A program made the position numbers and the translations under genes. Positions 1 to 64,000 of a stretch of 64,000 nucleotides of DNA are shown piece by piece. This DNA comes from Bradymonadia bacterium (GTDB lineage: Bacteria > Myxococcota_A > Bradymonadia > UBA7976 > UBA1532), in the NCBI GenBank assembly GCA_046290225.1, contig JBKAGE010000042.1, forward strand, positions 32,001-96,000. Reading direction: 5' to 3'. Positions within the stretch are counted from its first letter, which is position 1, and each line of letters opens with the position of its first letter. The notes beneath the pieces are model-generated. The model saw only the letters and a list, made by a program, of their open reading frames with translations. It made no database searches and was not told the DNA's origin.

Positions 1-1
1 G

Positions 2-331
2 GTGGTGCAGACCCGGGGCAGCGATCGGGCGCCGGTGGCCATGGGCGTGCGCTTCTCCACCGCCCAGACCCCCGAGCGGGGTGGCCAGGCCGTCGACCTT
101 TCCATCACCGGCATGTTCATCCAGTCCGACCAGCTGCTCCCCGTGGGCAGTGAGTTGAAGGTGCTGCTCGAGTCGGCTCAGCCCGGTCGGTTCAGCCAGA
201 TCACCGGCAAGGTGATTCGGTGGGCCAGCAAGGGGGATCGCGCCGGGGGCATGGCGGTGCAGTTCACCCCCATCACGCGGCAAGAGCGCAAGGTCATCCG
301 TCAGGCCTGGGCCCGCCTCGCCCCCGCTTGA
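2..331 (+). CDS. PilZ-domain protein (5' partial)
   Basis: RxxxR (RGSDRAP) and DLSxxG (DLSITGMFI) PilZ motifs; C-terminal GMAVQF. Confidence 0.8.
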   Translation: MVQTRGSDRAPVAMGVRFSTAQTPERGGQAVDLSITGMFIQSDQLLPVGSELKVLLESAQPGRFSQITGKVIRWASKGDRAGGMAVQFTPITRQERKVIRQAWARLAPA

Positions 332-1215
332 GTGGTCGAGGACTGTGCGCTCACGCGGATCAGCCAGGCGCTCGACACCAGGATCAACACCCCACCGATG
401 ATCGCCGTCCACGGCAACACCCTGTCGAAGGCGAAGAGATCGATGAGCACGGCCCACACTGGAGCCATGTAACCCGCCGCAGAGATCACCGCCGCCCGCT
501 CCAACTTGTACGCCTGGGTCATGAGCAGCTGCCCGCCAGCGGCGGCGACTCCGGCGCCGATGAGCGGCCACCACGCGTGGCTGGGTGGCATCACCTCGAG
601 GCCCGAGCCCACAGTGAGGGCCAGAGCGAGGACCGCCACCATCACCTGAAACCAGAAGACCACCGCCGGGGCGCGATCAGTGGCGCCGAGGGCTCGCAAG
701 CACACGTGGGCCCCGGCGCCGAGAACACAACCCACGAGGGCCCACAACCCCGCCTGCAGCTGCAAGCCCCCGATCTCCACCTGAGGGCCGAGCAGGATGC
801 CGCAGCCCACGAGGCCCACGGCCAAAGCCCCGTACAAAGCCGGGCCGAGGCGCTCTCCCGCCCCGAGGACCAGCGGGGCGAGGCCGGCGACGAAGATCGG
901 CTGAAGACGCCAGATGAGAGACAGATCGGCCACGGCGATGCCCTTCGCCGCCGTGAACACACAGAACATGGCCCCAAAGCCCAGCAGCACCCGAAGCCCG
1001 AACACTCTCCGGTTGTGGAGCGCCAGGCCCCCTCTCCATGCCACAGCGCCGGCGATGGGCGCCGTGATCAACGCCCGCCACAGAATGACCTGAGAGGCCT
1101 CCATGTCGGCCCGCGCCACCTTGACGCAGGCCACCATCACCGTGAAGCCCAGTGCGGCGAAGATCATGTAGATCACCCCCAACCGGGGGGCGCTGAGGGC
1201 AGGGCGCGAGGTCAA
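301..1215 (-). CDS. DMT/EamA family transporter
   Basis: About 10 hydrophobic segments in two repeats; [18 protein letters not shown] motif. Confidence 0.85.
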
Positions 1216-2087
1216 ACGGTGGCGCCTTCCAATGTGGCCCAGTGCTCCCCTGCGGCGAACCGGCCCCGGTCGTCGCGGGTGATGGTGGACATCGCCGCTT
1301 CGGGATCATGGGTGAAGAACAACCGCCCGCCCCGTTCGATCAGATCGGAGAGCACGGTGCGCTTCTCGTCGATGAGCATCTCGGGGAACCGGTCGTAGCC
1401 CATGGTGATGGGCAAGTGCACCCACGGGCGCCCGGGGATGAGATCACCACAGAACAACACCGGGCCGTCCTCTCCGGGGATCTCGGTGAGCATCTGCCCT
1501 GGGGTGTGACCGTGAGACCGGTGCAGACGATAGTCGTCGCCGAGCACCTGCGAGGTCTCACCGTCGACGATCTCCAGACGCCCAGTGGCTTCGAGCAACC
1601 CTGGTAGATCGGGGATGAACGACGCCCGATCTCGAGGGTGCGGGCGCTGTGCGCGATCCCAGGCCTCACGGCCCACCACGAAGCGCGCCTTGGGGAACAG
1701 CAGTCGGTGTGGGGTGTCGGGCGCCCACGCCTCGAGCAGCCCACCGGCGTGATCGAAGTGCAAGTGGCTGAGCACCACCACGTCGATGTCCGTGTGAGAG
1801 AAGCCAGCGGCCTCGAGGCTCTCGAGGAGCACATGGTGGGCCTCTTGCACCCCGAAGCGCTCACGATACTTGGGCTCGAAGAAGGCCCCGATGCCGGTCT
1901 CGAACAAGATCAGGCGTCCGTCGTCACCCTGCTCCTCGATCAACATCGCCCGGCACGCCAGAGGCACCCGATTCAACTCATCAGGGGGCAGCCACCGGGA
2001 CCACAGCGCCCTGGGGGCGTTGCCGAACATGGCGCCTCCATCAAGTTTCTGGCTGTTTCCGGCGATGGACCATATGCGACGCTTCAT
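1212..2087 (-). CDS. MBL-fold metallo-hydrolase (YtnP-like)
   Basis: [23 protein letters not shown] motifs; start moved to the ATG at 2087 (MKRRIW). Confidence 0.9.
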
Positions 2088-2139
2088 GGGCAGACGACCT
2101 CCTTGGTGTACGGTGCACTCGACGCCGCCAGTGGATATC

Positions 2140-4413
2140 ATGCACCGGGCCAAAGCGACGAGCGGATGGGTGACGATGACCGCACCAGCACACCGGATAT
2201 CTTCAAAGATGATGCTCATGGCACTGTGGATGCCCATGCTGTACTTCGGCTGCAGCGAATCCACGCCCAAGAGCACATCGAAGACACCGCCCTCATCAGC
2301 CAGTTCGAAGACGCTCGCGCAGGCTGACGCGACCACATCTCAGCGCACCACCGTGCCCACCCTCGGCGCCTCGTCGGCGGACCAAGCCAGGGCCAAAGGC
2401 CCTGCAGAGCAGGCCTTCGTACAGCCACCTGGGGTCGAGGATTGCGAGGACTGCCATCCCGAGATCGTGGAGTCGTATCTCACCACGGGCATGGGCCGAT
2501 CGATGTACGCCCCTTCCAAGGCGAAGATCATCGAAGACTTCAGCCCCAAGGCCGCCACCATTCGACACGAGCACACAGGGCTCGAGTACCAGGCCTACGT
2601 CGACGATGCTGGGCGGTGGTGGCAAACCGAGCGCCTGCCGGGCACGGACTACAGCCGCACCCTGGAGGTGGCCTATGTCGTGGGATCAGGCAACCACACC
2701 CGAAGCTATCTCGGCTGGGCCGGTGGCCAGATGGTCGAGCTGCCTCTCACCTGGTACGCCAAACGCCGCATCTGGGACATGAGCCCGGGTTATGAGAAGC
2801 CCAACACGCTGCGTTTCACTCGGTGGGTTCGACCCGAATGCCTGTTCTGTCACAACGACGCCGCCCCGGCGAAGCGGGGCGCCCCTGCGGACTATCTGGG
2901 CAAAATCCCCGAAGGCATCACCTGCACACGATGCCATGGCGACGGCACCCGGCACATCGCCGCCCGAGAAGCGGGCGAGGTGCCTCCAGAGGGCAAACCC
3001 GATCCGCACATCGTCAACCCCAAGCACCTGAGCGAATCTCATCAGCTGCAGATCTGCCAGCAGTGCCACCTGCAGGGGGCTGCCCGCGTCCTCACCAGCA
3101 AGAAGGCCCTGCACGAGTACACCCCGGAGACCCCTCTCGAAGACTTCATGTCGATCTTCGAGGAAGCCCAGGCCGGCGGCAGCGCCTTCAGCATCGCCAG
3201 CCACGGTCACCGCCTGTCGTTGAGCGCCTGCGCTCAAGGGAGCGCTCAGGGTGACAAGCGCCTGGTCTGCACCACCTGCCATGATCCGCACCGCCCCTCG
3301 AACACCGCCAGCCACCGGGCGGCGTGCTTGAGCTGCCATACACCCAAAGACTGTGGCGAAGCGCACACCGCGGCTGATCCCGAAGCGAGCTGTGCGGGCT
3401 GTCACATGCGCAAGGGCGGCACCAGCGACATCCCTCACGTGAACTTCACCGATCACTTCATCCGCAAGAAGCCCTCTGCCGACGAGGCGCCGCCACAGTC
3501 CGACGGCACCCTCGCCGACGTCACCTCGGCCGACAAACGCGGCGAGAAGAACCCCCTCATCCTGGGGCTGGCCTACAGCCAACGCTGGCGACTGTTCGGT
3601 GAGCGCGACAAACGCCATCGGGCCCGCATGCTGTTGCTCGAAGCCGACAAAAAAGGGGAGGTCAACTTCGAGGGCCTGCACATGCTCGCCCTCACCAACT
3701 TCCCCAGCACCCCCTACTTCGAGCGGATGGATGCTCTTGAGGCCCAAGCGCGCTCTCCACATCCGTTCTGGCGCCTCGACTGGGCCGATCGACTCTTCAA
3801 GAGCGGAGACACGGAGCGCGCTCTGAAGGTGATGCAGCCCGGGCTGCAATACCCAAGCGTCACCGCCTTCGCCTGGCGCCGCTATGGCGACATGCTCAGC
3901 CGGCTTCAACGCTTCGACGAGGCTGATCAAGCCTACGAGAAAGCAGAGCAGATCGACCCCTACGAGAAGCTGCTCGCTCAGAACAGGGCCACCAACGCCA
4001 TGTCAGCGGGTCGAGTAGAAGAGGCGGAGAAGTGGCTCCGGCGCGCTGCAGAGCGCGACGGCCTGAACATCGACGTCAGGAGCTACCTCGGCGAGTTGCT
4101 GATCCAAAAAGAAGACCCGCAGCAACTGCTGAAACTCGCGCAGGAGATCAAGGCCGCACAAGCACAGGATCCACGCTGGCAGATTTTGCAGGCAGAGGGG
4201 CTGCGCCAGAAGGGAGACACCCAGGGCGCAATCAAGACCCTGGACAACATGCATCCGCAGCTGCGCAACGGGCGCTACTGGCTGGCCCGAGGTCGCACCC
4301 TCCGCGATGCCGGCGACATCAAGGCCGCCCGCGAGGCCGCCCAGCTGGGCATGCGTTTCGAGCCCGGCAACCCGGCGCTCATGCAACTGCAACAGAGCCT
4401 CTCGGGTCGCTGA
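2140..4413 (+). CDS. Multiheme c-type cytochrome with C-terminal TPR repeats, probable lipoprotein
   Basis: Seven CxxCH motifs (CEDCH, CLFCH, CTRCH, CQQCH, CTTCH, CLSCH, CAGCH), TDHFIR motif, TPR-like helices, lipobox-like YFGC; start uncertain (2140-2211). Confidence 0.8.
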
Positions 4414-4423
4414 TCACATCGCT

Positions 4424-5014
4424 CTACTCTGCAGCGAAAGGCTCAGCGAGGACCTCTTCGAATGAGGAGCACTCGTATTGATCAGTGGGGGGGTTGTCGA
4501 CGAAATCGAGGCACTCATCGCTGTCAGCCACCTCGGGGAAAGCCTGCTCGATGCGTCGGGTGACCCGCATGCCAGTCTCCGTGGCCTCTAGAATGGACTC
4601 AGTCTGAGTCACAGTGCACGAGGTGCCAGAGCCGCCCGCAGCCGTGGCCACGGTCACCCAAGCATCACCACGCTTCTCGAAGAAGGTCTCCGAGAAGCCG
4701 AATTCGTCCTCGCCTCTCTCGATCGGGCACGGATCACTTGCGTCACACGCCTCGAGCGTCTTGACGCTCTGGCCGAAGAACGACTCGCTCTTCAGAGAAA
4801 AGAACGGCCCTTCGACGACATAAGGGTGGCCGAATGAATCGTACGCCTCTACAGCCTGGGGGGTGTCGCACCCATTGAGGCTCAACGTGTGGTTGGTCAC
4901 CTCGAACACACCGTTGAAGGCGTCCGGGCCGCTCTCTTCATCATCGCAGCCCGTCGTCATCAACATGGCCATCGCCGCGATGGCGGTGGGGATCAAGGTG
5001 TCACGCAGCTTCAT
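4424..5014 (-). CDS. Hypothetical lipoprotein (paralog of 5135-5755)
   Basis: GAGGAG RBS, signal peptide ending TTGC, shared GVFEVxxHTL and DNPPxDQxxC motifs. Confidence 0.7.
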   Translation of the reverse strand: MKLRDTLIPTAIAAMAMLMTTGCDDEESGPDAFNGVFEVTNHTLSLNGCDTPQAVEAYDSFGHPYVVEGPFFSLKSESFFGQSVKTLEACDASDPCPIERGEDEFGFSETFFEKRGDAWVTVATAAGGSGTSCTVTQTESILEATETGMRVTRRIEQAFPEVADSDECLDFVDNPPTDQYECSSFEEVLAEPFAAE

Positions 5015-5134
5015 GTCATCTCCTCTGGGGTTGGATCCAGCGTCGTTTCGTGGCGCTGACGACGCACGACCACTGGTTTTATTCCCCAAAAACCGCGACA
5101 CCGATAGCCCATTCTGCTCCATGGAGCCCACGAC

Positions 5135-5755
5135 TCACTCTGTGGCGACAGGCTCAGCGAACACTTCCTCGGCAGCAATGCAGTTGAGCTGATCCACAGG
5201 CGGATTGTCCGCGATGGTGTAGCATGCATCGGCGTCTTCGACGTCTGGGAACATCTCCCCTACACGCTGGCTGATGCGAATGCCCGTGTCGGTGGGTTCG
5301 ATGATCGTCTCCGTATGCTGCACTTCACAGTCGAAAGCTGAGACAGCCTCTTCTCCAGCCTCGAGCCGGCTGCGCCTGTATCCAGAGCGTACAATGGTAG
5401 ACACCCACCCGTTTCCACGACGTTCGGTGAACACTCGTGAGTTGCTGAAATCATCATCACGGTTGTTCGATGAGCACGCATCGGCCGAGGGACAGTCCAT
5501 GAGAGCCTTTACGGTCACGCCAAACTCAGTCCTGGTGCTCAATGAAAAAAAGTCGGAGTACGTGATGTAATCGTACTCGCTCCGATCGAGCTCATATTCA
5601 TTGAAGGGCTGCAGCGCATCGCACCCGCTCGTGTCCAGGGTGTGGCTACTGACTTCGAAAACGCCACTCAACCCATCAGGTGATGCATCGTCGTCACCAC
5701 ACGCAGTGGCCATCAAGAGCACCAGGGAGGGCATCAATGCACGGTAGAAATTCAT
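5135..5755 (-). CDS. Hypothetical lipoprotein (paralog of 4424-5014)
   Basis: Signal peptide ending ATAC; same conserved Cys pattern as its neighbour. Confidence 0.7.
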   Translation of the reverse strand: MNFYRALMPSLVLLMATACGDDDASPDGLSGVFEVSSHTLDTSGCDALQPFNEYELDRSEYDYITYSDFFSLSTRTEFGVTVKALMDCPSADACSSNNRDDDFSNSRVFTERRGNGWVSTIVRSGYRRSRLEAGEEAVSAFDCEVQHTETIIEPTDTGIRISQRVGEMFPDVEDADACYTIADNPPVDQLNCIAAEEVFAEPVATE

Positions 5756-5882
5756 GTCTTCGCCTCTTCTCGGCAGCGTGCGACCACGATGCCAGTCTTC
5801 ATGGTCAAGTGATCGGTGATTCGAGTCGTGCACCCGATTTCTGACATGACCCCTCTCCAAATGTGCACATGCCTGGCATTGA

Positions 5883-5945
5883 GAGGTCCTCACAAAACAG
5901 CTCCCCTCACCTTCCTGACTTGGTCCGCCGTTGTGTTGGGGCCTC
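5883..5945. mobile_element. Internally deleted MITE (IS5-like TIRs)
   Basis: GAGGTCCTCACAAAAC...GTTGTGTTGGGGCCTC flanked by TGA/TGA; ends match the 159-bp copies at 9341 and 31597. Confidence 0.7.
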
Positions 5946-6049
5946 TGACGGCGACCTTTGTTTGGTAGCCCTCAACCTGCCCCCAAAGTTTTCTGTGAGA
6001 AAAAAACCAATAGAATTCAACGCTGTCATCAAAAAACGCTCACCATAGC

Positions 6050-6078
6050 TTGCATCAATACATACTCACTGTTAACGT
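6050..6078 (+). promoter_or_regulatory. Sigma70-like promoter of tRNA locus 1
   Basis: TTGCAT-N17-TAACGT after an A-rich upstream tract. Confidence 0.55.
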
Positions 6079-6123
6079 TCGCACGTCCAGAGAGACACAC
6101 CTCACCTATAAGGTTGGTTTACC

Positions 6124-6237
6124 GTGCAGTTCGTCGCCCACCATATGTGCATACCTCACCCCGTGATGCCTGGATGTCCAGGCCATCACCCACAGGTGAA
6201 TTGTATGTTGGCCCGGCCTATGCCGGGGCAGCGCTGA
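6124..6237 (+). CDS. Putative leader (attenuator) peptide rich in Met/Cys/Pro/His
   Basis: GTG start after TAAGGT (alternative in-frame ATG at 6145): (M)QFVAHHMCIPHPVMPGCPGHHPQVNCMLARPMPGQR; composition matches the downstream tRNA-Cys, -Met and -Pro. Confidence 0.65.
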   Translation: MQFVAHHMCIPHPVMPGCPGHHPQVNCMLARPMPGQR

Positions 6238-6279
6238 CGACACCGGTTGCGCCTTGCGCCCCGGGGTACCACCGGGGTT
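6212..6279 (+). promoter_or_regulatory. Putative attenuator (alternative hairpins)
   Basis: CCCGGC(6212-17)/GCCGGG(6222-27); CCGGGGC(6223-29)/GCCCCGG(6258-64); GCCCCGG/CCGGGGT(6272-78); U-tract is weak. Confidence 0.5.
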
Positions 6280-6537
6280 AAACCTTGAAAAAACAAACAC
6301 ATTCAAGGTCTACACATATCCCCCTAGAGATCCCGAAGACGCATGCCCGGTTTCACCGCGCTCCCCGATCTCGGACGCTGTTCGAGCGCAGGCCCGGTCA
6401 ACTCGACTGACCACCTGATCTCGAACCTGTCGTGAGGTGCGATGGGTGACGGCAGTCATCCATCGCATCAAGTGTATCGTTTCTGCCCATGGCAGAGGCA
6501 AGACACCGCAACTATAACCAATAGACACAACTATTTT

Positions 6538-6608
6538 GATGCGTTCCATCCGGCGATGGCGTGAGATTGCAACCCTCACTGTGCTGGGTTCGACCCCCAG
6601 ACGCATCT
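6538..6608 (+). tRNA. tRNA-Cys(GCA), atypical short D-loop
   Basis: Acceptor GATGCGT/ACGCATC, U73 discriminator, D-arm CATC-CGGC-GATG, loop TT-GCA-AC, T-arm CTGGG-TTCGACC-CCCAG. Confidence 0.8.
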
Positions 6609-6650
6609 CAATGCACAGCGCACACTGAAGCATGTGTGCTGAGGAGAGAC

Positions 6651-7568
6651 ATGAAACCGTTCGTATTCGACATGGAGACGGGGGATCCCGACGACTTCCT
6701 GACGTTGGCGCTGCTGGCGGGCCACCCCGAGGTGGATTTACGCGGCGTGACCATCACACCGGGTACACCTCACCAGGTGGGGCTCGTTCGCTGGTTTTTG
6801 GATCATGTGGATCTGGGCCACCTGCCTGTAGGCGCTTTCGACATCGACCACATGTCGAGGCGCTCAGGGCAGTACGAGAAGTGCGTGTCCGCCTGGCACT
6901 ATCGCACCTTCGGTGAGATCTCCCCGAGCCATGATGCCGAGACTGGATCTGCGGTGCTGGAGAGCGTCGGTCCCAATGTGGATCTCGTCACGGGGGCTGC
7001 GCTCAAGAACCTGGGCCGCTTTTACAGGCTGAATGACACCTCCTGGCCGGGCCCCCTGACGATTCAGGGCGGCTTTGCTGGAGACAATGTGGTGCCTCCA
7101 GAGCTGCGGCTGGAAAAGTTCGACGGCCGGCTGACCTGCCCGACGTTCAACCTCAATGGCGACGTGGCATCGGCCAGGCTGGTTTTCGAACGGGCAGGGG
7201 CTCATCCGACCCGCATGGTCTCGAAGAATGTGTGCCATGGCGTGATCTACGACCAGCACATGCACGATGAGCTTCGTGCCATGGCCGAGGCATCGGGCGG
7301 CCCTCACCTGGGCATGCAGTGGGTGTTCCGAGGCATGGAGTCGTATCTCTCGCGCCGCCCGGAGGGGAAGAAGTTCCACGATCCGCTGGCGGCCATGTGC
7401 GCCCTGCGGCCGGAGATCGGCACCTGGGTGCGGGGGATGCCCTACCGGGTCGAAGGGGGCCACTGGTCTGGTGAATGGGGGTTCGAGCCAGATCCTGAAG
7501 GCCCGGTGGAGATCATCATCGATTACGACCGTGAGCTGTTCCTCGAAACCATGTTGGGGATCGGCTGA
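6651..7568 (+). CDS. Inosine/uridine-preferring nucleoside hydrolase family protein
   Basis: DMETGDPDD N-terminal Asp cluster, TFNLNGD, HDPLAA motifs; GAGGAG RBS. Confidence 0.85.
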   Translation: MKPFVFDMETGDPDDFLTLALLAGHPEVDLRGVTITPGTPHQVGLVRWFLDHVDLGHLPVGAFDIDHMSRRSGQYEKCVSAWHYRTFGEISPSHDAETGSAVLESVGPNVDLVTGAALKNLGRFYRLNDTSWPGPLTIQGGFAGDNVVPPELRLEKFDGRLTCPTFNLNGDVASARLVFERAGAHPTRMVSKNVCHGVIYDQHMHDELRAMAEASGGPHLGMQWVFRGMESYLSRRPEGKKFHDPLAAMCALRPEIGTWVRGMPYRVEGGHWSGEWGFEPDPEGPVEIIIDYDRELFLETMLGIG

Positions 7569-7586
7569 CGCTCAGCAGCGTCATAT

Positions 7587-7655
7587 CGCAACGCGCACAG
7601 GGGGCCGGTGAGTTTCATACGCTCAGCCGAGCAGGTTCGAGTCCTGCCGTTGCGA
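7587..7655 (+). tRNA. tRNA-Met(CAT)-like with degenerate D-arm
   Basis: Acceptor CGCAACG/CGTTGCG+A, anticodon arm TGAGT-TTCATAC-GCTCA, T-arm GCAGG-TTCGAGT-CCTGC; Met versus lysidine-Ile identity not resolved. Confidence 0.65.
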
Positions 7656-7722
7656 CCTCGGGCCCAGGCAGAAGGGCGGGTGCAGAGGATGGCCCGCCCC
7701 AACTTCGCCATGGGTCCATCAA

Positions 7723-7796
7723 CGGAGTGTAGCTCAGTCTGGTAGAGCAGCACGCTGGGGGCGTGAAGGTCGCAGGTTCAAATCCTGCCACTCCGA
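7723..7796 (+). tRNA. tRNA-Pro(GGG)
   Basis: CGGAGTG/CACTCCG acceptor, canonical D- and T-arms, loop CT-GGG-GG. Confidence 0.9.
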
Positions 7797-8030
7797 CAGT
7801 GTTTTTTCAGAGCCTGCCCTTCGGGCGCTTCTGCGCTCCTACGCCCTACGGGCTCCGTCGGCTCCGAAGCGTCCGGCCTTAGGCCGGACAGGCTCGCGGG
7901 CTTACGCCCGCTGTTCTCTCTTGGGGTTTCTGTGGAGTTTGCCTTTGGGCGCTCCTATGGCCCTGTCGACTCTGAAGTGTTCGGCCTTAGGCCGGACAGG
8001 CTCGCGGGCTGGCGCCCGCCGTTCTTTCTC
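7797..8030. repeat. tRNA-associated structured repeat, dimer (one intact and one degenerate unit)
   Basis: CAGTGTTTTT..GAGCCTGCCCTTCGGGCGCTTC...GAAGCGTCCGGCC-TTA-GGCCGGACAGGCTC; homologous to 60005-60333 and 61019-61266. Confidence 0.85.
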
Positions 8031-8049
8031 GACTCAATGCACGCATCTG

Positions 8050-8610
8050 TCAACGCGACAGCTTTCCAGCCCAGTTGGCGAAGCCGGCCATGTACTTCAC
8101 GAGCCGATCGTGCACCTGCTCGTCAGTGAGCACGCCGTCCGTGAACTTCGACCCTGCATTGCCCACCATGAACTCCGGCCAGGGGAACACCGCCGCCGCC
8201 ATCCCCAGCAGAATCGTCTTCATATGTTGTTGACCGCGGGCCCCACCCACTGGGCTGCCTGTCACCGAGAGCACGCCCACCGGCGTGTCGCGAAAGGGCG
8301 AGTGGTAGGCTGGGCGGCTCGCCCAGTCGACCGCGTTCTTGAGCACCCCCGGCACGCTGTAGTTGTACTCCGGCACCGCCAGCAACACCCCATCCGCTTC
8401 TGTGATCGCGCGCTTCAAACGCAACACGCTCTCTGGCACCTCGGGCAGGTCATCGTCGTAGAGCGGTATGTCGCGGTAATTGTAGATCTCCACCTTCACC
8501 CCCTCGGGGGCCACAGTCTGCGCGGCGCGCAGCAGAGCAGTGTTGAGGCTGGCGGCGCGAAAAGAGCCCGACAAGGCCAGGATCTTCAGGTCGGATTTGG
8601 GGGCAGACAT
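8050..8610 (-). CDS. NADPH-dependent FMN reductase (ChrR/YieF-like)
   Basis: GSFRAASLN and PEYNYSVPGVLKNAVDW motifs. Confidence 0.9.
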   Translation of the reverse strand: MSAPKSDLKILALSGSFRAASLNTALLRAAQTVAPEGVKVEIYNYRDIPLYDDDLPEVPESVLRLKRAITEADGVLLAVPEYNYSVPGVLKNAVDWASRPAYHSPFRDTPVGVLSVTGSPVGGARGQQHMKTILLGMAAAVFPWPEFMVGNAGSKFTDGVLTDEQVHDRLVKYMAGFANWAGKLSR

Positions 8611-8630
8611 GAGAGGGTGCTCCTTTTCTT

Positions 8631-9317
8631 TCAGGCCATGTCGAAGACGAGCACCTCAGCGCCGCCTTGAGTGGTGAGGTCGAGGGCCTCGGTCTCGGTG
8701 ATGGCCGCGCCGTCACCGATGCGCAACAGCTCGCCGTTCACCGTCACGCTGCCTTTGACCACCTGGACCCAAGCGCGGTTGCGTCGGATGTCGAGGTGCG
8801 CTGAGCCGTCTGCCTCCAGCAGACCGCGGTAGAGATCGACGTCCTGACCGATGGTGAGACTGCCTTCTCGTCCTTCAGGGCTCACCAGCAAGGTGAGGCC
8901 CTCTGCCTGGCCGAAGTCGTGATCCGCATACCCTGGTTTGGTCCCGATCTTCTCGGGCTGAATCCAGATCTGCATGAAGTGCACAGGCTCTTTCTGGCTG
9001 CCGTTCATCTCGCTGTGGCGAATGCCCCGACCTGCAGACATGACCTGGACCTCACCAGGGCGAATCACCCCACCAGAGCCAGTGCTGTCCTTGTGTGCCA
9101 GAGCCCCCTCGACCACATAGGAGATGATCTCCATGTCCCGATGGCCATGGGGGGGAAACCCGGCCCCGGGGGTGACCCGATCTTCGTTGATGACCCTCAG
9201 TGGGCCAAAGCCCATGAATCGCGGGTCGTAGTAGCTCCCGAAGCTGAAGGTGTGGCGGCTGTCGAGCCAGCCCATGTTCACCTGGCCCCGCTCTGCGCTG
9301 CGACGAATGCTGATCAT
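8631..9317 (-). CDS. Pirin family protein (YhhW-like)
   Basis: WLDSRHTFSF, HGHRDMEI, MSAGRGIRHSE motifs; GAGGAGG RBS before the ATG at 9317. Confidence 0.92.
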   Translation of the reverse strand: MISIRRSAERGQVNMGWLDSRHTFSFGSYYDPRFMGFGPLRVINEDRVTPGAGFPPHGHRDMEIISYVVEGALAHKDSTGSGGVIRPGEVQVMSAGRGIRHSEMNGSQKEPVHFMQIWIQPEKIGTKPGYADHDFGQAEGLTLLVSPEGREGSLTIGQDVDLYRGLLEADGSAHLDIRRNRAWVQVVKGSVTVNGELLRIGDGAAITETEALDLTTQGGAEVLVFDMA

Positions 9318-9340
9318 GGTGTCCTCCTCATACTGCTTTA

Positions 9341-9499
9341 GAGGTCCTAACAGAACAGCGGACCGAGCCAGGGGCGTGAGGTGCGAGTGAGACATCCAGA
9401 ACACCCGCAGGCGATGCTAAAGCATCGTCGAGGACGGTTTTGGATGTCTCGCGAAGTGCATCGCGGCTCTGGCGACGGGAGCTGTTTTGTTAGGACCTC
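9341..9499. mobile_element. 159-bp MITE, IS5-family-like
   Basis: TIRs GAGGTCCTAACAGAAC/GTTTTGTTAGGACCTC with TTA target duplication (9338-40, 9500-02). Confidence 0.8.
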
Positions 9500-9610
9500 T
9501 TAGTGCTGTTGTCTTGCGATGAGATGAAGATAATCTTGCAACCTTGACCCAACAAGGCCCCGAAATGCACGATGGGCTTGCATTTGTGCAAGACATGGAG
9601 CGAGTCACCA

Positions 9611-10471
9611 ATGGATGCGCTGAAGTGGGATGATCTGAGGGTATTTCTGGCCGTCGCGCGAGGAGGCACCCTCGCCTCGGCGGCAGAGGTCCTCGGGGTG
9701 AACCCGTCGACAGTCCATCGACGGATCGCCACGCTCGAAGCAGATCTTGAAGCCCAGCTCTTCGAGCGGGATCCACGAGGATACGCCCTCACAGGGGTGG
9801 GTGAAGCCCTGCTGCCCAAAGCTCACGAGGTGGAAGAGGCGATCCTGGCGGTTCGCCGTACGGCCACCGGACACGACCGCACAGCTCAAGGGCCAGTGAG
9901 CCTGACCCTGCCCGAGACCCTATTGCCCATCGTGGCGCCACAGCTCGCGGCGGTCCGAGAAGCCTGCCCCGGGCTCCGGCCGGTGCTCGTGGTCCGCGAC
10001 GCCATCCTCACCCTCGGGGCAGAGGCTGACGTGGCGCTCCGGCCGAGCAGCACACCACCCCCCTCGGCGGTGGGCCGCAAGCTCGGACGCATCGGATGGG
10101 CTGTCTATGGGCCTGCTCACGACGAGAACGAGCAGGAGTGGGTGACATACACCGATGATGCCGGGCCAGTGGCCACGATTCACTGGCGCCGCAAACACCA
10201 CGCCCATGTACCAGTGCTCATGGAGGTCTCCTCGGTTGGGGCGATGCACCGTGTGCTGTGCTGCACTCGAGCGCGAGGGCTGCTCCCCTGCTACCTCGGA
10301 GATCCCGAGCCCAAGCTCAGCCGCCGCTCCGAGGTGATCCCTGAAGCGAGCGTGGATCTGTGGTTGCTGATTCATGCTGACCTGCGTCGCTCCGCCCGCG
10401 TCAGGGCGCTGGTCGATCTGCTCACCCCCCGCCTGCAGGCCGCCGCGCCGCTTTTCTCGGGTGAGGTATGA
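9611..10471 (+). CDS. LysR family transcriptional regulator
   Basis: WDDLRVFLAVARGGTLASAAEVLGVNPSTVHRRI HTH; divergent from the pirin gene. Confidence 0.92.
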   Translation: MDALKWDDLRVFLAVARGGTLASAAEVLGVNPSTVHRRIATLEADLEAQLFERDPRGYALTGVGEALLPKAHEVEEAILAVRRTATGHDRTAQGPVSLTLPETLLPIVAPQLAAVREACPGLRPVLVVRDAILTLGAEADVALRPSSTPPPSAVGRKLGRIGWAVYGPAHDENEQEWVTYTDDAGPVATIHWRRKHHAHVPVLMEVSSVGAMHRVLCCTRARGLLPCYLGDPEPKLSRRSEVIPEASVDLWLLIHADLRRSARVRALVDLLTPRLQAAAPLFSGEV

Positions 10472-11316
10472 CGCTCCACAAGCGCTTGCAACAGCCACTG
10501 GTTTCAGGGGAGCTGCCCTCAGAGGTGTTGAGCGCCCTGGGCCGGTGGCTCCTCCACCACACCCACCTTGAGCTCGCGGGCGAGCGCCTCGAGCTCGTGG
10601 AGATCGAGCTGTATGGATATGGCCCCGGGCACGCGGACCCATTCGCCCACCGACACCCGAGCCAGTCCACCGCCGGGCGCTGGTATCTGCACCGCACAGG
10701 CTCTGGTTTTCGCAGCGGGAGCTTCAAAGGCCTCGATCTGACCTTTGGCCCTTCAGACACATGGGGCGGCGTCCTGATTCGCGCCCTCCGGCTGCCCTCG
10801 GGGATGCTGGTGTCGGGGCCCTCTCTGTGTGTCGATCTCATCCTCGATCGGCTGGGGGTCGCTCACCCTCGAGATTTGCACGACATGATCTGGCCCCACC
10901 CCGTGGATGCTGCGGCTCAGCCGCTGCGTCTGGCCATACACGAGCCCACGACATGCCCAATCTGGTGGACGGCGAGGGTCGGGCTGACGCTGAAGCGTGC
11001 CGCCGATCATCCCACGATGCCCCACTGGCTGCTGAAGCCCTACCGCGCGCTCACCGCCCCTCGGGAGATCAAAAAGGGTCGGGTCTACCTCGTGGCAGCG
11101 CTGCTCCAAGCAGGTCAGGACGCAGCATCGATCTCTGCCCTGACAGGCAGCTCGAAGTCATCGATCCGAAAAGCAGAAGCGCTGCTCACCGCCGGCGTCG
11201 CCCTGGGCGGTGAAGTAAAGGCCTTCGAGAAGTTCATCGGGCAAGGATTGAGTGCAGTTGACCTGTACCAGATGCATGGTCTGTGGAAGGCGCTCTCAGT
11301 AAGGCGCTCTCAGTAA
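10468..11316 (+). CDS. Hypothetical protein, methylpurine-DNA glycosylase (AAG/MPG)-like
   Basis: LVEIELY, GGVLIRAL, SGPSLC and ARVGL resemble AAG motifs. Confidence 0.5.
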   Translation: MTLHKRLQQPLVSGELPSEVLSALGRWLLHHTHLELAGERLELVEIELYGYGPGHADPFAHRHPSQSTAGRWYLHRTGSGFRSGSFKGLDLTFGPSDTWGGVLIRALRLPSGMLVSGPSLCVDLILDRLGVAHPRDLHDMIWPHPVDAAAQPLRLAIHEPTTCPIWWTARVGLTLKRAADHPTMPHWLLKPYRALTAPREIKKGRVYLVAALLQAGQDAASISALTGSSKSSIRKAEALLTAGVALGGEVKAFEKFIGQGLSAVDLYQMHGLWKALSVRRSQ

Positions 11317-12227
11317 GGGCTAGGGGCAAAGCGCTGAGCGGGGAACGGTGAGGGCTGGCCGGAGTAGTGCGGGTAGACCTGGATCCCCCGGCTGGAGAGG
11401 CCCTCGGCGTCATCATAGTAGATGCCGAGGATCTTGGCGGGGCGGCTCTTCCGGGCCCGCTTGAACTCCACCTCTACGACAGGGCTGTACTGGCTCTCGC
11501 CGTAGCGGGTGCCGATGTTGTTCCGGCTGGCGCCACCGTAGCCGCTGGCGGCACCGCTCCGGCGACTCTTCCGACGGGGCGTAGCCGTGGCGACGTCACC
11601 CATGGTGGCGTCCATGGCAGGTGCAGGCGCAGCCTCGGCAGCAGGGGCATCGTTATCCGCGAGGCCACCGACAGGGGCCTTCTGCTCTTCGCCCCGGAAG
11701 CCCCACCACGGGCGAGGAGAGGGCGGAGGCGCCACCTTGCCCAGGGGCATCCGGCGGGGACGCCTCTTCTTCTCGGGGAACACGGCGACGCCGATGACGC
11801 CCACGTGCTGAGGGGTGCCTCGCCGGCCGGAGTAGCTGTCGCCGGGGGAGGTGAACCGGAAGGCGGCCACATCGCTCAGGCTGCGCCGGAAGCCCTCGAT
11901 GACGATGCTGTCGTGGGGATCGATGAGGTAGCCCCGCTGGCGCTTGAAGTCACCGAGGTCGCCGCTGATGGCGTCACGGCCATCGACGGTGACCACGGCC
12001 TCGATCCGCCGACCCGTGTGGTTGGTCACCCGCACATTGTACCGATCACCGTGGGCGCCGAGCACATAGGTCGAGCCGTTGTGATAGTAGGTCGGCAGCG
12101 CACCACCATAAGGCCGCTCCAAGGTCACGCTGTAACCGTTGGCAGAGGCAGGCAGGCTGTTGGCGGAAGCGGTGGAGGCCATCAAGGCCGCCGCGGCGAA
12201 CATCAGCAGAGCGAGGGTGGGACGCAT
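11310..12227 (-). CDS. Conserved hypothetical secreted protein
   Basis: Signal peptide, GGAG RBS, VTVDGRDAISG and VGVIGVAVF motifs, high-GC3 codon usage. Confidence 0.7.
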   Translation of the reverse strand: MRPTLALLMFAAAALMASTASANSLPASANGYSVTLERPYGGALPTYYHNGSTYVLGAHGDRYNVRVTNHTGRRIEAVVTVDGRDAISGDLGDFKRQRGYLIDPHDSIVIEGFRRSLSDVAAFRFTSPGDSYSGRRGTPQHVGVIGVAVFPEKKRRPRRMPLGKVAPPPSPRPWWGFRGEEQKAPVGGLADNDAPAAEAAPAPAMDATMGDVATATPRRKSRRSGAASGYGGASRNNIGTRYGESQYSPVVEVEFKRARKSRPAKILGIYYDDAEGLSSRGIQVYPHYSGQPSPFPAQRFAPSPY

Positions 12228-12321
12228 GGGGCTTCTCCGTGTGGGCGACAGAGCGTGTTACGACCCCTATTCACGATGGATCTAAAAAAAGTGGATTTCT
12301 GATCCAATCAACAGCCTGGCC

Positions 12322-13851
12322 TCAGCCCAGAGTGAATTTGATCCCCTGAGCCAGCGGCAGATCGGTGCTGTAGTTGATGGTGTTGGTCTGGCGCCGCATG
12401 TACGCTTTCCAGGCGTCCGAGCCCGCCTCACGGCCTCCGCCTGTCTCTTTCTCACCACCAAAAGCGCCGCCGATCTCCGCCCCTGAGGTGCCGATGTTCA
12501 CGTTGGCGATGCCGCAGTCGCTGCCCTGAGCAGAGAGGAACCGCTCTGCGCGACGGAGATCAGTGGTGAAGAGCGCCGACGACAAGCCCTGGGGCACGTT
12601 GTTCTGAATGGCGATGGCCTCTTCGGGGGTGTCGAAGGCCATGATGTAGAGGATCGGCGCAAAGGTCTCCTGCTGCACCACGTCCCACTGAGGCTCGGCT
12701 TTGATCAGGGTGGGCTGCACGAAATGCCCCGGCCCGTCGATGACATCGCCGCCATAAAGCACCTCTCCGCCGAGCGCCCTGGCACGGGCCACAGCATCGC
12801 TGAACCGCGCCACAGCGGCGTCGTCGATGAGCGGACCCATCAGCGTGCCCGCCTCCAGCGGATCACCAATGCGCACCTGAGCGTATGCCTTCACCAGCAC
12901 ATCGCAGACCTCGTCGAGCCGGCTGCGATGTACGAGCAGGCGCCGAGTGGTGGTGCACCGCTGCCCCGCAGTACCCACAGCGCCAAAGACAGTGGCAGGG
13001 ATGGCGAGCGACAGATCAGCGGTCTCGTCGATGATGAGGGCGTTGTTGCCCCCGAGCTCGAGCAGGCTGCGGCCGAGTCGGCCCGCCACCTGAGCGGCGA
13101 CGGTCTTCCCCACGGCGGTGGATCCCGTGAACGACAGCAGCTTCACCCGCTCGTCGTGCACCAACCTCTGGCCCATGCTGGCGTCGCTGTCGGTGAGCAG
13201 GAAAAACGCCGGTGGAAATCCACCCTCGGCGAGGGCGTCCTCGACCAGCCGCTGCACGGCGATGGCGGTGAGCGGGGTCTTGGGCGAGGGCTTCCAGATG
13301 GTCACGTTCCCGCAGATGGCGGCGATGCAGGCGTTCCATGCCCAGACGGCCACGGGGAAGTTGAAGGCGGTGATCACGCCCACGATGCCGAGGGGGTGCC
13401 ACTGCTCGTACATGCGGTGCCCCGGGCGCTCGCTGTGCATGGTCTTGCCGTAGAGCATGCGGCTCTGACCCACGGCAAAGTCGGCGATGTCGATCATCTC
13501 CTGCACCTCGCCGAGGCCCTCCTGCTCGATCTTGCCGTTCTCGAGGGCCACGAGACGCCCGAGAGCCAGCTTGTTCTGTCGCAGTGCCTCTCCGATGAGC
13601 CGCACAGCCTCGCCACGCCGTGGGGCGGGCAACGCAGCCCAGGCGACGGCAGCCTCAGAGGCCCGGTCGATGACCTGGTCGTAGTGCCCTGCGGCGCTGG
13701 TCTGCACCTCGGCGATGACCTCACCGGTGGTGGGGCTGGTGCTGGCGAGGCAGGCGCCGCCCTCGGGCTCAGGGCTGCCGAGCCACTCGCCGCCGAGTGC
13801 GGTGCCGGGGTTGAGCGCAGAAAGGTTCAAAGCGGAGAGGACATTGTGCAT
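12322..13851 (-). CDS. Aldehyde dehydrogenase family 7 (piperideine-6-carboxylate dehydrogenase-like)
   Basis: [55 protein letters not shown] motifs. Confidence 0.92.
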
Positions 13852-13939
13852 GGGTGGCTCCCAGTGGGGTGATGCATGGGTCTTACCCACTGAGCCCTCT
13901 TGCTGCCAAGGGCAGATCGCTGCAGAGCCCACGAGGGCA

Positions 13940-14587
13940 TCACTCGCCTGGGGGGAGCCCTTTGATGAAGCCGAGCATCTGCTCGACGGTCTCGCGCCAG
14001 TTCTGCGCCCCGGTGCGCCCAGAAGATTTGCGGGGGACCAGGCTGTGATCTCCGTCTGTGATCCAGGCGATTTTCACCCGCTCGGCGAGGCCATAGCCGG
14101 CGATCTCTTCGGGCTTGCCGAAGGGGTCTCGGGTGCCCTGGCAAATGAAGATGGGTGGGCCGCTGCCACGCTGCAGGCCAACGATGCGATCGCCTGGGGG
14201 CTTGCCTGGGGCGTGGAACGGGAAGCCCAGGGCCATGACCCCGGCGCAGTCCCAGCCGATGTCGGCGATGTGCTGCGCCACCCTCGATCCCATCGACTTA
14301 CCCGCGAGCACGAGCCGATCTCTGGGCCCATCACCCACCACCTCGTCGATGACCGACTCGAAGTGCTTGACCAGCTTGGAAAAGCCGTTGGGCGGCCGCT
14401 TTTTGCCGTCGACGCGCCGCTGAGCCATGTACGGGAACTCGAAGCGCACCACCCGCACCCCACCGGCGGCGAGGCCTTCGGCCATGAACTGCATGAAGGG
14501 GGTGTCCATGGGGGCGCCGGCACCATGGGCCAGGATCACCGTCCACACATCAGGGCCTGCTGGTGGCCCATCGTAGATCAACGACAT
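13940..14587 (-). CDS. Alpha/beta hydrolase
   Basis: [15 protein letters not shown] nucleophile, [17 protein letters not shown] overlaps the spoVR stop. Confidence 0.88.
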
Positions 14588-17319
14588 CAGATCTTGTCGA
14601 AGGGGCGCTCCGAGGGCTTCTCGCCGTCGAAGCTGAGCAGCACGCCCTTGTCGTTGCGCTGGCTGGCGATGTGCACCGGGCGCTTCCAGACCTTGTAGAT
14701 GTTGGCCAGTGTGTCCCGGGCATAGTTCTCGTCGAGGTCGACCCCCTCGAACCGGTGACGCAGCAGCAGCTCCGATCGGTTCTCGAAGTTGGCGTCGTAC
14801 ACCTCGATGAAGGGGTTGCCCATGTTGGTGAGCTGGGTGAGCAGCTTCTGCTTCACCTGCTGGAACTCCCGAGAGGCGATCTGCCACTCGTCGGCTTTGC
14901 GGTTGAAGGCGAAGGTGAACATCTTCTGCTCGGCGCAGAACTCCGGGGTGAGGAACTCGTCGAGGAAGGTGATGTCGTTGTGATGACGGCGCACCTCGAA
15001 GATCTTCTCGAGCCCCTTGCCGGTCTTGCGATCCCAGTTGGCCCGCTCGGCCATGTCATCGCAGTTGTCGTAGTCCCAGCCATACTGGCCCTTGTCCCAC
15101 CGCTCCTCGATGTGACGGAACAGCTCGATGCCCACCTTATAGGGGTTGATGCCCCCGGGCCGCATGGCCATGGTGCCGGCGTGACGATCGGCGAAGTCGA
15201 TGACCTCGGAGTCGTCCATGATGTGCTGGGTCATCATCTTGGAGTGCCAGTACGAGTTGTGATTGATGAGGCCCCCAGCGGCATACCGGTGGGTGTCAGT
15301 GACCGAGATGTCATACACATCCTCGCGCCCCTCGGTGAGCGCCACCACCTCATCGAACCAGCGCTCAGCCTTGAACCACTTGCGATCGGAGACATAGGCC
15401 TCAAGGGCTGTCTGCTTGCGCTCCAGGCCGAATCCGATGCGCTCGGCGAAGGTCTTCGCTGAGGCCCCGGTCACGTGCACGTGCCAGCAACCATCTTTCT
15501 GACGGCGGCGGCGATTCAGGATGCCGTAGTTGAGCAGCAGCAGTTGCACCTGCTCGGCCATCTTGTCGCTGACCGTGCTCAAGATGACGCCCTGCTTGCC
15601 AGCGTAGCCGTCACAATCGAAGAGGGCCCGCAAGAACGCCCGCACCACTGGCTCAGGGGAGCGCAGCACGGCGTCGGGCACCTTCTTCTCGTGGGCGCTG
15701 GGGCCTTCGGTCATGCCCAGGCCCTGTGTGAGGAAGTCGGAGACCGTCTCTGCGTGCAACAGCACCCGCCACCGGTTGCCGTCGAGGCGCTGCGTGGGGG
15801 TCACCCCGAAGAGCGACTCGGCGAGTTCAAAGAAGCGCCGCGCTTGGGGCTCGTCCCCTGTCGTCAGGCCCAGGTGGCGCTTGCGGCGGCTGATGTGGCC
15901 GTCGCCGGCGAGGTAGCCCAAGAAGGCCCCGAGAGCCTCGTCGAGTACCCCAGGGATGTACACGCCCCCACGGCGGTTGAGGCTCTTCGCCGAGGCAAAG
16001 GTTTGGGCGGTGTCGTAGGCCTGCAGGGCCGCTTCGATGGAGTGTGCCTTGCGAGTGCTCTTGCCAGCGCGATGACGTAGGACAGTCCAGACCGAGACCC
16101 CAGCCTCGTCTGCCACGTCGTGCAGTGTCACCGACTCTGGGGGCAGCCAGTCGATCTGCACCGGCTCGGTGGCCCACATATCACCACCACCAGAGATGGC
16201 AATGCGGTCGCCCACCTTCAGCTCGTCGAGGCGCTTCCACGTCTCGTTGTCGTCGAGCAACACACGGTGGTTGTTCGAGCCGCACAGCTCCAGGCCACGG
16301 CGGGTGGTCACGGTGACCGTGTCGTGATCGGGGATGATGTTGCGATCGTAGACCTGCTGACGCTTCTCGCCGTCAAAGACCTCACCGGCACCGCGCTCGA
16401 CGAGGTGGGCCATCTCCACCATGCCCTGATCAGTGAAGACATAGGTGCCCGCGCGCACGCAGGCCCAGCCTTCGTTCATGATCTTGGTCATGCCCTGAGG
16501 CGCGAAGTAGTAGGCCTCTTCCCGAATCATGCCCAGCACGTTGCGCTGCCAGCGGGTGAGGGGGGCGTGCTCCATGAGGAACATCATGATGTCCCGTTGG
16601 GGCTCTTTGGGGAACCGTGGGGGCTGCTCCGCCTCTTTCTTGGCCTTCTCGCGCTGGGCCTTCACATAGTCTTCGGGGTTGATGAAGTCATCCATGTACT
16701 CCTTGGCTTTCAGCCGGGGCACATCGGGATCACCCACCAGCTCGTCGGGCAGATCAGTGGGGCGCTCCTCTTCGGTTCGGCTCGCCTTACGCTTGATGTA
16801 GGGGGCGTGCAGATCGATGAGGTTCTCGAGGGAGAGGGCCACGTCGATGAACTCTTCGACGTTGGTCTGGCCGAAGTGATCCTGATACCGCCGGATGCGG
16901 GTGGCGTGGTTGGCCATCACGTCGAGCATTTTGCGGTTCGTCTGGCTGAACCAGTAGTTGTTCTTGAAGAAGTCGCCGTGGCCGAAGACGTGGGCCATGA
17001 CCATCTTCTGATCGACGAGCTCGTTGCCTTCGAGCAGGTAGGCGTAGGTCGGATCAGTGTTGATGACCAGCTCGTAGATCTTCGACAGGCCGTACGCATA
17101 CGACTTCGACATGCGCTCGTATTCCATGCCGAAGCGCCAGTGGGGGTACCGCACAGGGAACCCGCCATAGGCAGCGATCTCGTTCATCTTGTCATAGGTG
17201 ATCACCTCGAAGATGGTCTCGAAGAAGTCGAGGTTCATCTCTCGGGCGAGGGCTTCGATCTTGCGGTTCCAGACCCGCAGCTCGTCGTCGAGGGGTCGCA
17301 CCTTCATGTACTGAATCAT
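14587..17319 (-). CDS. spoVR: SpoVR family protein, intein-containing
   Basis: [43 protein letters not shown]; third gene of the prkA-yeaH-spoVR operon. Confidence 0.92.
15256..16461 (-). mobile_element. Intein (402 aa) with LAGLIDADG homing endonuclease and HTH insertion
   Basis: Starts at C (CVRAGT), block F VYDISV, ends HN followed by Ser; FLGYLAGDG and [10 protein letters not shown] motifs. Confidence 0.93.
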
Positions 17320-18434
17320 CGGCCCGCTCCCAGGAACTCTTTGATCGACCCCACGATGGCGTCTTTGTCTTTGATTTCAGAGACCACGACGTTCTCGTTG
17401 GCGTCGCTGCCCTTGAGGAAGTGCTCGCGGATGTCCTTGATGAACTGGCCCGACCCGTATGGGCTCTCGACCTGGCCATAACTGAACTGATTGGCCACAG
17501 GGATGATCTCGTCTCGCAGCAGCCGGATGCACAGGCCGGTGTCATCCACGGACCAGTTGTCACCGTCGCTGAAGTGGAACGGGTAGATGTTCCAGTCGGC
17601 GGCGGGGTAGTCGTCTTTGATGATCTGCGCCGCGAGCTTGTAGGCGCTGCTGATCATGGTGCCGCCGGACTCGCGGGTGTGGAAGAACGTATGCTCGTCG
17701 ACCTCGCGGGCGGTGGCGTCGTGGATGATGTACCGGGTCTCGAGGCCCTTGTACTGGCTCTGCAGCCACGCGTTGATCCAGAAAGACTCGATGCGCACGA
17801 TCTCTTTCTGCTCGTCGCCCATCGAGCCGGAAACATCCATCATGTAGATGATGACCGCGTTGGCCTCGGGGCTGCTCACCGTGCTCCACGAGCGGTAGCG
17901 CATGTCTTCCTTGATGGGGATGATCATGGGCCGTTTGGGGTCGTAGCGCCCCATGGCGATGGTGCGCTTGAGGGCCGCCTTGTAGGTACGCTTGAAATGC
18001 CGCAGCGAGTCGGGCCCCACAGGGCGGATGCCGGTGTAGCGATCGCGCTCGGTGACCACCTGTTTGGCGCCCCGGGGCTCGATCTTCGGGAGCTGCAGCT
18101 CTTCACCGAGCAGCTCGGCGAGCTCGTCGAGGGTGACGTCGACCTCGAGGGCCTTGTCGCCTTCGCCCTCGCCGGCCTCGCCCTGCCCCGGCTGCTCCTC
18201 GCCGTCGCCAAGGCTCTGGCCCACTTCGCCATCGCCCTGGCCAACGCCGCCGCCGCCCTGACCCTTGCTCCCGAACTTGAAGCGGGGGGTGTCGATCTGA
18301 GGCACGGGGATCGACACCTTGTCTTTGCCCTGCTTCCCGATCAGCTCTCCCCGGGAGATGTACTTCTTCAGATTCGACCGGATCTTGCCCCGGACGATCT
18401 GCCTGAACCGGCTGTGATCTGTCTTGATCGACAT
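17316..18434 (-). CDS. yeaH: YeaH/YhbH (DUF444) vWA-like protein
   Basis: [26 protein letters not shown]; operon position. Confidence 0.9.
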
Positions 18435-18505
18435 GAGAATTCCTCAGGTCAGGCCCAGGCGGGCGAGGGGCCCCCTGAGCGGTGGGGAGAGGTGATCGGG
18501 GCAGA

Positions 18506-20554
<2,049 letters not shown>

Positions 20555-20889
20555 CTTTGCTCCTAAGACTTGGGTTTTTCAGCGCCCGTCAAGGTGTTGA
20601 CGACAGCCCATGAAGGCACCTTATCCACACGTTGAGACCAACACAATGTCTCGCCGCTTTCATTCTGCCTTCGGAAGGAGAGTCCGAAGGGCTTGACCTT
20701 ATCTATGGATGCCGGCCCCCCCAGCTCAGGGCTCAACAGTCCACTTCGAAGGTCGTGATCTGACCTCTTGCACGGCCTGCGACGGTTCCCTATAGTGCGC
20801 CGGCTTATTTCCCGGCCTGACGTGTGGTTCAGGCGCACTGGCTGACAGCATTTCTGACCAGCTCAGCCTCCTGACAAGCGGTAGCGATC

Positions 20890-22566
20890 ATGAGCGAGCG
20901 CCCTGAGTCGAACTCTGCCCCCGAAGACAACCAGACCCCCCAGACTGCCGAGCAGCCTGTAGACGGTCAGTCTTCTGATGTGAACCCCACCGTCGAGGTG
21001 TCCGAGGCTGCCCCCGCAGCGGAGGCGCCTGCTGCAGAAGCACCTGCAGCAGAAGCGCCCGCTGAGGAAGCACCTGCCGCCGCCGCACCCCAGGTGCGTG
21101 CAGCGACAGAGGCCGAAGCCCCCGCCGCTGAAGCAGCCCCCGCCCCGGCACACCACCGGGTCACCGAGGCCAGCCTCAACGCCCGCACCCCCAAGGTGGG
21201 CGATTCGGTCCAGGGCCGCATCGTCAAGATCACCGGGAACGTGGCCTTCGTGGACTACGGCGGCAAGAGCGAGGGCTACATCGAGCTCTCCGAGCTGCGC
21301 GACGAAGAGAACAACCTCACCCTGAACGAGGGCGACAACGTCGAGGCCGAGGTCGTCGACGTGCGCGGCGCCGTGCGGCTGAGCCGCAAGCGCATCATGG
21401 CCAACGCCGGCCGTCACCTCGTGGAAGAGGCCTTCAAGAGCGGCAGCACCGTCACCGGCACCGTCACCGGCACCAACAAGGGCGGTTACGAGGTGCGCGT
21501 GCACGGCATGCGGGCTTTCTGCCCCGCCAGCCAGATCGCCGAGCACTTCGTCAAAGATCAGCTCTCGATGGTCAACAAGGACTTCGAGTTCCTGATCACC
21601 GACTTCGGCAACGGCGGCCGCAACCTCGTGGTGTCGCGCCGCAAGCTGCTCGAGGCCAGCAAGGCCGCCCGCAAAGAGAAGATCAAGGCCGAGCTGGAGC
21701 ACCGCATCAAGGTCGGTGATCACCTGCAGGGCCGCGTCACCGAGATCAAGGATTACGGCGCCTTCGTCGACCTCGGCGGTGGCATCGAGGGCATGATCCA
21801 CGTCTCGGAGATCTCCCACGAGCGCGTGGGCCACCCCCGCGAGAAGCTCAACAAGGGCGACGCCGTCGAGGTGAAGGTCATCCGCGTCGAGCCCGCCAAG
21901 GGCCGCGTGGCCCTGAGCATCAAGGCGCTCCAGGGTGACCCTTGGACCACCTTCGCCAAGAGCCTCGAGCTCGGCCAGGCCCTCACCGGCGAGGTCGTGC
22001 GCATGCAGCCCTTCGGCGCTTTCGTGCGCCTCGCCCCCGGCGTCGACGGCCTGCTCCACGTGTCGGCCATCAAGGCCACCGAGCGCGTGGGCCACCCCAA
22101 CGAGGTCCTCAAAGAGGGTACGAGCATCGACGTGCAGGTCGAGAAGATCGAGCTCGACAAGAAGCGCATCGGCCTGTGCACCCCCGAGGTGTACGCCGCC
22201 CGTCACACCCCCATCGAGGGGGTCGAGGTCGGCGCCAACATCAAGGGCAAGGTGGTCAAGATCGAGAAGTTCGGTGTGTTCCTCGAGATCAAAGAGGGCG
22301 TCACCGGCCTCATCCCCAACGTGGAGATGGGCACCGATCGCGGCACTGATCACAGCAAGCGCTTCCCCGTGGGCACCGAGATCGAGGTGAAGATCCTCGA
22401 GGTCGACAAATCCCGCAAGCGCATCCGCCTGTCTCGCAAGGCCCTCACCGACGACTCGGAGCGCGGCGCCTACGTCGAGTACAAGAAGGCCCAGAAGAAC
22501 GAGCCCCCCAAGAGCCTCGGCACCTTCGGCGACCTGCTCAAGGCCCACCTTGAGGGCCAGAAGTAA
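20890..22566 (+). CDS. S1 RNA-binding repeat protein (ribosomal protein S1-like)
   Basis: Five S1 repeats (e.g. YGAFVDLGGGIEGMIHVSEIS), N-terminal EAPAA repeats, C-terminal LGTFGDLLK. Confidence 0.88.
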   Translation: MSERPESNSAPEDNQTPQTAEQPVDGQSSDVNPTVEVSEAAPAAEAPAAEAPAAEAPAEEAPAAAAPQVRAATEAEAPAAEAAPAPAHHRVTEASLNARTPKVGDSVQGRIVKITGNVAFVDYGGKSEGYIELSELRDEENNLTLNEGDNVEAEVVDVRGAVRLSRKRIMANAGRHLVEEAFKSGSTVTGTVTGTNKGGYEVRVHGMRAFCPASQIAEHFVKDQLSMVNKDFEFLITDFGNGGRNLVVSRRKLLEASKAARKEKIKAELEHRIKVGDHLQGRVTEIKDYGAFVDLGGGIEGMIHVSEISHERVGHPREKLNKGDAVEVKVIRVEPAKGRVALSIKALQGDPWTTFAKSLELGQALTGEVVRMQPFGAFVRLAPGVDGLLHVSAIKATERVGHPNEVLKEGTSIDVQVEKIELDKKRIGLCTPEVYAARHTPIEGVEVGANIKGKVVKIEKFGVFLEIKEGVTGLIPNVEMGTDRGTDHSKRFPVGTEIEVKILEVDKSRKRIRLSRKALTDDSERGAYVEYKKAQKNEPPKSLGTFGDLLKAHLEGQK

Positions 22567-22645
22567 GGCGGCCAGTCAGGCTGGCCATCAGGCCACCCCC
22601 TCCCCCACTGGTACCCGGGCCCCGCGCCCGGTACCGTAGCTCTCC

Positions 22646-23653
22646 ATGTACGCTCACCTGCTCACGTTGTGTTGTCTGCTCCTCTGGGGCACCGCCTCGG
22701 GCGCCCCTTCTGATCACATTCAGCGGCGTGAGGCGGTCCTCATGGGCACCCCCTTCCGCATCTCGGTCTCGGGGGCATCCGCCGAGCAGGTCGACGCCGC
22801 GGCCCACGCCGCCTTCAGCGAGATCGCCCGCATCGAACTGTTGATGAGCGAGTGGCGCCCGGACTCGGAGCTCAGCGCCGTCAACGACAGCGCCGGTGAT
22901 CACCCCGTGAAGGTGAGCGCCGAGACCTTCGCCGTGGTGCACGAGGCCGTAAAGCTCGCCGAGATGAGCGGTGGCGCCTTCGATCCCACCTGGGCGGCGC
23001 TGCGCGGGCTCTGGGACTTCCAGACGAAGCCCCCGAAGCTGCCCACGGCCGAGGCCATCGCTGGCCGCTTGAAGCGGGTGGGCTGGCAGAAGGTGAAGCT
23101 CGACGCCAAGGCCTCGACGGTGTTCCTTGCCGAGCCGGGTATGGCCCTGGGCCTCGGTGGCATCGCCAAGGGGTACGCCATCGACCGCGCCGCTGACATC
23201 ATGAAGCGCCACGGGCTCGAGCGGTTCATCGTCGACGGTGGGGGCGATCTGTACGTCTCGGGGGTGAAGCTCTCCGGCCAGCCCTGGACGCTGGGTGTGC
23301 AGAGCCCACGTACTCCGGGCAAGCTCATCGCCACCCTGCCCCTCACCGACGCCGCCATGGTGACCAGCGGGGATTACGAGCGCTTCTTCGTGCTCGACGG
23401 GGTGCGATATCACCACATCATCGATTTGCGTACGGGACACCCGGCGCAGCTGAGCCAGTCGGTCACGGTGCGGGCGAGCAAGGCCATGATGGCCGACGCC
23501 TTGTCCACGGCCATCTTCGTGCTCGGGCCCGAGGCAGGCATCGCCCTGGCAAAGAAGCTGCCTGGTGTCGAAGCGGCGGTGGTGGGCGCCAATGGTGCCA
23601 TCTCCACCACGCCGGCCCTCGCCGAGGCGTTCGATCCGCGGAAACGCCGTTGA
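22646..23653 (+). CDS. apbE: FAD:protein FMN transferase
   Basis: MGT, GAFDPT, LGGIAKGYAID, TSGDYER, HHIIDLRTG, ADALSTA motifs. Confidence 0.92.
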   Translation: MYAHLLTLCCLLLWGTASGAPSDHIQRREAVLMGTPFRISVSGASAEQVDAAAHAAFSEIARIELLMSEWRPDSELSAVNDSAGDHPVKVSAETFAVVHEAVKLAEMSGGAFDPTWAALRGLWDFQTKPPKLPTAEAIAGRLKRVGWQKVKLDAKASTVFLAEPGMALGLGGIAKGYAIDRAADIMKRHGLERFIVDGGGDLYVSGVKLSGQPWTLGVQSPRTPGKLIATLPLTDAAMVTSGDYERFFVLDGVRYHHIIDLRTGHPAQLSQSVTVRASKAMMADALSTAIFVLGPEAGIALAKKLPGVEAAVVGANGAISTTPALAEAFDPRKRR

Positions 23654-25563
23654 AGCGTTGGGGGCTGCTGGCCTTCGCCGCTCTGCTGATCGGCGCTCTG
23701 CCCTGGCTGCCCGTGGACGAGTCCACAGTCCGACATCACACCGTCAGTCGTGAGGTGAGAGGGGCCCTGGCCCAGATGTCTCTCCTCATGGAGGCGCACA
23801 CGCCACTCACGCTGAATGCCTCTCCCAAAGACGCCGAGTCTGCTCGTAAGGTGGTCGACGCCCGCAGAGTCGATGACACCGAGGTGGGTGATCCTGTGGA
23901 GATCACCATCACCGACGTCGGTGACGATCGGGTCAAGGTGAAGGTGTCCCGAGGCGACAAGACCCAGACCACCACCCCCCGACTCGGTGACTGGCGTGGT
24001 GTGATCCCTCCGCTGGTTGCGCTGCTCCTGGCGGTGATCTTCCGACGGGTGATCCCCGCGCTCTTCATCGCGATCTGGGCGGGGGTCTGGGCAGGCCGTG
24101 GGGGCGATCCGTTCACGGCGCTGTGGGCGGTCTTCAGCGAGACCATCGCCCCAGTGCTCCAGCAATCGTTCAGCCTCTACATTCTGGGCTTCACCCTGGC
24201 GTTGGTGGGCATGATCTCGGTGGTGAGCCGGATAGGCGGCACCCGGGGCCTCGTCGACGCGCTGTCTGGTCTCGCCAAGGGGCCCCGCAGCACCCAGGCG
24301 GTGACGGGCCTCATGGGGCTGACTCTGTTCTTCGACGATTACGCCAACACAGTGGTGGTGGGCACCACTGCCCGCGGCCTCACGGACAGCCGCCGCATCA
24401 GCCGCGAGAAGCTGGCCTACATCGTCGACTCCACGAGCGCCCCGGTGGCCGGGGTGGCCATCGTGAGCACCTGGATCGGATACGAGGTGGGCCTCTTCGA
24501 CAGCATGGGTCCGGAGCTGCTCGGGGTGCCGGGCCTGCCCCAGGGCGGATATGCCATCTTCTTCGAGATCCTGGCGATGCGGTTCTACTGCCTCTTCGCC
24601 CTGGCGCTGGTCTTTTGCACCGCCTTCACCGGGCGAGATCTCGGCGCGATGTACCACGCCGAGCGCCGGGCGCGTCGCGGTGATGGGGTCCGCCCGGCCA
24701 CCCAGGAGCCCGTAGCGGAGATGCCCACAGAACTCAAGGCCGGGGTGAAGCCCAAGGCCCGCAACGCGGTGATCCCCCTGGGGGTGGTGCTGGTGCTCAT
24801 CGGCGTGGGGCTGGCCCAGGCCGGGGGCGGAGCCATCGAGGGTGACTTCGAGTTCGGCAGCCTGGATCACTGGCGGAAGCTGTTCTCCGCGGCGAGCTTC
24901 GAAATGCCCGGGGTGCTGCTGCGCTCAGCTCTGGTGGGCAGCGTCGTGGCCCTGGTGCTGGCCATGGGTCAACGCATTCTGGGCCCCCTCGAAGCCCTCA
25001 AAGCCTATGGTCAGGGGGTACGCACTCTGGCCCCTGCGGCGGCGGTGTTGATCCTGGCATGGTCCATCAAGGCGGTCTGCGATGATTTGAGCACGGGGCT
25101 AACCCTGGTGGCCCTCGTAGAGGCCTACCTGCCGGTGGTGATCCTGCCTCTGGCGGTGTTCCTGCTCTCGGGGCTGGTGGCCTTCGCCACCGGGACCTCG
25201 TGGGGTACCATGGCCCTGATGCTCCCCGTGGCGGTGCCATTGTCCATCGCCCTCTCTGGAGAAGGTCCCGTCGTGCTCGCCTGCCTCGCCGCAGTGCTCG
25301 ATGGTGCCATCTGGGGAGATCACTGCTCTCCGATCTCCGACACCACCGTGCTCTCCTCCACAGCCTCTGGCTGCCCTCACCTCGCCCACGTGCGCACGCA
25401 GATCCCGTACGCCACCCTGGCGATGATGGTGGCCGGTGGCGTGGGCTATCTGGGGACCGGCGCTGGTCTACCTGTGTTGTGGGCGCTGCCCCTCGGGGTG
25501 ATGTTGATGGTGGCCGGGCTCTACATCTTCGGACGCTCTGCAGATCAACCGGTGCGCGAATGA
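23650..25563 (+). CDS. NhaC family Na+/H+ antiporter or amino-acid transporter
   Basis: FFDDYAN, SREKLAYIVDSTSAP, ATGTSWGT, GDHCSPISDTT motifs. Confidence 0.9.
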   Translation: MKRWGLLAFAALLIGALPWLPVDESTVRHHTVSREVRGALAQMSLLMEAHTPLTLNASPKDAESARKVVDARRVDDTEVGDPVEITITDVGDDRVKVKVSRGDKTQTTTPRLGDWRGVIPPLVALLLAVIFRRVIPALFIAIWAGVWAGRGGDPFTALWAVFSETIAPVLQQSFSLYILGFTLALVGMISVVSRIGGTRGLVDALSGLAKGPRSTQAVTGLMGLTLFFDDYANTVVVGTTARGLTDSRRISREKLAYIVDSTSAPVAGVAIVSTWIGYEVGLFDSMGPELLGVPGLPQGGYAIFFEILAMRFYCLFALALVFCTAFTGRDLGAMYHAERRARRGDGVRPATQEPVAEMPTELKAGVKPKARNAVIPLGVVLVLIGVGLAQAGGGAIEGDFEFGSLDHWRKLFSAASFEMPGVLLRSALVGSVVALVLAMGQRILGPLEALKAYGQGVRTLAPAAAVLILAWSIKAVCDDLSTGLTLVALVEAYLPVVILPLAVFLLSGLVAFATGTSWGTMALMLPVAVPLSIALSGEGPVVLACLAAVLDGAIWGDHCSPISDTTVLSSTASGCPHLAHVRTQIPYATLAMMVAGGVGYLGTGAGLPVLWALPLGVMLMVAGLYIFGRSADQPVRE

Positions 25564-25643
25564 CCCTGCTGCTGGCCGGATTTTCAACTTCTCATGCGAC
25601 CAAGCCGTAAGGAGGGGTTGGATTCTCAGCAGGAGCATGCCGG

Positions 25644-28115
25644 TTGGCTTACGTGCCACCACAGAGTCAGGTACAGGGGAGAAGGGTCCCCTTCGCGATG
25701 AGGCTCACCCTCTTCGCCACGTGCCTGATCGGCATCGCCGTGATTGTGCCCTCAGTGCTGCTGTATCAGCACAGCCAGACCGCCCTGAAAGACGAAACAG
25801 CAGCCCGACTCAAGGCTGTGGTCACCTCAGCGGCCACCTTCTTCAATGACGCACACCATCACATCTCTCAAGCTGACGACGGCGAGCTTTCGGACGAAGA
25901 GGTCGCCGAAGCGCTGAGAAGCCTGTTGCAAGAGGTTCAAACCGAGAACCAGCTCGAAACCCCGCTCTATACGCTGAGGCCTGCCGAAGATTACGCCGAG
26001 CGCAGCACCCTGGAGTGGGTGCTGATGAGCGAGCCCGACGAGACCGGGCGCTACTACGTCGGGCATACAGCCCGCGCCCGGCCTCATCAGCGCGCCGCTC
26101 TCGACGGGCACCCCACCGTCAGCGAGATCTACACCTCGAATGATCGACAATGGCTCTCTGCAGCTGCTCCCATCTTCGACAGCGAGGGCCATGTGGTGGG
26201 CATTCTACAGGCCGACACCACCGCTGACGCGATACAGGCCCAAGGCCTCGCTCAGGCGGGCCGGATGGTCTCGGCGGGACTGATGGCGATCTTGCTGGCA
26301 GCGCTGCTCGCCTCGCTCCTGGCCCGTACCGTGGTTCGACCCATCGAGCGCCTCGTGGAAGCTACCCGCATGATCGGTAAGGGCCGGCTGGATCACCGGC
26401 TGCCCATCGAGCGCAACGACGAGCTCGGCGATCTCGCTGACGGCTTCAACACCATGGCCGCCAAGCTGCAGATCCGCGATCGACAGCTGGCCCGCGCCCG
26501 AGACGAGGCCCTCGCGGCGAGCCGCTCGAAAGAAGCGTTCCTGGCCAACATGAGCCATGAGATCAGAACGCCGATGAACGGCATCATCGGCATGGCCGAG
26601 CTTCTGGCCAGCGGCCCTCTACAGGCAGAGCAGAGAGATCAAGCGAACACCGTGATCAGGTGCGCAGAGTCCCTGCTGGCGATCCTCAACGACGTGCTCG
26701 ATTTCTCCAAGCTCGAGGCGGGCAAGGTGGGGCTGACCCCTGAAGTCTTTGATCCGCTCCTGCTGGTGGAAGACGTCGCCGATCTGCTGGCGCCGGAGGC
26801 CTGGAAGCAGGGCCTGATGCTCTTCGTACACGTGGAGGCCGACGTGCCCCGATGGGTGCACGGGGATCCGACGCGTATTCGGCAGGTGTTGACCAACATC
26901 GTGGCCAACGCGCTCAAGTTCACCTCTGAGGGGCATGTTCACCTTCGAGTGTCGCGCATCGACGACGAGTGGTTGCGCTTCGAGGTGCAAGACACCGGCA
27001 TCGGGATCCCACCAGAGAAGATCGCCAGCATCTTCGAGCGCTTCGAGCAAGCTGATCAGGAGACGAGCCGCCGCTTTGGTGGCACAGGCCTCGGCCTGGC
27101 GATTTGCCGCCGCCTCATCTGGCTGATGCACGGTGAGATCTCGGTGAGCAGTCAGGAAGGAGAAGGCTCTCGCTTCTGGTTCGAGCTGCCCCTCCCACCG
27201 GCGCCGACGCCTGATGAATTGACCCTCCCGACGACGGAGGAGCGCTGGATCATGGTGGTCCATCCTGATCCCAACCCCCGAGCTGCGCTGGCGGCTCACT
27301 GCCAGCGCATCGGCTTCACACCGATTCAAGCAGAGAGCGCCGAGGTGGCGGCCCAGGTGCGCGCTCGAGGCACCCAATTGCACGGCCCACCCCACGCGAC
27401 CCTGATGTCCACGAGTCTGCTCTCCGACGCCCAGGACGACTGGCCAGAGCGCATCGTGGCGCTCTCTGACGAGGGCCCGAAATCTGGTGTACTCGGCGTC
27501 GAGGGGGGACTCTGGCTGCATTTCCCCATTCGACTGGAGCGCCTGCGTCGGGTTCTGGGCTCGAGCGAGGCCGGCCTGGTGGAGCAGCTCACGATGCCCG
27601 AGCAGTCCACCCTGCCCGTCGTGGAGGCGTTGTCGGCCATGCACGTGCCCGATGACAGCACCCCCCACATGCTCACGATGCTCGTGGTGGACGACAACCC
27701 GGTAAACCGCCGGGTGGTGACCCGCATGCTGAATCGGATGGGCTGTGATGTGCTCGAGGCGTCCAACGGTCAAGAGGCCATCGATCGGGTGCTCGAAGAT
27801 CCAGAGGCCCTCGATCTGGTCTTGATGGATTGCCAGATGCCCGAAATGGACGGCTTCGAGGCCACCCGTCAGATCCGGGCAGCCCTCGCCCGCCTCAACG
27901 TGCAGCTGCCCATCCTCGCCCTCACGGCGAACGCCATGGCCTCCGACCGCAGCCGCTGCCTCGAGGCAGGGATGGACGACCACCTGGCCAAGCCCGTGCG
28001 CAAGACGCAAATTGCCGACGCCATTCAACGCTGGTGCCTCTCGCCTGAAAACAGAGAGCCCCCCATGGCTGAGCCAGAGCCTCTCATGGGTCAAGCCACA
28101 CCCGGTCTCCACTGA
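25644..28115 (+). CDS. Hybrid sensor histidine kinase (HAMP-HisKA-HATPase-REC)
   Basis: FLANMSHEIRTPMNG, N/G1/G2 boxes, receiver LMDCQMPEMDG; start may be 25698. Confidence 0.93.
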   Translation: MAYVPPQSQVQGRRVPFAMRLTLFATCLIGIAVIVPSVLLYQHSQTALKDETAARLKAVVTSAATFFNDAHHHISQADDGELSDEEVAEALRSLLQEVQTENQLETPLYTLRPAEDYAERSTLEWVLMSEPDETGRYYVGHTARARPHQRAALDGHPTVSEIYTSNDRQWLSAAAPIFDSEGHVVGILQADTTADAIQAQGLAQAGRMVSAGLMAILLAALLASLLARTVVRPIERLVEATRMIGKGRLDHRLPIERNDELGDLADGFNTMAAKLQIRDRQLARARDEALAASRSKEAFLANMSHEIRTPMNGIIGMAELLASGPLQAEQRDQANTVIRCAESLLAILNDVLDFSKLEAGKVGLTPEVFDPLLLVEDVADLLAPEAWKQGLMLFVHVEADVPRWVHGDPTRIRQVLTNIVANALKFTSEGHVHLRVSRIDDEWLRFEVQDTGIGIPPEKIASIFERFEQADQETSRRFGGTGLGLAICRRLIWLMHGEISVSSQEGEGSRFWFELPLPPAPTPDELTLPTTEERWIMVVHPDPNPRAALAAHCQRIGFTPIQAESAEVAAQVRARGTQLHGPPHATLMSTSLLSDAQDDWPERIVALSDEGPKSGVLGVEGGLWLHFPIRLERLRRVLGSSEAGLVEQLTMPEQSTLPVVEALSAMHVPDDSTPHMLTMLVVDDNPVNRRVVTRMLNRMGCDVLEASNGQEAIDRVLEDPEALDLVLMDCQMPEMDGFEATRQIRAALARLNVQLPILALTANAMASDRSRCLEAGMDDHLAKPVRKTQIADAIQRWCLSPENREPPMAEPEPLMGQATPGLH

Positions 28116-28208
28116 TCTCAGGCTCTGCTGAGCGCCGCTCGCAGTCCTCTTCGTCTCATCTACGATTTTCGGGCATCATGGCGTCGACGAACGACTCACT
28201 GGCGCGCC

Positions 28209-29909
28209 ATGAAACCACCAGAACATTCGCTCAATGTCGCCCTCGAGGTGCCCCGGACAGAGGCTGAAGGTCCAGGGCTACGCTATGCCCTCTGGGTGCA
28301 GGGCTGCCCCATGCGCTGCCCTGGCTGCTGCAACCCCGAGATGCTCTCCTTCGAAGCCAGAACGCGGCGTCTGGTGCACGACATCGTCCGTGATGTGCGC
28401 GCCGCCGATGTCGAGGGCATCAGCGTGCTTGGTGGGGAGCCCTTCGCTCAGGCCGGGGCCCTCGCCGTGCTTGCCGAAGCCGTGCGTGCTCATGGCCTGA
28501 CCGTCATGATCTACACCGGCTTCACCCTGGCAGAGCTGCACGCACAGGGTCGAACCGACCCTGCCGTCACACGGCTGCTCGACGCCACTGACTTGCTCGT
28601 GGACGGCCGCTATGAGGCCGCTCAACGTACACTCGATCGACGGTGGATCGGCTCGACCAACCAGCAAATGCACTTTTTGTCGGCAGCGTACGCCGAGGGC
28701 GATCCGCGCATGCGCCAGGGCAACACCCTGGAGCTTCGGCTGGTGAACGGCGAAGTGCAGCTCAATGGCTGGCCTGCCCTCGGCGCCCGCACACGTCTGG
28801 GCAGGGGCAGGGGCAAGGCCCCACAACACGTGGCAGCGCACCGCCTCGACGAAGCAGAGGGCCACGCCCTCGCCGTGGCCCGAGGCATGATGGGCGGCCG
28901 ATGGCAACTGCCCGAGACCTCAGTCACCATCAAAACCCCACGGGTGGCGCTGGCCACCGCCGCCAGCGAGCTCATCGGGCGCAAGGCCCTGCAATACATG
29001 ACCGAGCAGGGGGGCCACCGCGAGCGGGCGGTACTTCGACGCGGCCGGCGTATGCGTGGGCGCATCTGGGATGCTGAGCTCAACGCTGACTTCAACCTGC
29101 GCTACACCATCGCCACCGAGCGCCTCTGGCGTCTGGGGGTGCGGGTGTTGCCCATGATCGTGGGCACTCAGAACGACAGCACCGGGTTCAAGCGCAGCAT
29201 CAAGGGCTGGCTCAGGGTGGACGGCACCGACTCGGGCGACTGGCTGGTGTATCTGATCGCCCTCGAGAACATTCGACGGCTCAATCTCAATCACTGGAGA
29301 CAGATCGAGATCGAGAGCCGGCTCGCCCACGGCTCCCCCCTCGTGGCACTGGCCACGCTGAGGACCAGCAACCCGGAGCAGGTTCAGACCTTGATCCGCA
29401 GACCCTCGGTCCGGCTGGTGGAATGCCTCGAAGACCCCCTCGTCGAGCACTGGCTGCACACTCTGCAGCGCCAACCCGAGACCAACGCTCAGGCTCAAGT
29501 CTGGCAGTATCGGGCCCAGGTGCTCACTCAATGGCTCGACACCCTCTACGACGCCCAACGCCTCGACCTCGCTCGAGGTGTCATGCGATTGCTCCGACGT
29601 TGGATCGACGCCTTGAGCACACGTGAGGTGGGTGATCCAGAGCGGGCGGGCTTGGCGGCGCAGCGCATACGGGCACAGCTGAGCGCCAGCACGGCGAGAG
29701 AGACCCAGCAACTGGGGCAGAGTGTGGGGCGCATCTTTGCCCTCGGCGATCGGCTCGACGCCTTGAGACGTGAGATGGCCGCAGCCCACTATGGCGACGA
29801 CCGGTACGAAGAGGCTCAGCTGTACCTTGCTGACTACGAATCCTGGTATGCCGACGACGCCCTCACCGCCCCCGAGGTGTCACGACAACTGAGCGGCGTG
29901 GTGCGATAG
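28209..29909 (+). CDS. NrdG-like radical SAM domain fused to a domain resembling an FtsH-ternary-system component
   Basis: QGCPMRCPGCCN (CxxxCxxC), GGEPF, DLLVDGRY, GSTNQ; about 360-aa helical C-terminal extension. Confidence 0.75.
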   Translation: MKPPEHSLNVALEVPRTEAEGPGLRYALWVQGCPMRCPGCCNPEMLSFEARTRRLVHDIVRDVRAADVEGISVLGGEPFAQAGALAVLAEAVRAHGLTVMIYTGFTLAELHAQGRTDPAVTRLLDATDLLVDGRYEAAQRTLDRRWIGSTNQQMHFLSAAYAEGDPRMRQGNTLELRLVNGEVQLNGWPALGARTRLGRGRGKAPQHVAAHRLDEAEGHALAVARGMMGGRWQLPETSVTIKTPRVALATAASELIGRKALQYMTEQGGHRERAVLRRGRRMRGRIWDAELNADFNLRYTIATERLWRLGVRVLPMIVGTQNDSTGFKRSIKGWLRVDGTDSGDWLVYLIALENIRRLNLNHWRQIEIESRLAHGSPLVALATLRTSNPEQVQTLIRRPSVRLVECLEDPLVEHWLHTLQRQPETNAQAQVWQYRAQVLTQWLDTLYDAQRLDLARGVMRLLRRWIDALSTREVGDPERAGLAAQRIRAQLSASTARETQQLGQSVGRIFALGDRLDALRREMAAAHYGDDRYEEAQLYLADYESWYADDALTAPEVSRQLSGVVR

Positions 29910-30117
29910 CAAGAGCCCACTTCACAGGGTGCGACATGGGCTTACTGCAGGCTCTGCAGATCGGCCTGCAGGTTTCGCCGGCGAGATCTGCCCCCCCACA
30001 GCCACCCCCCACCTAAAACACTGAAAACATTCACCTCCCCATCTGTATTCCCAAGCTGGCATGCGTCGTGCTCAAGGGATCATGCAGACGCAGCGCACAG
30101 CTTTCACGGGAGAACTC

Positions 30118-31590
30118 ATGAACCGCTCTTCACTCTACTCATCTCTACTTCTGGCCCTGTTGGCCTTCGGGTGTGACAACACCGAGCTGACCGACACGGA
30201 GACGGCTGAAGACGAAATCAACGCCAACGTCTCCGAAGACGAAGCGGCCGCACGACCTCGCCGTGGCGCTCCGCCGCCCCCCCCTCCTCGCGGCGAGAAC
30301 CCTCCTCCTCCGGGTGGTGATGCTCCCCCACCGCCGCCTCCGGGCGACGATGTCCCCCCGGGGGAGGAGGATCCTATCGACGACGAGCCGCCCATGGACG
30401 ACCCCGTCGATGATGATCCGATCGACGATGAGCCCCCGGCAGACGATCCGATCGACGATGACCCCATCGATGATGACCCCATCGATGACGAGCCCCCGGC
30501 AGATGATGATCCTGTGGGTGAAGTGCTCGACTTGCCCGCGCAGCCGTTCAACTACGCCAACCCCAACTACCCCGCCCACTACCGTCAGGGGCCCGGCGGT
30601 GGGGCCCTGGCCACCGACAGCGCGCCACCGAACAACCCGGTGACCGACGCTGGGGCCACCTTGGGCCGTGTGTTGTTCTACGACACCAACCTGAGCCGCA
30701 ACCGCACCACGTCGTGTGCCTCGTGCCACGTGCCGGAGATCGGCTTCTCAGACAACGCTGTATTCAGCGAGGGCTTCGACGGTGGCCTCACCGGTCGCCA
30801 CTCCATGGGCTTGACCAACGCTCGGTTCAACCCCGGAGGCCGCTACTTCTGGGACGAGCGCGCCGCCACCCTGGAAGATCAGGTGCTCGGGCCGATTCAG
30901 GACGAGGTCGAGATGGGCATGACCCTCGACGAGATGGAGCAGCGCCTGCGGACCCTGGACTACTACCCGGCCCTCTTCGAGGCGGCCTTCGGCGACGACG
31001 ACATCGACTCGGAGCGGGTGAGCCTGGCCCTGGCCCAGTTCGTCCGCAGCATGGTGAGCTTCGAGAGCCGCTACGACGAAGGCCGGGCTCAGGTGAACAA
31101 CCCTGGCCAGCCCTTCCCGAACTTCACCGCCGAGGAGAACCGCGGAAAGCAAATCTACCTCGGCCCCGCCGGCAACGGCGGCGGTGGCTGCGCGGCGTGC
31201 CACGGTGTGGAGTCGTTCTCTGCGCCCCGGCCCACCAACAACGGCCTCGACATCGCAAGCGAGGACGACGGCATCGGCGGTGTCACCGGCAACGCCAACC
31301 AGATCGCCGTGTTCCGCACGCCTTCGCTCCGGAACATTGGGGTCCGGCCGCCCTACATGCACGACGGTCGCTTCCGCAACCTGCAGCAGGTGGTGGCCTT
31401 CTACAACAACGGGGTGCAGCCCCACCGCAACCTGAGCCCCCCGCTCCGGGCCCCTGGCCCTGGTCCGGTCCGGGCGGTGCGCCTCGGCCTCTCTCCTGCT
31501 GACCAGGCTGCGCTGGTGGCCTTCATGCACACCCTCACCGACGAGGCCATGATAGAAGACGAGAAGTTCAGCGACCCCTTCATCGACTGA
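30118..31590 (+). CDS. Di-heme cytochrome c peroxidase (MauG/CCP family) lipoprotein
   Basis: CASCH and CAACH, LGRVLFYD, FWDERA, PSLRN, PYMHDG; lipobox AFGC; Pro/Asp repeat linker. Confidence 0.9.
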   Translation: MNRSSLYSSLLLALLAFGCDNTELTDTETAEDEINANVSEDEAAARPRRGAPPPPPPRGENPPPPGGDAPPPPPPGDDVPPGEEDPIDDEPPMDDPVDDDPIDDEPPADDPIDDDPIDDDPIDDEPPADDDPVGEVLDLPAQPFNYANPNYPAHYRQGPGGGALATDSAPPNNPVTDAGATLGRVLFYDTNLSRNRTTSCASCHVPEIGFSDNAVFSEGFDGGLTGRHSMGLTNARFNPGGRYFWDERAATLEDQVLGPIQDEVEMGMTLDEMEQRLRTLDYYPALFEAAFGDDDIDSERVSLALAQFVRSMVSFESRYDEGRAQVNNPGQPFPNFTAEENRGKQIYLGPAGNGGGGCAACHGVESFSAPRPTNNGLDIASEDDGIGGVTGNANQIAVFRTPSLRNIGVRPPYMHDGRFRNLQQVVAFYNNGVQPHRNLSPPLRAPGPGPVRAVRLGLSPADQAALVAFMHTLTDEAMIEDEKFSDPFID

Positions 31591-31596
31591 GCTTTA

Positions 31597-31755
31597 GAGG
31601 CCCTAACAAAACGGCTCCCGTCGCCAGTGCTGCGATGCACTTCGCGAGGCGGCAAAAACCGTCCTCGACGATGCAACAGCATCGCCTGCGGGTATTTCTG
31701 ACGCCTCACTCGCGCCTCACAACCCTGGCTCGGTCCGTCGTTGTGTTAGGACCTC
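31597..31755. mobile_element. 159-bp MITE, inverted relative to the 9341 copy
   Basis: TIRs GAGGCCCTAACAAAAC/GTTGTGTTAGGACCTC, TTA target duplication (31594-96, 31756-58). Confidence 0.8.
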
Positions 31756-31790
31756 TTAGACTGGCCGCTGTGTCCGCAGAGTGAAGGATC

Positions 31791-31830
31791 AAAAAAGCCC
31801 GGGCTGCACAGCCCGGGCTTCTCTTTGTTT
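31791..31830. terminator. Bidirectional intrinsic terminator
   Basis: AAAAAA-GCCCGGGCTG-CA-CAGCCCGGGC-TTCTCTTT between convergent genes. Confidence 0.75.
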
Positions 31831-31891
31831 AGAACATGTATCTAAACATATATGACCAGTAAAAAATGAATCTGGTTTGAACTGAAAATAG

Positions 31892-32194
31892 TTAGCTATC
31901 GAAGACGAATAGCTGCTCGAAGTTGGCGATGCGGAGCACCCTGACCGCCTCATCGTCAAGGTTGATGAGGGGTAAACGTGTGTACGTGTTCAAGCCCAGA
32001 TGATCTCGGATCACCAGCAATGCCCCGAGCACTCGTGTGTCGAACAGATCGACGCCAGAAGCATCAACGACACATTCAGGATCAGGTCGATCAGTGGGGA
32101 TCCGATTCACCTCTTCGAAGTAGCCTGAGCTCCAATGTCCCAGTAGATCCCGCAAGTTGATCGTGTGTGTGGCCTCTACGCTCTGAACCCTCAC
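31892..32194 (-). CDS. STAS-domain (anti-anti-sigma-like) protein
   Basis: VVDASGVDLFDTRVLGALL and VLRIANFEQLF; AAAGGAGG RBS. Confidence 0.8.
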   Translation of the reverse strand: MRVQSVEATHTINLRDLLGHWSSGYFEEVNRIPTDRPDPECVVDASGVDLFDTRVLGALLVIRDHLGLNTYTRLPLINLDDEAVRVLRIANFEQLFVFDS

Positions 32195-32653
32195 ACATCC
32201 TCCTTTGCAGCGCCTGTTTCCGGTTGAGCACCCTACATGAGGGGGCCCATCTTGTATAAATCCACGCGACCTTTTCTAGAGGTTTACACGAACACTCCTG
32301 AACTTTTCTTAAGAAAATCGTCCACTTGCTGTGATCAAAAACGGAAACCACCGGTTTAAACAAAGTGCCATAAGCACCTGAAAAACAAACAATTTAATCG
32401 TCAAAAACCTGTGGATTATTGTTTCACAGATCACCCGATAGAGGCCCACTGATACCCGGTTTCAGAGCCCAACTTTCGTGTTCCTGTTTCCGGGAATTTA
32501 CACGACTGCCCTCTCTCTCAACCTCACACAAGCTCACATAGACACACACCTCAGTTTTTGTGCTGATGTAAACCATCAGTCAAATCTGGGGGTCGCCGGG
32601 CACAGTCCTCCGCTGGTACGATGTCGCGCCGATGCGTTTGCGAGGGGAACACC

Positions 32654-33139
32654 ATGGACGTGACGACGCCCGATGTGGCGGAGGAGAAGGCCCAGGCGGC
32701 GCCTGATGATGTGCACGCGCAAATCGCCGCGGCCTATGCATGTGATGCCGCAGGACGCCAGCGGGCGGCCTTGGAATACTACCGGCGAGCGGCCCACCTG
32801 GGGATCCCAGAAGGCCTGGACCGACCGTTCATGATCCAGTTTGGCGCCGCTTTGACCCAGAACGGTCTATGGCCCGAGGCGATACATGTCCTGCAGGTGG
32901 CCCTGGCCAGATGGCCAGAGCACAGAGGGCTCAAATGCTACCTCGCCCTGGCGCTGCACCAGGGCGGTCACCACGATGCCGCCATCGGCGAGCTGCTCGG
33001 GGTCGCTCTGAGCGGGTGTGAGCACATGCCCGATCTCAAACCCCACGCCTGGGATCTCGCTGGCTGGGAAGCCGAACTGCTGATGAGCGCCGTCAACGAT
33101 CACGATGGCCACCTTGCCCTCGAGGAGATCTCTACATGA
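32654..33139 (+). CDS. Tetratricopeptide repeat protein
   Basis: AYACDAAGRQRAALEYYRRA...YLALALHQGG TPR pattern. Confidence 0.75.
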   Translation: MDVTTPDVAEEKAQAAPDDVHAQIAAAYACDAAGRQRAALEYYRRAAHLGIPEGLDRPFMIQFGAALTQNGLWPEAIHVLQVALARWPEHRGLKCYLALALHQGGHHDAAIGELLGVALSGCEHMPDLKPHAWDLAGWEAELLMSAVNDHDGHLALEEIST

Positions 33140-33669
33140 GCCGTGGTTACCGCCTGCGCCTGCCCACTCGGCCAGTGGTCCGGTCCGAGAAGGACGTGAA
33201 CACCTCTGACGCCCTGTCGATGCAGGTTGATCTCCTGCCGATCTTGTCGCCCGAGGAGATGTCGACGCTGCTGCGGCAAGCCCTCATCGCACAAGGCTGG
33301 TCAGAAAAAGGGGATCGCGTGGTGCTCAATCAGGACGGGGTGCAGATCGCCCTCGAACCTGATGGGCGATCCATTGTCATCAAGGGCACACGCTCAGCAC
33401 GAGTGACAGGTACAGCCACCGACAAGGCCTCTGCACAGGCCGCGGCAAAACTTCAGGCTGAGCGGGCGAAGGCGTCGATGTCGCAGACATTGGCCAAAGA
33501 TCTGCTGAAAACTGAAGCAGCGGTCCGCGAAGCCATCGAGAAGGCGCTTCAGGGGGTGTACGTCGAGGCGCTCAAGCGCAAGGCGGCCTCGATGGGAGAG
33601 ATCGAGAGCGTGCACGAAGGCACGGGGGCCGATGGTCAGAGCGAGCTGACCATCAAGATCAAAGTGTAG
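33136..33669 (+). CDS. Hypothetical protein resembling an FtsH-ternary-system small component
   Basis: MSRxYRL start, LLPIL..EEM..LL..AL...GW, EALKRKAASMGEI, C-terminal LTIKIKV (family recalled, not searched). Confidence 0.6.
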   Translation: MSRGYRLRLPTRPVVRSEKDVNTSDALSMQVDLLPILSPEEMSTLLRQALIAQGWSEKGDRVVLNQDGVQIALEPDGRSIVIKGTRSARVTGTATDKASAQAAAKLQAERAKASMSQTLAKDLLKTEAAVREAIEKALQGVYVEALKRKAASMGEIESVHEGTGADGQSELTIKIKV

Positions 33670-33685
33670 CGCGTCACTGCTCTGC

Positions 33686-34438
33686 TCAGAGCGAGATCCC
33701 CGCACACTCGTCGAAGGCCTCGCCACAGTTCTCTTCCCGACATGACACGCAGGCCTCGCCGGCGGCGTCGATGATGCAATCACCCGCACAGTTGGCGATT
33801 GTGCAGTCAAAAACCTCAGCGAAACAGATCGCACACTCGGCCGACAAGCCGGTCTCGTCTGTGACGCACCCGCTGAAGCAGCTTGAGTCCTGACCGATAC
33901 AACCCAACGCACAGTTGGTGGTCACGTCATCGAAATTCTCCAGAGCAAGCGACTCGATGTCACCTGGGTTGTCGCAGGCACCGTCGCCGTCACCAATGCC
34001 TGCCCCGGCGCCGCCCATACCGACATCACCACCGGCACCCCCAGGCATCGGATCTCCGCCCACAGGCTCACCGCCAGCGCCACCGCTGCCACCGGGCAGT
34101 GGTTCTCCGCCGACGGGCTCTCCACCGATCGGCTCGCCGCCCACACCACCAGACCCTCCGGGTTGTGGCTCGCCGCCCTCGCCCCCAGCACCTCCAGGCA
34201 GAGGATCTCCACCCACAGGCTCTCCCCCGGAGCCGCCTGGGAGCGCGCCACCTCCGACGGGCTCTCCTCCAGAGCCACCCGGCAACGCACCGCCGCCCAC
34301 AGCCCCCGAGCCTGCTTCGCCACCAGCGCCTGCTGCCGCACCTCCGGAGCCCTCGCCGCCCGATTCACTGTCGTCGTCACAGGCCACGGGCCATACCGCC
34401 ATCGATGCCACAAGCACCCAGGCAAACTGCCGCTTCAT
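33686..34438 (-). CDS. Gly-rich, Cys-rich lipoprotein
   Basis: Lipobox PVAC, PGGSGGEPVGG repeats, Cys-rich C-terminal domain. Confidence 0.75.
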   Translation of the reverse strand: MKRQFAWVLVASMAVWPVACDDDSESGGEGSGGAAAGAGGEAGSGAVGGGALPGGSGGEPVGGGALPGGSGGEPVGGDPLPGGAGGEGGEPQPGGSGGVGGEPIGGEPVGGEPLPGGSGGAGGEPVGGDPMPGGAGGDVGMGGAGAGIGDGDGACDNPGDIESLALENFDDVTTNCALGCIGQDSSCFSGCVTDETGLSAECAICFAEVFDCTIANCAGDCIIDAAGEACVSCREENCGEAFDECAGISL

Positions 34439-34591
34439 ATGCTCTCCTCAGGCGCTGCCTGCGCCCTTCGGGGTCGACCCTGTGATCAACCCCACCTCTT
34501 GATTGTCTCGTGTGACTGAACGATACGGCAGACGAGTGATCGATTCACGCACGGTCGCTTATGGCACACGATCTGCTAATAGATTTTTGGT

Positions 34592-35755
34592 ATGCGCCGA
34601 CTGTTCACCATCATCCTGTTGTCGATCCTGCCGATGGCGTGCGGCGAGGGTGATGTGGACGTCGATCCTGGCGCAGACGCTTCGAGGGGCTTCAGCTCTG
34701 CTGATGCTCAACCTGTGCCTGATCCCGCTGACGTGGGCCCTGATGATCCGCCCATGATCGATCCGCTCGATGTGCATTTCGAGTCGATCACCCCCGAGGG
34801 CGAGCTGCCCGACGCCCGCTGGGGCTTCATGGTGGCCGATCGAGGTGACGGCACGGCCCTGCTCTTCGGGGGCACTGACTTCAGCCCTGATGATCACGAC
34901 AGCGAGGCTTTTGCCGACGTCTGGCACGTCGACACCCGCATCATGCCCCCACTCTTCATCCCGATCCCCACCGATGCCGGGCCTCGGCCTCGCTATATGG
35001 GCTGCGCAGCGTGGGATCCGATCGCTCAGAAAGCCCTCGTCGTCGGCGGCCGTGGGCTGCGATGGGGAGAAGAATTCGCCGAGACCTGGCAGCTCGACCC
35101 TGTAGAAGGTACCTGGCGTCTCCTGACGCTCCCCGAGCACCCGACGCACACCAAGGGGTGCACGCTCTCGTGGTCTGATCACCGCAATGCCTTCTACCTG
35201 TTCGGTGGGGCTCACGATCTCGACCTGAGCAACGAGACCTGGCTCTTCGATCCGGAGAACCCTGGCTGGCAACACCTCGACACGCCGAAGTCGCCCTCTG
35301 CCCGACGGGACGCGGTGTTGATGCCTCATGGCGATCATCACCTGCTCCTCATGGGCGGCGAGGCGTATGGCGTGCGGCACAGGTACGGGGTCGAGGTGGT
35401 CTGGCCTGACGACATGTGGCTGTTCGATGTGCGTACTGAGCGCTGGGCGCCGGTGGCGATCGAGGGTGAGCGGCCCCCTGGCCGCCGCGCCCCCTGGGTG
35501 AGCACCACTGAGCACGGGCTCTACATGGGCTTCGGCCTCAGTGGGGCATACGCCGACGAGGTGCACGGTGATTTGTGGTGGTTCGACTTCGAACACAGCA
35601 CCTGGACGCAGCTCGAGCTCGAGGATGGTCCTGAGGCCCGTGGGCTGACGGCGTGTCTGCCCGGCGGCCCCGGTGCTCTGGGGCTGATGTTCGGCGGGTT
35701 CGATCTCGAGGCGCCCAACGACGAGGTCTGGCAGCTCAAGCTGCGCATGCCCTGA
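34592..35755 (+). CDS. Kelch-repeat lipoprotein
   Basis: Repeated LFGG...W Kelch motifs; lipobox PMAC. Confidence 0.8.
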   Translation: MRRLFTIILLSILPMACGEGDVDVDPGADASRGFSSADAQPVPDPADVGPDDPPMIDPLDVHFESITPEGELPDARWGFMVADRGDGTALLFGGTDFSPDDHDSEAFADVWHVDTRIMPPLFIPIPTDAGPRPRYMGCAAWDPIAQKALVVGGRGLRWGEEFAETWQLDPVEGTWRLLTLPEHPTHTKGCTLSWSDHRNAFYLFGGAHDLDLSNETWLFDPENPGWQHLDTPKSPSARRDAVLMPHGDHHLLLMGGEAYGVRHRYGVEVVWPDDMWLFDVRTERWAPVAIEGERPPGRRAPWVSTTEHGLYMGFGLSGAYADEVHGDLWWFDFEHSTWTQLELEDGPEARGLTACLPGGPGALGLMFGGFDLEAPNDEVWQLKLRMP

Positions 35756-35787
35756 TCATGCTGCCGCGCCTCAGGGGGTGAAGTCGA

Positions 35788-36048
35788 TCAGGGTTTGATC
35801 GGCGCACCGGGCCGGTCTCGACGCGTTTTCCCTTTCAAAATCTGCGTACCCGGCGCGCTGAGTGTGTTCCCCTTCTGCCCCTTCAACACCTGAGTGCCCG
35901 GGGTGCCGAGGCGCCCGGTCTTCTGACCTTTCTTGGCCTGAACGGCCTGGGGTGCTTTCTCGGCCCGCTTCTGAGGCGGCGCGGCGAAGGCGGGGGCGCA
36001 TAGACCAGCGACAGCAAGGGCGGTGAGGGCAATTCGAATCGTCGACAT
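35788..36048 (-). CDS. Small basic secreted protein
   Basis: GAGGAG RBS, signal peptide, PGTQ(V/I)LKG repeat. Confidence 0.55.
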   Translation of the reverse strand: MSTIRIALTALAVAGLCAPAFAAPPQKRAEKAPQAVQAKKGQKTGRLGTPGTQVLKGQKGNTLSAPGTQILKGKTRRDRPGAPIKP

Positions 36049-36178
36049 GTACGTCTCCTCGGTCAATGGGGGTATCGAGGCCGCTCTGGCCCCATGAGAG
36101 ACGTATCGGTGTTCGGCTTGAGCGTGCCCACTGCTGGGTGGGTCGCCGGGGGGTCAGCCGCCATGGGCGGCAAGCGGG

Positions 36179-38950
36179 TCAGTCTGAGGACTGACCCACA
36201 GAATCCAGATCGATCACCACCCGAAACCCGATGCTGGACAGTCGCGTGGTGGGGTACTGGCCGAAGCGCCCCGCGGGATGACACAAGAACGCGTACAGAT
36301 TCCACGATCCGCCTCGGATCGCCCTCTGGTGCTCGTCGAACCACGACGAGGTCCATTCTCTGACACCGCCCGCCATGTCGTGCACCCCATAGGGCGAGAT
36401 GTCGGAGGCGAACTTGCCCACCGGCTGAGGGGTGGGCGGGCCCTCTGCAGAGCCGCGAATGCAGCAGAAGGTCGGATCGAAATGATCGCCCCACGGAAAC
36501 ACCCGGCCATCAGTGCCACGGGCGGCCTTCTCCCATTCGGACTCGGTGGGCAGGCGATGGGTCCAGCCGGTGCGGGCGGTGCGCCACGCGCAGTAGGCCT
36601 CGGCGTCGACGACGTTGACGTTGAGCACGGGCCAGTCGGGCAGCCACCGATCGCCCTCTTCGTCTTCTTCAGGCAACAGCCACCGGCCGTGCTCATCTTG
36701 TCGCCAGAGCGGCTCTTGCTCTTGCGGTACGTGCTGGCGGGCGAGTTCGGGGCTCAAATCATCGAGGAAGGCCTGATATTCGGCGCACGTCACCGGCAAT
36801 TTGCTGATGGCGAAGGCGCCGACGGGGATCAGCCCCGAGGGCAATGGCATGACCGCCTGAGGATCGTGCCCTCGCAAGAAGCTGCCCCCTGAGATCATGA
36901 CAAAGCCGGCCTCTTCGAGGGTCTTGGGGGCCATGTTGATCTCGAAGCTCAACTCGTCACCCTGCCACGCGGTGACGGGCAACCGCGCGGGGGCATGCCC
37001 TGGCGCGGTGATCTCGAGCAATACGCGGCCCACGGGGAGCGGATAGCCCTTGAGCGGGGTCTGGCCAAGCACTCGAGGCTGCATGGCCACGAGCTGTCGA
37101 TCGCGATCGACGTACCGGTAGAGCGTAACCTTGGCGCCTGGGGGATTGGTCTCCAAGGAGAGCGGCACCACCTGCGCGAGTCGATCCTGGTAATCGCCGT
37201 CGTCGTATCGCGCCACGGCGTTGATGTGTCGTCGGGCGCCAAGGGCGTCGAATCGGTCCCGAGCACGCCGGTACTGGTCCCAGTGCATGCGGGCAAGGTG
37301 CCCGCGGGCTTCGCTGTGATCGACCACGTGCTCCAGCGCCTGAGTGAACTTGCGCTCAGCCCAGGTGTGGGCTTCGGCGAGCTCTTTCTCGAGCCAGGCC
37401 TGTCGATCTTCTTTCTCCCACCGCGCGCGTTTCTCTTCTTGGGGAGCATGGGCCCCTGGCGGTGGTGTGGTGGCGAGCAGCTCGGTGAGCCCCGCGAGCT
37501 CGTCGGCGATCATGCCGGTGTACCAGAGCGTCTCTTCGCCTTCTTGCACCAGCCGCTGGGCCTCTTCGGTGCGGCGGGCGTTCTCCCGTGCACCGTTCAA
37601 GTACCTCTCGATGTCGTCGTAGAGGGCACGGGCGGTGGGGTACCGCGCCTCTCGCTCTCGCTGAAGCGCCCGGAGACAAATCTCTTCGAGATCGGGCGGC
37701 ACCTCTCGCTCTGGGGCGCGCTGCCTCGGGGGCACCACGGGCTGACGCACTGTGGCCATCAAGATGGCGAGGGGGGTGGCCCCGGCGTGGGGTGAGCTGC
37801 CGGTCAGGATCTCGTAGAGCACCGCCCCGAGGGCCCACACATCGGTCCGCCGATCGACGAGGGAGACGTCGCCGGTGGCCTGCTCCGGGGCCATATACCC
37901 TGGGGTGCCGAAGATGGCCCCCGCCTGGGTCTGAGCGCTGTCGCCGGTGAGGGAGATGGGGGTGGCTGGCGTGAGCGTCGGTGAAAACGGCTCTGCCTCC
38001 CCATGGACCAGAGGCAGATTGCCTTCGTCGAGGATCTTGGCGATGCCCCAATCCATGACCAGGGCCTCACCAAAGTCTCCGATCATGATGTTGTCGGGCT
38101 TGAGATCTCGATGGATCACGCCCTTGGCGTGGGCATAGTCGACGCCCAGGCACACCTGGCTGAACAGCTGCAGCATACGGAACCGGGTGAACTCGGCCTG
38201 GAGCGCAGCGTCGCCGCCGTTGAGGGCCTCGAGCAGCTCTTTGAGTGATCGCCCCCTCACCCGCTCCATGGCGAAGTAGGGCCGGCCGTCGTCACAGGTG
38301 CCGATCTCGTACACGGGCACCACGCTGGGGTGCTCGAGCTGAGCGGTGGTCTGAGCTTCGGCGAAGAACCGGGCCTTCATCCGCGTGGGGGCCTCGGCGG
38401 CGCTGAGGATCTTCACCGCCACCTGCCGACCCATCAGCCGATCGTCGGCGGCCATGACCACACCCGCGCCGCCACGGCCGAGCTCTTCGGTGACGGTATA
38501 TCGTCGGTTGAAGGCCCGGCCATCGGGGGCAAGGGCCAGCAGCTGATCGGAGGAGACGCTCAATCCCAGATCGGGCGCAGGTTTCTCCGGAGGCCCTACA
38601 GTGTCGGATCCGCCGAGATCGAGCACCACCGGATCTTCTGCGGCGAGTGTGGCCTCTCCCGAGGGGTCGTCGAAGTCTTCCGGGGCCATGGTGCTGGCCA
38701 TCGAAAGATCGGGCTGCACCGTGTCGTGCTCGCCATGACCCAGATCGCCATAGGCAAGGGTAGAGGGCCTCACCTGCCGGCCGAGGGCGGCGAGGGTGAC
38801 CTCGTCCACGAGGCCCCATCGGCTCATGAGGGCGCGGGGGTCTTCGCCGGTGGTGCCTGCCGTGTGGGCCACCTCCACCATCTGCTGATCGGTGAGCAGG
38901 CCTTGAGCCTTGGCGGCGAGGAGAAGTTGAAGTTCTTCCGCTGGGATCAT
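36179..38950 (-). CDS. Ser/Thr protein kinase fused to a formylglycine-generating-enzyme (FGE) domain
   Basis: LGRGGAG, HRDLKPDN, DWG, GTPGYMAPEQ; RLPTESEWEKAARG, DMAGGVREW, IGFR. Confidence 0.92.
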   Translation of the reverse strand: MIPAEELQLLLAAKAQGLLTDQQMVEVAHTAGTTGEDPRALMSRWGLVDEVTLAALGRQVRPSTLAYGDLGHGEHDTVQPDLSMASTMAPEDFDDPSGEATLAAEDPVVLDLGGSDTVGPPEKPAPDLGLSVSSDQLLALAPDGRAFNRRYTVTEELGRGGAGVVMAADDRLMGRQVAVKILSAAEAPTRMKARFFAEAQTTAQLEHPSVVPVYEIGTCDDGRPYFAMERVRGRSLKELLEALNGGDAALQAEFTRFRMLQLFSQVCLGVDYAHAKGVIHRDLKPDNIMIGDFGEALVMDWGIAKILDEGNLPLVHGEAEPFSPTLTPATPISLTGDSAQTQAGAIFGTPGYMAPEQATGDVSLVDRRTDVWALGAVLYEILTGSSPHAGATPLAILMATVRQPVVPPRQRAPEREVPPDLEEICLRALQREREARYPTARALYDDIERYLNGARENARRTEEAQRLVQEGEETLWYTGMIADELAGLTELLATTPPPGAHAPQEEKRARWEKEDRQAWLEKELAEAHTWAERKFTQALEHVVDHSEARGHLARMHWDQYRRARDRFDALGARRHINAVARYDDGDYQDRLAQVVPLSLETNPPGAKVTLYRYVDRDRQLVAMQPRVLGQTPLKGYPLPVGRVLLEITAPGHAPARLPVTAWQGDELSFEINMAPKTLEEAGFVMISGGSFLRGHDPQAVMPLPSGLIPVGAFAISKLPVTCAEYQAFLDDLSPELARQHVPQEQEPLWRQDEHGRWLLPEEDEEGDRWLPDWPVLNVNVVDAEAYCAWRTARTGWTHRLPTESEWEKAARGTDGRVFPWGDHFDPTFCCIRGSAEGPPTPQPVGKFASDISPYGVHDMAGGVREWTSSWFDEHQRAIRGGSWNLYAFLCHPAGRFGQYPTTRLSSIGFRVVIDLDSVGQSSD

Positions 38951-39027
38951 GTCCGGGTGTTTGCGGCGTTGATGCGCATCGCCGTAGGGTACCAACTCGA
39001 AAAGAGATTCGCCACGAAGGGGGCACC

Positions 39028-39585
39028 ATGATCACGCAGACGAGGTTCTTCTGGCCACTGGCCTTGATCGCAGCCCTCGCGCTCAACACCGGCTGCGCCG
39101 TCAAATCAGACACGATCCTCGCTGATCAAGACAGCGGCACCTCCTTTCAAGAGGGCAGCAACCGCGGCGTGCCCACTGCGGACACGATCACGGCGTACGA
39201 CGGCTGCGACGTCGATCTCACCTGCTCTGCAGACTGCGCTGAAGATCTCGACTGCGCCCCCGGCGTCGCAGAGGCAGACGCAGGCGTGGAGACCCTCGCA
39301 CCTGAAGGCCCAGACCCACTCGTAGACGAGCAGATGGTCACGGTAGCCCCCAACGAGAGCCACTGGTGGTCGGGCACCCTGAGCGGCACGGTGGTGGTGG
39401 GGGCCCAGGACGCCGACGGGGTGATCACCCTGGCGGCATATGACGACGCTGGGGCTCTCCTCGCCCGCAGCACTGATCAGGCAGCGATGGTCCTCGATCT
39501 CGAAGCCGAAACGCAGGTGCTGGTCCGTGCGGCCTCGCCGGGGGGCGAAGTGGCCTTCGTGCTCCGGGTGATCCCCGCCGAATGA
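39028..39585 (+). CDS. Hypothetical lipoprotein
   Basis: Lipobox NTGC, short Cys-rich motif. Confidence 0.65.
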   Translation: MITQTRFFWPLALIAALALNTGCAVKSDTILADQDSGTSFQEGSNRGVPTADTITAYDGCDVDLTCSADCAEDLDCAPGVAEADAGVETLAPEGPDPLVDEQMVTVAPNESHWWSGTLSGTVVVGAQDADGVITLAAYDDAGALLARSTDQAAMVLDLEAETQVLVRAASPGGEVAFVLRVIPAE

Positions 39586-39757
39586 GACCCTGCGGCAACC
39601 TGACAGACACCTGACCTGGGCGCTTGCACGACTTCTGCACATTTTCGCCTCGACCTCGCCCCACCCTCGCCCGGGTTTGAGCACACCACCCCTCTAAGCT
39701 CACTGACAGTCGACCCCACCGATGGGTGCTCGCAGTTGATGCTGACAGGAGGTGTTT

Positions 39758-40459
39758 ATGACCACGGCCACGCTCGACCCATCTTCGGAGGCTCCCTCGT
39801 CGGAATCTCCATCACCTGAGGCCCCGTCACCCACAGCGCAGGCATCTGAGCCTGCCCAGGGCACAGCAGCGCCGGCGTCAGAGGCGCGTAGACACGCACC
39901 GCCCCCGCCTGAGCGCCCGAAGCTGCCAGCATCGGCCTATGACATCGAGGCCAGCGGTCAGCGCATCGCTGCAGGTGTATGTGGCGCCGCCCTCGTGGGC
40001 GCCACCCTGGGCATGGGCGGCGGGCCCATGTCGAGCCTGGCCCTCGCCGCAGCCCTGCCAGCCATCTGGCTCGGTGTGGCAGCCCTCACTGCCCCGGCGC
40101 TCTACATCGGCTCGGCCTTCGTCGGGGTGGCTCCGGCGCCCAGTCGGATCTTCGGCGCCCTCAAGCGCGGCCTCGCTGACACCGGCCTAGTGCTCCTGGG
40201 GCTTGCCCCGGCGCTGTTGCTGATGTCCGCCACGAGCGGCGAGCGCATGGCGCGAGAGCTCTTGAGCCTGGCCACCATCGTCTTTGGCGCAGTCTTGGGG
40301 CTCTGGATGGTCTACCCCCGTCTCTTCGGGCCCATGGAGACCTCTCCAGAGGCCGACGACATCATCCGTTGGCGCTCCCGCGGGTTGTGGGTGGGCTGGT
40401 CGGTGATCTGCCTCGGCATTGGCGCCCACATGCTCTTTCGTGTCGCCACGGCGCTCTGA
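39758..40459 (+). CDS. Membrane protein (paralog-like to 40507-41319)
   Basis: AGGAGG RBS; about 5 TM segments, GATLGM and TxPA motifs. Confidence 0.7.
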   Translation: MTTATLDPSSEAPSSESPSPEAPSPTAQASEPAQGTAAPASEARRHAPPPPERPKLPASAYDIEASGQRIAAGVCGAALVGATLGMGGGPMSSLALAAALPAIWLGVAALTAPALYIGSAFVGVAPAPSRIFGALKRGLADTGLVLLGLAPALLLMSATSGERMARELLSLATIVFGAVLGLWMVYPRLFGPMETSPEADDIIRWRSRGLWVGWSVICLGIGAHMLFRVATAL

Positions 40460-40506
40460 TTCACACCGCCCCGATACCGCCCCAATTCATGCAGTGAGGA
40501 AAGACG

Positions 40507-41319
40507 ATGCACGCAACGGCAACGCCCGATCTCGACACGACGCCGACACAGGCGCCACCCTCTGATGGTGCATGGAGCGCCCTAGGTCTCATCGACGACC
40601 TGCTGCGCAACCGCACCGCGGCCCTGAACACGCTCGAAGATCCTGCAACGACGGCCCAGAGCGCCCGCACCCTGGTCACCACCATCATCCTGGGCACGGG
40701 GGTGCTCGGCGCCACCCTGGGCATGTACCGCGGCGGCTGGCAGGTGCTCTACGCCGCGGTGAAGTTGCCCCTGGTGGTCCTGCTCACAGCAGGCTTCTGC
40801 ACCCCCGCCTTCTCGGCGATGCAGGCGGCCCTTCACGGTCGTACCCGCATCCGCCGTGATCTGCTGGTGGTCCTGGGCACCCTGGCGCTGTCGAGCATGC
40901 TCGGCGCCGCCTGCGCCCCCCTGCTCATGCTGGCCATGAGCGTGCAGGTGAACTACCACACGCTGACTCTGCTCACGGTGATGTGCTGTGCCGTGGCCGG
41001 GGCCGGCGGGCTGACGTTCTTCTTCGGCGCTCTGAAACGCTGGGTGGGCAGCCGCCAGAAGCTCATGGCGCTGACCTTGTTCCTGGTTTTCTCTTCTGTG
41101 GGCAGCCAGATGACGTGGACCCTGCGGCCCTTCCTGGTGCGACCCCGTACAGTGGAGGTGCCCTTCGTCCGCGGGATCGAAGGTGGCTTCGTCGACGCGG
41201 TGCTGCAGTCGCTCGACTCTGCTCAAGGGCGCTACCGCAGGGGCGCTGCCCCTCTGCCCGACGCCGAGTACGACCGCTCCGAGCAATGGCGCCAGGAGCG
41301 CCGTGAGGATGCACGATGA
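40507..41319 (+). CDS. Conserved membrane protein
   Basis: GATLGMY, YAAVKLPL, VGSQMTWTLRPF motifs. Confidence 0.75.
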   Translation: MHATATPDLDTTPTQAPPSDGAWSALGLIDDLLRNRTAALNTLEDPATTAQSARTLVTTIILGTGVLGATLGMYRGGWQVLYAAVKLPLVVLLTAGFCTPAFSAMQAALHGRTRIRRDLLVVLGTLALSSMLGAACAPLLMLAMSVQVNYHTLTLLTVMCCAVAGAGGLTFFFGALKRWVGSRQKLMALTLFLVFSSVGSQMTWTLRPFLVRPRTVEVPFVRGIEGGFVDAVLQSLDSAQGRYRRGAAPLPDAEYDRSEQWRQERREDAR

Positions 41320-41999
41320 TCTTCGAAGCCCTGGCTGTACTCTATCTGGGCGTGGGCCTGGGCTGGGCAGCAGCGGTGATCTGTCTGAAACGCCCCACTG
41401 CCGCCGAGGGCTTTGTGGAGGTGGCGCTTCTGGTGCCCTTCTGGCCGGTGTACGGGCCCTTCATGGCGCCGCTGAGCGAGGCGGCCATCCCCGTGCCGGC
41501 GTCTGCGCAGACGCCCTCTGAAGATGCCCCTCTCCTGCACACTTTGAGGCTGGCTCAGGGGGCGCCTCTCGCAGCGCTGCTGCCCGACGAGGGTCAGGCC
41601 CGCCGCCTCGTGGCTCAGATCGAAGCGGCGGTGCGCCGTGTAGAAGAGATTGACCATCTGCTCGCTGATCCCGACTTCTGCGCAGAGTCGGTGCAGGGGC
41701 GCATCGTGACCCTCGAGTCAGCAGGGCGCGCAGGTGCAGCCCGGGCGGCCCGGGGCAACCTCAAGAACATCGAGCGCCTCGAGCGCCTGAGATCACGCAC
41801 CCTCGAGGAGCTGGACGAAGTGGCCGAGCTGATGCGGCAACTGCGATTGCAAGCTGAGGTGTTGAGGCTGTCAGGGGAGCGGGCGGGTCAGCAACGCGGC
41901 GATCTGGCCCGGGCGCTGATGGCCCGAGTCGAAGGTCTGGAGGGGGTACTGGAAGACGACGTGCTCGGCCTCAACGGGGCCAGCGCGATTGCCCCTTGA
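41316..41999 (+). CDS. Hypothetical membrane-anchored coiled-coil protein
   Basis: N-terminal TM hairpin with FWPVYGP, then heptad-like helices; ATGA coupling. Confidence 0.7.
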   Translation: MIFEALAVLYLGVGLGWAAAVICLKRPTAAEGFVEVALLVPFWPVYGPFMAPLSEAAIPVPASAQTPSEDAPLLHTLRLAQGAPLAALLPDEGQARRLVAQIEAAVRRVEEIDHLLADPDFCAESVQGRIVTLESAGRAGAARAARGNLKNIERLERLRSRTLEELDEVAELMRQLRLQAEVLRLSGERAGQQRGDLARALMARVEGLEGVLEDDVLGLNGASAIAP

Positions 42000-42005
42000 G
42001 GCGCA

Positions 42006-43749
42006 TCAGCGCCAGATGCTCTGGGCGCGTCGCACGAGCTGGATGAACTCGATGCGATCGCCCAGGGGCTCGTCTTCTCGGGTGGCCAGCCCGATGACCT
42101 CGTCGAACAGATCACCCTCGCTGTGCTGGCTCCGGCGCAAAATCTCGGCAAACTCCGCTACGGCGAGCACGAACCGGAAGTCCTCGCTGAGATCGTCGAC
42201 GGCAGCCTGCAACGCCCCGAGCTGCATGAAGGTGCTGAACTCGATGCCGGGTCGATCAGGATCCCCCTCGGGGGTCTTGTACCGGAACCGCACCTCGGCG
42301 AGGGTCTCGTTCGGGCCGGGCTCCGGCTCACCCTCTTCGGTCTCGGCGAGCTCGATCTCGTAGAGCGCGGTCACAAAGTGGCCTGAGCCGATCTCACCGG
42401 CGTCCACGGTGTCGTCGCGGAAGTCCTGGTGGTCGAGCACCCGGTTCTCGTACCCCACGAGGCGGAACCGCTCCACCCGCAGCGGGTTGAACTCCACCTG
42501 AATCTTCACATCCTTGGCGATGACCTGCAGCGTGCTCACGAGCCGCTCACCCAAGACCCGCAGGGCCTCGTTCCGGCTGTCGACGAAGGCGTAGTTGCCA
42601 TCGGCGCGGTTGGTCAGATCTTCGAGGAAGCTGTCGTTGAACTGGTAGCCGTAGCCGAGCACGGTCATGTAGACCCCGCGATCACGCCACGACTCCACCT
42701 CTCGAATGAGAGGCTCGCCGGTGAGCCCCACGTTGAAGTCACCATCAGTGCACAGCACGACCCGATTGATGCCCCCTTCGACATAGGCCTGCTCGGCGAG
42801 GGCGTACGCCTCGCGCAGGCCGCCGGCGCCATTGGTACCACCCCCAGAGGTGAGGCCGTCGATGGCCTCAAAGATGATCCCCCGATCTTCGACGCGGGTG
42901 GGCTCAAGCAAGACAGTGTTCCGACCTGCATAGGTGACGATGGACAACGTGTCGTCGTGCTGCAGGCTGTTGGTGAGCAGCTTGAGCGAGTGCTGCACGA
43001 GGCCGAGCTTGTTGGGCGTGCTCATCGAGCCGGAGACGTCGATCAGGAACACCAGGTTGGCGGGATCTCGGTCTTCCGGTGCGATCTCCATGCCCTTGAT
43101 GCCGATCTTCATCATCTGCTTGCCCTCGCCGAAGGGCGAAGGGCCGGCCTCCATGTGCACGGAGAACGGGTGGGCATCGTCGGGCCTCGGAGAGGGGTAG
43201 TCGTAACGGAAGAAGTTGATGAACTCTTCGATGCGCACCGACGTGGGGATCGGCAATGCCTCGCGCCTCAGCTGGGCACGGGTGGCGGTGTAGCTCGCAG
43301 TGTCGACGTCGACGGAGAAAGTCGACAAGGCGTCTTCTTCGGCGTCGACGAAGTCATTCTCGACGAGATCGCCGGGCTGCGGCTGGTCGGGATCGTCCAC
43401 CTCATCCATGGGCGGTGGGGCACCGGCATCGGGCCCTGCTTGTGGCCCTCCGCCCATGCCTCCACCGCCCCCTGCGCCCCCGCCCCCACCGGCGCCCCCG
43501 CGTAACCCCGGCGCCAGCGTATCCTCCACCTGCTTCCCCGCCTCCACCGCCATAGTTGTCTTCATCGTAATAGCCGCCCCCGGCACCACCCCCAGCACCA
43601 GCGGCACCGCCCCCGGCACCGCCTGCATACTGACCGCCGCCGTCAGACGAGCCAGAGCTGCTGTCCGACTCGTTGTCGTCGCAGCCGGTGGTGAGACCCA
43701 CGACCGCGGCGAGCAATCCCAAAGCAAAGATGTGATTTCGTGAATTCAT
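42006..43749 (-). CDS. YfbK-like vWA lipoprotein (apparent frameshift near 43500)
   Basis: STFSVDVDTASY, DVSGSM MIDAS, TDGDFNVG, IAKDVKIQVEFNP; the signal peptide (TTGC) is in another frame. Confidence 0.85.
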
Positions 43750-43821
43750 GTGCGCTCTCCTGCAATGCCTGAGAGCACCAGAGGTACCTGTTCGAATTCC
43801 TTACAGGATTTTTTGAGCGCT

Positions 43822-44964
43822 CTAGATTTCGAGGCCCCAGCGGCAGATGATCTCGTTCATCACCTCTGTGGTCCCACCCCCGATGGCCAACAACCGGGCG
43901 TCACGGCTGAGGCGCTCCACCCGTGACTCTCGCATGTAGCCCAGGCCTCCGAGCACCTGCACCGCGCCGTAAGTCACCTGCTCCGCCACCTCCGCAGCGA
44001 AATTCTTCGCCATGCTCACCTCTGCAGGTGACGCCTCTCCAGCGAGGGCTTGTTGAGCCAGCACGTAGTTGAAGCGCTTGCACGCCGCCACTTGAGTGGC
44101 CATGCGGGCCAGGCGGTGTCGGATGGCCTGCATCTTCGCCAGGGGTTTACCGAAGGCCGTGCGCTCTTTGGCGTAGGCCACCGCGTCTTCCAGGGCCACC
44201 TCCGCCGTGGCGTGACCGTAGAAGGCCAGCGCCAGCCGCTCGCTCTGGAAGTTCTGCATCAGGGCCACGAAGCCTGACCCCTCGGGGCCTACGCGGTTGG
44301 CCACCGGCACCCGCACCCCGTCGAAGCTCAGCTCAGCCGTATCGCTCGCCCGCCAGCCCGTCTTCTTGAGCGCACGAGAAGCCGTGAAGCCCGGCATCCC
44401 CTTCTCCACCACGAAGAACGTCAGCCCACCGTGGGGATCAGGCCCGGTGCGGGCGAGGGTCATCACGATGTCGGCCCGCATGCCGCTGGTGATGTAGAGC
44501 TTCGCCCCATCGAGCACATAATGATCGCCATCGCGCACCGCCCGGGTCTGCACCCCGGACACGTCGCTCCCAGCGCCGGGCTCCGTGATGGCCAGAGCCG
44601 CGATGTGCTCCCCCCTCAGCACCGGAGGGATGAAGCGCTGCTTCTGCGACTCGTCGCCGAGGATGTAGAGGGGCGGCAGGGCGATGTTGAGCGAGCCCAG
44701 GCCTGCCACGAGGCCCCCAGAGCCGGCCCGCATCATCTCCTCGATGAAGACCAGCTGCATGAGCTGATCCCCCCCAGACCCCCCATAGGCTTCGTCATGG
44801 CCAGCGCCGAGGATCCCGAGGGCCCCCGCCCTGTCGTACAACGCCCGGGGGAAAATCTCCGCCTCTTCCCATTCGACGATGTGCGGGGTGACCTCATCAG
44901 CAGTGAAACGGCGGATCATGGCCCGGAAGATCTCGTGGGCCTCGCTCAGGGGGATGTGGGGCAT
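43822..44964 (-). CDS. Acyl-CoA dehydrogenase
   Basis: AITEPGAGSD, GAKLYITSG, AVQVLGGLGY, IGGGTTE motifs. Confidence 0.93.
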   Translation of the reverse strand: MPHIPLSEAHEIFRAMIRRFTADEVTPHIVEWEEAEIFPRALYDRAGALGILGAGHDEAYGGSGGDQLMQLVFIEEMMRAGSGGLVAGLGSLNIALPPLYILGDESQKQRFIPPVLRGEHIAALAITEPGAGSDVSGVQTRAVRDGDHYVLDGAKLYITSGMRADIVMTLARTGPDPHGGLTFFVVEKGMPGFTASRALKKTGWRASDTAELSFDGVRVPVANRVGPEGSGFVALMQNFQSERLALAFYGHATAEVALEDAVAYAKERTAFGKPLAKMQAIRHRLARMATQVAACKRFNYVLAQQALAGEASPAEVSMAKNFAAEVAEQVTYGAVQVLGGLGYMRESRVERLSRDARLLAIGGGTTEVMNEIICRWGLEI

Positions 44965-44994
44965 GACAGGCTCTCGGGGTCGGTGGCAGACCCC

Positions 44995-45252
44995 TCAAGC
45001 GTAGTACGGATTGTCCCCCGAGGTGTGATCGGTGACGTCGATGATCTGTTTGACCCTGGGAAACGCTGCGAAGATCTCCCGCTCGACGCCCTCGCGCAAC
45101 GTGGCCGCCGCAGAGGAGCAGCCCTGACAGCCGCCGCTCATGGCCACATAGGCGATGCCGTTGGCGTAATCGACCAGCTCGATGTGACCACCGTGGGCCG
45201 CCACGGCTGGGTTCACTTTTTCGTCGAGCAGCTTTTGTATCCTGCGCCTCAT
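44995..45252 (-). CDS. NifU/NfuA C-terminal domain protein
   Basis: VNPAVAAHGG, GGCQGC, DVTDH..G.NPYY. Confidence 0.85.
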   Translation of the reverse strand: MRRRIQKLLDEKVNPAVAAHGGHIELVDYANGIAYVAMSGGCQGCSSAAATLREGVEREIFAAFPRVKQIIDVTDHTSGDNPYYA

Positions 45253-45314
45253 GGGATTGGTTCCTCGGATTCGGGCTGTGATGTGGTTAAGAAGCCCGAG
45301 GGTTTGAGAGGGTT

Positions 45315-46196
45315 TCAGTTGATGACGGGAAGAGCCAGATCGGGGTTCCGTGGTGCAGGGGCACCACCACACCCTTCGTCGGCAGCTTCGGCAGGGGTCT
45401 CGCCCTCGGCAAACGCCGCCCAGGCCTCGGCCACCTTGGTGTCGAGCAGGTGGCTGGGGCGCACATTCTGCAGCGCCGCGAGCATCACCGTACGCACATC
45501 GGGGATCTCACCCTCGAGGCGGGTGAGCAGGGCCTCGATGGACTGTCGCTTGAGGCCCGACTGGCTGCCGCACAGGTTGCAGGGCAGGATCGGGTAGCCC
45601 ACGTTCAGAGCATGCTGGGCGATGTCGCGCTCGGCGCACTCGATGAGCGGACGGATCACGTCGAAGCGCCCATCATCGGTGGTGTAGCTCGCGGGCATGG
45701 CCTGCAGCTTGCCGCTGTAGAACAAGTTCATCAGGAACGTCTGCAAGCTGTCGTCCCGGTGATGGCCCAGGGCGATCTTGTTGCACCCGAGGCGCTCTGC
45801 GGCCTCGTAGAGGATGCCCCGACGAAACCGCGAGCAGGGCGCGCAGTAGGTGCCACCTTCGGGGGTCACCGACTTCACCACCGAGTACGTGTCCTTGCGC
45901 AACAGTTCATAGGGCGCGCCGTAGGCCTCGAGCCACTCGGCGAGCGGGCGGCCGTCGTATCCGGGCTGTACCTGATCGAGATGAACCGCTACGAGATCGA
46001 AGGGCACGGGAGAGCGCTGCTTCGCCTGCCAGAGCAAGTCGAGCAGTGTGTAGCTGTCTTTGCCGCCAGAGACAGCCACCATGATCTTGTCGCCGGGGTT
46101 GATCAGCCCATAACCGGTGACGGTCCGCAGCATTTTCCGAGACAGCTTGCGACGGAGCTTCTCGGCAGCGACAGCTTCGGGGTTGGCGGTGGTCAT
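45315..46196 (-). CDS. ttcA: tRNA 2-thiocytidine(32) synthetase
   Basis: SGGKDS PP-loop, CAPCSRFRRG, GHHRDD, CNLCGSQ. Confidence 0.93.
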   Translation of the reverse strand: MTTANPEAVAAEKLRRKLSRKMLRTVTGYGLINPGDKIMVAVSGGKDSYTLLDLLWQAKQRSPVPFDLVAVHLDQVQPGYDGRPLAEWLEAYGAPYELLRKDTYSVVKSVTPEGGTYCAPCSRFRRGILYEAAERLGCNKIALGHHRDDSLQTFLMNLFYSGKLQAMPASYTTDDGRFDVIRPLIECAERDIAQHALNVGYPILPCNLCGSQSGLKRQSIEALLTRLEGEIPDVRTVMLAALQNVRPSHLLDTKVAEAWAAFAEGETPAEAADEGCGGAPAPRNPDLALPVIN

Positions 46197-46266
46197 GGCA
46201 CGTCTCCCGTCGATCAGGGCGCGACAGGGTAGCAGAATTTCACACCATGTTCAGCGCAGTGAGCGC

Positions 46267-47073
46267 TCACGGCCCGTGCCAGCGCATGCGATGTTGTTGC
46301 ACCGGGTGGCGTTCGAAGCCTGCGGCGTCGAAGAAACCCGCCCACGCCGAGATGATCTTCGGCACCACCATCCAGCGTCGGTTGGGCCACCGGGCCCACG
46401 CCGCCCGCAAGATGCGATGACCGTGACCCTGTCGCCGGGCGTCCGGGGGCACCGAGAGCCCTCTGATGCGCACCTCCTCCGCTGACGGATCGGCGAGCAC
46501 CAGGGTCGCAGGCCCCAGAGCCACAGCCATTGCAGGTGCCGACAGCGCCCCCATGTTCGCGGTGCTCAGCAGCCAAGTGGGATCCGGATCCCCATCTCGA
46601 ACGAGACGCGCAGCGGCTTCATCGAGGCTGATCTTGGTCAGCTCCGCCGCGCAGCCTTCAGGGTTGGAGATGATGTGGCCCGACAACTGGTCGACCACAG
46701 TGAACCCCGCCTTCTCGTACACCGCGATGGCTGGGGTGTTGGTGCTGATCACCTCCAGCTCGAGGGTGCCGCCCCCCTGCTTCAGGTGCTCGACGATGGC
46801 GGTGCAGATGCCCTGTCGACGCCACGGCGGAGCCACCCCCATACTGGCGATCCGCCTGAAGTCGCCCTTTCGGGCCACCATGGCCAGCGCAGCGTCAGCG
46901 TCGCCCTTGCGCACGACGACGCACTCAGATCGTTCGATGCCGTCGACCTGTATCCACATTTCGACCTGAGCCTCGGTGAGCGACAGCGGTACGACATATT
47001 GCTCGAAGCCCCGATTGAACATCCGGGTCAGCTCCACCACCGTGCGCCCCTCGGCGGTCTCGAGCTGCATCAT
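46267..47073 (-). CDS. GNAT acetyltransferase (tandem GNAT)
   Basis: VAPPWRRQGI, NTPAIAVYEKAGF, VPPDARRQGHG. Confidence 0.85.
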   Translation of the reverse strand: MMQLETAEGRTVVELTRMFNRGFEQYVVPLSLTEAQVEMWIQVDGIERSECVVVRKGDADAALAMVARKGDFRRIASMGVAPPWRRQGICTAIVEHLKQGGGTLELEVISTNTPAIAVYEKAGFTVVDQLSGHIISNPEGCAAELTKISLDEAAARLVRDGDPDPTWLLSTANMGALSAPAMAVALGPATLVLADPSAEEVRIRGLSVPPDARRQGHGHRILRAAWARWPNRRWMVVPKIISAWAGFFDAAGFERHPVQQHRMRWHGP

Positions 47074-47750
47074 TTACCCGCTTTGGCTGCTCGCCGGGCC
47101 ACCATGCGCTCGATATAGGGGATCGCCTCAGGGGTCTGACAACCTGTCTCTCCGTGATCGACCACCACAGGGCCGATCTGCTCGGCGGCGTCGATGGCAG
47201 CCTGTTGCAGTTCGGGCAACGTACCGCCGATGGCGATGAGGGTGTTGTTCATCGAGTAGCGTGTGCGGTTGCCGCTCTGATGAATCCCCGCGACGATGCG
47301 CTCGAGCAGGCCTCGGGCCTCGTCGACCTCGACCTTGCCCTTCGTCACCAGGGCCGAGTACACCGTCCAGCCCGCCGCGGCGCCGAAGTCGGCCTCTCGC
47401 TCGATCCACGACCGGGCGAAGGTCAAGGCTTCGGGTGACTTCGCCGCGAGGGCACACACCGCGTCATTGATGGGGTAGCTGTCACAGGCCGCCGACCACG
47501 CCTCGATCACCTCTGGCGAGAAGCGACGGGGCTCGACGATCTGAGTGGCGAGCACTCGGGCATCGTGATTGCCTGTTTCCCACAGCTGCATCGCCAGGGC
47601 GTCGTCGCGCCGATGCAGCTTCGTCAACGTCTTCAACGCAGCGACGCTCACCCCGAAGGTCTCGCCCTGCACACCATGTCGTCGGTAGATGGCCACAGTG
47701 CCCGGTTTCCCCGCGGCTTCCAGGGCCTGCATGACCTCGCTCAATGCCAT
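47070..47750 (-). CDS. DNA alkylation repair protein (AlkD-like HEAT)
   Basis: LWETGNHDARVLA, RYSMNN, VDHGETGC motifs. Confidence 0.85.
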   Translation of the reverse strand: MALSEVMQALEAAGKPGTVAIYRRHGVQGETFGVSVAALKTLTKLHRRDDALAMQLWETGNHDARVLATQIVEPRRFSPEVIEAWSAACDSYPINDAVCALAAKSPEALTFARSWIEREADFGAAAGWTVYSALVTKGKVEVDEARGLLERIVAGIHQSGNRTRYSMNNTLIAIGGTLPELQQAAIDAAEQIGPVVVDHGETGCQTPEAIPYIERMVARRAAKAGK

Positions 47751-47858
47751 CAGAAGTCTCCAACCGTTCAGTATTTGTGTTCAGTAGGCAGAGGATGACA
47801 CAATTACGGTCTGATCCGCTGCATTCCGCTCTGGATTCTCGACCTGGATCTCACCACA

Positions 47859-49502
47859 ATGCCGCGCATGCCCAGACACCGCCAGAGCGCTCTGCTCGAC
47901 GCCATCGCTGCCGAACTGGGGGGCACACCCAGCGCAGCGCAGGTCGACGCGCCCCAACAAGAGCACCCGCAGCCACAGTCAGCGCCCCAACAACCGGACG
48001 CTCTCCGTGGAGATGCGCCGTTCAGCACGCCTCAGGCCGGACCCCACAGCGACCCGTACGACGATCCCTCCGAAGCCACCGTGCCCGACGATCCGCCGCG
48101 GTCGGTGGGCAACGACGCCTTCTCGGTCTCCGAGCTGACCCGGCTCATCAAAGATCGCCTCGAAGGTGAGTTCGCCCAGGTCTGGCTCGAAGCCGAGGTG
48201 AGTCAATTCACCGAGGCCCGCTCGGGGCACATCTATCTGACCTTCAAGGACGCTCACGCCCGCATCGACGCCGTGGTCTGGCGCAACCTCGCCCGCACCC
48301 TCGACTTCGACATGCGGGTGGGCCTCAAGGTGCTCGCCCTGGGCAAGGTCTCGGTCTATGCCCCCCGCGGGGACTACCAGTTCATCGTCGAGAAGATCTC
48401 CGACGCCGGGGCCGGGGCCCTCGAAGCGGCGTTTCGGGCGCTGCGGGCCAAGCTGCTCGCTGAGGGTCTCTTCGACCGCGAGCGCAAACAAAGATTGCCG
48501 TTCCTGCCTCGAAAGGTGGGAGCCATCACCTCGGGCACCGGCGCCGCCCGCCGGGACATCGAGGCGGTCCTGCATCGACGCAGCCCGCAGATCCCGCTGG
48601 TGCTCTACCCGGCCAGAGTGCAGGGCGAAGGGGCCGCCGCAGACGTAGCCCGAGGCCTCGCCCGCTTGGCGAAAGAGCCCGAGGTCGACGTCATCATCGT
48701 GGGCCGGGGTGGGGGCAGCATCGAAGATCTCTGGGCCTTCAACGAAGAGGTGGTGGTCCGGGCCATTGCCGCGTGCCCGAAGCCGGTCATCAGCGCCGTG
48801 GGCCACGAGACCGACACCACCCTCTCCGATCTCGTGGCCGATCACCGGGCTGCGACTCCTTCTGCTGCGGCCGAAGCGGCGGTGCCCGTGCGCAACGACA
48901 TGCTCTTCGAACTCGACGAGCTGAGCCACCGCATGACCGCAGCCCTGGAGCGCCGCATCGAACGCCGCCGGGAGCACCTGAACTTCCTGCAACAGCGTTT
49001 GTCCCGGGCCCTCAAGGTCGACGCCCGACGCCTGGCCCTCAAGAAGCTCGAGCGCCGCCTCGAGTGGGTGATGCAGCAACGCCTCGTCACCCGAGAGCAG
49101 GCTCTGAGCCGCCTGCAACAACGCCTCGCCCGCCAACACCCGAAGGCCCGCCTCGCCCGAGCGCGGCAGACCCTCGACGTGGCCCGGGCCCGTCTGTCGG
49201 AGCTGGGCTTCGACCACGTACAGGCCGCCCGGGCAGACTTCCGGGTCTTGTTGGGCAAGCTACACACGTTGTCGCCTCTGGCCAGCCTCGGCCGGGGCTA
49301 CAGCATCACCCGGCGACCCGAGGGCCCGCCGGTGGCGAGCTACGACGATGTGCAACCTGGAGAGTCGATCCAGATCTTGTTGCGCAACGGCTGGATCGAG
49401 GCCGAGGTCACCGGCGCCGGCAAGGGCCTGCCCTCAGGGCTCGATCCAGAGTCGTCCATCCCCGACGACCTGCTTCCAGATGACGCATCTACAGACGAGT
49501 GA
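47859..49502 (+). CDS. xseA: Exodeoxyribonuclease VII large subunit
   Basis: SGHIYLTFKD, GRGGGSIEDLWAFNEE, AVGHETD, ATPSAAAE, LGRGYSI. Confidence 0.95.
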   Translation: MPRMPRHRQSALLDAIAAELGGTPSAAQVDAPQQEHPQPQSAPQQPDALRGDAPFSTPQAGPHSDPYDDPSEATVPDDPPRSVGNDAFSVSELTRLIKDRLEGEFAQVWLEAEVSQFTEARSGHIYLTFKDAHARIDAVVWRNLARTLDFDMRVGLKVLALGKVSVYAPRGDYQFIVEKISDAGAGALEAAFRALRAKLLAEGLFDRERKQRLPFLPRKVGAITSGTGAARRDIEAVLHRRSPQIPLVLYPARVQGEGAAADVARGLARLAKEPEVDVIIVGRGGGSIEDLWAFNEEVVVRAIAACPKPVISAVGHETDTTLSDLVADHRAATPSAAAEAAVPVRNDMLFELDELSHRMTAALERRIERRREHLNFLQQRLSRALKVDARRLALKKLERRLEWVMQQRLVTREQALSRLQQRLARQHPKARLARARQTLDVARARLSELGFDHVQAARADFRVLLGKLHTLSPLASLGRGYSITRRPEGPPVASYDDVQPGESIQILLRNGWIEAEVTGAGKGLPSGLDPESSIPDDLLPDDASTDE

Positions 49503-49547
49503 GGGCTCACCCGTGAGCCGAAAGTGAGGGCTCATACATGAGCCGAA
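49498..49547. repeat. Tandem 25-bp REP-like hairpin repeat
   Basis: AGTGAGGGCTCA-N4-TGAGCCGAA twice. Confidence 0.6.
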
Positions 49548-49563
49548 AGCAAAGGACGAACCC

Positions 49564-49806
49564 ATGAGCGACCAAACCACCCTGCCGATCCGGGGCCTCA
49601 ACGAAGAGCCGCCGCCCTTCGAGCACGTGATCCGAGAGCTGCAGGGGCTGGTCGATCGCCTCGAGAGCGGCAACCTGCCCCTCGACGAGGCCCTGGCCCT
49701 CTACGAGCGGGGCGTGCACCTCGCCAACCAGGGCAACACCCTGCTCGAGGGCGCCGAGCGCCGCGTCGAGGAGCTGCAGAAAGATCTCATGGGAGACGAT
49801 CTGTGA
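49564..49806 (+). CDS. xseB: Exodeoxyribonuclease VII small subunit
   Basis: LESGNLPLDEALALYERGV; follows xseA. Confidence 0.92.
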   Translation: MSDQTTLPIRGLNEEPPPFEHVIRELQGLVDRLESGNLPLDEALALYERGVHLANQGNTLLEGAERRVEELQKDLMGDDL

Positions 49807-50648
49807 AGCCCGAGCTGAAAGACCACTGGGGCCGTCTCAAGGGCCTCTTCGAGAGCGCCGTCGAGGCCCACATGGCCACCGCCTGGGCCCACTGGCCCGA
49901 GCAGCTCGCCGAGGCGAGCACCTACGCCCTCACCAGCGGCGGCAAGCGGGTGCGCCCAGTGCTCTCGCTCATGGTGGCCGAGGCCTGCGGGGCCCCCACC
50001 GATCAGGTCATGCCCTGGGCCCTCGCTGTAGAGATGATCCACAACTACAGCCTAGTCCACGACGATTTGCCCTGTATGGACGACGATGATCTCCGCCGGG
50101 GCCGTCCCACCACCCACATCAAATATGGTGAGGGCATGGCGGTCCTCGTGGGCGACGTGTTGCTCACCGAGGCCTTCGGCGTTGCCGGGCAGCTCGACAC
50201 CCCACAGGTGGGGCAGCTGATCCGGTTCCTGAGCCAATGCGCTGGCGGCCCGGGCATGGTGGGCGGCCAGGTCCTCGACATCGGCGGCCACTTCCCCGAT
50301 CTGCCCGCCCTCGAAAAGGTGCACCGCCTCAAGACCGGGGCCCTCTTCGAGGCGTCGACCCGAGGCGCCGCCATCGCCGTGGGCGCCTCACCCGAGATCG
50401 TCGAGGCCATGACCGAGTACGGCCGAGCCATCGGCCTGCTGTTCCAAATCACCGACGACATCCTCGACGCCGAGCAAGACGCCGAGGAGCCCGGCCGCAG
50501 CTACCTGCACCACCTGAGCCCCGACGAGGTGAAGGCCCACCGCGACGCCACCGCCGCCCGCACCGTGGAGATCGCCCAGCAGGCCTTCGGGGCCCGGAGC
50601 GAGGTGCTGCAGTGGGTGGTGGAGTACATCGCCCATCGCGATCTCTGA
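49803..50648 (+). CDS. ispA: Farnesyl diphosphate synthase
   Basis: GGKRVRP, HDDLPCMDDDDLRRG, FQITDDILD. Confidence 0.92.
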   Translation: MKPELKDHWGRLKGLFESAVEAHMATAWAHWPEQLAEASTYALTSGGKRVRPVLSLMVAEACGAPTDQVMPWALAVEMIHNYSLVHDDLPCMDDDDLRRGRPTTHIKYGEGMAVLVGDVLLTEAFGVAGQLDTPQVGQLIRFLSQCAGGPGMVGGQVLDIGGHFPDLPALEKVHRLKTGALFEASTRGAAIAVGASPEIVEAMTEYGRAIGLLFQITDDILDAEQDAEEPGRSYLHHLSPDEVKAHRDATAARTVEIAQQAFGARSEVLQWVVEYIAHRDL

Positions 50649-50653
50649 TCACC

Positions 50654-51403
50654 GTGCCGCCCAAGATCCCAAAAGCTCGCCTCGACGATTTGCTCGTGCA
50701 AGTGGGCCTCGCCCCTGATCTGCGCAAGGCCCGGGCCTACATCATGGCGGGGCAGGTGGTGGCCGGGGAGCGACGGGTAGATCGCGCCCACGAGAAGTTC
50801 CCTGTCGACACACCGGTGCGCCTCAAAGGGGTCAAGACTCACGGCTTCGTGGGCCGAGGGGGCCTCAAGCTCGCCGGCGCCCTCGATCACTTCCAGCTCG
50901 ACCCCACCGGTCGGGTGGGCCTCGATCTGGGCGCGAGCACTGGAGGCTTCACTGATGTGCTGCTGCAACGCGGCGCCACCAGGGTGTACGCCGTCGATGT
51001 AGGCCACAATCAGCTGCACAACAAGCTGCGGCAAGACGAGCGGGTCATCTCCCTCGAGAAGACCGACGCTCGTAATCTGAGCACTGCGCTGATCCCTGAT
51101 CCGGTGGGCGCGCTGGTGGCCGACATCTCCTTCAACAGCCTCGCCCGCATCATCGAACCGGCGGTGCAGCTGCTGGCGCCAGGGGCGTGGGCGGCGTTGT
51201 TGATCAAGCCCCAGTTCGAAGCCCGGGCCGACGAGGTGGGCGACGGCGGCATCGTGGCCGACGAGGCCCTGCACACCCGTGTCTGCGATGAGGTGAGCGA
51301 GGCGGTTCGAACGCTGGGGCTGACAGTGCTCGGGGTGGTGCCAGCAGCAATCCGTGGCGGGTACGGTAACCAGGAGTACATGCTCGGCGCAGTGAAAGCG
51401 TGA
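50654..51403 (+). CDS. tlyA: TlyA rRNA 2'-O-methyltransferase
   Basis: S4 domain, GRGGLKL, DLGASTGGFTD, LIKPQFEA, GNQEY. Confidence 0.92.
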   Translation: MPPKIPKARLDDLLVQVGLAPDLRKARAYIMAGQVVAGERRVDRAHEKFPVDTPVRLKGVKTHGFVGRGGLKLAGALDHFQLDPTGRVGLDLGASTGGFTDVLLQRGATRVYAVDVGHNQLHNKLRQDERVISLEKTDARNLSTALIPDPVGALVADISFNSLARIIEPAVQLLAPGAWAALLIKPQFEARADEVGDGGIVADEALHTRVCDEVSEAVRTLGLTVLGVVPAAIRGGYGNQEYMLGAVKA

Positions 51404-51406
51404 TGC

Positions 51407-51814
51407 ATGGCAAGCGCCGACTCCATCCATGACTTCAGTGACGAGATCCTCGTTCGATGCCCACGCTGCAAAGCCAGAGCGGTGGTCCGTGATGGCCGAT
51501 TGACGTGCAGTGCCTGCGGCCTCACCCGAACCTTTGAAGGCATCACTTACAACGAGCACCCATATGGCTCAGAGGTCGAGCTCTGGCTGAAGACGCCATG
51601 TTGCGGCCACACACTCTGGGCCTACAACACGAGACACCTCACCTTCATCGAAGCGTTCATCGGCGCCGAAAATCGCCGCAGGCAGCTCGGTCGACATGAG
51701 GAAGGGTGTTCGAACACAGCGCTTGAGAGCCGCCTACCTCAGTGGATGAAGGATCGACGCAACCGCGAGAATGTGATGCGGGGGCTCCGGCAGCTCTGGC
51801 GCAGAATGCAGTGA
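51407..51814 (+). CDS. Zn-ribbon hypothetical protein
   Basis: CPRC..CSACG, CCGHTLWAYN, RLPQWMK motifs. Confidence 0.7.
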   Translation: MASADSIHDFSDEILVRCPRCKARAVVRDGRLTCSACGLTRTFEGITYNEHPYGSEVELWLKTPCCGHTLWAYNTRHLTFIEAFIGAENRRRQLGRHEEGCSNTALESRLPQWMKDRRNRENVMRGLRQLWRRMQ

Positions 51815-52107
51815 GCACCACCACTTTCATTGGACGTCTGGATTTGCCCAACTCCACCCCCTACCGTCATACCTGGAGTGAGGGAGTCATCACATGTCTA
51901 CTCATGATATCAGCTCACAGACCGGGGCAGCGTTGATCGAGCTGCTTCAAGACAGTCCGCTCGACGATGTAGAGATGGATCATCCTCCATTCATCGGCCC
52001 CATCAGAGCCCCTGTCGACTTTGAGTCACCAGATCAATCGCCTGAGGCGCTCACACGTATGGATGATGACGCTGTTTCTGGTAATGAGGCCTGCAAATGA
52101 AACCGCC

Positions 52108-52617
52108 ATGAACCTCCACCTCGTCGACATCCAACCGGGTATGGTCGAGGCATGGCGTGAAACCTTCGCCCCTTACCCAGAAGTCTCGATTCAGTGCGCC
52201 GACATCCTCGATGTAGCCCATGGCACGCTCGTATCCCCGGCCAACAGCCATGGCTTCATGGACGGTGGCATCGATCGGCACTACCGAGACTTCTTCGGCC
52301 ACGACATCGAACGAAAGGTGCAACGCGCCATCCAGCATAGGCCAGAGGGCCTGCTCCCCGTAGGCGCCAGCCTCGTGGTGGAGACCGGGCACGCGCGCAT
52401 CACTCATCTCGTCATCGCCCCGACCATGGAGATGCCAGAGCCAGTGCCAGCGAGCCATGCCTATCGAGCTTTGCGGGCAGTGCTGCGCATCGTTGGCTCA
52501 GACCCCATTTTGGGCGCTGACACCTATTGCCCAGGGCTGTGCACGCTCACCGGCCGTGTGCCCTATGCCGAAGCAGCACGAGAGATGGCTGAGGCGTATA
52601 GAGATTGGAGCACCTAG
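52108..52617 (+). CDS. Macro domain (ADP-ribose processing) protein
   Basis: VSPANSHGFMDGGID, APTM, CPGLCTLTG. Confidence 0.88.
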   Translation: MNLHLVDIQPGMVEAWRETFAPYPEVSIQCADILDVAHGTLVSPANSHGFMDGGIDRHYRDFFGHDIERKVQRAIQHRPEGLLPVGASLVVETGHARITHLVIAPTMEMPEPVPASHAYRALRAVLRIVGSDPILGADTYCPGLCTLTGRVPYAEAAREMAEAYRDWST

Positions 52618-52619
52618 TT

Positions 52620-52922
52620 ATGGGTTGGGCCACCGCGTACATCGCCAAACTCAAAGCGGGAGAGACTGTACGCTTTCGCCCCCGTGGCGACTCGATGCAG
52701 CCCAAGATCTATTCCGGCCAGCTGTGCACCGTAGAGCCTGTCGATCCCGATGGCTTGAAGGTGGGTGACATCGTGCTCTGCAAAGTCAGAGGCAGTCAGT
52801 ACCTGCACCTGGTCAAGGCGAGGCAAGGCCAACGGTTTCAGATTGGCAACAACCGAGGGCACATCAATGGCTGGGTGGGCCCCAACGCCATTTTCGGCCG
52901 CCTGATCTCCGTCGAAGATTGA
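52620..52922 (+). CDS. Peptidase S24/S26-like small protein
   Basis: PRGDSMQP, GDIVLCKVRG, YLHLVKA, GNNRG. Confidence 0.75.
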   Translation: MGWATAYIAKLKAGETVRFRPRGDSMQPKIYSGQLCTVEPVDPDGLKVGDIVLCKVRGSQYLHLVKARQGQRFQIGNNRGHINGWVGPNAIFGRLISVED

Positions 52923-53109
52923 TCTACCTGTTGTGATCGTACTGTGAGGTCCGTCACCCATAATGGCCTATGGGGTCTCCACCCTGGACAGTCGAGTAGC
53001 CATTTAGGCGCCCATCACACCCCAGCGATCAGCGATATTCCGCCGATCTGATATCGCCTCCACATGGCATCACAATTGCTGTACCCTCCCACATCGTGCT
53101 CAGGAGTGT

Positions 53110-64000: not shown

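What the first reader, a model, noticed from the sequence alone, without database searches (positions are those of the whole stretch)
6050..7796. Second, independent locus with the same design: Met/Cys/Pro leader upstream of tRNA-Cys, tRNA-Met and tRNA-Pro
Seen: promoter TTGCAT-N17-TAACGT and leader ORF 6124-6237. From Met 6145 it reads MCIPHPVMPGCPGHHPQVNCMLARPMPGQR, with 14 of 30 residues Met (4), Cys (3) or Pro (7, four of them CCT/CCC read by a GGG anticodon). Overlapping 1:2, 2:3 and 3:4 hairpins follow (6212-6278), then tRNA-Cys(GCA), a nucleoside hydrolase, a tRNA-Met(CAT)-like gene and tRNA-Pro(GGG). This leader has no evident sequence similarity to the one at 61743, yet each matches its own tRNA set, which is internal replication of the hypothesis. 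The extra His (CAT/CAC) codons sit opposite ATG/GTG codons in a long hairpin (GTGATG-CCTGGA/TCCAGG-CCATCAC), which may explain His without a tRNA-His. Weakness: the 3:4 hairpin lacks a good U-tract.
Basis: partly seen in the sequence, partly recalled or inferred. Interest (0 to 1): 0.88.

Follow-up and report, generated by a model that had tools for sequence, protein, structure and literature searches.

The report
Codon-matched leader gating spare tRNA genes
A tiny reading frame rich in Met, Cys and Pro codons lies in front of spare tRNA genes for those amino acids, one of at least six such matched pairs in this genome, which suggests that ribosomes sense a tRNA shortage and switch on the matching spare tRNAs, a control not yet described for tRNA genes.

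Summary
ORF 6124-6237 carries 14 Met/Cys/Pro in the 30 residues from Met 6145. Overlapping hairpins follow, then tRNA-Cys, a nucleoside hydrolase, a marginal tRNA-Met-like gene and tRNA-Pro(GGG). The codon match is rare: 8 of 2000 random genome segments and 5 of 3000 shuffles reach it.

The design recurs. Five more units in this genome pair a leader with its own tRNAs (Arg/Lys/Val/Ile; Leu/Ser/Tyr; Ala/Gly/Thr; Asp/Glu/Phe/Gln; Trp), four with clear terminators. Together with two leaderless units, the extra tRNA set covers all 20 amino acids.

In another genus (G023) the homologous Asp/Glu/Phe/Gln leader has seven Arg codons, against one here. Its array holds two Arg tRNAs.

A model of the shared attenuator also finds two RNA-ligase genes.

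This locus is the weakest member. It has a poor U-tract and a weak promoter, does not match the family model, has no orthologue, and there is no RNA data.

Best reading (0.6): a ribosome-sensed leader gates the spare tRNAs. That is a new variant of classical attenuation. I found no published account. This scan has noted the same design before on other DNA (phages, an archaeon, another bacterium).

The parts
5988..6008 (+). T-run/A-run block upstream of the promoter
   Evidence: Read. Similar blocks precede the -35 of the sibling units and align with them. A function as an UP-like element is inferred.
6050..6078 (+). Candidate promoter TTGCAT-N17-TAACGT, with TG two bases before the second hexamer
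   Evidence: Read. It matches only 3+3 of 12 consensus positions and the scan found no site. MAFFT instead places a second weak hexamer at 6016-6021 under the siblings' TTGACA. The real start site is unknown.
6110..6113 (+). Shine-Dalgarno-like AAGG, 10 nt before GTG 6124
   Evidence: Read. There is no such motif before ATG 6145.
6124..6237 (+). Leader ORF: 37 codons plus TGA, with an internal ATG at 6145. 11 of 36 codons after the start (10 of 29 from the ATG) are readable by the unit's three anticodons.
   Evidence: Rarity.
6163..6189 (+). Strong hairpin inside the leader ORF, pairing Val-Met-Pro-Gly codons with Pro-Gly-His-His codons
   Evidence: -17.3 kcal/mol, z -4.4, 0 of 200 shuffles fold as well. 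A role as a pause or coupling hairpin is inferred.
6207..6232 (+). Hairpin 1:2, at the 3' end of the leader ORF
   Evidence: -19.9 kcal/mol, z -3.2. It also appears in the full fold.
6220..6267 (+). Alternative pairing 2:3 (candidate antiterminator). The leader's CCGGGG at 6223-6228 is a copy of the 3' arm of the next hairpin.
   Evidence: -24.7 kcal/mol, z -1.2, which is not exceptional for this base composition.
6258..6278 (+). Hairpin 3:4 (candidate terminator), followed by a tail with 4 U in 10
   Evidence: -14.7 kcal/mol, z -0.9. Not called by the terminator scan.
6282..6309 (+). Further A/U-rich hairpin of 8 pairs, with no U-tract
   Evidence: -7.7 kcal/mol, z -3.2. Role unknown.
6538..6609 (+). 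Non-canonical tRNA-Cys(GCA): perfect 7-bp acceptor stem, U at the discriminator position, short D-loop, A-C mismatch closing the anticodon stem
   Evidence: ARAGORN. No Rfam tRNA hit even at E<=10. 60% identical to the housekeeping tRNA-Cys.
6651..7568 (+). Inosine-uridine-type nucleoside hydrolase gene lying between the tRNA genes
   Evidence: PF01156, E 5.5e-14. Nearest homologues are myxobacterial at 43-48% identity. Two Myxococcus homologues lie next to long tRNA arrays.
7587..7657 (+). tRNA-Met(CAT)-like gene: weak D-arm, 4-bp T-stem, C1-G72 pair, A at the discriminator position
   Evidence: Rfam 25.1 bits, below the gathering score of 29. ARAGORN calls it only at a relaxed threshold. At most 63% identical to the three other CAT tRNAs.
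7723..7797 (+). Canonical tRNA-Pro(GGG) of the spare lineage
   Evidence: Rfam 64.5 bits. 91% and 87% identical to the spare Pro(TGG) and Pro(CGG) on contig C34, but 81% to the housekeeping Pro(GGG).
7791..7911 (+). GC-rich dispersed repeat of about 100 nt, ending in a terminator-like hairpin (7896-7911). A partial second copy lies at 7959-8019.
   Evidence: Repeat copies. Terminator-like sites.
61672..61936 (-). Sibling unit in the same window. TTGACA (61936-61931), N17, second hexamer (61913-61908). 32-codon leader at 61841-61743 with 17 of 31 codons cognate to Asp/Glu/Phe/Gln. Terminator with T-run at 61716-61672.
   Evidence: (0 of 2000 null segments reach its score).
60366..61501 (-). The sibling's array: Asp, Glu, Phe, Gln, Asp, Glu, Gln tRNA genes
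   Evidence: ARAGORN. Both Asp genes are missed by Rfam but keep the cloverleaf through 2 compensatory changes against G023.

Best explanation
The stretch 6050-7797 is one transcription unit of an accessory second tRNA set. A short leader ORF (6124-6237), written largely in Cys, Met and Pro codons, is translated while RNA polymerase transcribes the hairpin region behind it.

When the cognate charged tRNAs are plentiful, the ribosome runs to the stop codon and covers strand 2 (6220-6234). Hairpin 3:4 then forms and most transcripts end or are lost before the tRNA genes.

When decoding of these codons is slow, above all at the Cys-Met pair at 6202-6207, the stalled ribosome covers strand 1 and leaves strand 2 free. 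Strand 2 pairs with strand 3, and transcription continues into tRNA-Cys, the nucleoside hydrolase, the tRNA-Met-like gene and tRNA-Pro(GGG).

The unit would thus top up exactly the tRNAs whose shortage it measures.

Shown here: the ORF, its codon bias, the overlapping complementarities, the tRNA genes, the five sibling units, and the change of leader with array in a relative.

Inferred: translation of the leader, termination at 6278, the position-specific stalling logic, and that the odd Cys and Met-like tRNAs are charged and used.
For: 1. Codon match at this locus: 11 of 36 leader codons are readable by the three anticodons, and all 3 anticodons are represented. 8 of 2000 random segments and 5 of 3000 shuffles reach this.

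2. Replication within the genome. Among 48 tRNA unit starts, the only strong leader matches are in front of extra arrays. C20 (Arg/Lys/Val/Ile) has 19 of 34 cognate codons, with 2 of 2000 null segments as good. C37 (Leu/Ser/Tyr/Thr) has 20 of 34, with 3 of 2000. C42 minus strand (Asp/Glu/Phe/Gln) has 17 of 31, with 0 of 2000. C77 has adjacent TGG TGG codons before a spare tRNA-Trp. Those four have a TTGAC promoter, an SD and a hairpin with a T-run.

3. The true leader-to-array assignment is the best of 120 permutations. The Cys/Met/Pro codon set scores highest on this upstream region, and this region scores highest with that set.

4. The sets are complementary. The other five leader units, plus the Asn-His unit on C44, cover 17 amino acids, and the C34 array adds Pro. 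This unit supplies the only spare Cys and Met-like genes, and the spare Pro(GGG).

5. Co-variation across genera. In G023 the homologous leader (19 of 32 residues identical) has 7 Arg codons (CGY x5, CGG x2) against 1 here. Its array holds Arg(GCG) and Arg(CCG). It lacks Gln(CTG), and all three CAG codons of the G000 leader are Arg codons in G023. G023 also has a Leu-codon run before a four-Leu array and a repeat with 18 Ser codons in 39 before two Ser tRNAs.

6. Shared design principle. In the siblings the leader's GAGGGG competes with the terminator's own 3' arm for the arm CCCCTC. Constrained folds switch from antiterminator to terminator when the ribosome sits at the stop codon (C37, C79, C42 minus strand). 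Here CCGGGG at 6223-6228 duplicates the 3' arm at 6272-6277.

7. The spare tRNAs look functional. The three spare Pro isoacceptors form their own lineage (87-91% identical to one another, 74-81% to the housekeeping set). The odd tRNA-Asp keeps all 23 pairs against G023, with 2 compensatory changes.
Against: - The tail after hairpin 3:4 has 4 U in 10, and the terminator scan does not call it.
- Pairings 2:3 and 3:4 are no more stable than shuffles (z -1.2 and -0.9).
- The promoter matches 6 of 12 consensus positions, and its homology to the siblings' -35 is ambiguous.
- The covariance model of the eight sibling attenuators gives no match here (best 1.2 bits), so this leader is not a sequence paralogue.
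- 260 nt separate the hairpins from tRNA-Cys and could hold another promoter.
- Most Met/Cys/Pro codons (6145-6183) lie too far upstream for a stall there to free strand 2. With stalls at codons 17 and 23, the constrained folds keep 1:2 and 3:4.
- Three of the 7 Pro codons (CCA, CCG) are not read by GGG.
- Five His codons have no tRNA-His in the unit.
- The Cys and Met-like genes fail Rfam's tRNA threshold.
- No orthologue of the Cys or Met-like gene was found in 27 other family genomes, so this unit's conservation cannot be tested.
- Two other leaders match poorly. C79 has 21 of 58 cognate codons, with 185 of 2000 null segments as good. The G023 Pro array's leader has 4 Pro codons in 28, of which 2 are cognate.
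Confidence: 0.6

Rival explanations
1. Chance. The ORF and hairpins are accidents of GC-rich, hairpin-rich intergenic DNA, and the three tRNA genes and the hydrolase are transcribed constitutively from their own promoter or promoters.
For: - Weak promoter and no U-tract.
- No match to the family model.
- No conservation that can be tested.
- p is only 0.037 if the Met-like gene is not accepted as a tRNA.
- Part of the Met/Pro/His content follows from one inverted repeat at 6163-6189.
- Pairings 2:3 and 3:4 lie within the shuffle range.
Against: - 8 of 2000 segments and 5 of 3000 shuffles after correction for the choice of ORF.
- The enriched set is exactly the amino acids that the other five leader units leave uncovered.
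- The true assignment is best of 120 permutations.
- None of the housekeeping tRNA clusters shows such an ORF.
Confidence: 0.2
2. A ribosome-sensed leader that does not work by intrinsic termination. Leader translation controls downstream transcription through Rho-dependent polarity, polymerase pausing or RNA processing. Alternatively, this unit is a decaying relic of a once-classical attenuator.
For: - The codon bias and an SD-like site are present, but the terminator features are missing.
- There is a long C-rich, weakly structured spacer at 6310-6537.
- The unit's tRNAs are the most deviant of the spare set.
- The promoter is weaker than in the siblings.
Against: - No Rho-utilisation site or processing site was tested.
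- The overlapping 1:2, 2:3 and 3:4 complementarity is not needed in this model.
- Decay is hard to reconcile with a perfect 7-bp acceptor stem and T-arm in the Cys gene.
Confidence: 0.13
3. The ORF encodes a small Cys/His/Met/Pro-rich peptide with a function of its own (for example metal binding), or the leader serves mainly the nucleoside hydrolase gene and the tRNA genes are passengers.
For: - Cys, His and Met together make up 10 of the 30 residues.
- The hydrolase is the only protein gene in the unit.
- Hydrolase homologues sit beside tRNA arrays in two Myxococcus genomes.
Against: - The 107-aa ORF in another frame over this stretch (5958-6281, +) has no Pfam match; the leader peptide itself was not searched.
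- No homologue of the stretch was found in the DNA searches.
- It does not explain the five sibling units, whose leaders differ in composition but match their arrays.
- In Myxococcus eversor the hydrolase lies upstream of the candidate leader, not behind it.
Confidence: 0.05

Closest known systems
Leader-peptide transcription attenuators of amino-acid operons (trpL, hisL, leuL, thrL, ilvL, pheL) and of pheST (textbook knowledge, recalled)
   Same: Promoter, short translated ORF enriched in the codons to be sensed, mutually exclusive hairpins, and a stop signal before the regulated genes. Leaders that sense several amino acids exist, as in thr and ilv. The Trp unit on C77 even has the classical tandem Trp codons.
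   Different: The regulated genes are tRNA genes, and in the sibling family RNA ligase genes, not biosynthetic enzymes or synthetases. The codons match anticodon by anticodon. This locus lacks the U-tract. No Rfam leader family matches. In the siblings the untranslated RNA folds into the antiterminator, so a general block of translation would also induce them, unlike trp.
T-box riboswitches (recalled)
   Same: They sense the supply of a particular charged tRNA and switch an antiterminator upstream of genes of the translation apparatus.
   Different: They sense by direct tRNA binding, without a ribosome or an ORF. No T-box match was found in 5850-8100 at E<=5. One T-box reads one tRNA, whereas these leaders sample up to nine anticodons.
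[quoted passage not shown] PCC 7120 (PMC8421152; I saw the search listing, the start of the abstract, and passages found by term search)
   Same: Supernumerary tRNA genes that are silent by default and induced when translation is impaired. They are co-regulated with an RNA ligase gene (rtcB there; PF09414 ligases behind the same attenuator type here).
   Different: Control there is by direct repeats over the -10 box, probably a repressor site. The words 'leader' and 'attenuat' do not occur in that text. Those arrays are long and mixed, whereas the sets here are split into small operons sorted by amino acid.
Phage tRNAs proposed to replace host tRNAs cut by anticodon nucleases (PMC10264068; search listing and start of abstract only)
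   Same: A second, sequence-divergent tRNA set that could keep translation going when the normal tRNAs are depleted.
   Different: That set is carried by phages, and no sensing leader is described in what I saw. Here the set is chromosomal in a large myxobacterial genome.
Earlier notes of this scan on other DNA (e1-2978539, e1-5836933, e1-5886956 and others; AI notes)
   Same: Codon-matched leader ORF plus terminator in front of tRNA arrays sorted by amino acid.
   Different: Other genomes (phages, an Asgard archaeon, another bacterium). No sequence relation to this window was found.

Membership tests
Leader-peptide (ribosome-mediated) transcription attenuator | Short ORF with a start codon and ribosome-binding site between the promoter and the regulated genes | tested here: met
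   ORF 6124-6237, with AAGG 10 nt before the GTG. Translation itself is not shown.
Leader-peptide (ribosome-mediated) transcription attenuator | Enrichment of the codons whose decoding is sensed | tested here: met
   11 of 36 codons are cognate. 8 of 2000 null segments and 5 of 3000 shuffles reach this.
Leader-peptide (ribosome-mediated) transcription attenuator | Mutually exclusive terminator and antiterminator pairings that overlap the end of the ORF | tested here: inconclusive
   The 1:2, 2:3 and 3:4 complementarities exist and exclude one another. However, 2:3 and 3:4 are no more stable than shuffles (z -1.2 and -0.9).
Leader-peptide (ribosome-mediated) transcription attenuator | Intrinsic terminator: GC-rich hairpin followed by a U-tract | tested here: not met
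   The tail after 6278 has 4 U in 10, and the scan gives no call. The siblings C20, C37, C42 minus strand and C77 do have T-runs.
Leader-peptide (ribosome-mediated) transcription attenuator | Leader and its regulatory codons conserved in relatives | tested here: inconclusive
   There is no orthologous unit to compare in 40 relatives or in 27 other family genomes. For the sibling unit the feature is met, with co-variation.
Leader-peptide (ribosome-mediated) transcription attenuator | Readthrough that responds to the supply of charged tRNA | not testable with these tools
   No RNA holder was listed.
Paralogous attenuator family of G000 and G023 (model R1, GAGGGG/CCCCTC type) | Match to the covariance model built from eight sibling sites | tested here: not met
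   No hit at E<=1 in the genome search. Best score 1.2 bits with filters off. This leader was left out of the model on purpose.
Paralogous attenuator family of G000 and G023 (model R1, GAGGGG/CCCCTC type) | The last codons of the leader carry a copy of the terminator's 3' arm | tested here: met
   CCGGGG occurs at 6223-6228 and again at 6272-6277.
Rfam leader families and T-box | Match to a curated model | tested here: not met
   cmscan of 5850-8100 at E<=5 lists only tRNA-Pro and three chance hits.
tRNA (RF00005) | Score over the gathering threshold of 29 bits | tested here: inconclusive
   Pro 64.5 bits: met. Met-like 25.1 bits: not met. Cys: no hit. ARAGORN calls Cys by default and the Met-like gene at a relaxed threshold.
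L-array of supernumerary tRNAs (PMC8421152) | Long mixed array (up to 43 genes) | tested here: not met
   This unit has three tRNA genes. The genome's spare set is split into units of 1-10 genes sorted by amino acid.
Inosine-uridine nucleoside hydrolase (PF01156) | Pfam match over the gathering score | tested here: met
   52.9 bits against 34.2, over the full length. No NCBIfam equivalog: 17.4 bits against 450.

The most novel reading that the evidence does not exclude
This bacterium keeps a complete stand-by decoding set for all 20 amino acids. The set is split into six operons sorted by amino acid, each behind its own codon-matched leader, plus two leaderless units (one certainly extra, the other an extra Asn-His copy) with sigma-54-like promoters.

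The same type of attenuator gates RNA-ligase genes. Together they would form a tRNA-damage regulon: each leader measures how fast its own codons are read, so an attack that removes particular tRNAs (anticodon nucleases of competitors, prey or phages) switches on only the matching, structurally deviant and perhaps nuclease-resistant replacements, together with a repair ligase.

The Cys/Met/Pro unit studied here would be the member that completes the set.
Probability: 0.3. Interest if true: 0.92.

Novelty: new variant of a known kind. Interest (0 to 1): 0.8.

Why it matters
Leader-peptide attenuation is a textbook mechanism for amino-acid biosynthesis. Here it appears to have been turned on the tRNA supply itself, which would give a direct feedback from decoding speed to tRNA gene expression.

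It offers a concrete, testable answer to an open question: what extra tRNA gene arrays are for, and how they are kept silent and switched on.

The genome-wide picture points to a coordinated response to tRNA loss, not to amino-acid starvation. That picture consists of six matched units, a leader whose codons differ along with the array's tRNAs in another genus, and the same attenuator type before RNA ligase genes.

The leaders could also serve as ready-made, codon-specific sensors of translation speed.

Tried and rejected
- Expression: no RNA holder was listed for 5900-7900.

- Orthologues of this unit: none found in 40 relatives (only generic tRNA-Pro and faint hydrolase matches), in 27 other family genomes searched with the Cys and Met-like genes, in phage or plasmid records (only tRNA-Pro), or in the scan's own look-alike index.

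- More relatives of the sibling unit:
  - The exact pattern of the odd tRNA-Asp found 0 stretches in metagenome contigs.
  - The leader alignment A2 found no confirmed hit in metagenome contigs or viral contigs.
  - A sample of 400 other genomes of the phylum, searched with the odd tRNA-Asp, gave one hit (G339). It is a long mixed array beside a gene that reads like RtcB by eye, with no leader of this style that I could see. Only 2 candidates per genome were scored, so sensitivity was low.

- The consensus promoter/terminator scan is uninformative. It finds nothing here, but it also misses the sibling's evident promoter and terminator.

- Five other family genomes have only 33-47 tRNA hits, so the extra set is sporadic and could not be compared further.

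- Literature: ten searches found no paper describing leader-peptide control of tRNA genes. One search returned only unrelated virus papers. PMC3082878 mentions a tRNA operon only in passing. Subscription journals are not in the library.

The count was made from coordinates instead.

- Considered but not tested: that the hydrolase salvages modified nucleosides (recalled idea), and that the CAT tRNA-like gene decodes the single ATA codon of the leader as a lysidine-type tRNA-Ile.
Full report
WHAT IS THERE. The window is contig C42:32001-96000 of an 8.58-Mb, 83-contig genome. Earlier notes of this scan call it an uncultured Bradymonadia (Myxococcota). I did not verify that. The nearest homologues of the local hydrolase are myxobacterial.

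- ORF 6124-6237 has an internal ATG at 6145. From that ATG it holds Met 4, Cys 3 and Pro 7 in 30 residues, with four CCT/CCC codons.
- There is a strong internal hairpin at 6163-6189 and overlapping pairings 1:2, 2:3 and 3:4 between 6207 and 6278.
- tRNA-Cys(GCA) lies at 6538-6609, a PF01156 nucleoside hydrolase at 6651-7568, a CAT-anticodon tRNA-like gene at 7587-7657, and tRNA-Pro(GGG) at 7723-7797.
- Only the Pro gene is a textbook tRNA (64.5 bits). The Met-like gene scores 25.1 bits against a threshold of 29. The Rfam model does not see the Cys gene, although ARAGORN draws a cloverleaf with a perfect acceptor stem and T-arm.

IS IT MORE THAN CHANCE?
- At the amino-acid level, 18 of 20016 short ORFs genome-wide are as rich in Met+Cys+Pro.
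- At the codon level I counted only codons that the three anticodons can read, and took the best ORF and start in each 600-nt segment. 8 of 2000 random segments reach the observed score, as do 5 of 3000 dinucleotide shuffles of 6085-6537.
- Without the Met-like gene the figure is 0.037.

ARAGORN finds 96 tRNA genes. Rfam finds about 90 over threshold. Five other genomes of the family have 33-47 and G023 has 58. The surplus lies in small arrays sorted by amino acid.

I scored the 600 nt upstream of all 48 tRNA unit starts against each unit's own anticodons. Three extra arrays stand out at p<=0.003, namely C20, C37 and C42 minus strand. This unit follows at 0.037 (Cys and Pro only) and C79 at 0.089. 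One housekeeping gene reaches 0.034, and all the others are at 0.07 or above.

The leaders:

| Unit | tRNAs behind it | Cognate leader codons |
|---|---|---|
| C20 | Arg/Lys/Val/Ile | 19 of 34 |
| C37 | Leu/Ser/Tyr/Thr | 20 of 34 |
| C79 | Ala/Gly/Thr | 21 of 58 |
| C42 minus strand | Asp/Glu/Phe/Gln | 17 of 31 |
| this unit | Cys/Met-like/Pro | 11 of 36 |
| C77 | spare tRNA-Trp | 2 of 25 (adjacent TGG TGG) |

Nearly every anticodon of each array is sampled at least once. The 'missing' entries in that output are mostly an artefact of my wobble table.

In the 5x5 matrix of upstream regions against codon sets, the true assignment is the best of 120 permutations.

An Asn-His unit (C44) and a Pro array (C34) have no leader. 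Both have a sigma-54-like motif, a label I give from recall. With them, the extra set covers all 20 amino acids. Cys, Met and Pro(GGG) are supplied by the unit under study.

CO-VARIATION IN ANOTHER GENUS. G023, of the same family but another genus, has the homologue of the Asp/Glu/Phe/Gln unit at 77% DNA identity over leader and terminator.
- Its array is Asp, Glu, Arg(GCG), Arg(CCG), Phe, Gln(TTG), Glu.
- Its 32-codon leader is identical at 19 residues. It carries seven Arg codons (five CGY, two CGG) where the G000 leader has one.
- All three CAG codons of the G000 leader are Arg codons in G023, and its array has no Gln(CTG).
- G023 also has a four-Leu array behind a leader with an eight-codon run holding seven Leu codons.
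- It has two Ser tRNAs behind an 18-nt tandem repeat that codes 18 Ser in 39 codons.
- Its Pro array has a leader with only 4 Pro in 28 codons, which is a counter-example.

HOW IT PROBABLY WORKS. In the siblings the last codons of the leader contain GAGGGG, a copy of the terminator's 3' arm. It can pair with the terminator's 5' arm, CCCCTC.

Folds constrained to mimic a ribosome at the stop codon give the terminator. With the ribosome stalled mid-leader they give the antiterminator for C37 and C79, and for C42 minus strand at one of three stall positions. For C20 the terminator wins in every minimum-energy fold.

The locus under study follows the same principle with another word: CCGGGG at 6223-6228 and again at 6272-6277. 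It adds a strand 1, which gives the classical four-strand layout. By my reading, only a stall at the Cys-Met pair at 6202-6207 would cover strand 1 and leave strand 2 free. Stalls further upstream leave 1:2 and 3:4 intact.

A FAMILY MODEL AND WHAT ELSE IT FINDS. I built a covariance model from the eight sibling sites, leaving this locus out. It recovers all eight at 44.7-81.6 bits.

It finds two new sites: G000:C34:31128-31226 (38.1 bits, E 3.3e-7) and G023:C77:32016-32110 (27.8 bits, E 3.2e-4). Each has a TTGAC promoter, a mixed-composition short ORF and a T-run terminator. Each lies about 130-170 nt upstream of an RNA ligase gene (PF09414, E 8.2e-21 and 1.8e-10).

The same attenuator type therefore gates spare tRNAs and RNA ligases. 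This echoes the Anabaena tRNA array, which is induced under translational stress together with rtcB (PMC8421152, passages).

The model does not match the Cys/Met/Pro leader. This leader is therefore analogous in design to the family and not a sequence member of it.

ARE THE SPARE tRNAs REAL? The three spare Pro isoacceptors are 87-91% identical to one another and 74-81% to the housekeeping ones. The odd tRNA-Asp, which Rfam misses, keeps 23 of 23 pairs between G000 and G023, with two compensatory double changes. Anticodon loops and stems of the spare set differ widely from the housekeeping set. For the Cys and Met-like genes there is nothing to compare with.

KNOWN OR NEW. No Rfam leader or T-box family matches. 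Ten full-text searches found no account of leader-peptide control of tRNA genes. The closest paper uses a promoter-repeat mechanism. The scan's own notes hold many similar readings on other genomes, so this is not the first sighting within the scan.

WEAKNESSES AND VERDICT. This locus is the weakest member. It has no U-tract, a promoter matching 6 of 12 positions, 2:3 and 3:4 pairings within the shuffle range, deviant tRNAs, no orthologue and no RNA data.

Its support comes from a rare codon match, the shared design principle, and above all its place in a set of six complementary units. One of those units shows leader and array differing together between two genera.

I put 0.6 on a functional ribosome-sensed leader at this locus. 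My estimate for the sibling units is higher, about 0.85. I put 0.2 on chance, 0.13 on a non-classical or decaying variant, and 0.05 on other functions.

Noticed in passing
G000 contig C34:31128-31226 (L150) and G023 contig C77:32016-32110 (L147): The same promoter, short ORF and terminator design lies upstream of RNA ligase genes (PF09414) in both genomes. The short ORFs use many different amino acids instead of a subset.
   Followed up: partly
G000 contig C34:374632-375950 (L139): Three Pro-type tRNA genes carry an insertion of 35-42 nt in the anticodon loop, built around a conserved motif. The motif also occurs twice outside tRNAs nearby and nowhere else in the genome in exact form. Bacterial tRNA insertions of this size are unusual.
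   Followed up: partly
G000 contig C44, about 130 nt before tRNA-Asn (41225), and contig C34, about 55-70 nt before 374632: Two extra tRNA units without a leader share a TGGCAC-N5-CTGCT motif that looks like a sigma-54 promoter. The label is recalled, not tested.
   Followed up: no
window 7791-7911 and 7959-8019; also window 60000-60210 and 61017-61129: A GC-rich hairpin-forming repeat of about 100 nt follows several spare tRNA genes. It has 15 or more copies across the genome, not all of them near tRNAs. It may be the palindromic repeat that earlier notes of this scan describe in this genome.
   Followed up: partly
L055 (Myxococcus eversor AB053B) 2501-5413; L058 (Myxococcus sp. AM401): Homologues of the window's nucleoside hydrolase are followed by long mixed tRNA arrays (18 tRNAs within the flank in L055). 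Between the hydrolase and the array in L055 lies an SD plus a 52-codon ORF that uses all 20 amino acids, followed by a hairpin with a T-rich tail.
   Followed up: partly
G339 contig C114 (L127): A mixed array of 17 tRNAs lies directly downstream of a gene whose translation reads like the RNA ligase RtcB by eye. It was not searched.
   Followed up: no
G000 contig C14:27995-28067: A well-scoring tRNA (65.1 bits) has a CTA anticodon. ARAGORN labels it Pyl, and it would read the amber stop codon.
   Followed up: no
G023 L037 (upstream of the Pro array) and L044 1-122: A 13-nt tandem repeat of about 15 copies fills the spacer between terminator and first tRNA in L037. In L044 an 18-nt tandem repeat forms the Ser-rich leader itself, which suggests that leaders grow by repeat expansion.
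   Followed up: partly
window 59973-60021, minus strand: A fragment resembling a tRNA 3' half (19 bits) lies at the far end of the Asp/Glu/Phe/Gln array, beyond the repeats.
   Followed up: no
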